The translations under genes and the position numbers were made by a program. The notes below the pieces were generated by a model that was given only the letters and a program-made list of their open reading frames with translations, did no database searches and was not told the origin of the DNA. 41,011 bases of DNA from Enterococcus phage fHoEfa03, in the sequence record PV296018.1. One strand, 5' to 3'. Within the stretch, counting starts at the first letter, position 1. Each line of letters begins with the position of its first letter. Positions 1-41,011 of this stretch are shown in pieces.

Positions 1-11
1 CTTTCGCTTAA

Positions 12-177
12 ACGAATCTCCCTTTACGAAGTTTCAAAACAGCCTTTTTCCCTCGTAAAACACGATTAAAAACTGGTTTCTTTTCAATAATATCAACCGT
101 TTCACAGATTGTTTCATAATCTCACTAATACGAATTTCCTCCCTCATAAACAGCACAAAACCTGGTTTCTCAAACAA
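12..177. repeat. Two degenerate direct repeats (ACGAAT-TCCCT...AAACAGC...AAAACTGGTTTCT) at the genome left end. Candidate cos-proximal or terminase-binding repeats.
   Basis: Copy 1 ~12-85 and copy 2 ~131-177 share ordered sub-motifs: acgaatctccct / acgaatttcctccct, aaacagc, aaaactggtttct / aaacctggtttct. Non-coding. Confidence 0.4.
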
Positions 178-186
178 CAGGTTTTG
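156..186. repeat. Inverted repeat caaaacctg-N13-caggttttg (9-bp stem).
   Basis: Perfect reverse-complement arms at 156-164 and 178-186. No T-run follows, so it is not a terminator. Possible operator or binding site. Confidence 0.4.
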
Positions 187-195
187 TGGTACAAT
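187..195 (+). promoter_or_regulatory. Extended -10 promoter element TGgTACAAT preceded by a T-tract (TTTTGTGGTACAAT).
   Basis: Matches TGnTAnAAT. The same TTTTGTG(G/T)TAnAAT architecture recurs at 1483, ~3505 and 14283. Confidence 0.35.
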
Positions 196-257
196 ATTGG
201 TAGGGGAGTTTTTCTTTTAAACTAAAATATATAATGAAAGGTAGGTGACAAAGCCCT

Positions 258-371
258 ATGCCAGCTCCGAAACCTATTATGGTAAAAGATTTACGCACAC
301 AACAAACCAGAGCATTTAAATCACAGACTGAGGCAGATAGATTTTATAATAAAAAATCGGGCTATTTTTAA
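258..371 (+). CDS. Hypothetical 37-aa ORF (MPAPKPIMVKDLRTQQTRAFKSQTEADRFYNKKSGYF).
   Basis: ATG preceded by AGGTAGGTGA-like RBS. Below the ORF-track cutoff. No recognisable domain. Confidence 0.25.
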   Translation: MPAPKPIMVKDLRTQQTRAFKSQTEADRFYNKKSGYF

Positions 372-431
372 AGACGTCAAAACAAAGTTAGGTGGCAAGA
401 ATCGCCATTATGAAATTATTGAAGTTGTATA

Positions 432-466
432 GTTGACACCTCTTATATAATGTGTTAAGATAATAC
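432..466 (+). promoter_or_regulatory. Sigma-A-like promoter (TTGACA ... TATAAT / TAAGAT) upstream of the HNH-terS-terL genes.
   Basis: ttgacacctcttatataatgtgttaagataat. Consensus -35 with several possible -10 hexamers. Spacing is ambiguous. Confidence 0.4.
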
Positions 467-491
467 TATATTATATAGGAGGGATTCAATT

Positions 492-1001
492 ATGATTGAA
501 GAATGGAAAGATATTGAAGGATATGAAGGTTTATACCAGGTTAGTAATTTAGGACGGGTTAAACGGTCAAAAGGTAAGTATATGAAATCAGAAAGAATAT
601 TGATGCTATTTATAAATACACCTGGATATCTACAGGTGATGCTGTGTAAAAACAACAAATGTAAAAAATTTACAGTCCACAGATTAGTAGCAAACGCATT
701 CATACCAAACCCAGAAAACAAACCACAGGTAAACCATATTGACGAAGATAAAACAAACAACAAGGTTTCCAATCTTGAATGGGTAACAGCTAAAGAGAAT
801 GTAAATCACGGAACACGTAATGAACGGAGTTCAAAGAAAATCAAAGCTATTGATATAGCAAATGGAGAGTGGAATGACTATAAGTCAATAAGTGAATGTG
901 CGAGAGAGTTAGGACTCCACCAGTCAAGTATATCAATGTGCTTAAAAGGTAAACGTAAAACATCTGGTGGATACACCTTTAAATATAAGGAGGTGGACTA
1001 A
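492..1001 (+). CDS. Free-standing HNH homing endonuclease (NUMOD4-like N-terminus, HNH_3 core, C-terminal helix-turn-helix-like module).
   Basis: N-terminal EEWKDIEGYEGLYQVSNLGRVKR motif. Core HRLVANAFIPNPENKPQVNHIDEDKTNNKVSNLEWVTAKEN. One of five paralogous copies in the window. Confidence 0.8.
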   Translation: MIEEWKDIEGYEGLYQVSNLGRVKRSKGKYMKSERILMLFINTPGYLQVMLCKNNKCKKFTVHRLVANAFIPNPENKPQVNHIDEDKTNNKVSNLEWVTAKENVNHGTRNERSSKKIKAIDIANGEWNDYKSISECARELGLHQSSISMCLKGKRKTSGGYTFKYKEVD

Positions 1002-1475
1002 ATGGCAAGACCACGAAAATTAATCAACGCAACAAACAAACACTATACTGAAGAAGAACGTATTCAAAAACAAAAAGAAGAGGAAAAGTTATATAACTAT
1101 GAACCTTTAGACTTCTCATATTTTCCAATGGGATTGTTACGAGGTGCTTATGCAGAATGGGAACGAATTGGTAACTTCGTAGGAGATTTACCGCTTAGTG
1201 AGTTAGATTCACAGACCCTGGTTTCTTACTGTAACTACGTTTACTTATATAGTAAACTAGCTGAAGAGGTATCTATTGAGGGTGAAGTGACATCAGATGG
1301 CAAGCTAAACCCCAAAGTAACCGCAATGATGGGTTATAGTAAGCAAATCAAAAGCGCAACTAATGACTTAGGTTTAACTATCAATTCAAGATTGAAACTG
1401 GTAGCACCAAAAGAAGTAGAGGACGAAAGCAAAGACCCACTAGGTCAATTGCTTAAAATGCGTACACAAGCATAA
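1002..1475 (+). CDS. terS: Terminase small subunit (P27-family-like).
   Basis: ~157 aa. Sits immediately upstream of the large terminase and downstream of an HNH gene, the typical HNH-terS-terL arrangement of cos phages. Good RBS (GGAGGTGGACTAAATG). Confidence 0.65.
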   Translation: MARPRKLINATNKHYTEEERIQKQKEEEKLYNYEPLDFSYFPMGLLRGAYAEWERIGNFVGDLPLSELDSQTLVSYCNYVYLYSKLAEEVSIEGEVTSDGKLNPKVTAMMGYSKQIKSATNDLGLTINSRLKLVAPKEVEDESKDPLGQLLKMRTQA

Positions 1476-1482
1476 GATTTTG

Positions 1483-1491
1483 TGTTATAAT
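1483..1491 (+). promoter_or_regulatory. Extended -10 promoter TGtTATAAT (TTTTGTGTTATAAT) immediately after terS.
   Basis: Perfect TGnTATAAT. An identical tttgtgttataat occurs at 14279-14291. Confidence 0.45.
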
Positions 1492-1557
1492 GTATTTATG
1501 TAAAAGATATTCTATATTATTTGTATAGTATAATAATAGCGGGTATTATTATACAGG

Positions 1558-1640
1558 CGCAACTACTCCAATAGTTGCGGACATGTTAGCTAAAGTGTTG
1601 TTATACAGAAGGTCCGCTAACTGTATAACAACACTTTAGC
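1558..1640 (+). other. Structured non-coding segment: an 8-bp hairpin at 1558-1579 plus a perfect 20-bp stem (gctaaagtgttgttatacag / ctgtataacaacactttagc) with a 12-nt loop at 1589-1640.
   Basis: Exact reverse complements read directly from the sequence. No ORF spans this region. Confidence 0.6.
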
Positions 1641-1670
1641 ATTAAAGAATGGTTGCTGTGCGACCAATTG

Positions 1671-1725
1671 ACTTAGGTAAGTTTGTTATCCCCTTTGGAT
1701 AAACTCATGACCTAAGTCTTTTTAT
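1671..1725 (+). terminator. Intrinsic terminator or attenuator: nested hairpin acttaggt...acctaagt followed by CTTTTTATTT.
   Basis: 8-bp outer stem at 1671-1678/1710-1717, inner stem ttatcc/ggataa, T-run at 1718-1726. Confidence 0.5.
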
Positions 1726-1728
1726 TTG

Positions 1729-1737
1729 TGCTATAAT
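1729..1737 (+). promoter_or_regulatory. Extended -10 promoter TGcTATAAT just upstream of the terL RBS.
   Basis: tttgtgctataataatgataaggaggtaatacatATG. Confidence 0.45.
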
Positions 1738-1758
1738 AATGATAAGGAGGTAATACAT

Positions 1759-3483
1759 ATGAATAAGATTGATTATGTACAAGACTATATAGACTACGTA
1801 AAAGAAAATCAAATACCAATAGGTAATAAAATCAAACAAGCTATTAGACGACATGAAAAAGATTTAGAGAAGTCAAAAGACCAAGACTATCCATATTACT
1901 ATGACCCTAAAGAAGCATTAGAACCAGTGGTTTTTATTGAAATGCTACCAGACCCAAAGACACGCAAAACAAATAAGCTAGCTAAGTTCCAGAAGTTTAT
2001 TATTGCAATGATATATGGGTGGCGCAAAAAGAAAAACGGAATGCGCAGATTCAGAAAAGTATATATCAGTTTAGCACGTAAGAACGGAAAATCTATTCTG
2101 GTTGCTGGTATCTCACTATACGAGTTTCTATTAGGTCAATATCCACAGGCAAGCCGTCAGATAGTCGCCGCCGCCAACACCAAAGACCAAGCAGGTATTG
2201 TATTCAACATGTTAAAATCACAGCTAAAGGCATTGCGTGCAGTAAGTGATGGAACAAGGAAAGTAACCAAAGTTAATAAGAAAGACATTGAACACTTAGA
2301 AGATGAATCAACGGTTAAGCCACTATCAAGTGATGCAGATAGCTTAGACGGACTAGACGTGCTATGTGGTGTACTTGATGAGTATGGAGAAGCTAAAAGC
2401 ACAGCCATGATTGAGGTATTAGAAAGTTCACAGTCACAACAATTACAAGGTTTAATTTTGATTATTAGTACAACAACCAAAAACTTGAATGGACCAATGC
2501 ACAGCATAGAATACCCATTTATAACTAAGCTACTTAATGAGGAAGTGGAAGCTGATGCTTACCTTGCATTGTGTTGGGAAATGGATAGCCTAAGTGAAGT
2601 AGATGATGAAGCTAACTGGATTAAGAGCAACCCATTATTTGAGAATGCACAGTTACATGAAACAATGTACGAACATAAGGTTAACTCATTAGCAGAGTAT
2701 AAGGCTAAGGGTGACATGAGTGGTTGGCTAACTAAAGAGATGAACTTCTGGGTACAATCATCACAAGACAGTTTCATTGATAAAGAATCTTGGGAAGCTG
2801 TTAAACAAACACAACCGTATGACATAAAAGGTAGACCAGTTTATATAGGGCTGGATTTGGCACGTACAGGCGATATGACGGCTGTTAGTTGGGTGATACC
2901 TATTGCAGAGGAACGCAAGCTACTTCTTGACAGTCACGCTTTTATAGCCTCTGTGGGCGGTATTGAAGCTAAACAGATAAAAGATAAGATACCGTATAGA
3001 CAGTATGAGAACTTAGGACTAGTAAACATCAGTCAGCGACCAGATGGTTTGATAGACCATGAAGATATGTGCGAATGGATAAGAGAGTTCATAACAGAGT
3101 ATGACTTAGACCTACAAGGTATTTACTATGACGGACACCAAGCAACACCATCTGTAATCAACTTAAGCAAGGACTTTCCAGACAAACTAATTGAAGTACC
3201 ACAGCGCATCCAGTATTTAAATGCACCTACAAAGTACTTACGTGATGCAATTATCAAGGGTGAAGTGATTCAAACAGATAACCCACTACTAACTAGAGCG
3301 GTATATAATGCTATTATGCGTGAGTTTGCGGACAATATAGCTATTGAAAAGGCTATGAATCGTAACAAAATTGACCCTATAGATGCCTTAATTAATGCAA
3401 TGAGTGAAGCAATGTACTTTGATTATGAGTATATTAGCTTTAAAGAACTGATTGAAGAAGGTAAATTTGGATTTGGTGTATAA
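1759..3483 (+). CDS. terL: Terminase large subunit.
   Basis: ~575 aa. Position, size, and ATPase plus nuclease-type architecture fit terL. The likely true start is the ATG at 1759 (MNKIDYV) behind RBS TAAGGAGG; the ORF-track start at 1726 is probably too far upstream. Confidence 0.85.
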   Translation: MNKIDYVQDYIDYVKENQIPIGNKIKQAIRRHEKDLEKSKDQDYPYYYDPKEALEPVVFIEMLPDPKTRKTNKLAKFQKFIIAMIYGWRKKKNGMRRFRKVYISLARKNGKSILVAGISLYEFLLGQYPQASRQIVAAANTKDQAGIVFNMLKSQLKALRAVSDGTRKVTKVNKKDIEHLEDESTVKPLSSDADSLDGLDVLCGVLDEYGEAKSTAMIEVLESSQSQQLQGLILIISTTTKNLNGPMHSIEYPFITKLLNEEVEADAYLALCWEMDSLSEVDDEANWIKSNPLFENAQLHETMYEHKVNSLAEYKAKGDMSGWLTKEMNFWVQSSQDSFIDKESWEAVKQTQPYDIKGRPVYIGLDLARTGDMTAVSWVIPIAEERKLLLDSHAFIASVGGIEAKQIKDKIPYRQYENLGLVNISQRPDGLIDHEDMCEWIREFITEYDLDLQGIYYDGHQATPSVINLSKDFPDKLIEVPQRIQYLNAPTKYLRDAIIKGEVIQTDNPLLTRAVYNAIMREFADNIAIEKAMNRNKIDPIDALINAMSEAMYFDYEYISFKELIEEGKFGFGV

Positions 3484-3485
3484 AG

Positions 3486-3512
3486 AGTGCTTTAACTAGC
3501 ACTCTTTTTTCT
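3486..3512 (+). terminator. Intrinsic terminator after terL.
   Basis: agagtgct-ttaa-ctagcactct stem followed by TTTTTTCT. Confidence 0.6.
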
Positions 3513-3513
3513 A

Positions 3514-3717
3514 TTGTTTTGTGGTAAAATGGGGTATATAGGAGGGGTAAATATGCAAAATCCGGTATTGTTAGTAGTAATTTTCTACGTTTTAGGTATG
3601 CTATCACTAGTCACAGCAATGTTTTTCACTGGTTTAGTAGCTGGTTTAGTAGCCTTAGCAGTAGCATTATTAATTCCATCAGTAATCTTATACAAAGAAT
3701 TGGGAGAAGGTGAATAA
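3514..3717 (+). CDS. Small membrane protein (67 aa, two predicted TM helices).
   Basis: Hydrophobic segments LLVVIFYVLGMLSLVTAMFF and LVAGLVALAVALLIPSVIL. GGAGG RBS. Confidence 0.5.
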   Translation: MFCGKMGYIGGVNMQNPVLLVVIFYVLGMLSLVTAMFFTGLVAGLVALAVALLIPSVILYKELGEGE

Positions 3718-3721
3718 TTAA

Positions 3722-4873
3722 ATGGGAGTTTTTGTCGCACCTAGAAGCACAACAAAGCAGAACTTCATTGACTTTATCGAAAGCAGTGACATTTATTCAA
3801 CAGAAATCACAGGTGAAAAGGCATTACGTAATTCAGACATTTTCACAGGTATCAACATTATTAGTGGTGACTTAGGACAGTCAAAATTTAGACCAACTAA
3901 GAATAGTGAAGCTGATGAACAATTTCTAAAAATGATTAACAAACGACCAAACAATAAACAAAGTCATTACATGTTCATGTACGCAACAGTAGCAAACTTG
4001 ATTCTAAGCGGTAACTCATATGCATTAATCCACAGAGATAAATTAGGAGTAGTTGAGAGCTTGGAGTTTGTAAAACCTGAACAAGTAAATGTAATCCAAA
4101 ACGTTACAACAGGCGAATGGTCGTATGATGTAACAATGGAGTATGGTAGCATTATGTACAAATGTACACCAGAAGATATTTTGCACTTTAGAATTACAAC
4201 TGTAGATGGTTTCCTTGGTAGAAGTCCTTTACTATCATTGAAAGATGAAGTAGCTATGCAATCAAACGGTAGTAAGATTTTAAGCAAGTTCTTTGCCAAC
4301 GGTGTATTTGGTGGAGGTATCTTGAAACTAAAAGGCGGTTACGTTGATAACGAAACAAAAGCAAAAATCAGACAGGACTTTGAAAAGGCAAACGGTGGTA
4401 GCACTAACAGTAATGGTGTTATTGTCTTAGACGAATCAACAGAATTCCAAGAATACAAAATGAATACTGATATTCTTAAACTGATTCAAGGTAACAAGTT
4501 TAGTACACAACAGATTGCAAAAGTATTAGGTATTCCATTGAACCGCTTTGGTATGGAATTAGTAAACTCTACAGATAGTGGTGCAAATGACATCTATATT
4601 GCTTCAACTATTAGCCAATATGAAAGAGCTATCTGTGATGAAATTGAAATTAAAACAGGTAACGAGTTAGAATTAGACCTCACAACATTATTAAATGATA
4701 CCTATGAAGATAGACGTAAACGAGTTTTTGAAGGCAAACAGAATAAAGAGTTGCTAAAAGCAATTAAGACTAACGAAATTCGTGACTATTTAGGTTATGC
4801 AGATGTTGAAGAAGGTGAAGAATTAATGAAAGTAGATGAAAAAGAAGGAGTGTCAGCAAGTGAAGAATCTTGA
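3722..4873 (+). CDS. Portal protein (HK97-family-like).
   Basis: 383 aa. Lies between terL and the prohead protease in the conserved morphogenesis gene order. Confidence 0.8.
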   Translation: MGVFVAPRSTTKQNFIDFIESSDIYSTEITGEKALRNSDIFTGINIISGDLGQSKFRPTKNSEADEQFLKMINKRPNNKQSHYMFMYATVANLILSGNSYALIHRDKLGVVESLEFVKPEQVNVIQNVTTGEWSYDVTMEYGSIMYKCTPEDILHFRITTVDGFLGRSPLLSLKDEVAMQSNGSKILSKFFANGVFGGGILKLKGGYVDNETKAKIRQDFEKANGGSTNSNGVIVLDESTEFQEYKMNTDILKLIQGNKFSTQQIAKVLGIPLNRFGMELVNSTDSGANDIYIASTISQYERAICDEIEIKTGNELELDLTTLLNDTYEDRRKRVFEGKQNKELLKAIKTNEIRDYLGYADVEEGEELMKVDEKEGVSASEES

Positions 4874-5423
4874 AATTAGACAACTACAACAGGTTGAAAC
4901 AGTAACAGACAATATTGTTGAAGGCTACGCTTTAAAGTTTGATTCACCTAGTGAAAACTTAGGTGGATTCATTGAGTTCATAGATAAGCGTGCATTAGAT
5001 GGTGTTGATATGAGTGACGTTCGTATGTTCGTTGACCATGATTCAAGTAAGTTATTAGGACGGACAAAGAGTGGAACATTAACATTAGAGGTTGACGACA
5101 TTGGGTTAAAATTTAGAGCATTACTTCCTGATACATCAGTAGGACGTGATGCAATGGAACTAGTTAAACGCGGTGACCTTAGTCAGTGTTCGTTTGGATT
5201 CACAGTTGCTAAAGATGAATGGCGCAAAGCTGATGGAATAAATCACAGAACTATCAAACAAATCAAGTCACTATTTGAAATCTCACTGGTTTCAATTCCA
5301 GCATATGCAGACACAGATGTTAGTGTGGCTAAACGTTCATTAGAACAAATGGAAGAGGAAGCAAAACAATTTCAAAAGCGTAAACTAGAATTAGAATTAA
5401 ACCTATTAGGGTTATACAAGTAA
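4836..5423 (+). CDS. Prohead maturation protease (HK97 / S78-family-like).
   Basis: ~190 aa gene between portal and capsid. The real start may be the GTG at 4860 behind an AAGGAG RBS. Confidence 0.7.
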   Translation: MKKKECQQVKNLEIRQLQQVETVTDNIVEGYALKFDSPSENLGGFIEFIDKRALDGVDMSDVRMFVDHDSSKLLGRTKSGTLTLEVDDIGLKFRALLPDTSVGRDAMELVKRGDLSQCSFGFTVAKDEWRKADGINHRTIKQIKSLFEISLVSIPAYADTDVSVAKRSLEQMEEEAKQFQKRKLELELNLLGLYK

Positions 5424-5474
5424 CACCCACAAGTTCCCTTGTTCGTGATATACTATCTTTAGTAAGAAAAATAA
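5423..5474 (+). promoter_or_regulatory. Late promoter: box ACACCCACAA, 13 nt, extended -10 TGaTATACT, conserved leader ATCTTTAGTAAGAAAAATAA.
   Basis: The same architecture is found at 8484-8535, 9232-9283 and in modified form at 18861-18892. Confidence 0.55.
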
Positions 5475-5492
5475 TATTAAAGGGGTGTGCGT

Positions 5493-6740
5493 ATGTCACG
5501 GCAAGAACTTATGGAACAAGCACAAACTTTATTATCAGAAGGTAAACTTGATGAAGCTGAAAAAGTAATGCAACAAATTAAAGCTTTAGATGAGGAAAAA
5601 CCTAAAGAAGAAGAACGTGCAGTTGATAATAAAGAAGAGGAGAAACCAGAGGAAGAACCTAAAGCAGAAGATGCTAAGGACGAACCAAAGGAAGAACCTA
5701 AAGAAGATAAGGAAGAAACAAAAGAAGAACGTTCAGCAAAAACTGAACAAGATTTTGAAGAACCTAAAGAGGAACCAAAGGAAGAACCTAAAACAGAAAA
5801 ACGCTCACTAGAGCAAAAAGGAGAAGAAAATATGGAGAAAGTTATTTTAGATGGAAAAGAAGTAGAAAATAAAGAAGTGCGTGGATTCTTAGAATACTTA
5901 CGCTCAAAAGAAACACGTGCATTGCCTGAATCATTTGAAGGTGTTAAGTCTGCGGATGCATCAGCAATTATCCCAGAAGAAATCATCACAAAAGCTAAAA
6001 TGTTACCTGAAACAGTTGTTGACTTACGTAATATGGTTACACGTCAAAAAGTAACAAATGCTATGGGTAAATATCCAATCTTGAAAGCTAATGAAGCCGT
6101 GTTGGCATCAGTTGAAGAACTTAAAAAGAACCCTGATTTAGAAGGACCAGCTTTCGAAGAAGTCAAATATGAAGTTGAAACTTACCGTGGTCAAATTGCA
6201 GTAGCAGAAGAAGCTTTACAAGATTCTGATGATGACTTATCTGGAATCATTGCACGTCACATTCAACGTCAAGGTTTGAACACAGCTAACAAAGCTATCG
6301 TTACTAAATTAAAAACAGCAACAGCAGTAGCAGCAACATCAATTGATGACTTGAAAACACAAGTTAACACTGGTTTTGACCCAGCTTACAACTTAGAGTT
6401 TATTGTTTCTCAATCATTCTTTAACGCTTTAGACCAAATGAAAGACGCTAACGGTCGTTACTTACTAGAAGATGACATCAAAGCACCATCTGGTAAATCT
6501 CTATTAGGACGTAAAGTAACTGTTTTAGCTGATAAATTAATTGGTACAGTAGACGGTGACAAAGTAGCATTCTTAGGACAACCTGATGCATTCGCAGTCT
6601 TCTTCGACCGCGTAGACACAACTGTACGTTGGGTTGAGCATCAATACTTCGGTCAAGTATTAGCAGTAGCTATGCGCTTTGACTGTGAAGTCGTTGATAA
6701 AAACGCTGGTAAATATATCACTTTAACACCAGCACCCTAG
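5493..6740 (+). CDS. Major capsid protein (HK97 fold) with an N-terminal scaffold-like acidic EPKE-repeat 'delta' domain.
   Basis: Low-complexity N-terminus (EEPKEEPKE repeats) followed by a ~300-aa capsid domain. Sits in the capsid position. The ATG at 5493 has RBS AAAGGGGTG. The gene ends CCC-TAG. Confidence 0.85.
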   Translation: MSRQELMEQAQTLLSEGKLDEAEKVMQQIKALDEEKPKEEERAVDNKEEEKPEEEPKAEDAKDEPKEEPKEDKEETKEERSAKTEQDFEEPKEEPKEEPKTEKRSLEQKGEENMEKVILDGKEVENKEVRGFLEYLRSKETRALPESFEGVKSADASAIIPEEIITKAKMLPETVVDLRNMVTRQKVTNAMGKYPILKANEAVLASVEELKKNPDLEGPAFEEVKYEVETYRGQIAVAEEALQDSDDDLSGIIARHIQRQGLNTANKAIVTKLKTATAVAATSIDDLKTQVNTGFDPAYNLEFIVSQSFFNALDQMKDANGRYLLEDDIKAPSGKSLLGRKVTVLADKLIGTVDGDKVAFLGQPDAFAVFFDRVDTTVRWVEHQYFGQVLAVAMRFDCEVVDKNAGKYITLTPAP

Positions 6741-6804
6741 TACGCCACCTGTGGTAGGACAGGTGACACCAGCTGAAACATCAGCAACAATTGAATTATC
6801 GTAA
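6735..6804 (+). other. Conserved 3' element with a candidate +1 recoding site CCC_UAG plus hairpins (cacctg/caggtg and gctga/tcagc). The +1 frame encodes STPPVVGQVTPAETSATIELS and stops at 6802-6804.
   Basis: 63 nt match 9119-9181, downstream of the major tail gene, at 62 of 63 positions. Confidence 0.5.
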
Positions 6805-6808
6805 ACAC

Positions 6809-6840
6809 TAAGAGGTGGGGCATTCGCCTTACCTCTTTTT
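6809..6840 (+). terminator. Intrinsic terminator after the capsid gene.
   Basis: aagaggtggggcattcgccttacctcttttt. The aagaggt/acctctt stem is followed by a T-run. Confidence 0.6.
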
Positions 6841-6865
6841 AAACTATAAAAGGAGAGTGTAAATT

Positions 6866-7066
6866 ATGGCTAAAGTATTTAACGTATACAAGAAAACAGG
6901 TGAAAAGATTGTGACTGGACAACCCTCACCAGTAACAATCACTGGTTTAACAGCAGAAACACCATATAGTAAAGGTGATTTTCAAGTAACAGCTATTGAA
7001 GATGGAAAACCAGAGTCTAGTAAAGTAGATGTACCAGCATTCACTACAACTGCAACAGCTGGATAA
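6866..7066 (+). CDS. Small structural protein (66 aa). Possible Ig-like decoration or head fibre protein.
   Basis: PSPVTITGLTAETPYSKGDFQVTAIEDG has a beta-rich, Ig-like flavour. Strong RBS AAAGGAGAG. Confidence 0.45.
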   Translation: MAKVFNVYKKTGEKIVTGQPSPVTITGLTAETPYSKGDFQVTAIEDGKPESSKVDVPAFTTTATAG

Positions 7067-7068
7067 TA

Positions 7069-7092
7069 AAAGAGGGTTAAGCCCTCTTTTTA
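7069..7092 (+). terminator. Intrinsic terminator.
   Basis: aagagggttaagccctctttttaa. Confidence 0.55.
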
Positions 7093-7103
7093 ACTAAGGA
7101 GGT

Positions 7104-7406
7104 ATGATAATGTTAACATTAGCAGAAGTAAAAAACAATCTAAGATTAGACTATGATTTTGATGATACCTACCTACAAGGACTGATTGATACGAGTGAAC
7201 TATTCATCTTAGGAGCTATTGAGTTAAAGACCGCACCAGATGATAAACGATTCAAGACATTACAGTTCATGTTGGTTTCATTATGGTATGAAAACAGAGT
7301 ACCAGCAACAAGCGCATTACAACAACAAGTACCCTTTACAATCGTAGCAATGATTCATCAATTAAGGGGGTTACAAGATGCCACTGATACCAACACAACG
7401 ACTTGA
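7104..7406 (+). CDS. Head-tail connector (gp6-like DNA-packaging / connector protein).
   Basis: N-terminal LTLAEVKNNLRLDYDFDD motif typical of the gp6 head-tail connector family. Correct position in the gene order. Confidence 0.65.
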   Translation: MIMLTLAEVKNNLRLDYDFDDTYLQGLIDTSELFILGAIELKTAPDDKRFKTLQFMLVSLWYENRVPATSALQQQVPFTIVAMIHQLRGLQDATDTNTTT

Positions 7407-7713
7407 CAGAAAGATAAGTATCCAACATAAAACCACTCATAAGAACGAATATTATGAGTGGGTCACTGATTGGGAAACCAAGGGCACTATATGGTGTTCA
7501 GTAAAACAACAGTATTTCAAAGACTATAAAGAATCATTAGGTACTGTTTTAGAGGATACAACAAACTTCATTATCAGATACGAACAACAGATTCATATTG
7601 ACAATACTATGCGTGTTGTATACAACGGTGTTAACTATGACATCATACAAGTATTAGAAGGTAGCTTCCAACGTGACTTTACAACGCTTGTATGTAAGAG
7701 GGTGAAGGAATGA
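7378..7713 (+). CDS. Head closure / head-tail adaptor protein.
   Basis: 111 aa. Overlapping, translationally coupled gene in the head-tail joining block. Confidence 0.55.
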   Translation: MPLIPTQRLDRKISIQHKTTHKNEYYEWVTDWETKGTIWCSVKQQYFKDYKESLGTVLEDTTNFIIRYEQQIHIDNTMRVVYNGVNYDIIQVLEGSFQRDFTTLVCKRVKE

Positions 7714-8117
7714 GTAGTCCAAACTACGTTGACTTTTCACAAGTCTACAAGCGATTAGAAAAAAGCGGTAAAAAGGCTGACCTAATTGTTAGTAAGGCAG
7801 TGAATACAGCTGGTGAAAAAGCAATGAATGAACTAAAGCAAAATACACCACGTTTTAACGGCACAAAGTATAGTAGGGATGGTCAGGACTACAAAAAAGA
7901 ACATATGCGTGACCATGTTGTAATGAGTAAAGCAAATAAGAATAACCATATAGCAGAAGTTGGCTTTGATGATGATGTGGCATGGATGGCACACTTTCCA
8001 GAGTTAGGAACAATCAAACAACGACCACAAGGGTTTATACAAAAAACAATAAACAGTATTGAGAGTGAAGTTGCATCAATCATTCAAAAAGCATTGCAGG
8101 AGGCGTTTCTAAAATGA
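7710..8117 (+). CDS. HK97 gp10-like neck / tail-completion protein.
   Basis: 135 aa. Position and size fit. Start overlaps the upstream stop (ATGA). Confidence 0.5.
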   Translation: MSSPNYVDFSQVYKRLEKSGKKADLIVSKAVNTAGEKAMNELKQNTPRFNGTKYSRDGQDYKKEHMRDHVVMSKANKNNHIAEVGFDDDVAWMAHFPELGTIKQRPQGFIQKTINSIESEVASIIQKALQEAFLK

Positions 8118-8479
8118 GATTACCAATATTACAAGTAGCAGAAGCTTTAGAGCAAGCACACCCAGAAGTCAACTGGTTTACTAATGAAGTACCCACTGAA
8201 TTTCAAACATTACCACAATTACCAGTAGGTAGAATTGTAGAACTTGACGGACGGTACACAGAATATGCCAGTGCAGACCCTAATTATTTTGTAACACATG
8301 TTCAGGTGGATTTGTGGTGTGAGGACTTGAAAGAAGTTGAAAAGTATTACTTTGAAATTGACAAGACCATGCGTGCAGATAATGTGCAGTGCGTATTATC
8401 ACAACAATCGTATGACCCAGACCTGGAGGGTGCACGTAGAGTTATCAAACGTTACACAATCAGTCAAAGAGTTGTCTAA
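8114..8479 (+). CDS. Tail terminator-like protein.
   Basis: 121-aa gene immediately upstream of the major tail protein. Confidence 0.5.
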   Translation: MRLPILQVAEALEQAHPEVNWFTNEVPTEFQTLPQLPVGRIVELDGRYTEYASADPNYFVTHVQVDLWCEDLKEVEKYYFEIDKTMRADNVQCVLSQQSYDPDLEGARRVIKRYTISQRVV

Positions 8480-8483
8480 GTGA

Positions 8484-8535
8484 CACCCTAAAACACGTTG
8501 ATTAATGATATAATTATTCTAGTAAGAAAATATAA
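8484..8535 (+). promoter_or_regulatory. Late promoter copy: ACACCCTAAA box, TGaTATAAT, leader TATTCTAGTAAGAAAATATAA.
   Basis: Aligns with 5423-5474 and 9232-9283. Confidence 0.5.
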
Positions 8536-8557
8536 ACACTAAAGGAGAGAAACAAAT

Positions 8558-9124
8558 ATGGCAGTAGTAGGTTTTAAGAAAGCTATTATCAGCGTACCTA
8601 AAGCAGAAGGTTCTGGCGTTGATAAATACACAATTGATAAAAGCGGTGGCGGTACTATTGAAGCGTCAATTCAAGGAATTTCAGCAGAACAAACAACCGT
8701 TTATGCGTCAAACGTTCCAATTTGGGTATCAGCTAAAGGGGTTGGAGAGTTAACAGCTTCATTAAACGTATTTGACTTGTATAAAGACAACGTTTATGAG
8801 AAAATTTTAGGTATTGAACGTGGTGAAGATGGTATTGCAATCGTTGGCGAAGATACAGAAGCACCTTACGTTTCAGCAGTATTTGTTGCAGACGGTGCAG
8901 ACGGTAAAGAAATGTACTTTGGTTTAGTTAAAGGACGTTTCAGCCACCCAGAAATCGCATTGAATACAACAGAATCTGGTGGTACAGAACCAAACACAGA
9001 AACAATTGAAGGTTCATTTGTAACAGATTCACGTGGCTTCGCATACATGAGTGCTGTTTCAAGCGAAACATTAACACTTGATAAGTTTGTTGACAAAGTA
9101 AACAATATTAATCCATTGCCCTAG
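8558..9124 (+). CDS. Major tail protein.
   Basis: 188 aa. Sits directly before the G / G-T chaperone and tape measure genes. The gene ends CCC-TAG. Confidence 0.8.
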   Translation: MAVVGFKKAIISVPKAEGSGVDKYTIDKSGGGTIEASIQGISAEQTTVYASNVPIWVSAKGVGELTASLNVFDLYKDNVYEKILGIERGEDGIAIVGEDTEAPYVSAVFVADGADGKEMYFGLVKGRFSHPEIALNTTESGGTEPNTETIEGSFVTDSRGFAYMSAVSSETLTLDKFVDKVNNINPLP

Positions 9125-9188
9125 TACGCCACCTGTGGTAGGACCGGTGACACCAGCTGAAACATCAGCAACAATTGAATTGACTTAG
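9119..9188 (+). other. Second copy of the conserved 3' recoding-like element (CCC_UAG plus hairpins). The +1 frame encodes STPPVVGPVTPAETSATIELT and stops at 9186-9188.
   Basis: Near-identical to 6735-6797, with one A/C difference. Confidence 0.5.
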
Positions 9189-9214
9189 AAGAGCTTAACG
9201 GCTCTTCTTTTTTA
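9188..9214 (+). terminator. Intrinsic terminator after the major tail gene.
   Basis: gaagagc-ttaacg-gctcttc stem followed by TTTTTTT. Confidence 0.65.
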
Positions 9215-9231
9215 TTACACTGGTTTCACCA

Positions 9232-9283
9232 ACACCCACAACCACTAGTGTTTATGCTATAATATCTTTAGTAAGAAAAATAA
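9232..9283 (+). promoter_or_regulatory. Late promoter copy: ACACCCACAA box, TGcTATAAT, leader ATCTTTAGTAAGAAAAATAA.
   Basis: Aligns with 5423-5474. Confidence 0.55.
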
Positions 9284-9303
9284 CTTTATTGGAGGAATCA
9301 ATT

Positions 9304-9615
9304 ATGATTAAAATTACACTACAAAATGAAGAAGGAAAAAGTTTTACAGTCAAACAAAAATCAATTTCAACTCGTTCAATGCGTGAACTAATTAAATTCC
9401 ATGCAACAGTTGAAAAAGTTGAAGCTGGTGAAGTTGAAATGTCAGAATTACAAATGATTGATGAAATGATTCAATTAGTAGCTGATATGTTCATGGACCC
9501 ACGTGTTACATTTGATGCAATTCAAGATTCAATTACAGCTGATGACCTAATGCCTACGATTGAAGATATTTTCTCAAATGCAATGGGAAGCAATGACGAA
9601 GGAAAAAAAGCCTAG
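9304..9615 (+). CDS. Tail assembly chaperone (gpG-like).
   Basis: Acidic ~100-aa protein directly upstream of the TMP. The likely start is the ATG at 9304 behind GGAGGAA; the track start at 9289 is a TTG. The gene ends with an A7 slippery run before the stop. Confidence 0.7.
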   Translation: MIKITLQNEEGKSFTVKQKSISTRSMRELIKFHATVEKVEAGEVEMSELQMIDEMIQLVADMFMDPRVTFDAIQDSITADDLMPTIEDIFSNAMGSNDEGKKA

Positions 9616-9872
9616 GGGCTGATGAGTTAAAAGAATTAGAAAATACGTCATTCACAGAACAGTTAGAAAACTTTGATGACTTATATAGACAACTATTAGA
9701 AAGTGGTAATTGGAGTTTATCAGAGATAAACAATTCTGATTACTACTTTCTTTTAGATTTATTTAACAATCAGAAAGCCCCTAAAAAAGAGAAGAAGCAA
9801 GACCCTATGTCATTCTTTGGTTCAGTATTATCACCAGCAGAGATGGCTAGAGCGAAAGGAGAAGTTGAATAA
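9304..9872 (+). CDS. G-T fusion chaperone produced by a programmed -1 frameshift at AAAAAAA (9603-9609). The -1 frame is open for ~89 codons and ends at TAA 9870-9872, overlapping the TMP start.
   Basis: Poly-A heptamer read directly in the sequence. The stop-free -1 frame (SLGADELKELENTSFTEQLENFDDLYRQLLESGNWSLSEINNSDYYFLLDLFNNQKAPKKEKKQDPMSFFGSVLSPAEMARAKGEVE) exactly fills the gap to the TMP start. This matches the conserved G/GT paradigm of long-tailed phages. Confidence 0.65.
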
Positions 9873-12800
9873 TGGCAGATAAACCAATTGGTAACATGAA
9901 GTTTGGTATAGGTGTTGAGGGTGTAGATAATACCATTAAAACACTTGACCAGTTGCAAAGTAAAATGCGACAAGCTGAAAGTGCTATGCGTGCAAATGCA
10001 AAGGCTTTTGATGACGGTGGTAAGAGTATGCAAGGTTTAAGTCAAAAAACAAAAGACTTAAACACAGTAATGGGGTTAGAAGAACAAAAGATTAAGATTT
10101 TACAAAAGCGCAGAGATGAAGCCATTCAGAAATATGGTGCTGAATCTAAGCAAGTTGACAATCTTAACACTAAAATTAATCAATCAACAGCTAAGTATAA
10201 TGCATACAACCAACAGTTATCAAAAACAACAACAGCACTAGAGAAACAAGTGGTTTCTTCAAGTAAATACGGTAGACAAGTTGAAGCTAATAACAAGGCA
10301 ACAGAAAAAGAAGTTGCTATTGCCAAAAAACACGGTACAGAGATAGACGTTGTTAAGGCAAAACAAGAGGGTCAACGACGCAACCTAGAGATAATGAACA
10401 AGGCTGTCAGAGAACAGTCAAATGAGGTCACACAGTTAACTAAGAAGTATGGTGCTAACTCAACAGAGGTAAAAGAAGCACAACAAAAATTACAAGCATA
10501 CGCAAATGAAGCACGCAAAAGTGAAAAGAATGTAGATGCTTTAGGTGATGAACTAAAAGAAACAGAAAAAGCAATGAAGGGTGTAAGTACAGAATCAAAA
10601 GAAGCTAGTTCAAGTGCTAGTAAGTTAGATGGTGTGTTTTCATCACTTAAAAAGACAGCTTCTGGTGTAGGTAGTTCTATCAAGTCAGGATTTGGCAAGA
10701 TTGGTTCTGCTATTGGTTCAGCAACAAAAGGTGTAGGTATATTCTTAGGTGCTGGCGCATTAGGTGCAGTTGCAAACATTGGTTCAAAAGCGTTTGATAC
10801 TGTTAAATCATCTATTGATGGTGCATTAAATAGGATTGATACATTAAACAATAGTACACGTGCATTTGAGAACATGGGTGTAGCTACAAAAGACATCACT
10901 AAGAACATGGATAAGTTACAAGAGGCAACACGTGGTTTACCAACAGCCTTAGACAGTGCAGTGAGTAACGTTCAGTTGCTAACAGCTTCAACTGACGACA
11001 TGGGATTGTCCGTTGACGTATTTAAGGCAATGAATGATGCTATCCTAGGTTTTGGCGGAGATGCCCAAATGGTTGACAGCGCGGTTGTTCAGTTATCTCA
11101 ATCGTTCTCAAATGGTAAGGTAGATGCGCAAACGTGGAACTCAATGATTAACAGTGGTTTAGGACCTACCCTTAATGCCTTAGCTAAAGAAATGGGCATG
11201 ACAACAGGGGCATTAAAAGAAGGATTGTCATCAGGTAGCATATCAGTAAGACAGTTCCAAGACGCCTTAGTTAAAATGGATAAAGAAGGTGGTGGCGGTC
11301 TTAAGTCATTAGAAAAGATAGCTAAAGATAGCACACAAGGTTTTGGTACTGCAATAGCCAACATGAAGTCAGCTGTTACGCGTGGTACAGCTAAGATGAT
11401 TGAAGGACTAAACAAATCACTAGAGAAAATGGGTCTACCATCTTTCCAAGAGCAGATAACAAACACAGGTAAAAGGTTTGAAGCTTTCTTGGGTGGATTA
11501 GGTGACAGCCTACCTGAATTAGCCAAAAACCTTTCATGGGTTGGTAAGCTATTCAAGGGTACCTTTGATGTATTTGGAAAAGTTACAGGTGAAGCGTGGG
11601 GTTACTTATCAGACTTTGGTAAAAAAGTGGGCATGTGGGCAGAAAACATTAAACGCATCTGGAAAGGTGAAGGCATTATCAACGTTGGCGCACTTGGCTT
11701 AGACGCTAAGGGTATCAATAGAATTGATTCAGCAGTAAACCAATTCAAATCAGCATTTAGTGGGTTAAAATCATGGGGTTATAACTTTAAATCAGCATGG
11801 GAAGGCAAAGGATTAGTTGACCTAGACATGCTTGGTTTATCAGATGAAAAAATGAAAACAGTATCTGATGCCATTGTTGGTATTAAAGAATCACTAGGTA
11901 GATTTAAGGACTACATCAAAAACGCATTCACATTTGGTACTGGTGACGGTACACCAGCTGGATTCTTTGAAACATTAACAAAAGTAGTTGATTTTATCAC
12001 AGTTGAGGTTATACCAACAATTATACCATTAATTGACAAAGCCTTAAAAGCAATCACTAAGTTACTTGGTGGCGCTCAAAAGATTTTCAAATCAGTATTA
12101 AACTTCTTTGTAAAAGAGCTACTACCAATGATTATGCCAATTATTCAAGAGTTAGCAGAAGCATTAGGTAAGATATTTGACAAAATATCCAATTGGTGGG
12201 ACCAAAATGGTGACCGTATTGGTAAGGCAATTATGAACCTACTTACACTATTGAAACCAATATTTGCTATTGCAATTGAGGTTGTAAAATCATTTGTTAA
12301 ATCAGTTGTGGGATTCATTGATGGAATGGTAGATGTAATCACAGGTATTATTGATGTATTTTCAATGGTACTAACAGGTGACTTCACCGGTTTATGGGAT
12401 GCAATTAAACGTATCTTCTTTGGTGGAATCAAAGCCGTTTGGGAATGGTTCAATCTCATGTTCATTGGTAAGATTTTCAAAGGTGTTAAAGGACTAGGAA
12501 CATCAGTAAAAGGTACAATCAAAGGAATGTGGGATGCTGTTAAGAACTTCTTTACAAGTGGTGGAAGTAGTGCTGGTGCATTATTTGACAGATTTGGTGG
12601 AAGTATCAAAGGTATCGCAAACAACTTCAAGAATGCAATAAGTGGTACAGTAAGTAACATGTGGAATGGTGTTAAGAATTTCTTTAGTAGTGGGGCAAAT
12701 GGTGCTAAAAACATCTTTGATGGATTCAAGAATGGTATCAGTGGTATTGCTAACACTATGAAAAACCTAGTAAGTAACACTATCCGTAACCTTTGGAATG

Positions 12801-14242
12801 GAATTAAGAACACATTTAGTACAGGTATTAAAACAGTTTCAGGCTGGTTTGCTGACCTACCAAACCAAATGGTAAGAGCAGTGAAGAACGGTGCTGGTGC
12901 AATTACTAATGCATTCAAGAGTATTTTCAACGGTGTACTACGAGCAATTGGCGGTCCAGTAAATGGTATTATTGGCGGTGCTAACTGGGTACTAGAAAAG
13001 TTTGGTGCGCCAACAGTTGCTAAATGGGATGTACCACAGTACGAACAAGGAACTGGTTCAGGTGGTCACGTAGGTGGACCAATGGTTGTCAATGACGGTG
13101 GTGGTGCTGAAATGGTCATTACACCAGATGGTAATGCAATGATACCTAAAGGACGTAACGTACTGATGAACGCACCTAAAGGTACACATGTATTAAACGA
13201 ACATGAAACATCCGCATTCTTAGGTAAACGTGGGCGAGTTCCGTTCTACAAAAAAGGAACTGGTTTCATGGATGGGGTAAAAGACATGTGGTCTAATACA
13301 AAATCATTTGTAGGTAACGGAATCAACAAGGTAAAAGAAACCATTGGCGATATTATGGATTGGGTAGGTAAACCATTAGACCTAGCACGCAATGCTATTA
13401 TGGGTGCAATGGACTTAGGTGGACTATCACATATCCCACTTGACATGGCAAAAGGCTTAGGTGGTAAAGCGACAAATGCCTTTGCTGAAAAAGTTAAAGC
13501 CTTATTCAAGAAAAAAGAGGAAGAAGAATCAGCTGGGGCTGGTGGTGACTGGGCTCCTGTTATCCGCAAGGCGGCGAAATACATGGGTCAATCAATCAGT
13601 AGTTCACAGGTAGCTGGTTTAGTTGCTCAAATCATGCGTGAATCAGGTGGTAATGAAAAGATTGTTCAAAGTCCAGATGTGGTTGACATTAACACATTAA
13701 GTGGTAACCCAGCACGTGGATTATTACAATATATTCCACAGACGTTTGATGCCTACAAAGTTGCTGGTCATGGTAACATTAACAATGGTTATCACCAATT
13801 GTTAGCATTCTTCAATAATAGTAACTGGGAAAATGACTTACAGTACGGTAAGTCTGGTTGGGGTCCACGTGGTCACCGTATCAGAGGATACTTCAATGGT
13901 GGTATTGCAAGAACACCACAGATTGCAACACTAGCTGAAAATGGCTATCCAGAAGTTATCATACCTACTGAACCATCTAAACGAGGTAGAGCAATGGCAT
14001 TACTTAACCAAGCTAAACAAATGCTAGGGGTTAAGGATGAACGCAACCATGTTGGTGGAAGTGGTGAATCACAAGATATAGCATTATTAGTTGGTTTAAT
14101 GCAACAGCAGAACGAACTATTGCAAGCTATCTTAGCTAAAAATACAGATATTGTATTGGATGGTAAGAAAATGAACAAGGAACTAAATGCTATACAGGCA
14201 GTAAACGAACGTAACGCAAGACGTAACATGGGTATAATTTAA
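9872..14242 (+). CDS. Tape measure protein with a C-terminal lytic transglycosylase (SLT-like) domain.
   Basis: 1456 aa. Coiled-coil N-terminus. Gly-rich periodic FxNxxSG / WNGxKN repeats. C-terminal MRESGGNE...GLLQYIPQTF motif typical of an SLT catalytic domain. Confidence 0.85.
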   Translation: MADKPIGNMKFGIGVEGVDNTIKTLDQLQSKMRQAESAMRANAKAFDDGGKSMQGLSQKTKDLNTVMGLEEQKIKILQKRRDEAIQKYGAESKQVDNLNTKINQSTAKYNAYNQQLSKTTTALEKQVVSSSKYGRQVEANNKATEKEVAIAKKHGTEIDVVKAKQEGQRRNLEIMNKAVREQSNEVTQLTKKYGANSTEVKEAQQKLQAYANEARKSEKNVDALGDELKETEKAMKGVSTESKEASSSASKLDGVFSSLKKTASGVGSSIKSGFGKIGSAIGSATKGVGIFLGAGALGAVANIGSKAFDTVKSSIDGALNRIDTLNNSTRAFENMGVATKDITKNMDKLQEATRGLPTALDSAVSNVQLLTASTDDMGLSVDVFKAMNDAILGFGGDAQMVDSAVVQLSQSFSNGKVDAQTWNSMINSGLGPTLNALAKEMGMTTGALKEGLSSGSISVRQFQDALVKMDKEGGGGLKSLEKIAKDSTQGFGTAIANMKSAVTRGTAKMIEGLNKSLEKMGLPSFQEQITNTGKRFEAFLGGLGDSLPELAKNLSWVGKLFKGTFDVFGKVTGEAWGYLSDFGKKVGMWAENIKRIWKGEGIINVGALGLDAKGINRIDSAVNQFKSAFSGLKSWGYNFKSAWEGKGLVDLDMLGLSDEKMKTVSDAIVGIKESLGRFKDYIKNAFTFGTGDGTPAGFFETLTKVVDFITVEVIPTIIPLIDKALKAITKLLGGAQKIFKSVLNFFVKELLPMIMPIIQELAEALGKIFDKISNWWDQNGDRIGKAIMNLLTLLKPIFAIAIEVVKSFVKSVVGFIDGMVDVITGIIDVFSMVLTGDFTGLWDAIKRIFFGGIKAVWEWFNLMFIGKIFKGVKGLGTSVKGTIKGMWDAVKNFFTSGGSSAGALFDRFGGSIKGIANNFKNAISGTVSNMWNGVKNFFSSGANGAKNIFDGFKNGISGIANTMKNLVSNTIRNLWNGIKNTFSTGIKTVSGWFADLPNQMVRAVKNGAGAITNAFKSIFNGVLRAIGGPVNGIIGGANWVLEKFGAPTVAKWDVPQYEQGTGSGGHVGGPMVVNDGGGAEMVITPDGNAMIPKGRNVLMNAPKGTHVLNEHETSAFLGKRGRVPFYKKGTGFMDGVKDMWSNTKSFVGNGINKVKETIGDIMDWVGKPLDLARNAIMGAMDLGGLSHIPLDMAKGLGGKATNAFAEKVKALFKKKEEEESAGAGGDWAPVIRKAAKYMGQSISSSQVAGLVAQIMRESGGNEKIVQSPDVVDINTLSGNPARGLLQYIPQTFDAYKVAGHGNINNGYHQLLAFFNNSNWENDLQYGKSGWGPRGHRIRGYFNGGIARTPQIATLAENGYPEVIIPTEPSKRGRAMALLNQAKQMLGVKDERNHVGGSGESQDIALLVGLMQQQNELLQAILAKNTDIVLDGKKMNKELNAIQAVNERNARRNMGII

Positions 14243-14252
14243 AAAAACATTA

Positions 14253-14283
14253 AGACAACCCCTTTACAAGGGTTGTCTTTTGT
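14253..14283 (+). terminator. Intrinsic terminator after the TMP.
   Basis: agacaaccc-ctttacaa-gggttgtct stem followed by TTTGTG. An extended -10 TGtTATAAT follows at 14283-14291. Confidence 0.65.
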
Positions 14284-14317
14284 GTTATAATACTAGTATA
14301 GTAAATTATAAAGGAGA

Positions 14318-16399
14318 ATGAGAATGGCTGAAAATTATGATTTTTTAAGAAGCTTTACCTTTGATGGTAAGGAAACAACACACTTATTTCAAATAGCCAA
14401 AGTGAACATACCTTTTTTATCAAAAGATAATGACTTTTTCACAGTAGGCAACACTGATGGCAAACATTTCAGAAACAGTAAACTAGGTGACTACAGTATT
14501 AGCATTGATGGTTTCATCATTTCAGACAACAGTGGTATGAGTGTTTCAGAAACAAAGGATGAACTAGTCAAGATAATAAACAGTGATGAACCAAAAAGAC
14601 TTATCTTAGATTTATTTCCAGATAGGTATTTCAATGCTATCTACAGTGGAACACAAGAGTATGATGCAACAGACACAAAATACACACCATTCACATTAGT
14701 TTTTGATGTACCTGATGGACTGGCACATGCTATAAACCCAGCTGGGTTTACAAATGTAAAAAGTGGTAATATTAATTTAATCTATGATAGTGAGTTCACT
14801 AAGATTGACCAATACTTGAAACCTTGGGTAAAAGTGCTACCAGAAAAAAGATTGAACAGTACCGTTATTGGTGCAGACTTTACAACAGGTATACCGTTTG
14901 ACTACGATAAAAATAGTACAAAAGGACAAGCGTGGTTTCAAATGAACCAGTATACCAGAAGAATGATTCCTGATTTAAAAGTAGGTGACAGGGTTGTTGC
15001 TGGTATTACATTTAAAGGCTTTGTTGATTCAGATGATGCAGACATTGCTGGAAGAATTGTAGTAGAAGAATGGGGAGATGCACCACTTAGAATCTTGAAA
15101 CGACACACTAGAGATATTCCTAAAGGGACTACAGAATGGACCCACTTCTATTTAGACATTAAGCTTGAATCGCCAAATGTGAAAGGAATAAACTTCCAGT
15201 ATTCCGCATTTGGTAGTGAGTTTAGCGTTGCATATGCTAGACCTTACATGTATTTAAACCCAGAAACAACAGGGCAGTATGTTCCGTCAGAGTTTCAATA
15301 CACTGAAAACATCACAATTCAAAACAAAGGAACTTACAAATCATATCCAACATACACATTTAAAATGAATAGTGACAATGCATTCTGTGGTTTAGTTGAC
15401 GGTAAAGGAAATGTTTTACAATTTGGTTACCCAGCGGAAAAAGATTATATTGAAAAGACAAAGGTAGAAACAGTTAAGTGGTGGGACTTTTGGGGTAACA
15501 AGCCGTTAGATGACTTTAGAATTAACGAGGGGTTCGTTTCAAGCTATCCAAACTATGGTGGTGATATTAATAAGCCTAACATATTTGATGGTACAATAGA
15601 TATGACACTAGACCCAAATAGTGCCACACCTGTTTTTGGTAGCGCAAATGACCAATACTGGCATGGACCAAGCATGGTTGCAGTTATACCACCAAGTTCA
15701 ACCAATGACAGAACATTAAACTTTACAGCAAACATACGTTTCAACTTCAAGTATTCATATTCACCACAAGCAATGGGACGTGTTGAATTTAACCTTGTAG
15801 ATACAGCTGGTGAGTATGTAATGGGTGCAGTATTCCGTGATTCAACAACAACCAGCGATAACATCTTGATTGAGATTGTATACCAAGGTAAAGTAATTCA
15901 CACCCAAACATTTGATAAAAAGAAATTTGGCAATGGGTGGCGAGAAATCAACTTAGAACGCTTAGGTGATAAACTAGTATGGCGCTTGTGTTCAATCAAA
16001 TCAATTAATCAGTTTGACAATGTTGTCAAGAAAGATGAATATAAGTATACGCTTAATGAAAAAAACACACAACAGATTTACGAGTTCGGAACTTGGTTTC
16101 AAAGATGGCGCTCAAATCTGCATATATTAATGGATATTTCAGATGCTAAAATGCGTTGGAAAGATACACCATATCTACAAGATGTGAAAAACGTATTTCA
16201 AAACGGTGACCAAGTAACCATTGACACAGCAACACGTACGCTTTACGTTAATGGCACACCAAACGGAACACTAAACACACTAGGTAACGACTGGGAGAAA
16301 TTCGTATTACCAATAGGTGAAACCGTAATAAAACCAGTTTATTCTGATTTTGCACTAACACCAGTGGTTAATGTTTCAGTAAATGAAAGATATTTATAG
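14318..16399 (+). CDS. Distal tail protein (Dit) with a long C-terminal extension ('evolved' Dit, probably carrying carbohydrate-binding modules).
   Basis: Siphovirus distal-tail N-terminal region (first ~150 aa) in the canonical position after the TMP. 693 aa versus ~250-300 aa for a classical Dit. The start may be the ATG at 14324. Confidence 0.65.
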   Translation: MRMAENYDFLRSFTFDGKETTHLFQIAKVNIPFLSKDNDFFTVGNTDGKHFRNSKLGDYSISIDGFIISDNSGMSVSETKDELVKIINSDEPKRLILDLFPDRYFNAIYSGTQEYDATDTKYTPFTLVFDVPDGLAHAINPAGFTNVKSGNINLIYDSEFTKIDQYLKPWVKVLPEKRLNSTVIGADFTTGIPFDYDKNSTKGQAWFQMNQYTRRMIPDLKVGDRVVAGITFKGFVDSDDADIAGRIVVEEWGDAPLRILKRHTRDIPKGTTEWTHFYLDIKLESPNVKGINFQYSAFGSEFSVAYARPYMYLNPETTGQYVPSEFQYTENITIQNKGTYKSYPTYTFKMNSDNAFCGLVDGKGNVLQFGYPAEKDYIEKTKVETVKWWDFWGNKPLDDFRINEGFVSSYPNYGGDINKPNIFDGTIDMTLDPNSATPVFGSANDQYWHGPSMVAVIPPSSTNDRTLNFTANIRFNFKYSYSPQAMGRVEFNLVDTAGEYVMGAVFRDSTTTSDNILIEIVYQGKVIHTQTFDKKKFGNGWREINLERLGDKLVWRLCSIKSINQFDNVVKKDEYKYTLNEKNTQQIYEFGTWFQRWRSNLHILMDISDAKMRWKDTPYLQDVKNVFQNGDQVTIDTATRTLYVNGTPNGTLNTLGNDWEKFVLPIGETVIKPVYSDFALTPVVNVSVNERYL

Positions 16400-16410
16400 G
16401 AGGAATTTAA

Positions 16411-18765
16411 ATGGATTTTTATATTACAGACCGTGAGTTCAGACTAGAAACAGTTATAAGTACAGACGGTGATACATTATTCAAAGTAATTTCTGCACAG
16501 GACGTTTCCACGCTTGAAACGTCCTCGCGTAGAATGTCAATGGATATTAGCTTCACACCAGAAACAACAGGATTGGCAAAAGACTTTTTCAAGGTAGGTA
16601 ACTACGTTTTATACATTGACCTTAATGGTAAACATGAGTGGATGACCATTTTAAAATCAACACACAATCCACTTACACAGATTAGAACATTAGAATGTGA
16701 AGATGCTGGACTAGACTTATTAAATGAAACAGTAAGTGACTACAAAGCAGACAAAGCATATAATGTTGCGCATTACATTGAACGCTTTACGTATGACAGT
16801 GGTTTCAAGATTGGTGTAAATGAAATTTCAAAACTAACACGCAAACTTGAATGGGAAGGTGAAGCAACAGCATTAGAGCGTATCCAATCAGTTGCAACAC
16901 AATTTGACAATGCAGAAATAGAGTTTAGATTTGAATTTATTGGAAACCAACTAAGTCAACCTTATATTGATATTAAGAAAAAACGTGGTACAACTGATTT
17001 TCACAGAATGTTTGTGAATAAAGACATTCATTCAATTGTAGTTGAAGAAGATATATACCAACTTGTGAATGCTATCTATGCAACAGGTGGTACAGAAGAA
17101 GGTAAGGACCAACCAATTAACTTAAAAGGGTATAACTGGAAAGACCCAGAAGGTCGCTTTGTGTTGAATAAGACAGATGGTATCATACGTGATACACAGA
17201 ACATCAAACAATGGTCAAGAGATAATACTAACTCACATTACTTCTTACAACACAAGCAGTGGGAAACAACAAACAAGAATACACTTATAAACAACGTGGT
17301 TTCACACCTTAAAAAGTACAGTCAACCAGTGACAAATTACATTGTTGACATTGCCAATATTCCAGACATGTTACAAGTAGGTGATACTGTTGAATTAGTT
17401 GATGAAAACGAAAAACTATATCTTAGTTCACGTGTTCAAGAATTGACATTTAACTATGAATCAAACAGTTGTGAAGCGGTATTATCTGATTTCGTGCGTT
17501 TAGAATCTGGAATTGCTGAACAATTAAGAGAGATACAAATTAATCTAAATAATAAAACAGAACAAATGTTCAATAGTGTACCGCAAGTATTTGTACAGCC
17601 AGAACAACCAGAAGCACCAAAGGAAAACGATATATGGTGGGTTCAACAAAGCATAGAATATAGAGATATGACAACAGAGGGTGAACTAGTTAGAGTTGAT
17701 ACAGGAGAAGTAATGGTATCAGCCTACAAGGTGTTTAAAGATGGTCAGTGGCAAGACCAGACAATTGACCAGTCTATCCTAAACATTGAAACATTGAACG
17801 CTGTTAAAATCAATAGTTCAACAATCAATGGGTCTAAGTTTATCAATACTTGGAATACTAAGGAAAATATAGATGGTGGGATTGTTCGTAGACAAGGAGT
17901 TAATACCGTTGGTGAAGGTGAGATACTACAAGATAATGACACCTATATTATACCAACTGGTTCAACAATTGAAAAACTGCGGTCAGAAGAAACAACACTA
18001 ATTAAGTATGGTGAAATACTTAATACAATTAATAAGTATGATAACGCAACAGGTACAAAGATAGAAAGAAAAGCCAACGGGTTAATATCAGCAAACAGAG
18101 TGTACCTAAATGAACTTGATTATACTGTGGCAAACGTTGAAACAAACCAACAGGTAACACTAGAACCTAGAGGTCTTAGCTTTGTAACAACAACCAAGGA
18201 AGGTAGCAACCCAGCAGTATTGACAGGAACCACAGAGCTTACAGGCGGTCTAATAAAAGTTAATGGTCACAGCCCAAATATTTCAGCATGGGGCGAAGGT
18301 ACAAACATTACTAACGCAAAGAGTGGTAATCTATTCAAGTTTGGAAATCTGGTTGCACTTGGTTTTAATACTGACATTAAAGCATTAAACGGACTAGTTC
18401 AGAAGAATCAGGCTAATGACGCATTCCAAGCACAGCGTGACGCAAAAATTAAGTTTCAAGCAACAGTTCTATTTCAAGGTGATAATGCTAGCACATCATC
18501 AGACTATGCCTATTGTAAAATGCAAGTAAAAGATACCTACAATGAATTAAAGTCAACCAGTGGTGGTGTTTTGATAGCTTCAGCAATTGGTACTGGTACA
18601 CAAGACGCAATCAAACTTCAGTGGCTTGGTACTGCAACAGTTGTAATTGATGTGAAAGCTGGTCAATGGTTTGGTTGCGTACTAGAATTACGAGCAAGTA
18701 GAAATAATCTGTTTGCAATGCGTTTAGTAAACGTACAGATAGAAGAATTATTCCCAGTTGCATAA
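16411..18765 (+). CDS. Tail-associated lysin / tail tip protein (Tal), probably also the receptor-binding component.
   Basis: 784 aa. N-terminal MDFYITDREFRLETVISTDGDTLF region typical of the Tal N-terminal structural domain. No separate RBP gene lies before the lysis cassette. Confidence 0.65.
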   Translation: MDFYITDREFRLETVISTDGDTLFKVISAQDVSTLETSSRRMSMDISFTPETTGLAKDFFKVGNYVLYIDLNGKHEWMTILKSTHNPLTQIRTLECEDAGLDLLNETVSDYKADKAYNVAHYIERFTYDSGFKIGVNEISKLTRKLEWEGEATALERIQSVATQFDNAEIEFRFEFIGNQLSQPYIDIKKKRGTTDFHRMFVNKDIHSIVVEEDIYQLVNAIYATGGTEEGKDQPINLKGYNWKDPEGRFVLNKTDGIIRDTQNIKQWSRDNTNSHYFLQHKQWETTNKNTLINNVVSHLKKYSQPVTNYIVDIANIPDMLQVGDTVELVDENEKLYLSSRVQELTFNYESNSCEAVLSDFVRLESGIAEQLREIQINLNNKTEQMFNSVPQVFVQPEQPEAPKENDIWWVQQSIEYRDMTTEGELVRVDTGEVMVSAYKVFKDGQWQDQTIDQSILNIETLNAVKINSSTINGSKFINTWNTKENIDGGIVRRQGVNTVGEGEILQDNDTYIIPTGSTIEKLRSEETTLIKYGEILNTINKYDNATGTKIERKANGLISANRVYLNELDYTVANVETNQQVTLEPRGLSFVTTTKEGSNPAVLTGTTELTGGLIKVNGHSPNISAWGEGTNITNAKSGNLFKFGNLVALGFNTDIKALNGLVQKNQANDAFQAQRDAKIKFQATVLFQGDNASTSSDYAYCKMQVKDTYNELKSTSGGVLIASAIGTGTQDAIKLQWLGTATVVIDVKAGQWFGCVLELRASRNNLFAMRLVNVQIEELFPVA

Positions 18766-18770
18766 TATAA

Positions 18771-18798
18771 AACACCTCTTTTCAGGGGTGTTTTTATT
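18771..18798 (+). terminator. Intrinsic terminator after tal.
   Basis: aacacctcttttcaggggtgttttt. Confidence 0.6.
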
Positions 18799-18860
18799 TG
18801 CTTTTAAATGGATAATCACCCACATTGGCGACTGAAAAACGCTTAGAATGCTCCTATGAA
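18785..18860. repeat. 76-nt direct repeat copy A (terminator tail, TTTATTTGCTTTTAAATGGATAATCACC, then CGCTTAGAATGCTCCTATGAA) upstream of the lysis cassette.
   Basis: ~80% identical to 20558-20633 downstream of the endolysin. Confidence 0.6.
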
Positions 18861-18892
18861 GCACACCATTTCCCCTATTTAAGTGATATACT
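18861..18892 (+). promoter_or_regulatory. Late promoter variant (GCACACCATTT box, then TGATATACTATAAT) in front of the lysis genes.
   Basis: Aligns with the capsid promoter acacccacaagttcccttgttcgTGATATACTAT. Confidence 0.45.
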
Positions 18893-18943
18893 ATAATAGT
18901 AGCTGAAAGGCGGTGGTTTACTATAAAATAAGGAGATGCTAAC

Positions 18944-19189
18944 ATGGAAGAAAAGGACTTTATGGAAATAAAAGTACAACTGGCAAGAATTGAATCAAGC
19001 TTAGAAGGTATTCCAGAATTGAAAAATGAGTTAAAGGCTAACAATCATTTACTAAGTGAAACACATCACCGTTCAATTCAAAATGAGAAAGACATTGCTA
19101 GTATAAATGACCGCTTGAAATGGTTATCACGTACTGTAGGTAGCGCAATTATTGTAGCTGTCATTGGTGCGATTATTACATTATTATAA
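18944..19189 (+). CDS. XhlA-like lysis-associated membrane protein (coiled-coil N-terminus, single C-terminal TM).
   Basis: 81 aa. C-terminal WLSRTVGSAIIVAVIGAIITLL. First gene of the lysis cassette. Confidence 0.5.
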   Translation: MEEKDFMEIKVQLARIESSLEGIPELKNELKANNHLLSETHHRSIQNEKDIASINDRLKWLSRTVGSAIIVAVIGAIITLL

Positions 19190-19203
19190 GGAGAGTGTAA
19201 AAG

Positions 19204-19437
19204 ATGGATTGGAAAACACGTATCAAAAACAAAGCCTTCTGGATTGCTTTAATTCCAGCGGTAATTGTTCTGATTCAAGTTGTGGGTAACATTTTTGGAT
19301 TGGACTTATCAAACCTAACTGGTTTGAGCCAACAACTAATTGACGTTGTTAATGCGGTATTCGTTGTGTTAAGTATTTTAGGAGTAGTTATAGACCCAAC
19401 CACAAAAGGTATTAAAGACAATAAGGAGGATAAATAA
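19204..19437 (+). CDS. Holin (two TM helices).
   Basis: 77 aa. Two hydrophobic helices and a charged C-terminus (KDNKEDK). Immediately upstream of the endolysin. Confidence 0.65.
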   Translation: MDWKTRIKNKAFWIALIPAVIVLIQVVGNIFGLDLSNLTGLSQQLIDVVNAVFVVLSILGVVIDPTTKGIKDNKEDK

Positions 19438-19439
19438 GT

Positions 19440-20537
19440 ATGAAATTAAAAGGTATTTTATTTGGTGCATTAGCAACCATTGGTTTGTTTGCTGGAATGC
19501 AAACAGCTAACGCATATGAAGTTAATAACGAGTTTAATTTAAGCCCTTGGGAAGGTTCAGGACAGGTTGCAGTACCTAATAAGATTATCTTACATGAAAC
19601 TGCTAACGAACGTGCCACAGGACGAAATGAAGCAACGTACATGAAAAACAACTGGTTTAATGCTCATACAACAGCTATCGTTGGTGATGGTGGTATTGTT
19701 TATAAGATTGCACCAGAAGGTAACATCTCATGGGGAGCTGGTAATGCAAACCCATACGCACCTATTCAAATTGAGTTGCAACATACACATGATAAGGAAT
19801 TGTTCAAAAAGAACTATAAAGCATACATTGATTATACAAGGGACATGGGTAAAAAGTTTGGTATTCCTATGACACTTGACCAAGGTTCTTCTGTTTGGGA
19901 AAAAGGTGTTATATCTCATAAATGGGTATCAGATTATGTCTGGGGAGACCACACAGACCCATATGGTTACTTAGCAGAAATGGGAATCAGTAAAGCGCAA
20001 CTTGCTAAAGACTTAGCTAATGGGCTATCTGGTGAATCAGTAAAACCAACACCAAGCAAACCAAAGACATTCAAAAAAGGACAAAACGTTTACATTTATA
20101 ACGGTCACAAATCACACAATGGACCAGTGGTACCATTCGTAGCTGGTGCAAGTCTTTGGACCCAAGTTGGTACAATTACAGAAGTGAAACAAGGTACAGT
20201 CAATCCGTATAAGATTGAAAACACTGGTAAATTTGTAACATATGCTAACGCTGGCGACTTAGAGGACCTTAACACTAAGTTCCCGCCAAAACCAAGTAAA
20301 CCAGTTAATCAGTTTACAATTGGTGTTGACGCTATTGTTTTACGTAGTGGACGACCAAGCGTATATGCCCCAGTATACGGAACATGGAAACAAGGTGCAG
20401 TATTCAAGTATGATGAAATAACAGTTGGTGACGGTTATGTATGGATTGGTGGAACAGACACTAATGGTACACGTATTTACTTACCAATTGGACCAAATGA
20501 CGGAGACCCAAACAACACGTGGGGCACATTAGTATAA
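19440..20537 (+). CDS. Endolysin: N-acetylmuramoyl-L-alanine amidase (Amidase_2 / PGRP-type) with an N-terminal signal peptide and two C-terminal SH3b-type cell-wall-binding repeats.
   Basis: MKLKGILFGALATIGLFAGMQTANA is a Sec-type signal peptide. Amidase_2-like core ILHETANERATGRNEATYMKNNW...GAGNANPYAPIQIELQH. Two ~65-aa repeats follow. Confidence 0.8.
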   Translation: MKLKGILFGALATIGLFAGMQTANAYEVNNEFNLSPWEGSGQVAVPNKIILHETANERATGRNEATYMKNNWFNAHTTAIVGDGGIVYKIAPEGNISWGAGNANPYAPIQIELQHTHDKELFKKNYKAYIDYTRDMGKKFGIPMTLDQGSSVWEKGVISHKWVSDYVWGDHTDPYGYLAEMGISKAQLAKDLANGLSGESVKPTPSKPKTFKKGQNVYIYNGHKSHNGPVVPFVAGASLWTQVGTITEVKQGTVNPYKIENTGKFVTYANAGDLEDLNTKFPPKPSKPVNQFTIGVDAIVLRSGRPSVYAPVYGTWKQGAVFKYDEITVGDGYVWIGGTDTNGTRIYLPIGPNDGDPNNTWGTLV

Positions 20538-20540
20538 AAC

Positions 20541-20573
20541 AAAAAGACACCCTATATGGGGTGTCTTTATTTG
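20541..20573. terminator. Bidirectional-looking intrinsic terminator between the late and early operons (agacaccc-tatatg-gggtgtct, A-run before, T-run after).
   Basis: Perfect 8-bp stem. Located at the convergence of the + late and - early transcription units. Confidence 0.65.
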
Positions 20574-20633
20574 CGTTTTAATGTATAATCACCTTACTTT
20601 GAATCTGAAACGCGCTTAGAATGCTCCTATGAA
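20558..20633. repeat. 76-nt direct repeat copy B (terminator tail, TTTATTTGCGTTTTAATGTATAATCACC, then CGCTTAGAATGCTCCTATGAA). Overlaps the 3' end of the nrdH-like gene.
   Basis: See copy A at 18785-18860. Confidence 0.6.
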
Positions 20634-20854
20634 ACAATGGTTTCTAAGATATTTGGAGCATATCCGCCAATTACAACAGGTTCATCATCTTTGAAAACCA
20701 CTGGTAAGGAACGCAATCCGCATTTCATTAGATATTCTAGTGCTGCTAAATCTTCATCTACATTAATTTCTTTATAGTTAACTCCTAACTGTTGTAGTTT
20801 ACGTTTTGTAAAACTACAAGATGCACAATTGTTTTTAGTATACACTGTAATCAT
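20627..20854 (-). CDS. NrdH-like glutaredoxin.
   Basis: 75 aa with a CxxC motif (YTKNNCASCSFTKRKL) in a thioredoxin-fold context. Confidence 0.6.
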   Translation of the reverse strand: MITVYTKNNCASCSFTKRKLQQLGVNYKEINVDEDLAALEYLMKCGLRSLPVVFKDDEPVVIGGYAPNILETIVS

Positions 20855-20865
20855 TTTAATTCCTC

Positions 20866-21396
20866 CTATTTATATTTAAATGAATATCCTTTATGTGTTT
20901 TTTGTTTACCAGCTAAACATAAGGATATTGATGATACTGACAACTCAAGCTCGTTAGCGCATTCTGTCATTGATTTAAATTCATAAGTCTTTTTATTTGA
21001 TATACAAAATATACCTATATTACGGTTACCCTGATTTGAATACTGCTCTTTATAGGTAGCCCACCTTAAGTTTTCAACTCTGTTATCAAATCTATCCCTG
21101 TTTATATGGTCTACTGTAGGTTTGTTTTCTGGGTTTGGTATGAATGCTTCTGCTACTAAGCGGTGTAAATATTCAATACGCTTTACATTGTTATATAATG
21201 TTATTTTCTTGTAACCATTTGCTACCTTACCGCTTAGTTCTTTTAACTTTAATAACTGTCCTTTCCTATTTAACCTAGGTAAGGAAAAAACCCTACCTAG
21301 GGATGTTATTACATAGTTACCATTAATAACATATTCTTCGTTAGTCAATGTAATTTTTGACATTAAGTTTTCTATATCCAAGTTTTTCTCTTTCAT
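20866..21396 (-). CDS. Free-standing HNH homing endonuclease (paralog of 492-1001 and 29649-30182).
   Basis: HRLVAEAFIPNPENKPTVDHINRDRFDNRVENLRWATYKEQ core. The longest ORF (to 21435) overlaps the polymerase 3' end, so the true start is probably the internal Met (21396 or 21363). Confidence 0.75.
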   Translation of the reverse strand: MKEKNLDIENLMSKITLTNEEYVINGNYVITSLGRVFSLPRLNRKGQLLKLKELSGKVANGYKKITLYNNVKRIEYLHRLVAEAFIPNPENKPTVDHINRDRFDNRVENLRWATYKEQYSNQGNRNIGIFCISNKKTYEFKSMTECANELELSVSSISLCLAGKQKTHKGYSFKYK

Positions 21397-23632
21397 GATG
21401 TGCTTGTTCAACCCTTTCTTTGTAGTTTTCACCAAACCAAAGGACTAACGTGTCTTCTACCTGGTCAATATAGTATTGTTTGTCAATTTCATCAATGGTA
21501 ATACCTTCACCAATTGCTTCATTACTGATTGTGTAGTATTCTGGAGCGTTTGCCAATCCTTTTGTATATGAAATATTATCCTTAAATTCATCAGCTTCAA
21601 TATCTAATAATTGACCTTCTTTGACCTTAAACAATTCTACTGCATTAGTTTTGTCTTTTACTGCGAATACGCGGTTAACCTTTTGAGCATTGGTTTCATT
21701 ACCTTCAATGTCCCTTTTAATTGTTTTATCATAACTCCAGCCAGTTTTGGTAATAATTTGAAACTGTCTTACATCTTCACATTCTTCAATAAATTCTTTG
21801 TAGTCTTTACCAGCCACCAAATAGTTGATAAATGCATTTGAAACAACTGCTTTTGAAACTTTTAATCCACCAGTTAAACCAATAGCACCTTTAATTTTAA
21901 CCTTCCCATTTGGTTGTACTGCAATGTAGTTATTTACATCTTTTTGCCAAATTTCACGGAACATATCCTTATCTAATGTTAGCCCAATCTTGTTAGCAAA
22001 TTCATCTAATGCTTCATCAATAGCTTTATCATCTGCTTCACTGTTTGGAATATATGCGTGTGCGTCCGTATTTGATTGAATGAATTGTGCTTTACCTTTA
22101 ATTAATTCAAACATGTTTGTCATAATCAACTGACCTGTTGCACAAACCAAGAATTGGTTTCTTGGGTCATATAAACCATTAAACTGCGCACCACTGGCAC
22201 CAAACTTAGTGTTAAGCGGTAACTTGATACCGTTAATCATTACCCAAGTTGGTACCTTTACGCCTTTAATATCTGCTGTTTCTTCACCTGAATACTTAGC
22301 ATCCATGCGTTGTTTAAGTAAGTCACTATAGCGGTGAAGTTTATCTTTTGGAATGTTTCTTGATAGTAGGTTGAACTGAACCATTGTATTTGGATATAGT
22401 GAACCCCAGTCACGCATTGGGAATAATCCAATATGAATATAGCTAGGTACCGCACCGTGTACACCACCACTACCATAGACCATTTCATAACCATCTTCAG
22501 TAGTGTAGTTTAGTGACACGTTTAGTTTGCCTTTTTCGTTTAATTCAAATTCATGATTGAGATATGCGTCTGCAATCTCTTTTGTATTAATGTTTAATCG
22601 TTTATCTAACTCTAATGGGTCTGTCAAGTCTGGTCTAACTTCTTGTTTTGTTGCACCAAGTAACTTAGCTGTTAAGTTAGCATTGGTTTGTAATAAGTCT
22701 GTCTTATCCATGTCAAACATTAAAGCAATAGTTGCTTTAGCTAACAACATACTTATGTTTTGTTCAAAACGTTTTTCAGTTGCTAATACATCATTTTTAC
22801 AGTATGCAATGTTTTTCGCTTTTTCTTCCTCTGTCAATGGTCTATCCATATCAAAGTCTACTTCTGTTTCTTTAATGTTGATGCCTAAGAATGCTGAATG
22901 TTCTTTTAAGCTAAAACCTTTGTTATCTTGATATAGGTCCATACCAAAAAGTGGTGTTTTATGACTATCAAACATTTTGTAAACTAGACCTCTATTATCT
23001 GATTCAATAATTGCCTTAGACATCTGATAAGCATTTTTGCCTTGTAGATACCCACGCATTACATTGTTGTCATATGACGCATTATTATACCCAATAAACA
23101 TTGAATCACGGTATTCAAGGTAAAACTTGCGTAATTCGTCAAGGTTGTTATTAATGATAAACCATTCTTTGGTAAAGTAATCACGAAATACAAATAAACT
23201 GTCATGTTTAAAAATCTCAATATCAAATAATAAAATGGTTTGCTTTGTTAATGGTTCACTTGGTTTAAATGGTACAACATTACCACTTGAAATACTTCTG
23301 ATTGGTTTTACTGTAGCAAAACCATTACTGAACTTCAAATCAATCAATAAACGGTCACCAACTTCAACATTTTTCCATTTATCCCAGTCATATTTGCGAA
23401 ACTTCATGATATAGCTTGTAACGTCCCTACCATCTTCTAATGAACGCATTTTAACTACCTTCATTTCTTTTCCTTTTGCTGATAACTTTTTGGTAGATTC
23501 AATGACAACCACATCATGTTGACCAGCTCGCATAGGGTCAAGACTTCGTGAATTACCTTTTAGCTTACTGAATACTTCCAATAGTTTTTCAGCTAGTTTT
23601 GGTGCTTCTTTAAATTCTGCAATATTTTTCAT
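21341..23632 (-). CDS. Family B DNA polymerase.
   Basis: Exo I LLFDIEIF (DxE). Exo III-like YCKNDV. Motif A DWGSLYPNTM (DxxSLYPS). Motif B-like KFGASGAQFNGLY. Motif C-like SNTDAH. Confidence 0.8.
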   Translation of the reverse strand: MKNIAEFKEAPKLAEKLLEVFSKLKGNSRSLDPMRAGQHDVVVIESTKKLSAKGKEMKVVKMRSLEDGRDVTSYIMKFRKYDWDKWKNVEVGDRLLIDLKFSNGFATVKPIRSISSGNVVPFKPSEPLTKQTILLFDIEIFKHDSLFVFRDYFTKEWFIINNNLDELRKFYLEYRDSMFIGYNNASYDNNVMRGYLQGKNAYQMSKAIIESDNRGLVYKMFDSHKTPLFGMDLYQDNKGFSLKEHSAFLGINIKETEVDFDMDRPLTEEEKAKNIAYCKNDVLATEKRFEQNISMLLAKATIALMFDMDKTDLLQTNANLTAKLLGATKQEVRPDLTDPLELDKRLNINTKEIADAYLNHEFELNEKGKLNVSLNYTTEDGYEMVYGSGGVHGAVPSYIHIGLFPMRDWGSLYPNTMVQFNLLSRNIPKDKLHRYSDLLKQRMDAKYSGEETADIKGVKVPTWVMINGIKLPLNTKFGASGAQFNGLYDPRNQFLVCATGQLIMTNMFELIKGKAQFIQSNTDAHAYIPNSEADDKAIDEALDEFANKIGLTLDKDMFREIWQKDVNNYIAVQPNGKVKIKGAIGLTGGLKVSKAVVSNAFINYLVAGKDYKEFIEECEDVRQFQIITKTGWSYDKTIKRDIEGNETNAQKVNRVFAVKDKTNAVELFKVKEGQLLDIEADEFKDNISYTKGLANAPEYYTISNEAIGEGITIDEIDKQYYIDQVEDTLVLWFGENYKERVEQAHHEREKLGYRKLNVKNYID

Positions 23633-23666
23633 GTGTTAATTCCTCCAATTTGTTTATACTACTATC

Positions 23667-23897
23667 TTACTTTATTAATGTGATTCTGTCAAGTGTTTTT
23701 GTTGCTAATTTCAACTCACGTTGTAAGAACCCTTCTGTAGCACCATTTGCAAATCTACAGATAAGTTCTACACCATCTACTGGCTTAAACAGTTTAGCTA
23801 ATATATATACTTTATCACCTTTGTTACCAATACCGTTGTGGTTATCGTTTTTAAGTTCTACATAATTACCTACATTAAATGTGTTTTTCATTGTCAT
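23667..23897 (-). CDS. Hypothetical protein (76 aa).
   Basis: ORF with an AGGAGG RBS. No recognisable motif. Confidence 0.45.
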   Translation of the reverse strand: MTMKNTFNVGNYVELKNDNHNGIGNKGDKVYILAKLFKPVDGVELICRFANGATEGFLQRELKLATKTLDRITLIK

Positions 23898-23961
23898 TAC
23901 CTCCTATATGTATATAATAACAAAACCCCTAACATAAGTCAAGGGTTTTGTTTGTTTATTT

Positions 23962-24669
23962 TTAGAATGGTAAATCATCAGCTGTAATGTCAATTGAGTG
24001 ATAAACTTCTTCAACTGGTTTTTGTTCTGGTTGGTCCTCTGGGTCAAGAGGTAATGCTTCTAACCAACCAACGTTGCTTGTTGGGTCTAATTGATTTTTA
24101 TTAACTGTAACATCAACAACCATTCCAACCGCTTTTTCTGCTGTTTCCCATTCCACACCTACATCTTCAAATAGTTCGTTGAATCGCGCTTTTGCTTTTC
24201 CAAGTTTAGCCATGTTAGGAATGAACATTTCTTTTTTAGCAACCCATACCCCTGTGTTGAAGTTGAATGCGTAGTGCTTACCTTTATGTTCAATAACTAC
24301 TGAACGTCCTTTAGGTGAATCTTGAATTGCAACAATAGGTGCTTTCTTAATACGTTTTAAGCTAACCAGTGGTTTCTCAATTTTGATAAAACCGGAGCCT
24401 TCTGTAAAGTATGCTTTACCTGTTTGTTCATCAACGTATAACTCAATAGTGTTATCTTCTTCAAATGAGCCACCAGCAACTTCTAGTGCTTCATTATATT
24501 TTTTCATAGCTTCTTCTGAATCTTCCCATTTTTCAGTATCTTTGTTGTATTGCTGTTTGTATGCTACTGCATCAAACATTGCTGAATAATCTTCTTTTGC
24601 AACTTGTAACTTAGTTGAAATTTCTGAATCCTCTACACTCACGATAACTAATTTTTGTAATTCTGACAT
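23962..24669 (-). CDS. SSB-like / ssDNA-binding-type replication protein with an SSB-style acidic C-terminal tail (...ADDLPF).
   Basis: The C-terminus SIDITADDLPF mimics the bacterial SSB partner-binding tail (DDDIPF). Sits in the replication module next to the polymerase. The fold is not assignable by eye. Confidence 0.45.
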   Translation of the reverse strand: MSELQKLVIVSVEDSEISTKLQVAKEDYSAMFDAVAYKQQYNKDTEKWEDSEEAMKKYNEALEVAGGSFEEDNTIELYVDEQTGKAYFTEGSGFIKIEKPLVSLKRIKKAPIVAIQDSPKGRSVVIEHKGKHYAFNFNTGVWVAKKEMFIPNMAKLGKAKARFNELFEDVGVEWETAEKAVGMVVDVTVNKNQLDPTSNVGWLEALPLDPEDQPEQKPVEEVYHSIDITADDLPF

Positions 24670-24746
24670 AATAAAATTCCTCCAATAATTTGTTTTTATT
24701 TTTTACTACTTAAATAGTATAACATACTTTCCCTAACTTGTGTAGG

Positions 24747-24995
24747 TTATTTACCTAAAATAATATAACGCTTATTGTAATTAATGAAAATATTAATAGG
24801 TTTACCACCCAGTTCATGTACGCTACCTTTTAATGTGTATTCATTTTCATTTTTAGTAATTGTAAAATCATCTAAATAGTATCCTACATCATCAATCTTT
24901 ACCCAACTACTTACATACGTTGAAATACCAAAAACAACTTCTGATTTCGTTTTTCCATCTAATGTGTGTATATTCCACATTGGTAATTCTTTCAT
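24747..24995 (-). CDS. Hypothetical protein (82 aa).
   Basis: ORF translationally coupled to the upstream gene. Confidence 0.45.
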   Translation of the reverse strand: MKELPMWNIHTLDGKTKSEVVFGISTYVSSWVKIDDVGYYLDDFTITKNENEYTLKGSVHELGGKPINIFINYNKRYIILGK

Positions 24996-25814
24996 TTACA
25001 TTTCCTCCCATTCAATACCTAATTTTTTAAGTTTGGCTAAATCTGATGTCTTAACCTTAATACAAGTATAACTCACTTCAATTGGTTTGTCAACAACTTT
25101 ATCTTCATTTCCTGTTAAAATTACAATTTCAGGAACTTTCGTTTCTCTTACTCGTTGTTGTTCAGCTTCCAGTCGTTCACGTTCTGACTTCATTTCTTTA
25201 AACTCTTCAATAGCTTCACTCATATTGAAACCATTTCTTGAATATGCAATAAGTATTGCCATACGGTCATCTTTATCTGTTACCTCTTCTTTCAAGTCTG
25301 AATAGTCTTGTTTAAACAGTTCAAAATACATTACAACCGCTTGTGTGATTGTCTTTTGTGACGTTGCTTTGTTAGTTACTAAGCTTCTATTTTTGGCAAT
25401 GAACTTATCAAAAGATAGCCATTGTGGCGCATTATATGAAGCGTGGTACTTATTGAAAAGTTCTTCAATTTGTAATGTACGTTCTTTTTGTTCTTGCTCG
25501 TTGAACGTTTTAATTTGTACATTAACATGTTCTATACCTTCCTTCAATACATCTTTTAATGTCTGTATTTTTTCGTTTAGTTCCTCATAAGGTGTCATGA
25601 TTTCACTTTTCACTAGTTTACGTTGTGTGTCTAGCTCTCTGATTCGTTTATTGATTGTAGCTACTAGTTTTTTATTCTCTTTGATTGTTTCTTCTGTAAC
25701 TTCTTGCTCTTTCATTTTATCAGCCAACTTCTGTGCGTCATTTAGTATTTTTTCATAGTCTGCAAATTCGATTGACTGAACACCATTGGTTTTAATTGCA
25801 ATTTCAAATTCCAT
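24996..25814 (-). CDS. Hypothetical coiled-coil protein (272 aa). Possible recombination or replication accessory factor.
   Basis: Long Lys/Glu-rich heptad regions. Position between the MBL-fold and SSB-like genes. Confidence 0.45.
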   Translation of the reverse strand: MEFEIAIKTNGVQSIEFADYEKILNDAQKLADKMKEQEVTEETIKENKKLVATINKRIRELDTQRKLVKSEIMTPYEELNEKIQTLKDVLKEGIEHVNVQIKTFNEQEQKERTLQIEELFNKYHASYNAPQWLSFDKFIAKNRSLVTNKATSQKTITQAVVMYFELFKQDYSDLKEEVTDKDDRMAILIAYSRNGFNMSEAIEEFKEMKSERERLEAEQQRVRETKVPEIVILTGNEDKVVDKPIEVSYTCIKVKTSDLAKLKKLGIEWEEM

Positions 25815-26040
25815 TGCGTTCGTCCTCCGCCTTTAATCGTAACCACTTAGCTTTGAAAATCTCGTTAAATGTGAACCCCATTTTAATTAGGTCCGTTCGT
25901 TCCTCTAATGTGTTTAGTAGGTCATTTACAGTAAAACCATAGTCTAACATTAGTAACATTTTATAACTCATTTGTTCATTATTCATAAAAATTTTCCTCC
26001 GCTTCAATAATCTTTTTGATTGTTTCTTTAAATGGTTCAC
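25804..26040 (-). CDS. Hypothetical protein (78 aa).
   Basis: ORF only. Confidence 0.4.
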   Translation of the reverse strand: MNHLKKQSKRLLKRRKIFMNNEQMSYKMLLMLDYGFTVNDLLNTLEERTDLIKMGFTFNEIFKAKWLRLKAEDERNGI

Positions 26041-26112
26041 CTACATTATCATAACCAACTTTAATAATGTAACTATTCATCATGTCAATAATGTTCAGAA
26101 AGTCTGTTTGTG

Positions 26113-26892
26113 TTAGGTTAATTGATTTTTCTGTTTCCATTCTTCTACGTCCTCCATTGTCAATCTGTTTTCATCTTTTTTAGTACGTTTGATTAGTCCT
26201 TCAAAAGTTGAATATGTTTCGCTTTGGTGTAATGGTACCACAATTGAACCTGGTTTGCAATGCTTTTCTGTAAATTCTTTATGTTCAGTTGAAGCTAAGT
26301 GACGATATGAACCGTTACTAAAAATATCAAAGCCAGTATGTGCTTTTGTTGATTCATAAAATTCAATTACTAAAGGATTGTAATTAGATTCTAACAGACA
26401 GTAGTCTACTTGTAAAGAGTTTTTATCTAAATATTCCTGATAATCAATTGTAGTACTTAAATCAGTGGCATATAATAATACCTCTTTTGTTTCTATATCT
26501 TCAATAATAAAGCCATGACAGTCAACTAATTCCTCACCAGCACCATGATAGTTCTGAATAGTTGTGAATTTCATTGTACCAATTTGAAACTGAAAGTTAT
26601 CACTAAAAACAACATCAGCTGGAATTTTTGTTTTTTCAAACATTAGATTACTTACTTCTTCATTAGCTAAAATTTTAATGTTTGGAAAGTTTTCACGAAT
26701 CTTCTTATAAACAGCTGGCTTGAAATGGTCCCCGTGTCTATGGGTAAATATTAAAAAATGTTTTTCATATAGTAATGGCTCTATAAATTTGTAAGGCTTA
26801 CCTGCATCAACTAATATATTAAATTGATTAGTATATATTGATACTGAATTTCCTTTACTACCTGTGTAATGTACGTTCCATTTGAATGTCAT
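26113..26892 (-). CDS. Metallo-beta-lactamase-fold hydrolase.
   Basis: HxHxDH signature (FTHRHGDHF) followed by downstream His/Asp residues. Confidence 0.65.
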   Translation of the reverse strand: MTFKWNVHYTGSKGNSVSIYTNQFNILVDAGKPYKFIEPLLYEKHFLIFTHRHGDHFKPAVYKKIRENFPNIKILANEEVSNLMFEKTKIPADVVFSDNFQFQIGTMKFTTIQNYHGAGEELVDCHGFIIEDIETKEVLLYATDLSTTIDYQEYLDKNSLQVDYCLLESNYNPLVIEFYESTKAHTGFDIFSNGSYRHLASTEHKEFTEKHCKPGSIVVPLHQSETYSTFEGLIKRTKKDENRLTMEDVEEWKQKNQLT

Positions 26893-26902
26893 TTGCTACC
26901 TC

Positions 26903-27382
26903 CTAATATTGAGATGGTGTATTGCGTTCAGACCATGGGTTGCCCTCTAATTCCCATAACTCTTTACCAAGTCGTTTAGCGGTGTCCCACTTATCCTTGT
27001 CAATTGCTTTATTAATTTCAATAATTAATTTATGACGTTTATCCTCTACTTTTTTGCGCAGTGGACGTGCAACACGTTGTTTGCCTTCTTGTGGGTTAAT
27101 AGCCCACCCAAGGTTGTTGCAGTGTGTGTTGTTAACATCACCATCTTTATAATATAGGTAGCCTAGATTGTCTTTATTTAGTACGAATGATTCAGCTACT
27201 AAGTTAGCAATAAAAAACTTACGTGTCTTATTGTGTGAGCCTTCTAAGACTACGTATGGTTTGCCGTTATCCTCATATGAGTTCCAGACCGTTAAACCAG
27301 TGTCACGGTCTATTACATATCCCATGTTTGAAACTGCGTAACGGTCGTAGGGTTCAAACAATGGTTCAAATTTTTCAATCAT
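26903..27382 (-). CDS. HNH-family homing endonuclease, divergent (NUMOD4-like YAVSNMGYV N-terminus).
   Basis: FFIANLVAESFV...NNTHCNNLGWA resembles the HNH_3 core of the other copies but is more divergent. Confidence 0.5.
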   Translation of the reverse strand: MIEKFEPLFEPYDRYAVSNMGYVIDRDTGLTVWNSYEDNGKPYVVLEGSHNKTRKFFIANLVAESFVLNKDNLGYLYYKDGDVNNTHCNNLGWAINPQEGKQRVARPLRKKVEDKRHKLIIEINKAIDKDKWDTAKRLGKELWELEGNPWSERNTPSQY

Positions 27383-27588
27383 TTAAGTTCCTCCATTAGT
27401 TTTTCTAGGTCCTCTTTTCTTACCATTACACAAGGGTCATCATCTGATAAATTGTTCTTATCTCTTATACTAATCAAAGTATCGCCATCTGGGTACATTG
27501 TCAACTCTAAAATATCATTTTTTGAATATGCACAATCAACTGTAATTGTTTTGTAATTACCAATTAATCGTTTGAATACTTGAATCAT
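27379..27588 (-). CDS. Hypothetical protein (69 aa).
   Basis: ORF only. Confidence 0.4.
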   Translation of the reverse strand: MIQVFKRLIGNYKTITVDCAYSKNDILELTMYPDGDTLISIRDKNNLSDDDPCVMVRKEDLEKLMEELK

Positions 27589-27589
27589 A

Positions 27590-28072
27590 TTATAACCCTC
27601 TTTCTATAATCTTGTACAACTCATCCTCAAATATCTTATATACATGTATTCTGTTAGAAAAGAATTTCTTAGCTTTCCCAAAGTGATAGCTAGCATCATG
27701 CATATTATTAAATCTATATACCTTAAAATCTCTTTTATCCAATATGATTAGTGGTCTATGTCTACCAAGAGTTAGGTTATTATCCCAAGCATGTTTACAG
27801 TTTTCTTTAGCTGTAACCCACTCAAGATTGGGAACCCTGTTATTTGATTTATTAGCATCAATATGGTTTACTTGTGGTTTGTTTTCTGGATTTGGAATGA
27901 ATAGTTTAGCTACTATTCTGTGGACTTTTTCTGGGTGTGAGTTTACTGTAACTATGCGATAACCATCTTTATCTAGGTGACCCTTGTGTAATCCTTTTTG
28001 TTTCGTTATAACTAATCCTGATGGTGATACCTTTATATTATCATAGTCTACAAAATTATTGTTTTCTACCAT
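27590..28072 (-). CDS. Free-standing HNH homing endonuclease.
   Basis: HRIVAKLFIPNPENKPQVNHIDANKSNNRVPNLEWVTAKEN core, near-identical to the copy at 492-1001. Confidence 0.75.
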   Translation of the reverse strand: MVENNNFVDYDNIKVSPSGLVITKQKGLHKGHLDKDGYRIVTVNSHPEKVHRIVAKLFIPNPENKPQVNHIDANKSNNRVPNLEWVTAKENCKHAWDNNLTLGRHRPLIILDKRDFKVYRFNNMHDASYHFGKAKKFFSNRIHVYKIFEDELYKIIERGL

Positions 28073-28568
28073 TCTCCCACTCCTCTATCATCCAAGTTAA
28101 ATATGTTTTTGCTTTTTTTAAATCTTCTACTTTATTTTTTTTCTCGTGTCTAGAAATATATTTTTGTAAATTACCAAGCAAAAAGCCATAATATTGCTCT
28201 TCACTCATATTAGCTTTCATGATTTCAATTGGTTGAATTCCGTTGTTTGTGTAATGTTCTTGATTGTCAATTAAGTCTGAGTGTATTTTATGAGCTACTT
28301 TTTCTAAATGTTTTGTAACAACATCATCTGATGGGTTTAAATATTCAATACTTTTTTCTTGTTCAGGTTCAACACCATCACATTTTGAATCTTCAAAAGT
28401 AACTTCTAATTCAGGAATAACAAAATGGTTTTTAAAAGCACTCTCTGTAGTATATGTGTGTGTTCCGTCATGATATTTGACTTTCCACATTTTACCTTCC
28501 ATTTTATGTGCTACACCTGTTAAACCATTATCTTTGCGTTTTACTACCATTCCATCTTGTAATTTCAT
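28056..28568 (-). CDS. Hypothetical protein (170 aa). The C-terminal region is reminiscent of DUF3310-type phage proteins (uncertain).
   Basis: ORF with a GGAGG RBS. The C-terminal YYGFLLGNLQKYISRHEKKNKVEDLKKAKTYL pattern is suggestive only. Confidence 0.45.
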   Translation of the reverse strand: MKLQDGMVVKRKDNGLTGVAHKMEGKMWKVKYHDGTHTYTTESAFKNHFVIPELEVTFEDSKCDGVEPEQEKSIEYLNPSDDVVTKHLEKVAHKIHSDLIDNQEHYTNNGIQPIEIMKANMSEEQYYGFLLGNLQKYISRHEKKNKVEDLKKAKTYLTWMIEEWENGRKQ

Positions 28569-28598
28569 AATTAATTCCTCCTAATGTTTTATAATATC

Positions 28599-28627
28599 AG
28601 TCTATCATATTGACGTTCCTTTGTCAA
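28599..28627 (-). promoter_or_regulatory. Early promoter TTGACA-N17-TAGACT.
   Basis: Reverse complement of tgtcaa at 28622-28627 and agtcta at 28599-28604. Confidence 0.4.
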
Positions 28628-28645
28628 CACAAAACTTTTATTTTA

Positions 28646-28730
28646 TGGTATAATATATTTATAGTTGGTAAAGGTGATTCCTCCCACCTTACACCATCCC
28701 ACCTCACGTTACGGCGTGGGGTTTTTTATT
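28646..28730 (+). ncRNA. Candidate small plus-strand RNA inside the minus-strand early region: extended -10 TGgTATAAT (28646-28654), ~65-nt transcript, intrinsic terminator (cccac...gtggg then TTTTTTATTTT).
   Basis: A perfect TGnTATAAT and a plus-oriented hairpin with T-run sit with no plus-strand ORF. Divergent from the minus-strand promoter at 28599-28627. Confidence 0.3.
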
Positions 28731-28974
28731 TTGCATATTTTGCGATAAGTTGAAAAACTTCTTGCGCCGTTTCAATGTTTTCAAAACTAACAAATCCACT
28801 TGCTACATGTTGCATCATTACTGAATAGTTATAATTTGTACTATACATATCACCAAACCCATTTGGATTGTACTTTACATCAATAAGACAACCGTTTGGG
28901 AACAATTTTCTAAACATATGAGCGTTATTCATCTTTTGCCATTCTCCGTTCTTCTCGTTTTTTAACTGAATCAT
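28726..28974 (-). CDS. Hypothetical protein (82 aa).
   Basis: ORF only. Confidence 0.4.
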   Translation of the reverse strand: MIQLKNEKNGEWQKMNNAHMFRKLFPNGCLIDVKYNPNGFGDMYSTNYNYSVMMQHVASGFVSFENIETAQEVFQLIAKYAK

Positions 28975-29668
28975 ATGTGCGTTTCAGTTCTGTACTGTCA
29001 AGTGGTGGATTACATCCTATCTGGTTAGTATATTGCGCCCACACCCATACTTCTTCATGTTCTAAGCCTGTAGCAAACAATTTGCCAATCATTTGCGTTA
29101 TCCAGTTGTTTCGTCCTCCTTCATCACTTCCAGCGATAATATCACCTAACAGGTTTGCAGTCCATTTGCGTTCACGTTTTTTGTTTTGCTTTTGAATTGT
29201 TTTATCTGTAAAAATATCAAACCATTTCTCTGGTAGGTCTGCAATTGGTGAATTGTCAATCACTTCATATTTTACACCATCAATTGTTGAACCCCACCCT
29301 AAAACATATCTACCACTACACTGAAAGTCAACACCTTCAAGCTCCTTATGGTTTTGAATGAATTGCACATCATTATATTTTTCAGGTAGCTTGTAATACA
29401 TATGAAGTCCACCACTTGGTGTCATAACTGTTTTAGTGTCTGGTAATTCAATATCATACTTTTCGCAAAACTCTTTCAGGTTATCAGCACCACTAATACC
29501 ATTATGAGTGTCAATATCAATCACTACTACCCCATTTAATGAACCAGTTAGGTACCCCCAGTTACCACCTTCTTTTATCCATTCACGAACAACATTTTCA
29601 TTCTCTCCATTAAATGAACCTGCCACTAAAGGTGCTTTACCATTCTTTTTAATTCTCAATACTTTCAA
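28925..29668 (-). CDS. Primase-polymerase (PrimPol, bifunctional DNA primase/polymerase N-terminal-type) domain protein.
   Basis: VVIDIDTHNGISG places the DxD metal-binding motif in the PrimPol context. Confidence 0.55.
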   Translation of the reverse strand: MKVLRIKKNGKAPLVAGSFNGENENVVREWIKEGGNWGYLTGSLNGVVVIDIDTHNGISGADNLKEFCEKYDIELPDTKTVMTPSGGLHMYYKLPEKYNDVQFIQNHKELEGVDFQCSGRYVLGWGSTIDGVKYEVIDNSPIADLPEKWFDIFTDKTIQKQNKKRERKWTANLLGDIIAGSDEGGRNNWITQMIGKLFATGLEHEEVWVWAQYTNQIGCNPPLDSTELKRTYDSVKKREERRMAKDE

Positions 29669-30182
29669 ATTTAAAACCTCCTGCTGATTTGTTTATATAT
29701 TTATCCGAAATCACTTTACTTATTGTTCCTTCATCTATATTTAGTGTGTTACTTGCTTCTCGTATACTACTATAATATACTTCCTTACCTTCTTTGTCAA
29801 TAGATTTTATTTTCTTTTTTAAACCAGTTGCTTTTTTATTAACTTGTTGCTCTGCATATGTTGCCCACCTTAAGTTTTCAACTCTGTTATCAAATCTATC
29901 TCTGTTCACATGGTCTACTGTAGGCTTTTTTTCTGGGTTTGGTATGAATGCTTCTGCTACTAATCGGTGGACTGAATATGTTTTTGTATATCCGTTATTA
30001 TCACTAAGTCTTACACAATTATATTCAAACCCTCTTTTACCTCTTTTTTGATTTTTTAGTATAGTTTCTTTGGTTTCTAATAGACCAGTGTTACATCTAA
30101 CTATTCTTGCTTTTGACTTAATTCTACCAAAGTTTGATATTTTATATTTATTAAGATTATTCAGTTCTCTCCATTCTTCCAT
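29649..30182 (-). CDS. Free-standing HNH homing endonuclease.
   Basis: MEEWRELNNLNKYKISNFGRIKS N-terminus. HRLVAEAFIPNPEKKPTVDHVNRDRFDNRVENLRWATYAEQ core. Confidence 0.8.
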   Translation of the reverse strand: MEEWRELNNLNKYKISNFGRIKSKARIVRCNTGLLETKETILKNQKRGKRGFEYNCVRLSDNNGYTKTYSVHRLVAEAFIPNPEKKPTVDHVNRDRFDNRVENLRWATYAEQQVNKKATGLKKKIKSIDKEGKEVYYSSIREASNTLNIDEGTISKVISDKYINKSAGGFKFESIEN

Positions 30183-30194
30183 TTCGTTTCCTCC

Positions 30195-30392
30195 CTAAAA
30201 GTCTTTACTGATAGTTACTACTTGACCGTTATGGTCAACCTTTTCTGCACCCCATGTGTCTGTGGTATCAATGAATTTAAAAATAAAACATCCACCAAGA
30301 AACATAATGAATAGTAAGCAGAACCACGCTTGTATATAATCTTTGTATGTGTTTTTATACCATTTTTGATTTTTATCTTCTTTAGTAAACAT
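30195..30392 (-). CDS. Small membrane protein (65 aa).
   Basis: TM segment WFCLLFIMFLGGCFIF. GGAGG RBS. Confidence 0.5.
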   Translation of the reverse strand: MFTKEDKNQKWYKNTYKDYIQAWFCLLFIMFLGGCFIFKFIDTTDTWGAEKVDHNGQVVTISKDF

Positions 30393-30424
30393 TGTTGTTT
30401 CCTCCTTAGTTATCTTATGTACCT

Positions 30425-30453
30425 ACTATATCATAGGATATAGTAGTTGTCAA
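30425..30453 (-). promoter_or_regulatory. Early promoter TTGACA-N17-TATAGT with an embedded 10-bp palindrome (ctactatatc / gatatagtag) and CATAAGATAACTAAGGAGG leader.
   Basis: Read as the reverse complement of 30425-30453. The same architecture is at 37274-37302. Confidence 0.55.
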
Positions 30454-30630
30454 CTATTTAATTGTATAAAATACTAAATTTTCTAATTTTAAGGTGAATG
30501 TTTCTGAATCACCAAAACTAAGTTCTAAAAATCGTTGTGTGATATTTACACGTTTAACATTGGTAAATAAGATATTTCTATTATCTTTACCAGCCATAAA
30601 GTTTACTGTTACTTCTTTTAATTCTTTCAT
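30454..30630 (-). CDS. Hypothetical 58-aa protein. Its start ATG overlaps the stop of the helicase gene (ATGA).
   Basis: MKELKEVTVNFMAGKDNRNILFTNVKRVNITQRFLELSFGDSETFTLKLENLVFYTIK. Below the ORF-track cutoff. Confidence 0.4.
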   Translation of the reverse strand: MKELKEVTVNFMAGKDNRNILFTNVKRVNITQRFLELSFGDSETFTLKLENLVFYTIK

Positions 30631-31922
30631 TTTAATATATCCTCCATCATTTCATTAGTAAAGTCTTTTCCTTGTGTGATTGTCTCAAATATCTTTTTTT
30701 CTACAGGTGTATCAGGAACAATGAAATAGTAAAGTGGTTTCTCTGTTTGACCATGCCTGTCAATCCGTGCTTTAGCTTGTATTAACTCAACTGAACTTAA
30801 TGGTAAACTGTTAAACACCATAATATTCGCTATGACGAAGTCATTTATGCCCGTAGAAGCTGATTTGAAGTGTGCTAGGACTACTGCGTTAGATTTACCT
30901 TTGAACTCTTTTAAATCCTTTCTAGTGCCATTATATTCGCTTGTAGGGCGTTTTAGCTTGCTTAGTAATTGTTTTAGCATTTCAAGTTCTTTATTATAAT
31001 TATAGAAAATAACCACGCGCTCGTTGTTATGTGTTTCTAAGATAGCTTGTAATCTTTCAAATGGTTCTTTGCTTACCTGTTTATTGATTCCCAATAAGAA
31101 ACCATGTGACACACAGCGCATTGCGTTAAATAGTTTACTGCTATTATCTAACTCAATCACTTCACCGTTATCTGCTTTGTACATGCGGTTCTTTTTCAGC
31201 TTGCTGTACATACTTGGTTTTTTGGTTTTGTAGTAATAGTCTTCTGGAAAATATGGCTTGTCACGTTTGAATTTTACAGAACATTCATCAATCATTTGTT
31301 GCAATAAATGCTCGTTCTGATAGCCAACAATGTCCATAAATCGCATAGAACCCATTTGTCGCATTTGCTTAATAACAAATAGTTGCTCAAACTCTTTTTT
31401 AGGTTTTCTAAAAACATTAAGCATATATAATTGACTATAGTAGTTTTCAAGCTTTCCATTACTAACTGGTGTTGCTGTTAATAGTCTAACATACTTAGTT
31501 TTCTTTGTCAACTTCATTACAAACTTTGTAACCTTAGAACTAGTTACCCCCACTTTATGTGCTTCATCCACAATTATGAAAGTATCTTCATCAACCCACT
31601 TCAATAATTCAGTGATACGCCAAACACTTTCAAAACTGATTGCAACTCGTTTTGATTCAGCTAATAACTCTTTATTTTTCTTTGTTCCTTTGTTAAGTGG
31701 TGTAATATCAATACCCATCAAAGCCCCATCTTCTGCAAAGTCCGCCACCTTTGGGGCTAAACAGATAACTAATAGCTTACTACAGCCACTTTGCAGGTAG
31801 GCACCTAAGGCGGTGAAGGTCTTCCCTGTTCCAGCATCAGATAAATCGTAAGGGTGTGTATTCCATTTTTCAATACCTTCAATTTGCGTTGGTAATAGTT
31901 CAATTTTTCCAATCTTAGTCAT
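30627..31922 (-). CDS. SNF2 / DEAD-DEAH-box superfamily-2 helicase.
   Basis: Walker A DAGTGKT. DEAH-type IIVDEAHKV. C-terminal helicase domain. The probable start is the Met at 31922 (MTKIGKIELLPTQ), overlapping the VRR-NUC stop. Confidence 0.75.
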   Translation of the reverse strand: MTKIGKIELLPTQIEGIEKWNTHPYDLSDAGTGKTFTALGAYLQSGCSKLLVICLAPKVADFAEDGALMGIDITPLNKGTKKNKELLAESKRVAISFESVWRITELLKWVDEDTFIIVDEAHKVGVTSSKVTKFVMKLTKKTKYVRLLTATPVSNGKLENYYSQLYMLNVFRKPKKEFEQLFVIKQMRQMGSMRFMDIVGYQNEHLLQQMIDECSVKFKRDKPYFPEDYYYKTKKPSMYSKLKKNRMYKADNGEVIELDNSSKLFNAMRCVSHGFLLGINKQVSKEPFERLQAILETHNNERVVIFYNYNKELEMLKQLLSKLKRPTSEYNGTRKDLKEFKGKSNAVVLAHFKSASTGINDFVIANIMVFNSLPLSSVELIQAKARIDRHGQTEKPLYYFIVPDTPVEKKIFETITQGKDFTNEMMEDILK

Positions 31923-32316
31923 ATAGTACTTCCACCTTATCATCTTTAATATCTGGTAAATATGGTTGTTCATAATTGAAATAAATATCATCTGCACCAT
32001 AGTACACTGCACTTTCCATGTTATCCAAATAAAGTAATAGGTCCTCTAAATCATCAAGCGTATCTCTTAATAGTAAACCATATCCACCAGCACATCTAAC
32101 TTCTTGTAAGTATCTAATTTGTAATGGGTCTGGCTGGTAGTTCCCTGTTTTAAGCTCTAATGCAATGAAGTAACCACTATAACACGCTTCAATATCTGCA
32201 CGTCCCACACGGTCATATATGGTTGCTGTGTTAACATTTACAACCGCTCCTTTTGATTTCAAGTATTCTACTACTTCTTTACTAAATTTAGCTTCTTTTT
32301 TCACGTGCTGAACCAC
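31915..32316 (-). CDS. VRR-NUC domain nuclease (PD-(D/E)xK).
   Basis: GRADIEACYSGYFIALELKTG contains the D...E-L-K catalytic pattern. 133 aa. Confidence 0.6.
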   Translation of the reverse strand: MVQHVKKEAKFSKEVVEYLKSKGAVVNVNTATIYDRVGRADIEACYSGYFIALELKTGNYQPDPLQIRYLQEVRCAGGYGLLLRDTLDDLEDLLLYLDNMESAVYYGADDIYFNYEQPYLPDIKDDKVEVLYD

Positions 32317-32329
32317 CTTTTTTATTACC

Positions 32330-32521
32330 TTATAACATATTTGTCAATACTTCAATGGCTTTTTCTACATCAATATTATTTTGAGAAAATACACCTAACA
32401 TTGCTAATACTGTGTATGTTGCATACTTTTCTATGTCATCTTGTGAAACACCTTTACTTCTGAAATCATTTTCCAGTTCATTCAAAATATTGTCAATTGC
32501 AATATTACGTTCTGTTTTCAT
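32330..32521 (-). CDS. Hypothetical protein (63 aa).
   Basis: ORF only. Confidence 0.4.
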   Translation of the reverse strand: MKTERNIAIDNILNELENDFRSKGVSQDDIEKYATYTVLAMLGVFSQNNIDVEKAIEVLTNML

Positions 32522-32523
32522 TA

Positions 32524-32733
32524 TTATTCTTCCTCTCCAATTACTAATTCAATTCCGCCCCATGATTCATTGTAACTGATATTTAATACCTTTGTCAACT
32601 CATTATATTTATTAAATAATCGTGCCACTGACTTATCACTTGTTGTATCAATTACTAATGCAGTCATACCGTTTGATTCTTTCACTACTAAAAAATGACT
32701 GTCAACAACTTCATATGCTTGTAATAAATTCAT
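32524..32733 (-). CDS. Hypothetical protein (69 aa).
   Basis: ORF only. Confidence 0.4.
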   Translation of the reverse strand: MNLLQAYEVVDSHFLVVKESNGMTALVIDTTSDKSVARLFNKYNELTKVLNISYNESWGGIELVIGEEE

Positions 32734-32734
32734 T

Positions 32735-32929
32735 TTAGTTATCCTCCTTGAATGTTTGAGTTGCTAAGAACGTTAATACGAATGATATAGACCATGCTAT
32801 CATTACAGCATCCCTTGAACCTGTGAATACGATTGTAAAGATACCTACTAAAAATGCCACCAATACAGCTGTTAAAACTTCTAAATTTTCATTCATCTTA
32901 TTTTTCCTCCAATTTTTTAATTTTTTCAT
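32735..32929 (-). CDS. Small membrane protein (64 aa, two TM helices).
   Basis: LTAVLVAFLVGIFTIVF and MIAWSISFVLTFLAT. Confidence 0.45.
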   Translation of the reverse strand: MKKLKNWRKNKMNENLEVLTAVLVAFLVGIFTIVFTGSRDAVMIAWSISFVLTFLATQTFKEDN

Positions 32930-33170
32930 CTAGTTGTTTGATTAACTCTTTATTGTCTAATGTTTTTGTGATACTTGATACTTCAATTCCTGATACTACT
33001 TTATACTCTAAAATAATATCTTGTTGACGTTCGTTCAATTCTTTGTATAAGTGTAACTCTTGTTTAGCTTCATTCAATTTCTGCTTGTTTAAGTTGTTTG
33101 TCAACATTGCTGTACTTCCTGAAAAACTTAATCCTACTGCCAATCCAATAATTAATCCTTTATGTTTCAT
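32898..33170 (-). CDS. Secreted or membrane-anchored coiled-coil protein (90 aa, N-terminal signal peptide/lipoprotein-like anchor).
   Basis: MKHKGLIIGLAVGLSFSGSTAM followed by a charged coiled-coil. Confidence 0.45.
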   Translation of the reverse strand: MKHKGLIIGLAVGLSFSGSTAMLTNNLNKQKLNEAKQELHLYKELNERQQDIILEYKVVSGIEVSSITKTLDNKELIKQLDEKIKKLEEK

Positions 33171-33201
33171 TTATTTATTCCTCCTAATTGATTATATACT
33201 T

Positions 33202-33230
33202 AGTATAAATGATTGTTTTTATTTTGTCAA
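33202..33230 (-). promoter_or_regulatory. Early promoter TTGACA-N17-TATACT.
   Basis: Reverse complement of tgtcaa at 33225-33230 and agtata at 33202-33207. Confidence 0.45.
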
Positions 33231-33680
33231 GTGTTTTGGTAAATTAATTTTTAAATTTTTATTATATCGCCTTGGGTCAAGTGTCTTATGTCTATCACTA
33301 GCTTTGTTTAAATAGCTTGTAATTACTTTACCGCTATATAGAGAAACTACTATACATTGTACTACTATATCATCAATAGATTCACCTACATGCCCAATTC
33401 CTGAACGAATCAAAACACGTTTATCTGCACCTGTTTCGTTATATTCAATAATTTCACCATGTATCATTGCTTCCATTGCTCGCAGATATGAAAATTTAGT
33501 TTCACCGTTTCTTATTTTATCTTGTAAGTGATACCCTGTTTTTATACCACGCTTTAACCACAGGTCTTTCACTCTGTCTTTTGCTTTGTTTAGTTGTTCT
33601 TTCTCTTGTGTAGTACATTGCGTAATGTGTTTCTTTACTTGTCCTTGTGTTTTCTTTACTGTTCCAATTTGAAAGTCCAT
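33219..33680 (-). CDS. Hypothetical protein (153 aa).
   Basis: ORF with an AGGAGG RBS. Confidence 0.5.
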   Translation of the reverse strand: MDFQIGTVKKTQGQVKKHITQCTTQEKEQLNKAKDRVKDLWLKRGIKTGYHLQDKIRNGETKFSYLRAMEAMIHGEIIEYNETGADKRVLIRSGIGHVGESIDDIVVQCIVVSLYSGKVITSYLNKASDRHKTLDPRRYNKNLKINLPKHLTK

Positions 33681-33709
33681 CTCATATCCTCCTTTTAATT
33701 TATGAATTA

Positions 33710-33738
33710 AGTATATCAGTTGGGGCTGAACTTGTCAA
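33710..33738 (-). promoter_or_regulatory. Early promoter TTGACA-N17-TATACT with CATAAGTTAAGAGGAGG leader (copy 1 of a tandemly duplicated cassette).
   Basis: Identical copy at 33973-34001. Confidence 0.5.
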
Positions 33739-33752
33739 CCCCTTTTCTGATT

Positions 33753-33941
33753 TTATTTTAAGTTTTCTAATACTGTTTCAGTTAGTAAAATCACATCTAA
33801 CATGTTTTCTAGTCTGTCGTTTAGTTCATGTCCTAGTTCTTTGTTTCCGTTGTCGTATGCTTCAATCATTTGCGCTTTTAACTCGTCATATCTTTTATTT
33901 AGTCTTTCTAATTTCGCTTCATATCTTTGTTTTGTTGTCAT
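33753..33941 (-). CDS. Hypothetical 62-aa coiled-coil protein (paralog A).
   Basis: ~70% identical to 34016-34204. The C-terminal 24 aa (RLNDRLENMLDVILLTETVLENLK) match 23 of 24. Confidence 0.55.
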   Translation of the reverse strand: MTTKQRYEAKLERLNKRYDELKAQMIEAYDNGNKELGHELNDRLENMLDVILLTETVLENLK

Positions 33942-33972
33942 GTTTTTTTTCCTCCTCTTAACTTATGAATTA

Positions 33973-34001
33973 AGTATATCAGTTGGGGCTGAACTTGTCA
34001 A
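33973..34001 (-). promoter_or_regulatory. Early promoter TTGACA-N17-TATACT (copy 2 of the tandem cassette).
   Basis: See 33710-33738. Confidence 0.5.
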
Positions 34002-34015
34002 CCCCTTTTCTGATT

Positions 34016-34204
34016 TTATTTTAAGTTTTCTAATACTGTTTCAGTTAGTAAAATCACATCTAACATGTTTTCTAGTCTGTCGTTTAATCTATGTCCTTTT
34101 TCGTTATCTCCTTTGTCGTATGCTTCAATCATTTCAGCTTTTAATTTGTCAAATCTTTCGTTTAATTTTTGTAATTTGTTTTCGTATTTTTCTTTAGTTG
34201 TCAT
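34016..34204 (-). CDS. Hypothetical 62-aa coiled-coil protein (paralog B).
   Basis: Tandem paralog of 33753-33941. Confidence 0.55.
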   Translation of the reverse strand: MTTKEKYENKLQKLNERFDKLKAEMIEAYDKGDNEKGHRLNDRLENMLDVILLTETVLENLK

Positions 34205-34233
34205 TGTTTAATTCCTCCCTTAACTTATGAACT

Positions 34234-34262
34234 AAGTATACCATGCACAAAAAAGAAAGTCA
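34234..34262 (-). promoter_or_regulatory. Early promoter TTGACT-N17-TATACT with CATAAGTTAAGGGAGG leader.
   Basis: Reverse complement of agtcaa at 34257-34262 and agtata at 34234-34239. Confidence 0.45.
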
Positions 34263-34292
34263 ACTGTTTTAGTCAACTTTCTTTAAATTATT

Positions 34293-35879
34293 TTAAAAAA
34301 TATTATCTGTTTCAGAGGTATTGGTTTTCCATCTCACGTTAGTTGTACAACGTTGTACTCTTCCATCAACACGCTTAGTAATTACACTAAGAATAATGTT
34401 TTCTGATTGTGCTTTACGTTTCAATTCTGGAATGAACTTCTTGGCTGATACTTCCATTAGATTCTCTTCACGTAACATAGTGTTATATGCTTCTAATAAT
34501 TCTGTATTTGGAATTACATCATCAATATTGTTTGTAAATTCAAGTTCATTCAATTCAATAAAGTTAGCCATTGTGTCATTTCCTTGGATAAATGCGTCAC
34601 GTAATTTATTTGCATTATCACTGGTCCAGAACTGCCCTTTTGTTTCTCCATTTAGCCCAAACAATACATTTCTATATTGTTGCAGACAGTAGCTGATAAA
34701 CTCTGACTTTTCTTCATATGTGAAATTCTTTGAACGTTCTAGCCACATTGAATCTGTTGGGTTATCTCTTCCCATGGTCTTGTTAAATGGAAGCGTGATA
34801 ATACGGCGCAAGAAACCATGTGAAGTATCTGAAAAAGTAGGCATGTTATTAGTTGTGAAAATCATTAGTGCGTAGTTCGTAAATGTGAACTTGTTAATAC
34901 CTTTATACTCTGCACTCATTACGTCATTACCTGACAATGTTTTCAGTGTACCTGTTTGCTTAATGTGTTGCGCTGGCATATCAGTTTCAATATTTACCAT
35001 TTTACCAAATAATTGAGAGCTTGCGAATTTGTCATTATTACCTGATAAGCTGGCTAGTGTTGCATGACTTGTATTTGATTTACCTACTAGGTCCTCAATG
35101 AAGCTCATTACATGCGATTTACCGTTACTACCTTCACCAGTTGCAAATACCATTGCTTGTGGGTCTTGGTTGCGGTAGAAAATACGTCCAATCAATTGAA
35201 ATAGTGTTTTTGCGTCCTCTTCTAAAATATACTCAATCCATTCAGCAACGATATTGTGTTTAGGGTTCTCAATATAATCATATTCAATTCTTGTTGTTTG
35301 GTAGTCCTCTTTTACCGTTGGTTTTAATGTGTCCTCTTTAAAGCGATATGTGCCATTTTTAAATGCAATCTTATTTGGGTCCATTTTGTCATTAAATGGT
35401 AAGTTAGCACCAGAAGCAAGTGCATTTTTTGCCATTCTTTGAACTGCATTTCTAAATTGATTAGCAACCTTTGCATTTTCGGCGTAGTGTGGTGTATAGA
35501 CCATCATAAATTCATTGTAAAGCTTTTGCCATAAACGAGCTTCTAAGTTGTCCTCTGACACCTCATAAATTTTTGTGTCATGGTTGTAAACCACTGGTAA
35601 ACCAATTGTAGAACTTGCGTGTACTGGCAACACCTTAGCCATGTGAACTGCCAAGGCTTCTGCGTTTAAGCCATCATAACTTGGTTCTGGTCGTTGTGGC
35701 TCTGCATTCTTAGCCGCATCACCATTTTTAAAGTCAACTTCCCACTCTTTGTGGTCCTTTTCATAGTCCTTCAATGCTTTGATATATTGCTTACTTGGTG
35801 TCAAAGTCTTTTCAAGCGTGCTGATAAAGCTTAATTCAACTGGTTGGTCATATTCAACTTTTTGTAATTCATTTACCAT
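34293..35879 (-). CDS. D5-like / P4-family primase C-terminal SF3 helicase (NTPase).
   Basis: Walker A ATGEGSNGKSHV (GxGxNGKS is characteristic of phage/plasmid primase C-terminal D5-type helicases). 528 aa. Confidence 0.75.
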   Translation of the reverse strand: MVNELQKVEYDQPVELSFISTLEKTLTPSKQYIKALKDYEKDHKEWEVDFKNGDAAKNAEPQRPEPSYDGLNAEALAVHMAKVLPVHASSTIGLPVVYNHDTKIYEVSEDNLEARLWQKLYNEFMMVYTPHYAENAKVANQFRNAVQRMAKNALASGANLPFNDKMDPNKIAFKNGTYRFKEDTLKPTVKEDYQTTRIEYDYIENPKHNIVAEWIEYILEEDAKTLFQLIGRIFYRNQDPQAMVFATGEGSNGKSHVMSFIEDLVGKSNTSHATLASLSGNNDKFASSQLFGKMVNIETDMPAQHIKQTGTLKTLSGNDVMSAEYKGINKFTFTNYALMIFTTNNMPTFSDTSHGFLRRIITLPFNKTMGRDNPTDSMWLERSKNFTYEEKSEFISYCLQQYRNVLFGLNGETKGQFWTSDNANKLRDAFIQGNDTMANFIELNELEFTNNIDDVIPNTELLEAYNTMLREENLMEVSAKKFIPELKRKAQSENIILSVITKRVDGRVQRCTTNVRWKTNTSETDNIF

Positions 35880-35908
35880 TATTATTCCTCCTAATATCTT
35901 ATGACATT

Positions 35909-35937
35909 AATATACCATGTAAAAAAGAGAAAGTCAA
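35909..35937 (-). promoter_or_regulatory. Early promoter TTGACT-N17-TATATT with CATAAGATATTAGGAGG leader.
   Basis: Reverse complement of agtcaa at 35932-35937 and aatata at 35909-35914. Confidence 0.45.
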
Positions 35938-35973
35938 CTGTTTTATTTAACTTTCTCCCTTATAATAGCATAT

Positions 35974-36180
35974 TTAATTATATTTTTGTTTATCATATTG
36001 GTATATGCCAACCCAAAGCATTAATATTAATACTAACGCAACACCCACAATTAACCATTCTATAGTGTTTAATGATAGTAAAATGCACACAACTGCGATT
36101 CCTAACAATATGAAACAACCTAATAAAACAACGAATGCCACTGCTAAACATAATGCTTCTAATTTATTAATTCTACTCAT
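35974..36180 (-). CDS. Small membrane protein (68 aa, two TM helices).
   Basis: Highly hydrophobic: LCLAVAFVVLLGCFILLGIAVVCILL. Confidence 0.45.
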   Translation of the reverse strand: MSRINKLEALCLAVAFVVLLGCFILLGIAVVCILLSLNTIEWLIVGVALVLILMLWVGIYQYDKQKYN

Positions 36181-36395
36181 TTTGCTGCCTCCTCAAATTG
36201 TTGTTTTTGTGCTTTTGTTGCTTTTGTGTCACACATTGTAGCTTGCTTGTGTATCCATGCTTTAGAAACCATGTTTATTTCATTATCTAACAATGTGATA
36301 AAATAACCACGTGTGTCTATCTGGTCAATTCTGTAAATATTTAGACCATCAGTTGAAGCCCAAATTGAGCCAATAACCTTCACTGAATCACTCAT
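36177..36395 (-). CDS. Hypothetical protein (72 aa).
   Basis: ORF only. Confidence 0.4.
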   Translation of the reverse strand: MSDSVKVIGSIWASTDGLNIYRIDQIDTRGYFITLLDNEINMVSKAWIHKQATMCDTKATKAQKQQFEEAAK

Positions 36396-36609
36396 ATTTT
36401 CCCATCACCTCAATCAGGTAGTTATTCATTTCAAAATTATCACTTGGTATAAAGTCAATTGTTTGTTCGTGGTTCATCATCATAAAACTAATTTGATTGT
36501 TTGAAGTGTCAATTGCACATACACTAACTTCATCTTCAAAACTACCAATAATAAAGAAGTACCATGAATCATTTTCAAATTTCCAAAACGTACCTACATC
36601 TTTCTTCAT
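36388..36609 (-). CDS. Hypothetical protein (73 aa).
   Basis: ORF only. Confidence 0.4.
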   Translation of the reverse strand: MKKDVGTFWKFENDSWYFFIIGSFEDEVSVCAIDTSNNQISFMMMNHEQTIDFIPSDNFEMNNYLIEVMGKYE

Positions 36610-36623
36610 TACTATTCCTCCTA

Positions 36624-36779
36624 CTTAATCATAATATATAGAACAATTAACATTAACCAAATACCAGCCCAGCCAGCAGTTACATATGACATATAGATAA
36701 TAAATACAAACGCTAGTGGTAGTGCGATTCCTAATGTTACCAATAGTGCGAATGCGATTGCTTTTAATAATTTAATCAT
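36624..36779 (-). CDS. Hypothetical 51-aa membrane peptide. Its start overlaps the upstream stop (ATGA).
   Basis: MIKLLKAIAFALLVTLGIALPLAFVFIIYMSYVTAGWAGIWLMLIVLYIMIK. Below the ORF-track cutoff. Confidence 0.35.
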
Positions 36780-37027
36780 TTTGCGTCCTCCAATACATAT
36801 AATATTGAATCTAATGGAATGGTGATAAATGTGTCTTGCATTTCACCATCAATTTCAATTGCTTCTGGTTTTTCCAATTTCAATAACTTTTCATCATTTT
36901 CAACCGCTTGTTCATACATTACAAGAATTGGTTCTTCTGTGTATAAGCTGAATAGTTCATTATTTGTTAAACAAATATAATAGTTCGTTTTTACTGGCAT
37001 TCTTGTTCCTCCAATTTTATAATACAA
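36776..37027 (-). CDS. Hypothetical protein (~75-83 aa).
   Basis: Likely start at the internal Met (MPVKTNYY) behind GGAGGAACAAGA. Confidence 0.4.
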   Translation of the reverse strand: MYYKIGGTRMPVKTNYYICLTNNELFSLYTEEPILVMYEQAVENDEKLLKLEKPEAIEIDGEMQDTFITIPLDSILYVLEDAK

Positions 37028-37273
37028 TATAAACCATTTATACGCTTAGCTCTGCGTAACGCTTCATTATAGTGATATGCTTTAAGATATGCACGCTGTA
37101 CCTTGTTTTCTATATTTCCATATGTTACTTTAAATGTTTTTAGCTTACTCATCTTTATTGTACCTCCTAATCCTCAATATACTTGATAATGTTGTAAGTT
37201 CCCCAGATTCCAATTGTTACAAATACTAAACCAAATAGTGCCATTTTGTTTTCCTCCTTTATCTTATACACCT

Positions 37274-37302
37274 ACTATATCACATGGTATAGTAGGTGTC
37301 AA
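37274..37302 (-). promoter_or_regulatory. Early promoter TTGACA-N17-TATAGT with an embedded 11-bp palindrome (cacctactata / tatagtaggtg) and TATAAGATAAAGGAGG leader.
   Basis: Same architecture as 30425-30453. Confidence 0.55.
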
Positions 37303-37307
37303 GTGTT

Positions 37308-37919
37308 TTACTTAAATTCTTTTAAAATTTCTAGCGCTTCTTTTGCTTCATTTAGTTTCTGAATTTTATCACGCAATTTAACTCGTTGTCCTTCCATTCT
37401 TTCAATTTTATCAATAATGTTCATACGTTCCTTGTGTAGTAATTCAATTCTATCATTTAGTTGTTTTTCAATGTCCACTGTGATTGTTGCGGTTGGTTCT
37501 ACTTTTTTAAGTTCGTCTTTAGTAATGAGGTTTGTCCATTTGTGGTTACCTATTCTTACCGTTGTGCTATACACATCTGTAATTATTACTTTTTCACCTA
37601 CATTATAAAGTTCATCTTTTTCATTTCTTGCGTTTGATGTGTTACTAGTGATTTCTACTAAATCTCCTATTTTAAATTCTTGCATTGTTTCCTCCTCATT
37701 AACAATTTCAAATACTACTAGTCTATGGTTTCCGTTTAAACAGTCTAACATGTAATCTGTATATGCGTCATGTCCATGGTCGTCCTTAATTGATAAACTA
37801 TCATCTTTAGTTAGTTTTACTTCATACAATTTACCTACGGTCCACCAGATTATATTGCTTTTTGTGCAAATTAATTTTGTTCCTACTGTAATATCATTTT
37901 CAGTATACTTCATATGCAT
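37308..37919 (-). CDS. Hypothetical protein (203 aa) with a C-terminal coiled coil.
   Basis: ORF with a GGGAGGAAAATG RBS. Confidence 0.5.
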   Translation of the reverse strand: MHMKYTENDITVGTKLICTKSNIIWWTVGKLYEVKLTKDDSLSIKDDHGHDAYTDYMLDCLNGNHRLVVFEIVNEEETMQEFKIGDLVEITSNTSNARNEKDELYNVGEKVIITDVYSTTVRIGNHKWTNLITKDELKKVEPTATITVDIEKQLNDRIELLHKERMNIIDKIERMEGQRVKLRDKIQKLNEAKEALEILKEFK

Positions 37920-38127
37920 TTTCCTCCCAAATTAATAAGTCTAGTGTTTCAAATGCTTTTTTCATTACTCTAATACTGTCTAAATTATACCCATGATTTC
38001 CTAACAATGTCTGAACTTCACCAGCTGAACCATTTTCCCAACCGTATAAAATACCCTCGTTGTCCCAACCACCTATAATATCTCTAATCTGTTCAATTGT
38101 GAAATTTTCTTTAAATAGTTGTTTCAT
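37900..38127 (-). CDS. Hypothetical protein (75 aa).
   Basis: ORF with a GGAGGAACAG RBS. Confidence 0.45.
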   Translation of the reverse strand: MKQLFKENFTIEQIRDIIGGWDNEGILYGWENGSAGEVQTLLGNHGYNLDSIRVMKKAFETLDLLIWEENAYEVY

Positions 38128-38140
38128 TTAACTGTTCCTC

Positions 38141-38329
38141 CTATTTTTCCACTTTTTCAAAATAGTTTGGTTCGAATGTATAAGTAAAGCCCGCTAATCG
38201 TAATACTGTTTCAGAAGCCCATTCCACTGTAAACACTATTGTGTTTGGTTGTTCACCTTCAATTTTTCCTAATTCATCAAACCAAAAACTATCCGTGTAT
38301 TTCACCTTATCGCCTTTTTTGAATGTCAT
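38141..38329 (-). CDS. Hypothetical protein (62 aa).
   Basis: ORF with a GAGGAGGAAACA RBS. Confidence 0.45.
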   Translation of the reverse strand: MTFKKGDKVKYTDSFWFDELGKIEGEQPNTIVFTVEWASETVLRLAGFTYTFEPNYFEKVEK

Positions 38330-38343
38330 TTTGTTTCCTCCTC

Positions 38344-38739
38344 TTATCTTATGAAACCAGTATAGTCTAACTTAACTAGTTTGTCAAGCTTATTTGCCAA
38401 TTTTCTTTGTTCTTCGTTGTATGCTTCTACTGCGTCCTCCCTACGTTGCATATACAACTTAGCCACCTCATGGTTTAATGTTACGTTATGCTCATGTATT
38501 AGTTGTTCACACTTATTTATTCTGCGTTCCCAACGTTCGTTGCATTCTTTAATTTGCTTTTTAAGCTGCTTTAACTTAAACTGTTTAGCTTCATCATCTG
38601 TCATTTGGCGTTCAGTAATAATGTAATGTATACCGTCATAGACAGTATATTGAGACAGTGTTTCGTTATCTTCCATTTGGTACAAGTGTTCTTGTAATGC
38701 TACCTGTGTGTGAAATAAGTGTGCTTCACGTTTAATCAT
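38344..38739 (-). CDS. Hypothetical coiled-coil protein (131 aa).
   Basis: ORF with a GGAGGACTTAAAATG RBS. Confidence 0.5.
   Translation of the reverse strand: MIKREAHLFHTQVALQEHLYQMEDNETLSQYTVYDGIHYIITERQMTDDEAKQFKLKQLKKQIKECNERWERRINKCEQLIHEHNVTLNHEVAKLYMQRREDAVEAYNEEQRKLANKLDKLVKLDYTGFIR
38359..38387 (-). promoter_or_regulatory. Early promoter TTGACA-N17-TATACT with CATAAGATAAGAGGAGG leader. It is embedded in the 3' end of the upstream ORF.
   Basis: Reverse complement of tgtcaa at 38382-38387 and agtata at 38359-38364. Confidence 0.45.
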
Positions 38740-38927
38740 TTTAAGTCCTCCAATTGTTTTTCTAATTCTTCAATTCTACGTTCTCTTTTTGCCAGCTCGT
38801 TGATTGTCTTAAGTCGTTTATTAAACTCTATATCGTGCATATACTTCCAATACTTTACGTCAAGCTCTGTTTCTTTTAGCTCTCGTTTTAGAATTAAATA
38901 CTTACTTTTTAGTGTTAGTCCTAACAT
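38736..38927 (-). CDS. Hypothetical protein (63 aa, charged coiled-coil).
   Basis: ORF with an AGGAGGAACAATAATG RBS. Confidence 0.45.
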   Translation of the reverse strand: MLGLTLKSKYLILKRELKETELDVKYWKYMHDIEFNKRLKTINELAKRERRIEELEKQLEDLK

Positions 38928-38939
38928 TATTGTTCCTCC

Positions 38940-39383
38940 TTATAATTGTTTACTATAGCAACCGTTTATTTTAACACCAATGAAACCATATTGTGGTTCT
39001 CCGTTTACTCGTAAGCGTGTTCTTTCTAAAATATTTCCACCGTCTTTTCCTACCTCTTTAAATAGTCTCATAAATAATTCATATGAAATATCTGAGTTGT
39101 TCCAATCGTTGAAGTCATCACGCAACATTTTACTGCTCGTAAATACTGGTTCATGTTCACTGTAGTATACTTTTCTTGCTGTACACCATTGTTTGACACG
39201 TTCTTTCATATGTCTGTTAAACTCTGGTGCTTTTCGCTCTTGTAACACCTCATACTCTGTAATAATGTAATGCCACTCACCTTGAATAGTGTGTGAGATA
39301 ATAGTTGTTTCTTCACCTAATGATTCAATGTATTCTGTTACGTTGTTCATTCCACAAAATTCTTTGATTGTCTTTTTCTTCAT
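38940..39383 (-). CDS. First early gene product, hypothetical (147 aa).
   Basis: ORF with an ACGAGGAGGAAATATTATG RBS. Lies immediately downstream of the early promoter and the iteron array. Confidence 0.5.
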   Translation of the reverse strand: MKKKTIKEFCGMNNVTEYIESLGEETTIISHTIQGEWHYIITEYEVLQERKAPEFNRHMKERVKQWCTARKVYYSEHEPVFTSSKMLRDDFNDWNNSDISYELFMRLFKEVGKDGGNILERTRLRVNGEPQYGFIGVKINGCYSKQL

Positions 39384-39430
39384 AATATTTCCTCCTCGTT
39401 TGTTTATAATTGTTGTGGTTTACATTTATT

Positions 39431-39459
39431 ATACTAAACCATGTTTGGTAATTTGTCAA
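39431..39459 (-). promoter_or_regulatory. Leftward early promoter: TTGACA at rc 39454-39459, -10 TAGTAT at 17-nt spacing (or TATAAT at 20-nt).
   Basis: Reverse complement reads aactgTTGACAaattaccaaacatggttTAGTATAATaaatg. Confidence 0.5.
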
Positions 39460-39480
39460 CAGTTTTGTTTAAATTTATTG

Positions 39481-39890
39481 AAATTTGTTTAATGTAACGC
39501 TTTGTAACACTTATTGTAACGCTTTGTAACGTTTAAGTGTTACGAAAAAAACCTATATAAACATTGATATATCAACGTTTCAAACCAAGTGTAACACTTG
39601 TAACGCTTGTAACGCTTTTTTTCAAGTTCTATACCCCACACCTATATACTATATTATTTTATTAATTATATTTCTATAGAGTTGTTTTAAAGCGTTACAA
39701 GTGTTACACTTATAAGATAACATAGTATAAAGATTGGTTTATCAACGTTTATAGGTGTAACACTTAGACCAACATGGTTATGTATAAGCGTTACATAAGT
39801 GTTACACTTATTGGTTTCTACAAGCTGTATCAATTGATATCACTATGTTTTAGTTGAAAATACTAAGTGTTACAAAGCGTTACACTTCAA
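39481..39890. repeat. Iteron array: 8-9 copies of GTAACGC(TT) / (AA)GTGTTACAC motifs in both orientations, two copies of TTTATCAACGTTT, and a TCAATTGATATCA palindrome. Candidate origin of replication and/or operator array.
   Basis: Units include tgtaacgctttgtaacac, ttgtaacgctttgtaacg, aagtgtaacacttgtaacgcttgtaacgc, aagcgttacaagtgttacactt, aggtgtaacactt, aagcgttacataagtgttacactt and taagtgttacaaagcgttacactt. Non-coding, AT-rich flanks. Confidence 0.6.
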
Positions 39891-39987
39891 GTTAAACAAG
39901 AGTAAAAGTACAACAATGGTTTGTTATTTAATAAAAATAATAGATTAAAATTAATGATTAATCTATTCCCTAAAGCACAAATAAGTA

Positions 39988-39996
39988 TGCTATAAT
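39988..39996 (+). promoter_or_regulatory. Extended -10 promoter TGcTATAAT for the rightward right-end module.
   Basis: ataagtatgctataatatag. Confidence 0.45.
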
Positions 39997-40045
39997 ATAG
40001 AAGTAAAGTAAAAACAAATAGGAGGAAACAATTATTAATAAAGGA

Positions 40046-40237
40046 ATGCAATTAGTAGTAGCACTAATCATCTTAGTATTTACAGTAGGAATGGCAGGAC
40101 TAATGTATGTGTATCTACCCTATGTATTGTGGACATCAGGTAACACTGGTTTAGCTATTGTCTATATCTTATGGAATGTATTTGGACGTATGCTACTAAC
40201 AGGTATGAAGTCCACACTAGAGGGCTACAACAAATAA
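40046..40237 (+). CDS. Small membrane protein (63 aa, two TM helices).
   Basis: LVVALIILVFTVGMAGLMYVYL and LAIVYILWNVF. Confidence 0.45.
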   Translation: MQLVVALIILVFTVGMAGLMYVYLPYVLWTSGNTGLAIVYILWNVFGRMLLTGMKSTLEGYNK

Positions 40238-40319
40238 GTACCACCATATACAATATAGAATGGAGGGTATAGTTTAATACTGTACCCTTGACAACACAAC
40301 ATAGAGGAGGGTATACTAT

Positions 40320-40523
40320 ATGAACATGGAGGGCATGACAGACAAGCAACTACTATCTCATACTAAGTTAGAGTTAGTATCATACATCAGACAGTTAGAG
40401 CAAGCAATGGTTACCAACACATCAGACACAACAGAACAACCAACAACAGAACCAACAACCAAAGCTAAAGTATCTTATGACATCTTTAATAGTAATACTA
40501 ACAAAGATATGTGGGGCTTCTAA
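40320..40523 (+). CDS. Hypothetical protein (67 aa) with a Thr/Pro/Glu-rich linker.
   Basis: ORF with a GGAGGGTATACTATATG RBS. A/C-rich codon usage unlike the rest of the genome. Confidence 0.45.
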   Translation: MNMEGMTDKQLLSHTKLELVSYIRQLEQAMVTNTSDTTEQPTTEPTTKAKVSYDIFNSNTNKDMWGF

Positions 40524-40894
40524 TGCCTAAGCGACGGTGTAAGGTTGCACACTGCAGGGAGTATGTAGATATACCTGAAGTGTACTGTGAACAACACAGA
40601 GGACAACAAGCAAAGACATACAACAAGCAAGTAAGACATTCACCAGATAACAAGAAGTATGCGGACTTCTATGCATCAACACAGTGGCGAAACGTTAGAG
40701 CAAGAAAGCTATCAATGAATCCAATGTGTGAAGTATGTAATGCAAGCATAGCAACCATAGTGCATCATAGGCAAGAGGTACGGACCGCAATGGGTTGGGA
40801 ACATAGGTTAGATATAGATAATCTAGAAAGTATCTGTCAAGAGTGTCACAACAAAGAAGAACATTCAGCCAGCTTCCGCCACCGCAAGGGGTGA
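40511..40894 (+). CDS. Packaging-associated HNH endonuclease (zinc-finger HNH of the type paired with terS/terL in cos phages).
   Basis: Cys pairs CKVAHC / CEQH and CEVC...CQECH with HH (IVHH). ~127 aa. Lies at the genome right end adjacent to the putative cos. Confidence 0.7.
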   Translation: MGLLMPKRRCKVAHCREYVDIPEVYCEQHRGQQAKTYNKQVRHSPDNKKYADFYASTQWRNVRARKLSMNPMCEVCNASIATIVHHRQEVRTAMGWEHRLDIDNLESICQECHNKEEHSASFRHRKG

Positions 40895-40914
40895 TTGTAG
40901 GCAGGGCTATCATA

Positions 40915-41011
40915 TTTTAAAAAGTGGGAGGGAGTACCAAAATAAAATGGGAGGGAGAGCTAAATTTTTTAGACCCCCCCTCGATTTTTTGGTGGAACTA
41001 ATTCATCACCG
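40915..41011. repeat. Right-end cos-proximal sequence: direct repeat TGGGAGGGAG x2 (40915-40924, 40938-40947) and G/C-rich GACCCCCCCTCG.
   Basis: Read directly. Non-coding tail after the HNH gene. Local GC is unusually high for this genome. Confidence 0.35.

Follow-up and report, generated by a model that had tools for sequence, protein, structure and literature searches.

A conserved two-copy repeat around the lysis genes of Efquatrovirus phages as a possible terminator and promoter-like cassette

The window analysed here, a stretch of 41,011 nucleotides from Enterococcus phage fHoEfa03 (PV296018.1), belongs to an Efquatrovirus-type Enterococcus siphophage. At the locus of interest, the plus strand holds a tail protein gene and a lysis cassette encoding an XhlA-like protein, a holin and an endolysin, followed on the minus strand by an NrdH/glutaredoxin-like gene (Table 1). 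The tail gene is annotated as a minor tail protein in EF-M80, LM99, and other relatives, and its 3′ part is hypervariable among them, with a mean pairwise identity of 0.63 over the last 300 nt, while the nrdH-like gene carries NrdH-redoxin or glutaredoxin annotations in relatives. The cassette (18944–20537) lies between two copies of a direct repeat, A and B, which bracket the three lysis genes as the original prediction had proposed. Two sets of small reading frames at the repeat were rejected as coding, namely a 46-aa plus-strand ORF at 20637–20777, whose start codon is not kept in relatives, and the very short CDSs that the Ef212 annotation places on the minus strand over copy A, in which neither frame nor stop is conserved.

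Table 1. Genes and sequence features in and around the two copies of the repeat (window coordinates).
Feature	Position	Strand	Basis or remark
Tail protein gene (Tal / minor tail protein)	16411–18765	+	ORF; its terminator opens copy A
Copy A intrinsic terminator, hairpin and T-run	18769–18794	+	−12.7 kcal/mol, z −5.0
Copy A AT-rich tract TATTTGCTTTTAAA, then box 1	18795–18820	+	Sequence comparison
Copy A box 1 TGGATAATCACC	18809–18820	+	Degenerate in 5 of 35 A copies
Copy A spacer, type 1 CACATTGGCGACTGAAAAAC, exactly 20 nt	18821–18840	+	
Copy A box 2 GCTTAGAAT (18841–18849) and last shared bases GCTCCTATGAAGCA	18841–18863	+	
Late-type lysis promoter, CACACC box and extended −10 TGATATACT (18884–18892)	18862–18897	+	Outside the repeat
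XhlA-like gene	18944–19189	+	ORF, annotations in relatives
Holin gene	19204–19437	+	ORF, annotations in relatives
Endolysin gene	19440–20537	+	ORF, annotations in relatives
Copy B bidirectional intrinsic terminator	20543–20568	Both	−16.7 (+) and −15.0 (−) kcal/mol
Copy B AT-rich tract, then box 1	20569–20593	+	
Copy B box 1 TGTATAATCACC	20582–20593	+	Nearly invariant among B copies
Copy B spacer, type 2 TTACTTTGAATCTGAAACGC, 20 nt	20594–20613	+	
Copy B box 2 GCTTAGAAT and GCTCCTATGAAACA	20614–20636	+	Overlaps nrdH stop codon 20627–20629 (−)
NrdH/glutaredoxin-like gene	20627–20854	−	Last gene of the early/replication operon

A repeat search of the window aligned positions 18769–18863 with 20542–20636 as an ungapped direct repeat of 95 nt and 77% identity. 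The 76-nt repeat of about 80% identity predicted originally (18785–18860 and 20558–20633) is thus confirmed, with 62 of 76 positions identical (81.6%), and its true extent is slightly longer. There is no significant homology between the copies past 18863, and a possible extension beyond the shared 21-mer, into the lysis promoter on one side and the nrdH coding sequence on the other (TATTT..ATATAC by eye), was rejected when its alignment in four phages scored no better than shuffles. Terminators with a T-rich tract behind them resemble one another in AT-rich genomes, and two AT-rich intergenic regions, each with a terminator, might look alike by chance. However, the local alignment of A and B scores 87, while shuffles reach 14.5 ± 2.2 (z = 33). 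Without the terminator, the remaining part (55 of 69 positions) still lies 26 SD over shuffles, and the next best 69-mer in the whole genome reaches only 35 of 69. In addition, the 21-mer CGCTTAGAATGCTCCTATGAA occurs exactly twice (18840–18860 and 20613–20633), where shuffles predict no occurrence, and more than 100 genomes retain the two copies. Taken on the alignment scores, the 21-mer count, and this conservation, chance similarity is refuted, and its probability is close to nil. The 21-mer, previously described as invariant, deserves this name only within the present genome; the part that never changes among relatives is GCTTAGAAT alone, and the 8–10 bases 3′ of it differ (for example, GCTTAGAATCGTCCTGTGAA).

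Each unit consists of an intrinsic terminator, an AT-rich tract, box 1 (TG-N-ATAATCACC), a 20-nt spacer, box 2 (GCTTAGAAT), and about 14 further shared bases. Box 2 holds a −10-like TAGAAT, at 18844–18849 in copy A and 20617–20622 in copy B. When one mismatch is allowed, matches to GCTTAGAAT and ATAATCACC in the rest of the genome are about as frequent as expected by chance. Both copies start in intrinsic terminators, as had been proposed; this assignment is based on a hairpin followed by a T-run and on compensatory changes in relatives, whose stems differ yet pair (CACCTCT/AGAGGTG, ACACCC/GGGTGT, AACCCTC/GAGGGTT, CCACTGG/CCAGTGG). The folding z of the terminator is about −5 in the two copies. 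In LM99 and Max, the terminator of copy A is annotated as rho-independent and that of copy B is annotated on both strands, the latter being the meeting point of late (plus-strand) and early (minus-strand) transcription. Two further elements of the original prediction also stand: copy B and the 3′ end of the nrdH-like ORF overlap by 7–10 nt, and copy A continues into a variant of the late promoter, whose pattern ACACCC-N20-TATAMT is also found at 5423, 8483, and 9232. This lysis promoter is conserved in all relatives.

Both copies are present in all 35 distinct Efquatrovirus relatives examined, with identical order, orientation, and register. Their number is exactly two per genome, at all the Efquatrovirus loci examined and, genome-wide, in the window and the full Alamo genome. 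Among the 70 A and B sequences, GCTTAGAAT is invariant except for one G-to-T change, which improves the −10-like hexamer by converting TAGAAT into TATAAT. In all copies examined, including those of dArtagnan-like phages, exactly 20 nt separate CACC from GCTT, while the sequence of the spacer drifts (type 1, type 2, and the dArtagnan types), with approximately 45% identity between lineages. The maintenance of the boxes and of this exact spacing while the spacer sequence diverged argues for selection rather than for a decaying scar, and with both copies kept throughout the genus, the repeat looks like a working control element and not like a leftover of gene shuffling. Moreover, each position has a feature of its own that is shared between genera (CACCCAC in copy A, CACCTT in copy B), which indicates that the duplication is old and that both copies are maintained. 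Copy B is found in more phage lineages (Efquatrovirus, dArtagnan-like phages, L068, and L049) than copy A (only Efquatrovirus and dArtagnan-like phages), so copy B is probably ancestral and copy A the later duplicate. Phages L049 and L068 carry homologous holin and endolysin genes with copy B only, and L050 has such genes with only remnants of copy B; box 2 is lost at copy B in L050 and EF36P1.

The repeat had originally been regarded either as the footprint of an exchange of the lysis cassette by homologous recombination or as a duplicated regulatory unit. As the main explanation, the first of these is not supported, and it survives in a weaker form, in which the copies are mosaic borders that swap patches with each other. 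Mean identity is 0.85 in copy A, compared to 0.63 in the adjoining 3′ end of the tail gene, and 0.88 in copy B, compared to 0.76, with a bimodal distribution, in the adjoining 3′ end of the endolysin gene. Mosaic segments end at both copies, and the number of discordant genome pairs is highest where copy A meets the lysis promoter (85 of 561). Exchange between A and B is visible only as individual conversion events. Copy B of EF-M80 is identical to copy A of the window over 76 of 76 positions, which points to a patch conversion of B from A; conversions of A from B are seen in L024, whose copy A carries the terminator and core of B, and in TexasRanger, where copy A carries a terminator of the type found in copy B of Max. 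Further patches have been converted between copies in L017 and L021. The events seen in the genomes compared are such conversions, with no deletion, insertion, or circular product among them. Genus-wide concerted evolution was rejected, since the A–B identity is 0.796 within and 0.792 between genomes (permutation p = 0.23).

According to the strongest form of the recombination reading, a module exchange or a Campbell-type insertion of the cassette duplicated a junction, and the copies have no function other than offering homology for shuffling. The mosaic borders, the peak of discordance at copy A, the swapped patches, and the precedent of the PeSLs of T4-type phages (PMC2839356, PMC4122927) are in its favor. 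Nevertheless, a neutral scar would decay evenly, while here box 2 is invariant and the spacing fixed next to the divergent spacer; the position-specific CACCCAC and CACCTT are maintained across genera, overall concerted evolution is missing, and crossing-over between direct repeats would remove the essential lysis genes. The alternative lysis cassettes once envisaged between the repeats were never encountered, the space between the copies being occupied by the same cassette of XhlA, holin, and endolysin genes in the 35 distinct Efquatrovirus genomes and in dArtagnan-like phages. A Campbell-type scar was rejected on the uneven decay and on the homologous lysis genes of relatives that have one copy or none. 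A linker or scar devoid of any other role is therefore quite improbable.

The comparative data, namely the fixed spacing of the bipartite core, the invariant TAGAAT, and the end of the homology about 14 nt past it, favor the second of the two original readings, the duplicated regulatory unit. A consensus scan found no canonical sigma-70 promoter at either core. The copies may represent a duplicated cis-regulatory cassette, comprising a terminator and a promoter-like part and analogous to the PeSLs, a reading that we put forward tentatively and hold at somewhat less than an even chance. Each copy would consist of a factor-independent terminator and a DNA element of about 65 bp read on the plus strand, in which the TAGAAT of box 2 would serve as the −10 element. 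This element would most likely bind RNA polymerase, with a phage or host factor probably substituting for the −35 contact, and box 1 would then be centered near −41.5. The limits of the conserved region are promoter-like: homology between A and B ends 14–16 nt past TAGAAT in both lineages (about +8 if transcription starts 7 nt 3′ of the −10), a purine is found 7 nt past TAGAAT in nearly all copies, and the AT-rich tract spans roughly −61 to −46. Compared with sigma-70 promoters, the core offers a 5/6 match to the −10 hexamer and the AT-rich tract; the best −35 candidates, TTACTT and CACATT, match at 2/6, with no −35 match at 16–18 bp, and the TG beside box 1 is one base out of register for an extended −10. 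Box 1 has decayed in 5 of the 35 A copies, which shows that this position does not need the bipartite element in full.

Sites for sigma-54, sigma-H, the ComX cin-box, ECF sigma factors, and cre, as well as the DnaA box, Cheo box, CIRCE, NrdR box, and SPO1 late-promoter patterns, showed no in-register fit when compared with the core by eye. Pfam and PHROGs searches of ten early ORFs gave no match to a sigma factor, an activator, or a helix-turn-helix protein; these ORFs encode HNH endonucleases, a nucleotide kinase, and proteins of unknown function.

The genome holds other modules with the same layout of a terminator and an extended −10 (1700–1737, 3487–3530, and 14262–14290), and the T-run motif TTTTTATTTG is common to the repeat and the module at about 1715. 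These modules carry a canonical TGTGnTATAAT a few bases past the T-run and nothing more, unlike the repeat, in which the TG is displaced and CACC, a spacer of 20 bp, and the invariant GCTTAGAAT come in addition. In L049 and L050, which lack copy A, a module consisting of a terminator and an extended −10 is found at the copy-A position.

If the cassette functions as proposed, the two copies would play different roles. Copy A, between the tail and lysis genes, would end the structural operon and supply a further promoter or regulator site some 40 bp upstream of the late lysis promoter. Copy B, at the junction of the late and early operons, would fire antisense into nrdH and the replication genes, with a transcript starting at about the nrdH stop codon. 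The rationale for an antisense promoter directed into an essential early operon would be supplied only by analogy. Antisense promoters at the 3′ ends of convergent operons include lambda Po, which yields the oop RNA opposite cII, and P22 sar; both oop and sar are short terminated RNAs whose transcripts have been demonstrated. Like them, the putative promoter of copy B lies just past the stop codon of the last gene and is directed back into the operon. Unlike them, it is followed by no plus-strand terminator called in the terminator scan, and the promoter itself is putative. The literature searched contained neither transcript data for Efquatrovirus nor any description of the repeat. As a by-product, the copies would act as homology patches for gene conversion and would aid the exchange of the neighboring host-specificity modules, the 3′ end of the tail-fibre gene and the wall-binding domain of the endolysin.

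The repeat can also be compared with two known types of sequence at module borders. In the modular theory developed for lambdoid and dairy phages, conserved linker or boundary sequences separate the modules. Like these linkers, A and B are short conserved non-coding islands at module borders with clustered mosaic breakpoints. However, linkers are normally orthologous between phages, whereas A and B are a paralogous pair within one genome, with a motif that is internally structured and selectively maintained. Linkers at module boundaries have also been discussed together with the PeSLs (PMC2839356). The PeSLs of T4-type myoviruses are composite terminator/promoter repeats that mediate shuffling; their early promoters are strong and of the sigma-70 consensus type, their copies number in the dozens and are concentrated in hyperplastic regions, and the genes they flank are dispensable ORFans subject to gain and loss (PMC2839356, PMC4122927). 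The Efquatrovirus repeat shares with them a small cassette with a stable stem-loop terminator inside the repeated unit, a promoter or promoter-like part with an AT-rich upstream tract, the arrangement as direct repeats around gene modules, the conserved islands amid variable sequence, and copies that seem to be substrates for homologous exchange. On the other hand, there are only two copies, around an essential and always-present lysis cassette, so that a deletion between A and B would be lethal if fixed; furthermore, the putative promoter part has no −35, and one of the copies is antisense.

A related core has also been observed in streptococcal satellite prophages. A scan of a genome collection for the bipartite pattern gave 43 matches, most of them attributable to chance (PSSM scores on the unspecified columns from −58 to −112); only those in Streptococcus, E. 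pallens, Paenisporosarcina, and two Bacilli MAGs stand out. In the satellites, a CDS with a TTG start that covers the core was rejected as coding because its frame and stop are not conserved. The satellite and E. pallens relatives of the core are oriented opposite to the local genes, and a protein site that works independently of orientation, or an RNA element on the minus strand, fits this arrangement at least as well as the promoter-like cassette.

An RNA element would act as the reverse complement of the core, so that copy B would be the 3′ UTR of the early operon before its terminator, with a role in stability, processing, or the production of a 3′-derived small RNA, and copy A a second module that stops early read-through transcription. 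The probably ancestral copy B does sit in the nrdH 3′ UTR, and the streptococcal satellite and E. pallens relatives, when reverse-complemented, are in the sense of the local genes. Furthermore, small stems that depend on G-U pairs, and hence form on the minus strand only, can be read from the sequences (UGGGU/AUCCA around GAUU, and GUGCUU/AAGCGU), and the terminator of copy A, which in many relatives lies between runs of A and T, could act bidirectionally. However, in this genome a G-U pair of that terminator on the plus strand becomes a C-A mismatch on the minus strand, and there is no evident minus-strand promoter upstream of copy A. Many B copies have not kept the candidate stems, and there is no covariation between the variable N of box 1 and the base with which it would pair. 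Folding of the 67 nt 3′ of the terminator is not better than that of shuffles on either strand (z of −0.3, −1.1, −1.3, and +1.0, the minus-strand values being −1.3 for A and +1.0 for B). Likewise, Rfam found no family at positions 18000–21500, its only hit being to GcvB, over the terminator and below the gathering threshold (20.9 bits), and nothing at the related loci. A structured RNA in the post-terminator core was accordingly rejected on the folding, Rfam, and the stems left unmaintained in many copies, and the minus-strand reading as a whole is unlikely.

Slightly less probable still is a pair of operators, in which a phage or host protein binds boxes 1 and 2 in either orientation and the two copies cooperate by looping or insulation; together, these would keep the lysis cassette silent until late or mark its borders. 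The bipartite motif, with a fixed ATAAT–AGAAT spacing of about three helical turns, and the existence of exactly two sites per genome around one functional unit suit this possibility, as does the near-perfect 16-bp palindrome GTGGGTAATCACCCAC at box 1 of the satellites. In addition, A and B vary in concert from lineage to lineage in the bases that follow TAGAAT (GCTCCTATGAA for Efquatrovirus, GCTCGTGAGAGACAC for dArtagnan-like phages), as expected if a lineage-specific protein reads both copies. Contrary to this, no candidate DNA-binding protein was found among the ten early ORFs, and a tblastn search for one common to the phage and the streptococcal satellites returned only a capsid homologue, the only protein that they share. 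The distance between the copies differs with the endolysin allele (about 1773 vs. 1650–1659 bp), and several related phages have copy B only, which means that pairing is not essential.

The related cores allow a broader proposal, which is speculative and which we consider unlikely. The core of about 55 bp, TAATCACC-N20-GCTTAGAAT plus nnTC.T....CAC, might define a previously undescribed family of cis-elements read by one conserved factor, which might be a host protein of Lactobacillales or else RNA polymerase acting with a phage-type regulator. Its members would be found in lytic Enterococcus siphophages, in PICI-like satellites of S. mitis, S. pneumoniae, S. oralis, and S. parasanguinis, and in other Bacilli.

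Of the Enterococcus phages isolated for therapy, those of Efquatrovirus are among the most frequent. The copies adjoin the two most variable determinants of host specificity, the 3′ end of the tail-fibre gene and the wall-binding domain of the endolysin, and so may act as homology arms for host-range swaps, which, if so, would be relevant to engineering and to the prediction of recombinants in phage cocktails. As direct repeats, they also provide an inherent path by which the lysis cassette could be deleted, a point of importance for the genome stability of production stocks; in EF-M80, the repeat is a perfect match over 76 nt. The two-copy element around the lysis genes is a testable candidate for the control of lysis timing and a candidate for late antisense silencing of the replication operon. 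The core shared with streptococcal satellites hints at a wider, undescribed regulatory signal. If the proposed family of cis-elements is true, satellites and phages would operate one common switch, and the core in these phages would time the expression of the lysis genes together with the late antisense shut-off of the early operon.

The direct repeat that brackets the lysis cassette (XhlA-like, holin and endolysin genes) is slightly longer than originally predicted, extending ungapped over 95 nt at 77% identity, and 62 of the 76 positions first proposed match. The 21-mer is exact both in copy A (5' of the lysis genes) and in copy B (3' of the endolysin gene), with none expected by chance, and the local alignment of the copies lies 33 SD above shuffles (26 SD without the terminators), which excludes chance similarity. 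The best match by any other 69-mer in the genome is 35/69. As predicted, both copies open with an intrinsic terminator (folding z-scores of about -5; for copy B the call is made on both strands), the nrdH-like stop codon falls within copy B, and a late-promoter variant (ACACCC-N20-TATAMT family) lies 3' of copy A. The window is a near-complete 41-kb genome of an Efquatrovirus-type Enterococcus siphophage, with 98.9% identity to phage EF-M80 and 99.5% to vB_EfaS_AL3 over 18000-21500; a search with this region retrieved 107 related records, from Enterococcus phages throughout. Given where the late plus-strand genes end and the early minus-strand genes begin, the repeat region spans the final late transcription unit and the site at which late and early transcription converge.

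Coordinates of the repeat and of other features in the window and in loci holding relatives of its core (box 1, spacer and box 2)
Feature	Position	Strand	Remark
Packaging, structural and lysis genes	up to 20537	+	
Replication and early genes	20627 to ~39400	-	
Copy A; copy B	18769-18863; 20542-20636		
Terminators A; B	18769-18794; 20543-20568		
21-mer	18840-18860; 20613-20633		
nrdH-like stop codon	20627-20629	-	
Endolysin gene	19440-20537	+	
Late-promoter family	5423-5470; 8483-8530; 9232-9279; 18862-18897	+	ACACCC, 20 nt, TATACT/TATAAT with preceding TG, conserved start region TCTTTAGTAAGAAAA
Terminator, then canonical extended -10 promoter within a few bases	1690-1737; 3487-3530; 14262-14290	+	extended -10: TGTGCTATAAT; TGTGGTAAAAT; TGTGTTATAAT
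Early promoters	~30403; 34213; 37252	-	near-consensus TTGACA-17-TATAGT repeats
Major capsid gene	5487-6740		common 3' segment 6694-6797
Major tail gene	8558-9124		common 3' segment 9078-9181
HNH genes	20866-21435; 27590-28072; 29649-30182		common 122-nt repeat at 21044; 27801; 29848
Tandem duplication, early region	33687-34212		263 nt, 88% identity
Satellite loci with core	L129 (Javan744) 5613-5934; L087 6175-6561		
Further satellite loci with core	L053, L063, L075, L082, L083, L095, L107, L115, L117, L122		
Enterococcus pallens locus	L101 4622-4658		chromosomal

Both copies, gathered from 41 related loci (35 distinct A/B combinations), are present in every Efquatrovirus examined with order and orientation unchanged, and a profile search of the window and of the complete Alamo genome found exactly two copies in each. 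The terminator is followed by an AT-rich tract (TTTATTTGC.TTT.AA), box 1 (TG-N-ATAATCACC), a spacer of 20 nt, box 2 (GCTTAGAAT, which holds the -10-like TAGAAT) and about 14 further shared bases (nnTCCT.TGAA.CA); farther than ~14 nt 3' of TAGAAT, the alignment of copies A and B shows no homology. Box 2 is unchanged throughout the 70 sequences, apart from a single G-to-T change resulting in TATAAT, box 1 is almost invariant among B copies and degenerate in five A copies, and the spacer, with two main sequence types, has a constant length in all 35 combinations. The 21-mer, originally described as invariant, is specific to the window genome, since relatives vary 3' of GCTTAGAAT (CGTCCTGTG, CCTCCTATG and GCGTGTATG).

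The dArtagnan-like phages, from another genus-level group, hold both copies with an identical 20-nt spacing, different spacers and a lineage-specific GCTCGTGAGAGACAC after TAGAAT in both copies. Box 1 is followed by CACCCAC at A and by CACCTT at B in both groups, and the retention of these position-specific features indicates that A and B are old paralogues rather than recent copies. Among relatives farther removed, whose holin and endolysin are homologous, L049 and L068 hold copy B only and L050 a remnant of it; the A position is occupied by a plain terminator plus TGTGGTATAAT module in L049 and L050, and by the late promoter only in L068. Because these relatives hold B or its remnant without A, B is probably the ancestral copy, from which A was duplicated later, as judged from few lineages and no rooted tree.

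Overall, the copies do not evolve in concert (A-B identity of 0.796 within genomes vs 0.792 between genomes, p = 0.23), and identity is 0.82 among A copies and 0.91 among B copies. Individual conversions are observed: copy B of EF-M80 has 76 nt identical to copy A of the window, copy A of the relative L024 has the terminator and core of B, together with nine bases preceding that terminator, and the copy A terminator of TexasRanger is of the type otherwise found at B of Max and SHEF5. A hypervariable segment lies directly upstream of each copy, namely the 3' ends of the tail gene at A (mean pairwise identity 0.63) and of the endolysin gene at B (0.76, bimodal, with two wall-binding alleles); the corresponding values for the copies themselves are 0.85 and 0.88. 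The number of discordant genome pairs is highest (85 of 561) where copy A meets the lysis promoter. The proposal that the repeat is a footprint of lysis cassette exchange is thus borne out in a weak form only, by the conversions and the hypervariable edges. A pure recombination linker or scar, which would leave both the uneven conservation and the rigid spacing unexplained, is quite unlikely, and both copies are very probably functional elements maintained by selection.

The endolysin occurs in the genus as two alleles (365 aa and ~328 aa), which have a common N-terminal amidase domain but distinct C-terminal parts; their 3' breakpoint falls at copy B. The EF-M80 endolysin is annotated as two CDSs, suggesting a frameshift or a sequencing error. 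The first HNH homing-endonuclease gene, which separates nrdH from the DNA polymerase gene, occurs in some relatives, whereas others lack it or have a Mom-like protein or small ORFs in its place, and similarity to the window ends at its edge (20875) in several relatives. The major capsid and major tail genes both end in CCCTAG followed by a common ~60 nt with a hairpin (CACCTGT..ACAGGTG), and +1 reading after CCC gives the same 21-aa extension in both, STPPVVG(Q/P)VTPAETSATIEL(S/T). This looks like a shared, putative programmed +1 frameshift site, of the kind found in Listeria phage PSA.

The 67 nt 3' of each terminator fold no better than shuffles on either strand, an Rfam search found no family for the repeat, and the small stems drawable in the core are not kept across copies. 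A minus-strand RNA element in the 3' UTR of the early operon would agree with the orientation of the relatives outside the phages, but is not favoured by folding or covariation and is considered unlikely. That two conserved blocks keep a rigid distance although the spacer between them drifts suggests that the element is recognized as DNA. A promoter-like element would fit the conserved TAGAAT, its single TATAAT variant, the upstream AT-rich tract and the end of homology soon after the -10, and would place the centre of box 1 near -41.5. Against this reading, no -35 is present at the core, a consensus scan calls no promoter there, and no candidate activator was found. Paired operator sites read by a putative protein would account for the lineage-specific co-variation of the bases after TAGAAT; no candidate protein is at hand for such a pair, which is improbable.

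Among described elements, the PeSLs of T4-type phages come closest; these are small cassettes of a terminator and a promoter, which border modules and mediate their shuffling (PMC2839356, PMC4122927). The repeat is not a PeSL member: it resembles them in layout and in its role as a recombination patch, whereas it is present in two copies instead of dozens, lies on either side of an essential cassette and lacks a consensus promoter. Another resemblance is to the modules of terminator plus extended -10 at other sites in the window, where this layout is recurrent. A literature search found no paper describing the repeat.

Scanning public collections with the pattern TAATCACC-N20-GCTTAGAAT returned the expected phages and small streptococcal contigs among viral contigs, and 43 matches among genomes, about the chance number. 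Upon re-scoring of the latter on the unspecified columns only, with a phage-derived matrix, loci from E. pallens, Paenisporosarcina, the S. mitis/oralis group of Streptococcus (six loci) and two Bacilli MAGs scored -2 to -49, and the 33 background matches -58 to -112. When the 73-nt streptococcal core was compared by BLAST with 50,697 phage records, the matches listed comprised 42 "Streptococcus satellite phage Javan" records and 20 Efquatrovirus phages (E-values down to 0.01-0.05, 80-83% identity over 46-50 nt), and the only others listed were two weak, partial ones to Clostridioides phage phiC2 records (E = 2). The satellite core is single-copy and oriented opposite to the flanking genes; it lies in a conserved non-coding block of ~175 nt, which has variable segments on either side and precedes a VapE-type primase operon. 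On the basis of these cores, a less likely reading is that a cis-element family is common to phages and satellites.

About 90 nt from the satellite core, and oriented alike, TGATATAAT precedes a ~75-nt hairpin-terminated unit that matches Spy779816 and plasmid ctRNAs weakly in Rfam (E 0.02-0.9). Read in the direction of the genes, the block permits a drawing with nested helices, and the U-G to C-G and A-U to G-U changes of the satellite locus L087 are tolerated by these. Four satellites (L063, L075, L083 and L122) encode a capsid-family protein with 30-34% identity to the phage major capsid protein over ~186 aa (E down to 2e-30), and hence their own capsid of related type. In the E. pallens locus, the best-scoring core relative outside the phages, box 1 in reverse complement (AGGTGATTA) serves as Shine-Dalgarno sequence for an ORF of 101 aa, and box 2, likewise reverse-complemented, falls within the final codons of the ORF upstream.

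The other original proposal, a duplicated regulatory unit whose copy B points antisense, is the better fit of the two given the conserved anatomy and fixed spacing, but remains a proposal. The repeat is read only tentatively as a duplicated terminator plus promoter-like cassette: its anatomy, conservation and recombination are observed, and transcription from it is inferred. In such a cassette, copy A would terminate the structural operon and provide an additional site for polymerase or a regulator, ~40 bp ahead of the late lysis promoter. Exchange from one copy to the other, or at the copy edges, would be a by-product. Copy B, 3' of a bidirectional terminator, would point towards nrdH and the genes for replication. 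Its start is predicted at about the stop codon of nrdH, a position similar to that of the lambda antisense promoter Po, and it could thereby yield late antisense transcription.

Follow-up and report, generated by a model that had tools for sequence, protein, structure and literature searches.

In the complete genome of the virulent Enterococcus faecalis siphophage fHoEfa03 (genus Efquatrovirus; 41,011 bases, all of which were analysed and are called the window in the following), an array of 15 short repeats is a putative phage replication origin of the SaPI type, a reading to which the computational evidence lends a probability of roughly 0.75. The best candidate for the protein that binds the array is the SF3 helicase encoded at 34293-35879, as judged from its relation to the repeats across phages. 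An earlier note on this DNA had offered a choice between an origin of replication and an operator array, and the former is supported by the opposed iterons that surround an unstable duplex, by the likeness of the SF3 helicase to the SaPI Reps and by the co-variation of the iterons with one domain of this helicase in about 100 related phages. The annotation thus obtained covers the largest non-coding region in a group of phages that is widely isolated for E. faecalis therapy, and a likely initiator can now be named.

The repeat array and its setting

The genome is organized in two divergent arms. The leftward arm (39383 to 20866) contains the early and replication genes, including that of a SNF2-type helicase, and the rightward arm extends from 40046 through the genome ends to about 20.5 kb with the HNH, terminase, structural and lysis genes. 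The array is found inside the 662-bp divergent intergenic region that separates them (39384-40045), about 1.1 kb from the right genome end and upstream of the HNH and terminase genes, in a segment (38900-41011) that shares 94-98% identity with many E. faecalis Efquatrovirus siphophages (e.g. SFQ01, AL3, LY0322 and LM99). The cumulative GC skew reaches its minimum at 39-40 kb, which is not independent evidence of an origin because it coincides with the switch of transcription direction. Three HNH_3/NUMOD homing-endonuclease genes are dispersed in the replication arm (20866-21435, 27590-28072 and 29649-30182), a fourth HNH gene (40511-40894) adjoins cos, and the presence of HNH genes differs among relatives. 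A search of the window against Rfam returned no known RNA family. The parts of the array and the promoters at its sides are as follows.

39431-39459, minus strand: leftward early promoter-like site TTGACA-17-TAGTAT, kept in all relatives, outside the iterons
39493-39544: outer left iteron cluster, units 1-4 on the plus strand and unit 5 inverted
39556-39580: imperfect palindrome AAACATTGATA-TATCAACGTTT, which includes the TATCAACGTTT box kept across all iteron types
39590-39617, plus strand: inner left iteron cluster, units 6-8, 9 bp apart and directed at the centre
39618-39689: AT-rich centre of 72 bp, putative DNA-unwinding element (79% AT; 90% AT in 39644-39683)
39690-39708, minus strand: inner right iteron cluster, units 9-10, opposed to units 6-8
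39726-39765, plus strand: conserved box TTGGTTTATCAACGTTTATAGG, directly followed by iteron unit 11 (39756-39765)
39786-39806, minus strand: iteron units 12-13
39828-39842: palindrome TATCAATTGATA (39828-39839) overlapping palindrome TGATATCA (39835-39842), with a TATCAA half-site common to the conserved box
39865-39884, minus strand: outer right iteron cluster, units 14-15
39988-39996, plus strand: rightward extended -10 element TGcTATAAT, kept in all relatives, outside the iterons

A single 10-bp unit, TGTAACRCTT, accounts for the array, with 15 copies in 39493-39884, 13 of them exact and two with one mismatch. The paired motifs that had been listed in the earlier note, GTAACGC(TT) and AAGTGTTACAC, are both present, but they are not separate elements, being the R=G and R=A variants of this unit on opposite strands. 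Elsewhere in the 41,011-base genome no exact TGTAACRCTT is found, each of the 17 other matches having one mismatch. The array is confirmed as real, and its repeats are far above chance: 26 copies of the core GTAACRC were counted in the window, where 9.4 +/- 3.0 would be expected and none of 100 shuffles gave as many, and 14 of the 26 fall in 39494-39883.

Units start at 39493, 39503, 39515, 39525, 39590, 39599, 39608 and 39756 on the plus strand and at 39535, 39690, 39699, 39786, 39797, 39865 and 39875 on the minus strand, with a start-to-start spacing of 9-12 bp between adjacent units of a cluster. With two exceptions, the units of the left half point rightward and those of the right half leftward, so that two opposed sets are formed. 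Units 1-5, in the outer left cluster, read TGTAACGCTT, TGTAACACTT, TGTAACGCTT, TGTAACGTTT and, on the minus strand, CGTAACACTT. The symmetry is exact over two stretches, namely a perfect 22-bp inverted repeat, part of which is the inner left cluster and whose partner is 39690-39711, and a perfect 21-bp inverted repeat between 39493-39513 and the outer right cluster (39865-39884). Among the 50-bp duplexes of the genome, 39642-39691, at the AT-rich centre, ranks second in instability (dG -47.4, the mean being -62.0 +/- 3.8); the least stable one, 1485-1534, lies between terS and terL. As for the promoters, the array does lie between the two divergent ones, as had been described, but it overlaps neither, since it starts 34 bp from the -35 hexamer of the leftward promoter and, at its other end, leaves about 100 bp to the rightward -10 element.

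A second kind of element is interspersed with the iterons. The 11-mer core TATCAACGTTT occurs exactly at 39570 and at 39740, with an inverted copy bearing one mismatch at 39559-39569; the two copies formerly reported for the 13-mer TTTATCAACGTTT reduce to this core, the 13-mer itself being present once only, at 39738-39750. Its resemblance to a DnaA box, at 7 of 9 positions, had also been pointed out, but the window contains 174 matches to TTATCCACA with up to two mismatches where 190 would be expected, i.e. chance level, and with at most one mismatch none lies inside the array. An origin dependent on DnaA is thus not supported, DnaA boxes not being clustered above chance. The TATCAATTGATA palindrome is present, as had been described. 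The TATCAACGTTT box and the palindromes with the TATCAA half-site (39556-39580, 39726-39750 and 39828-39842) are invariant across phages with differing iterons; in relatives the box TTGGTTTATCAACGTTTATAGG is retained while the adjoining unit is exchanged in place, from GTGTAACACTT to GTGTTCTTCATT. The invariance of the TATCAACGTTT box in spite of differing iterons points to a second binding factor common to all relatives, and these boxes are therefore probably the sites of such a putative factor.

Array types in related phages and the helicase tail

A search in related phages had been suggested as a check. Of about 105 related records, 16 match the array over its full length and the remaining ones match its flanks only. 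When homologous intergenic regions were read, some phages were found to share the array and others to have different units at the same site, with no loss of the promoters at the flanks or of the box TTGGTTTATCAACGTTTATAGG. The types of unit read, with the phages or loci in which they are found, are:

TGTAACRCTT: the window, AL3-like phages, EFRM31, G01 and Ef6.4
GTTATGCTT (GTTATGC type): IME_EF3 and EnP
RAGAACA (GAAC type): LM99, SHEF2, SHEF5, Sigurd, EfaCPT1 and others
GTGGAACA: L028 and L041
GTGGTCA: L039

In every array type, two opposed sets of units are arranged about an AT-rich centre. When the homologous arrays of alleles A and A' are compared, all 12 of 12 iterons are found to be switched, from GTAAC to GTTAT or GTTAC, and the core columns, 65 of the 319 aligned, take 20 of the 33 substitutions specific to a lineage (Fisher p = 8e-8); between the closest allele pair, position 3 of each iteron core is flipped.

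A tblastn screen of the 39 open reading frames of the leftward arm against 17 typed loci picked out one gene, that of the 528-aa protein at 34293-35879, which most records annotate merely as 'DNA primase'. The genes that enter the argument are:

34293-35879, minus strand: SF3 helicase of 528 aa with D5_N and DUF5906 domains (Pfam), putative self-loading initiator
34296-34574, minus strand: C-terminal winged-helix-like domain of the helicase (aa 436-528), candidate allelic specificity module that co-varies with the iterons
28925-29668, minus strand: primase with Prim-Pol and PriCT_1 domains (Pfam), presumed priming partner
21341-23632, minus strand: DNA polymerase, presumed replicase, so named after the annotation of the homologous AL3 gp24, with no Pfam match in the window

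The variable positions of the helicase cluster in its last ~90 residues and are sorted by array type: residues 1-435 are 98.6-98.9% identical across alleles, and residues 436-528 are identical at 86% or 59%. Across the GenBank phages, the 20 records in which the C-terminal 100 aa of the helicase are at least 99% identical to those of the window are the very ones that have the GTAAC array, joined by G01, in which they are 95% identical. The group with 86-87% identity over the C-terminal part (IME_EF3 and EnP) has GTTATGC units, and the group with about 61% identity has GAAC-type units in 17 of the 17 loci inspected. In the closest allele pair, the C-terminal domain differs by 13 substitutions (14%), four of which are in the first wing strand.

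A base-by-base scan for co-segregation, in which the window was compared with seven whole genomes, gave four segments: the edge of the array, the helicase C-terminal domain, the cos-proximal 80-206 and the 3' end of terS (1340-1464). The last two fail to track the array type in the wider collection and were discarded; the former of them non-coding, they are mosaic alleles common to overlapping subsets of phages, independent of the origin type. Beyond the array edge, the helicase C-terminal domain alone co-segregates with the array type, across the 4.9 kb of mosaic DNA that lie between the two (34574 to 39493). Such co-variation in silico is strong and predicts that the helicase binds its own iterons specifically, although, because the phages sampled are phylogenetically related, it amounts to few independent switches of specificity (about five types).

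The three small early proteins that had been put forward as binders of the array (38940-39383, 38344-38739 and 37308-37919) are absent or divergent in phages with an identical array, and they were set aside as mosaic accessory genes.

With regard to its structure, the helicase has a single sequence match in the PDB, 7OLA (phmmer, E 6e-15), which is the SaPI5 primase-helicase PriRep5. The same entry is the best Foldseek match (E 1.6e-21) of its AlphaFold2 model (pLDDT 85.5), with an alignment of 472-500 columns for those 7OLA chains in which the C-terminal domain is present, longer than for the chains that lack it. In the full model, the C-terminal topology is H-H-beta-beta-H-H-beta hairpin (aa 421-517, pLDDT 80-91). 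When this domain is modelled alone (pLDDT 75), the top matches are the winged helices of RFX, PadR and ORC/Cdc6, at weak E values of 1e-3 to 0.1, and the assignment of a winged helix from the isolated domain is thus made with modest confidence. A conserved acidic-NIF tail, E(T/S)xNIF (34296-34316, aa 522-528), closes all full-length homologues irrespective of the C-terminal allele; the model shows it as disordered (pLDDT below 50), and it may be a partner-docking motif.

A code that relates residues to bases was also sought. The putative recognition helix, as placed by the winged-helix topology, does not predict the type of unit; indeed, P0002 has a recognition helix nearly as in the window, yet its repeats are of the GTGGTCA type, and no simple code of this kind was found. 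It seems rather likely that at least five classes of origin specificity exist in Efquatrovirus, in each of which the iterons and the winged-helix tail of ~90 residues have been switched together. These classes (TGTAACRCTT, GTTATGCTT, RAGAACA, GTGGAACA and GTGGTCA) may be switched jointly across 4.9 kb of freely recombining mosaic genes. Neither the iteron classes nor their match to the helicase tail are described in the literature searched.

Comparison with known origins and the proposed mechanism

The Reps of SaPIs are self-loading helicase initiators, which bind iterons through a C-terminal winged helix (PMC9371898). The iterons, of 5-6 nt and 6-12 in number, flank an AT-rich region, at least two per side and in opposite directions, the origin being found directly downstream of the rep gene; every element has a distinct origin, to which the Rep of that element binds (PMC9371898). 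The phage helicase shares its family and fold with SaPI Rep/PriRep (PDB 7OLA and 7PDS), 7OLA being the best match in both sequence and structure, and it has a predicted C-terminal winged-helix domain; moreover, units 6-8 on the plus strand face units 9-10 on the minus strand over the AT-rich centre, and the outer sets are opposed too. The differences concern the units, which are 10 bp long and 15 in number in the phage, the presence of the conserved TATCAACGTTT boxes as an extra element, the separation of the helicase from the Prim-Pol primase, and the host element, a virulent siphophage here and a satellite in the case of the SaPIs. Furthermore, unlike the SaPI origin, the array is not adjacent to the gene of its presumed initiator, but lies 3.6 kb from the start of the helicase gene and upstream of the whole early operon. 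In the distant relative L041 (6283-8355; 58% identity of the helicase), the gene directly beside the array is that of the helicase, upstream of the array and not downstream, an arrangement nearer to the adjacency of rep and ori in the SaPIs.

Joint change of an origin and its initiator has parallels in other phages. In the lambdoid phages, the iterons of ori and the DNA-binding domain of the initiator, the O protein, change jointly between related phages, and in the satellite phage P4 the alpha protein is a primase-helicase with a C-terminal winged helix that binds the origin, where ori and crr iterons are found. The iterons of lambda are placed inside the O gene, so that the pair is physically linked, and O is not a helicase but recruits the host DnaB through P. 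In the Efquatrovirus case, on the other hand, one protein would be both initiator and helicase, and 4.9 kb with mosaic genes separate the two partners that co-vary.

Closer to the window, a SaPI5-like origin has been proposed in silico, in one sentence and one figure, for the Efquatrovirus phage Abitsa (41,581 bp), with seven 10-bp iterons around an AT-rich region and a PriRep5-like helicase as the initiator (Viruses 2026, PMC13517437). The genus, the locus near one genome end and the idea of the origin are the same; the phage is a different one, and the seven 10-bp repeats reported for it compare with the 15 units of the window (PMC13517437). The text of that proposal makes no mention of iteron types or of co-variation of the helicase C terminus, and in the literature searched it is the only paper found to mention iterons in an Enterococcus phage (PMC13517437). 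Since the Abitsa origin was already proposed in 2026, the origin reading given here belongs to a kind already put forward for the genus.

How such an origin would be fired can be outlined by taking these comparisons together, and in the following sequence of events we infer binding, self-loading, melting, priming by the Prim-Pol enzyme and origin activity. The SF3 helicase would read the TGTAACRCTT iterons via its C-terminal winged-helix domain and would assemble on the two opposed sets of iterons; it would then melt the AT-rich centre (39618-39689) and load itself onto the DNA, where the Prim-Pol primase and the phage DNA polymerase would begin bidirectional replication. Once bound, the helicase may also act secondarily on the divergent promoters. 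The natural series of iteron/winged-helix alleles (A, A' and B) provides a system in which the way SF3 self-loading helicases read their origins can be studied. If the reading of at least five jointly switched classes is true, a natural specificity code for SF3 self-loading initiators that lends itself to experiment would be at hand, and selection for private origins in virulent phages would be implied, e.g. against cross-use in co-infection or hijacking by satellites. The scheme for the origin predicts that recombinant or cocktail phages in which a helicase tail is mixed with a non-cognate array would not replicate.

Other readings of the array and related observations

The position of the array, exactly between two conserved divergent promoters, would also suit a set of operators, at which an early regulator binds the repeats and switches the early (leftward) and late or packaging (rightward) promoters. 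The early operon does encode a small protein of a PHROG 'transcriptional regulator' family (36388-36609, phrog_13841), and plasmid initiators bound at iterons often autoregulate transcription too. No unit, however, overlaps a -35 or a -10 element, the nearest ones being at the distances given above, phages whose arrays are identical differ in their mosaic first early genes, and the genome-wide scan found no other gene that co-segregates with the array. When the phage collection was searched by tblastn with the phrog_13841 regulator, the only annotated one, its allele did not follow the array type and it was rejected as the binder: alleles at least 90% identical are also found in the GAAC phages Sigurd, SHEF5 and LM99 and in EnP, which is of the GTTATGC type; KEN02, Ef6.1, SAM-E.f12 and EF-M80 have the allele without a GTAAC array or a matching helicase allele; and IME_EF3 shares the GTTATGC array of EnP, yet its phrog_13841 allele is 39% identical. 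The operator reading, the second of those offered in the earlier note, is therefore an unlikely one. A packaging or partition site, such as a recognition array of the terminase small subunit near cos, is very improbable: the array is near the right end and upstream of the HNH and terminase genes, but the terS segment and the cos-proximal one do not follow its type in the wider collection, and opposed sets about an AT-rich centre are typical of an origin and not of cosB.

It may be asked, finally, whether the array is bound by some other protein, of the host or of the phage, the match with the helicase tail being the result of hitch-hiking or of an indirect co-adaptation between proteins. The failure of the inferred recognition helix to predict the unit type would agree with this, and so would the existence of TGTAACRCTT arrays in unrelated elements that have no homologue of the helicase in the surrounding 8-9 kb. 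A host factor, however, cannot account for five unit types in phages of one host species; the array and the helicase tail are the only pair to co-segregate, despite the mosaic DNA between them; and the change of all 12 iterons goes together with the 13 substitutions in the tail, including those of the first wing strand. Another binder is thus doubtful, about as much so as a set of operators, and the origin bound by its own SF3 helicase is the reading preferred here.

The arrays in unrelated elements consist of TGTAACRCTT / AAGYGTTACA units, often with 9-bp spacing, and were found in a Pedosphaera MAG (L049, 3632-4119), beside an integrase in a Nitrososphaeria MAG (L047, 2381-2486 and 5080-5107), in Pectobacterium carotovorum (L044, 1449-1653), where the array is upstream of an HTH_3/Peptidase_M78 gene, and in an unrelated viral contig (L053, 138-470). 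In those of Pedosphaera and of the viral contig, a central spacer lies between opposed sets of units. None of the four has a homologue of the helicase within 8-9 kb, and their likeness is regarded as coincidental, the unit being short, or else is left unexplained. When chromosomal satellites and plasmids with the same iterons were looked for in one genome per species, a weak test with its single E. faecalis genome, no Enterococcus match was obtained.

Some of the related arrays contain further elements. A small hairpin-like element, CCCTTGGGAGAGTAAGG or CCTTAGAGCCACAAGGG, is conserved in arrays of the EFRM31, IME_EF3 and GAAC types (in L005, L029 and L030, e.g. at ~225-245 of L029, and at ~150-175 of L001) and is not seen in the array of the window. 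In the SANTOR1-type arrays, present in SANTOR1 (L037, 35670-36842), Ec-ZZ2 (L012) and AL2 (L024), the GAAC-type iterons are accompanied by eight copies of a second repeat, AAAAAGTGTAGACA. A Pfam search with SANTOR1 gp57 (181 aa), encoded by the first early gene beside the array, and with the conserved small early proteins gave no match. This protein is the sole open reading frame at least 94% identical in all three phages with AAAAAGTGTAGACA arrays, and it is absent from 15 other genomes and loci; AAAAAGTGTAGACA and SANTOR1 gp57 look like a second pair of repeat and protein.
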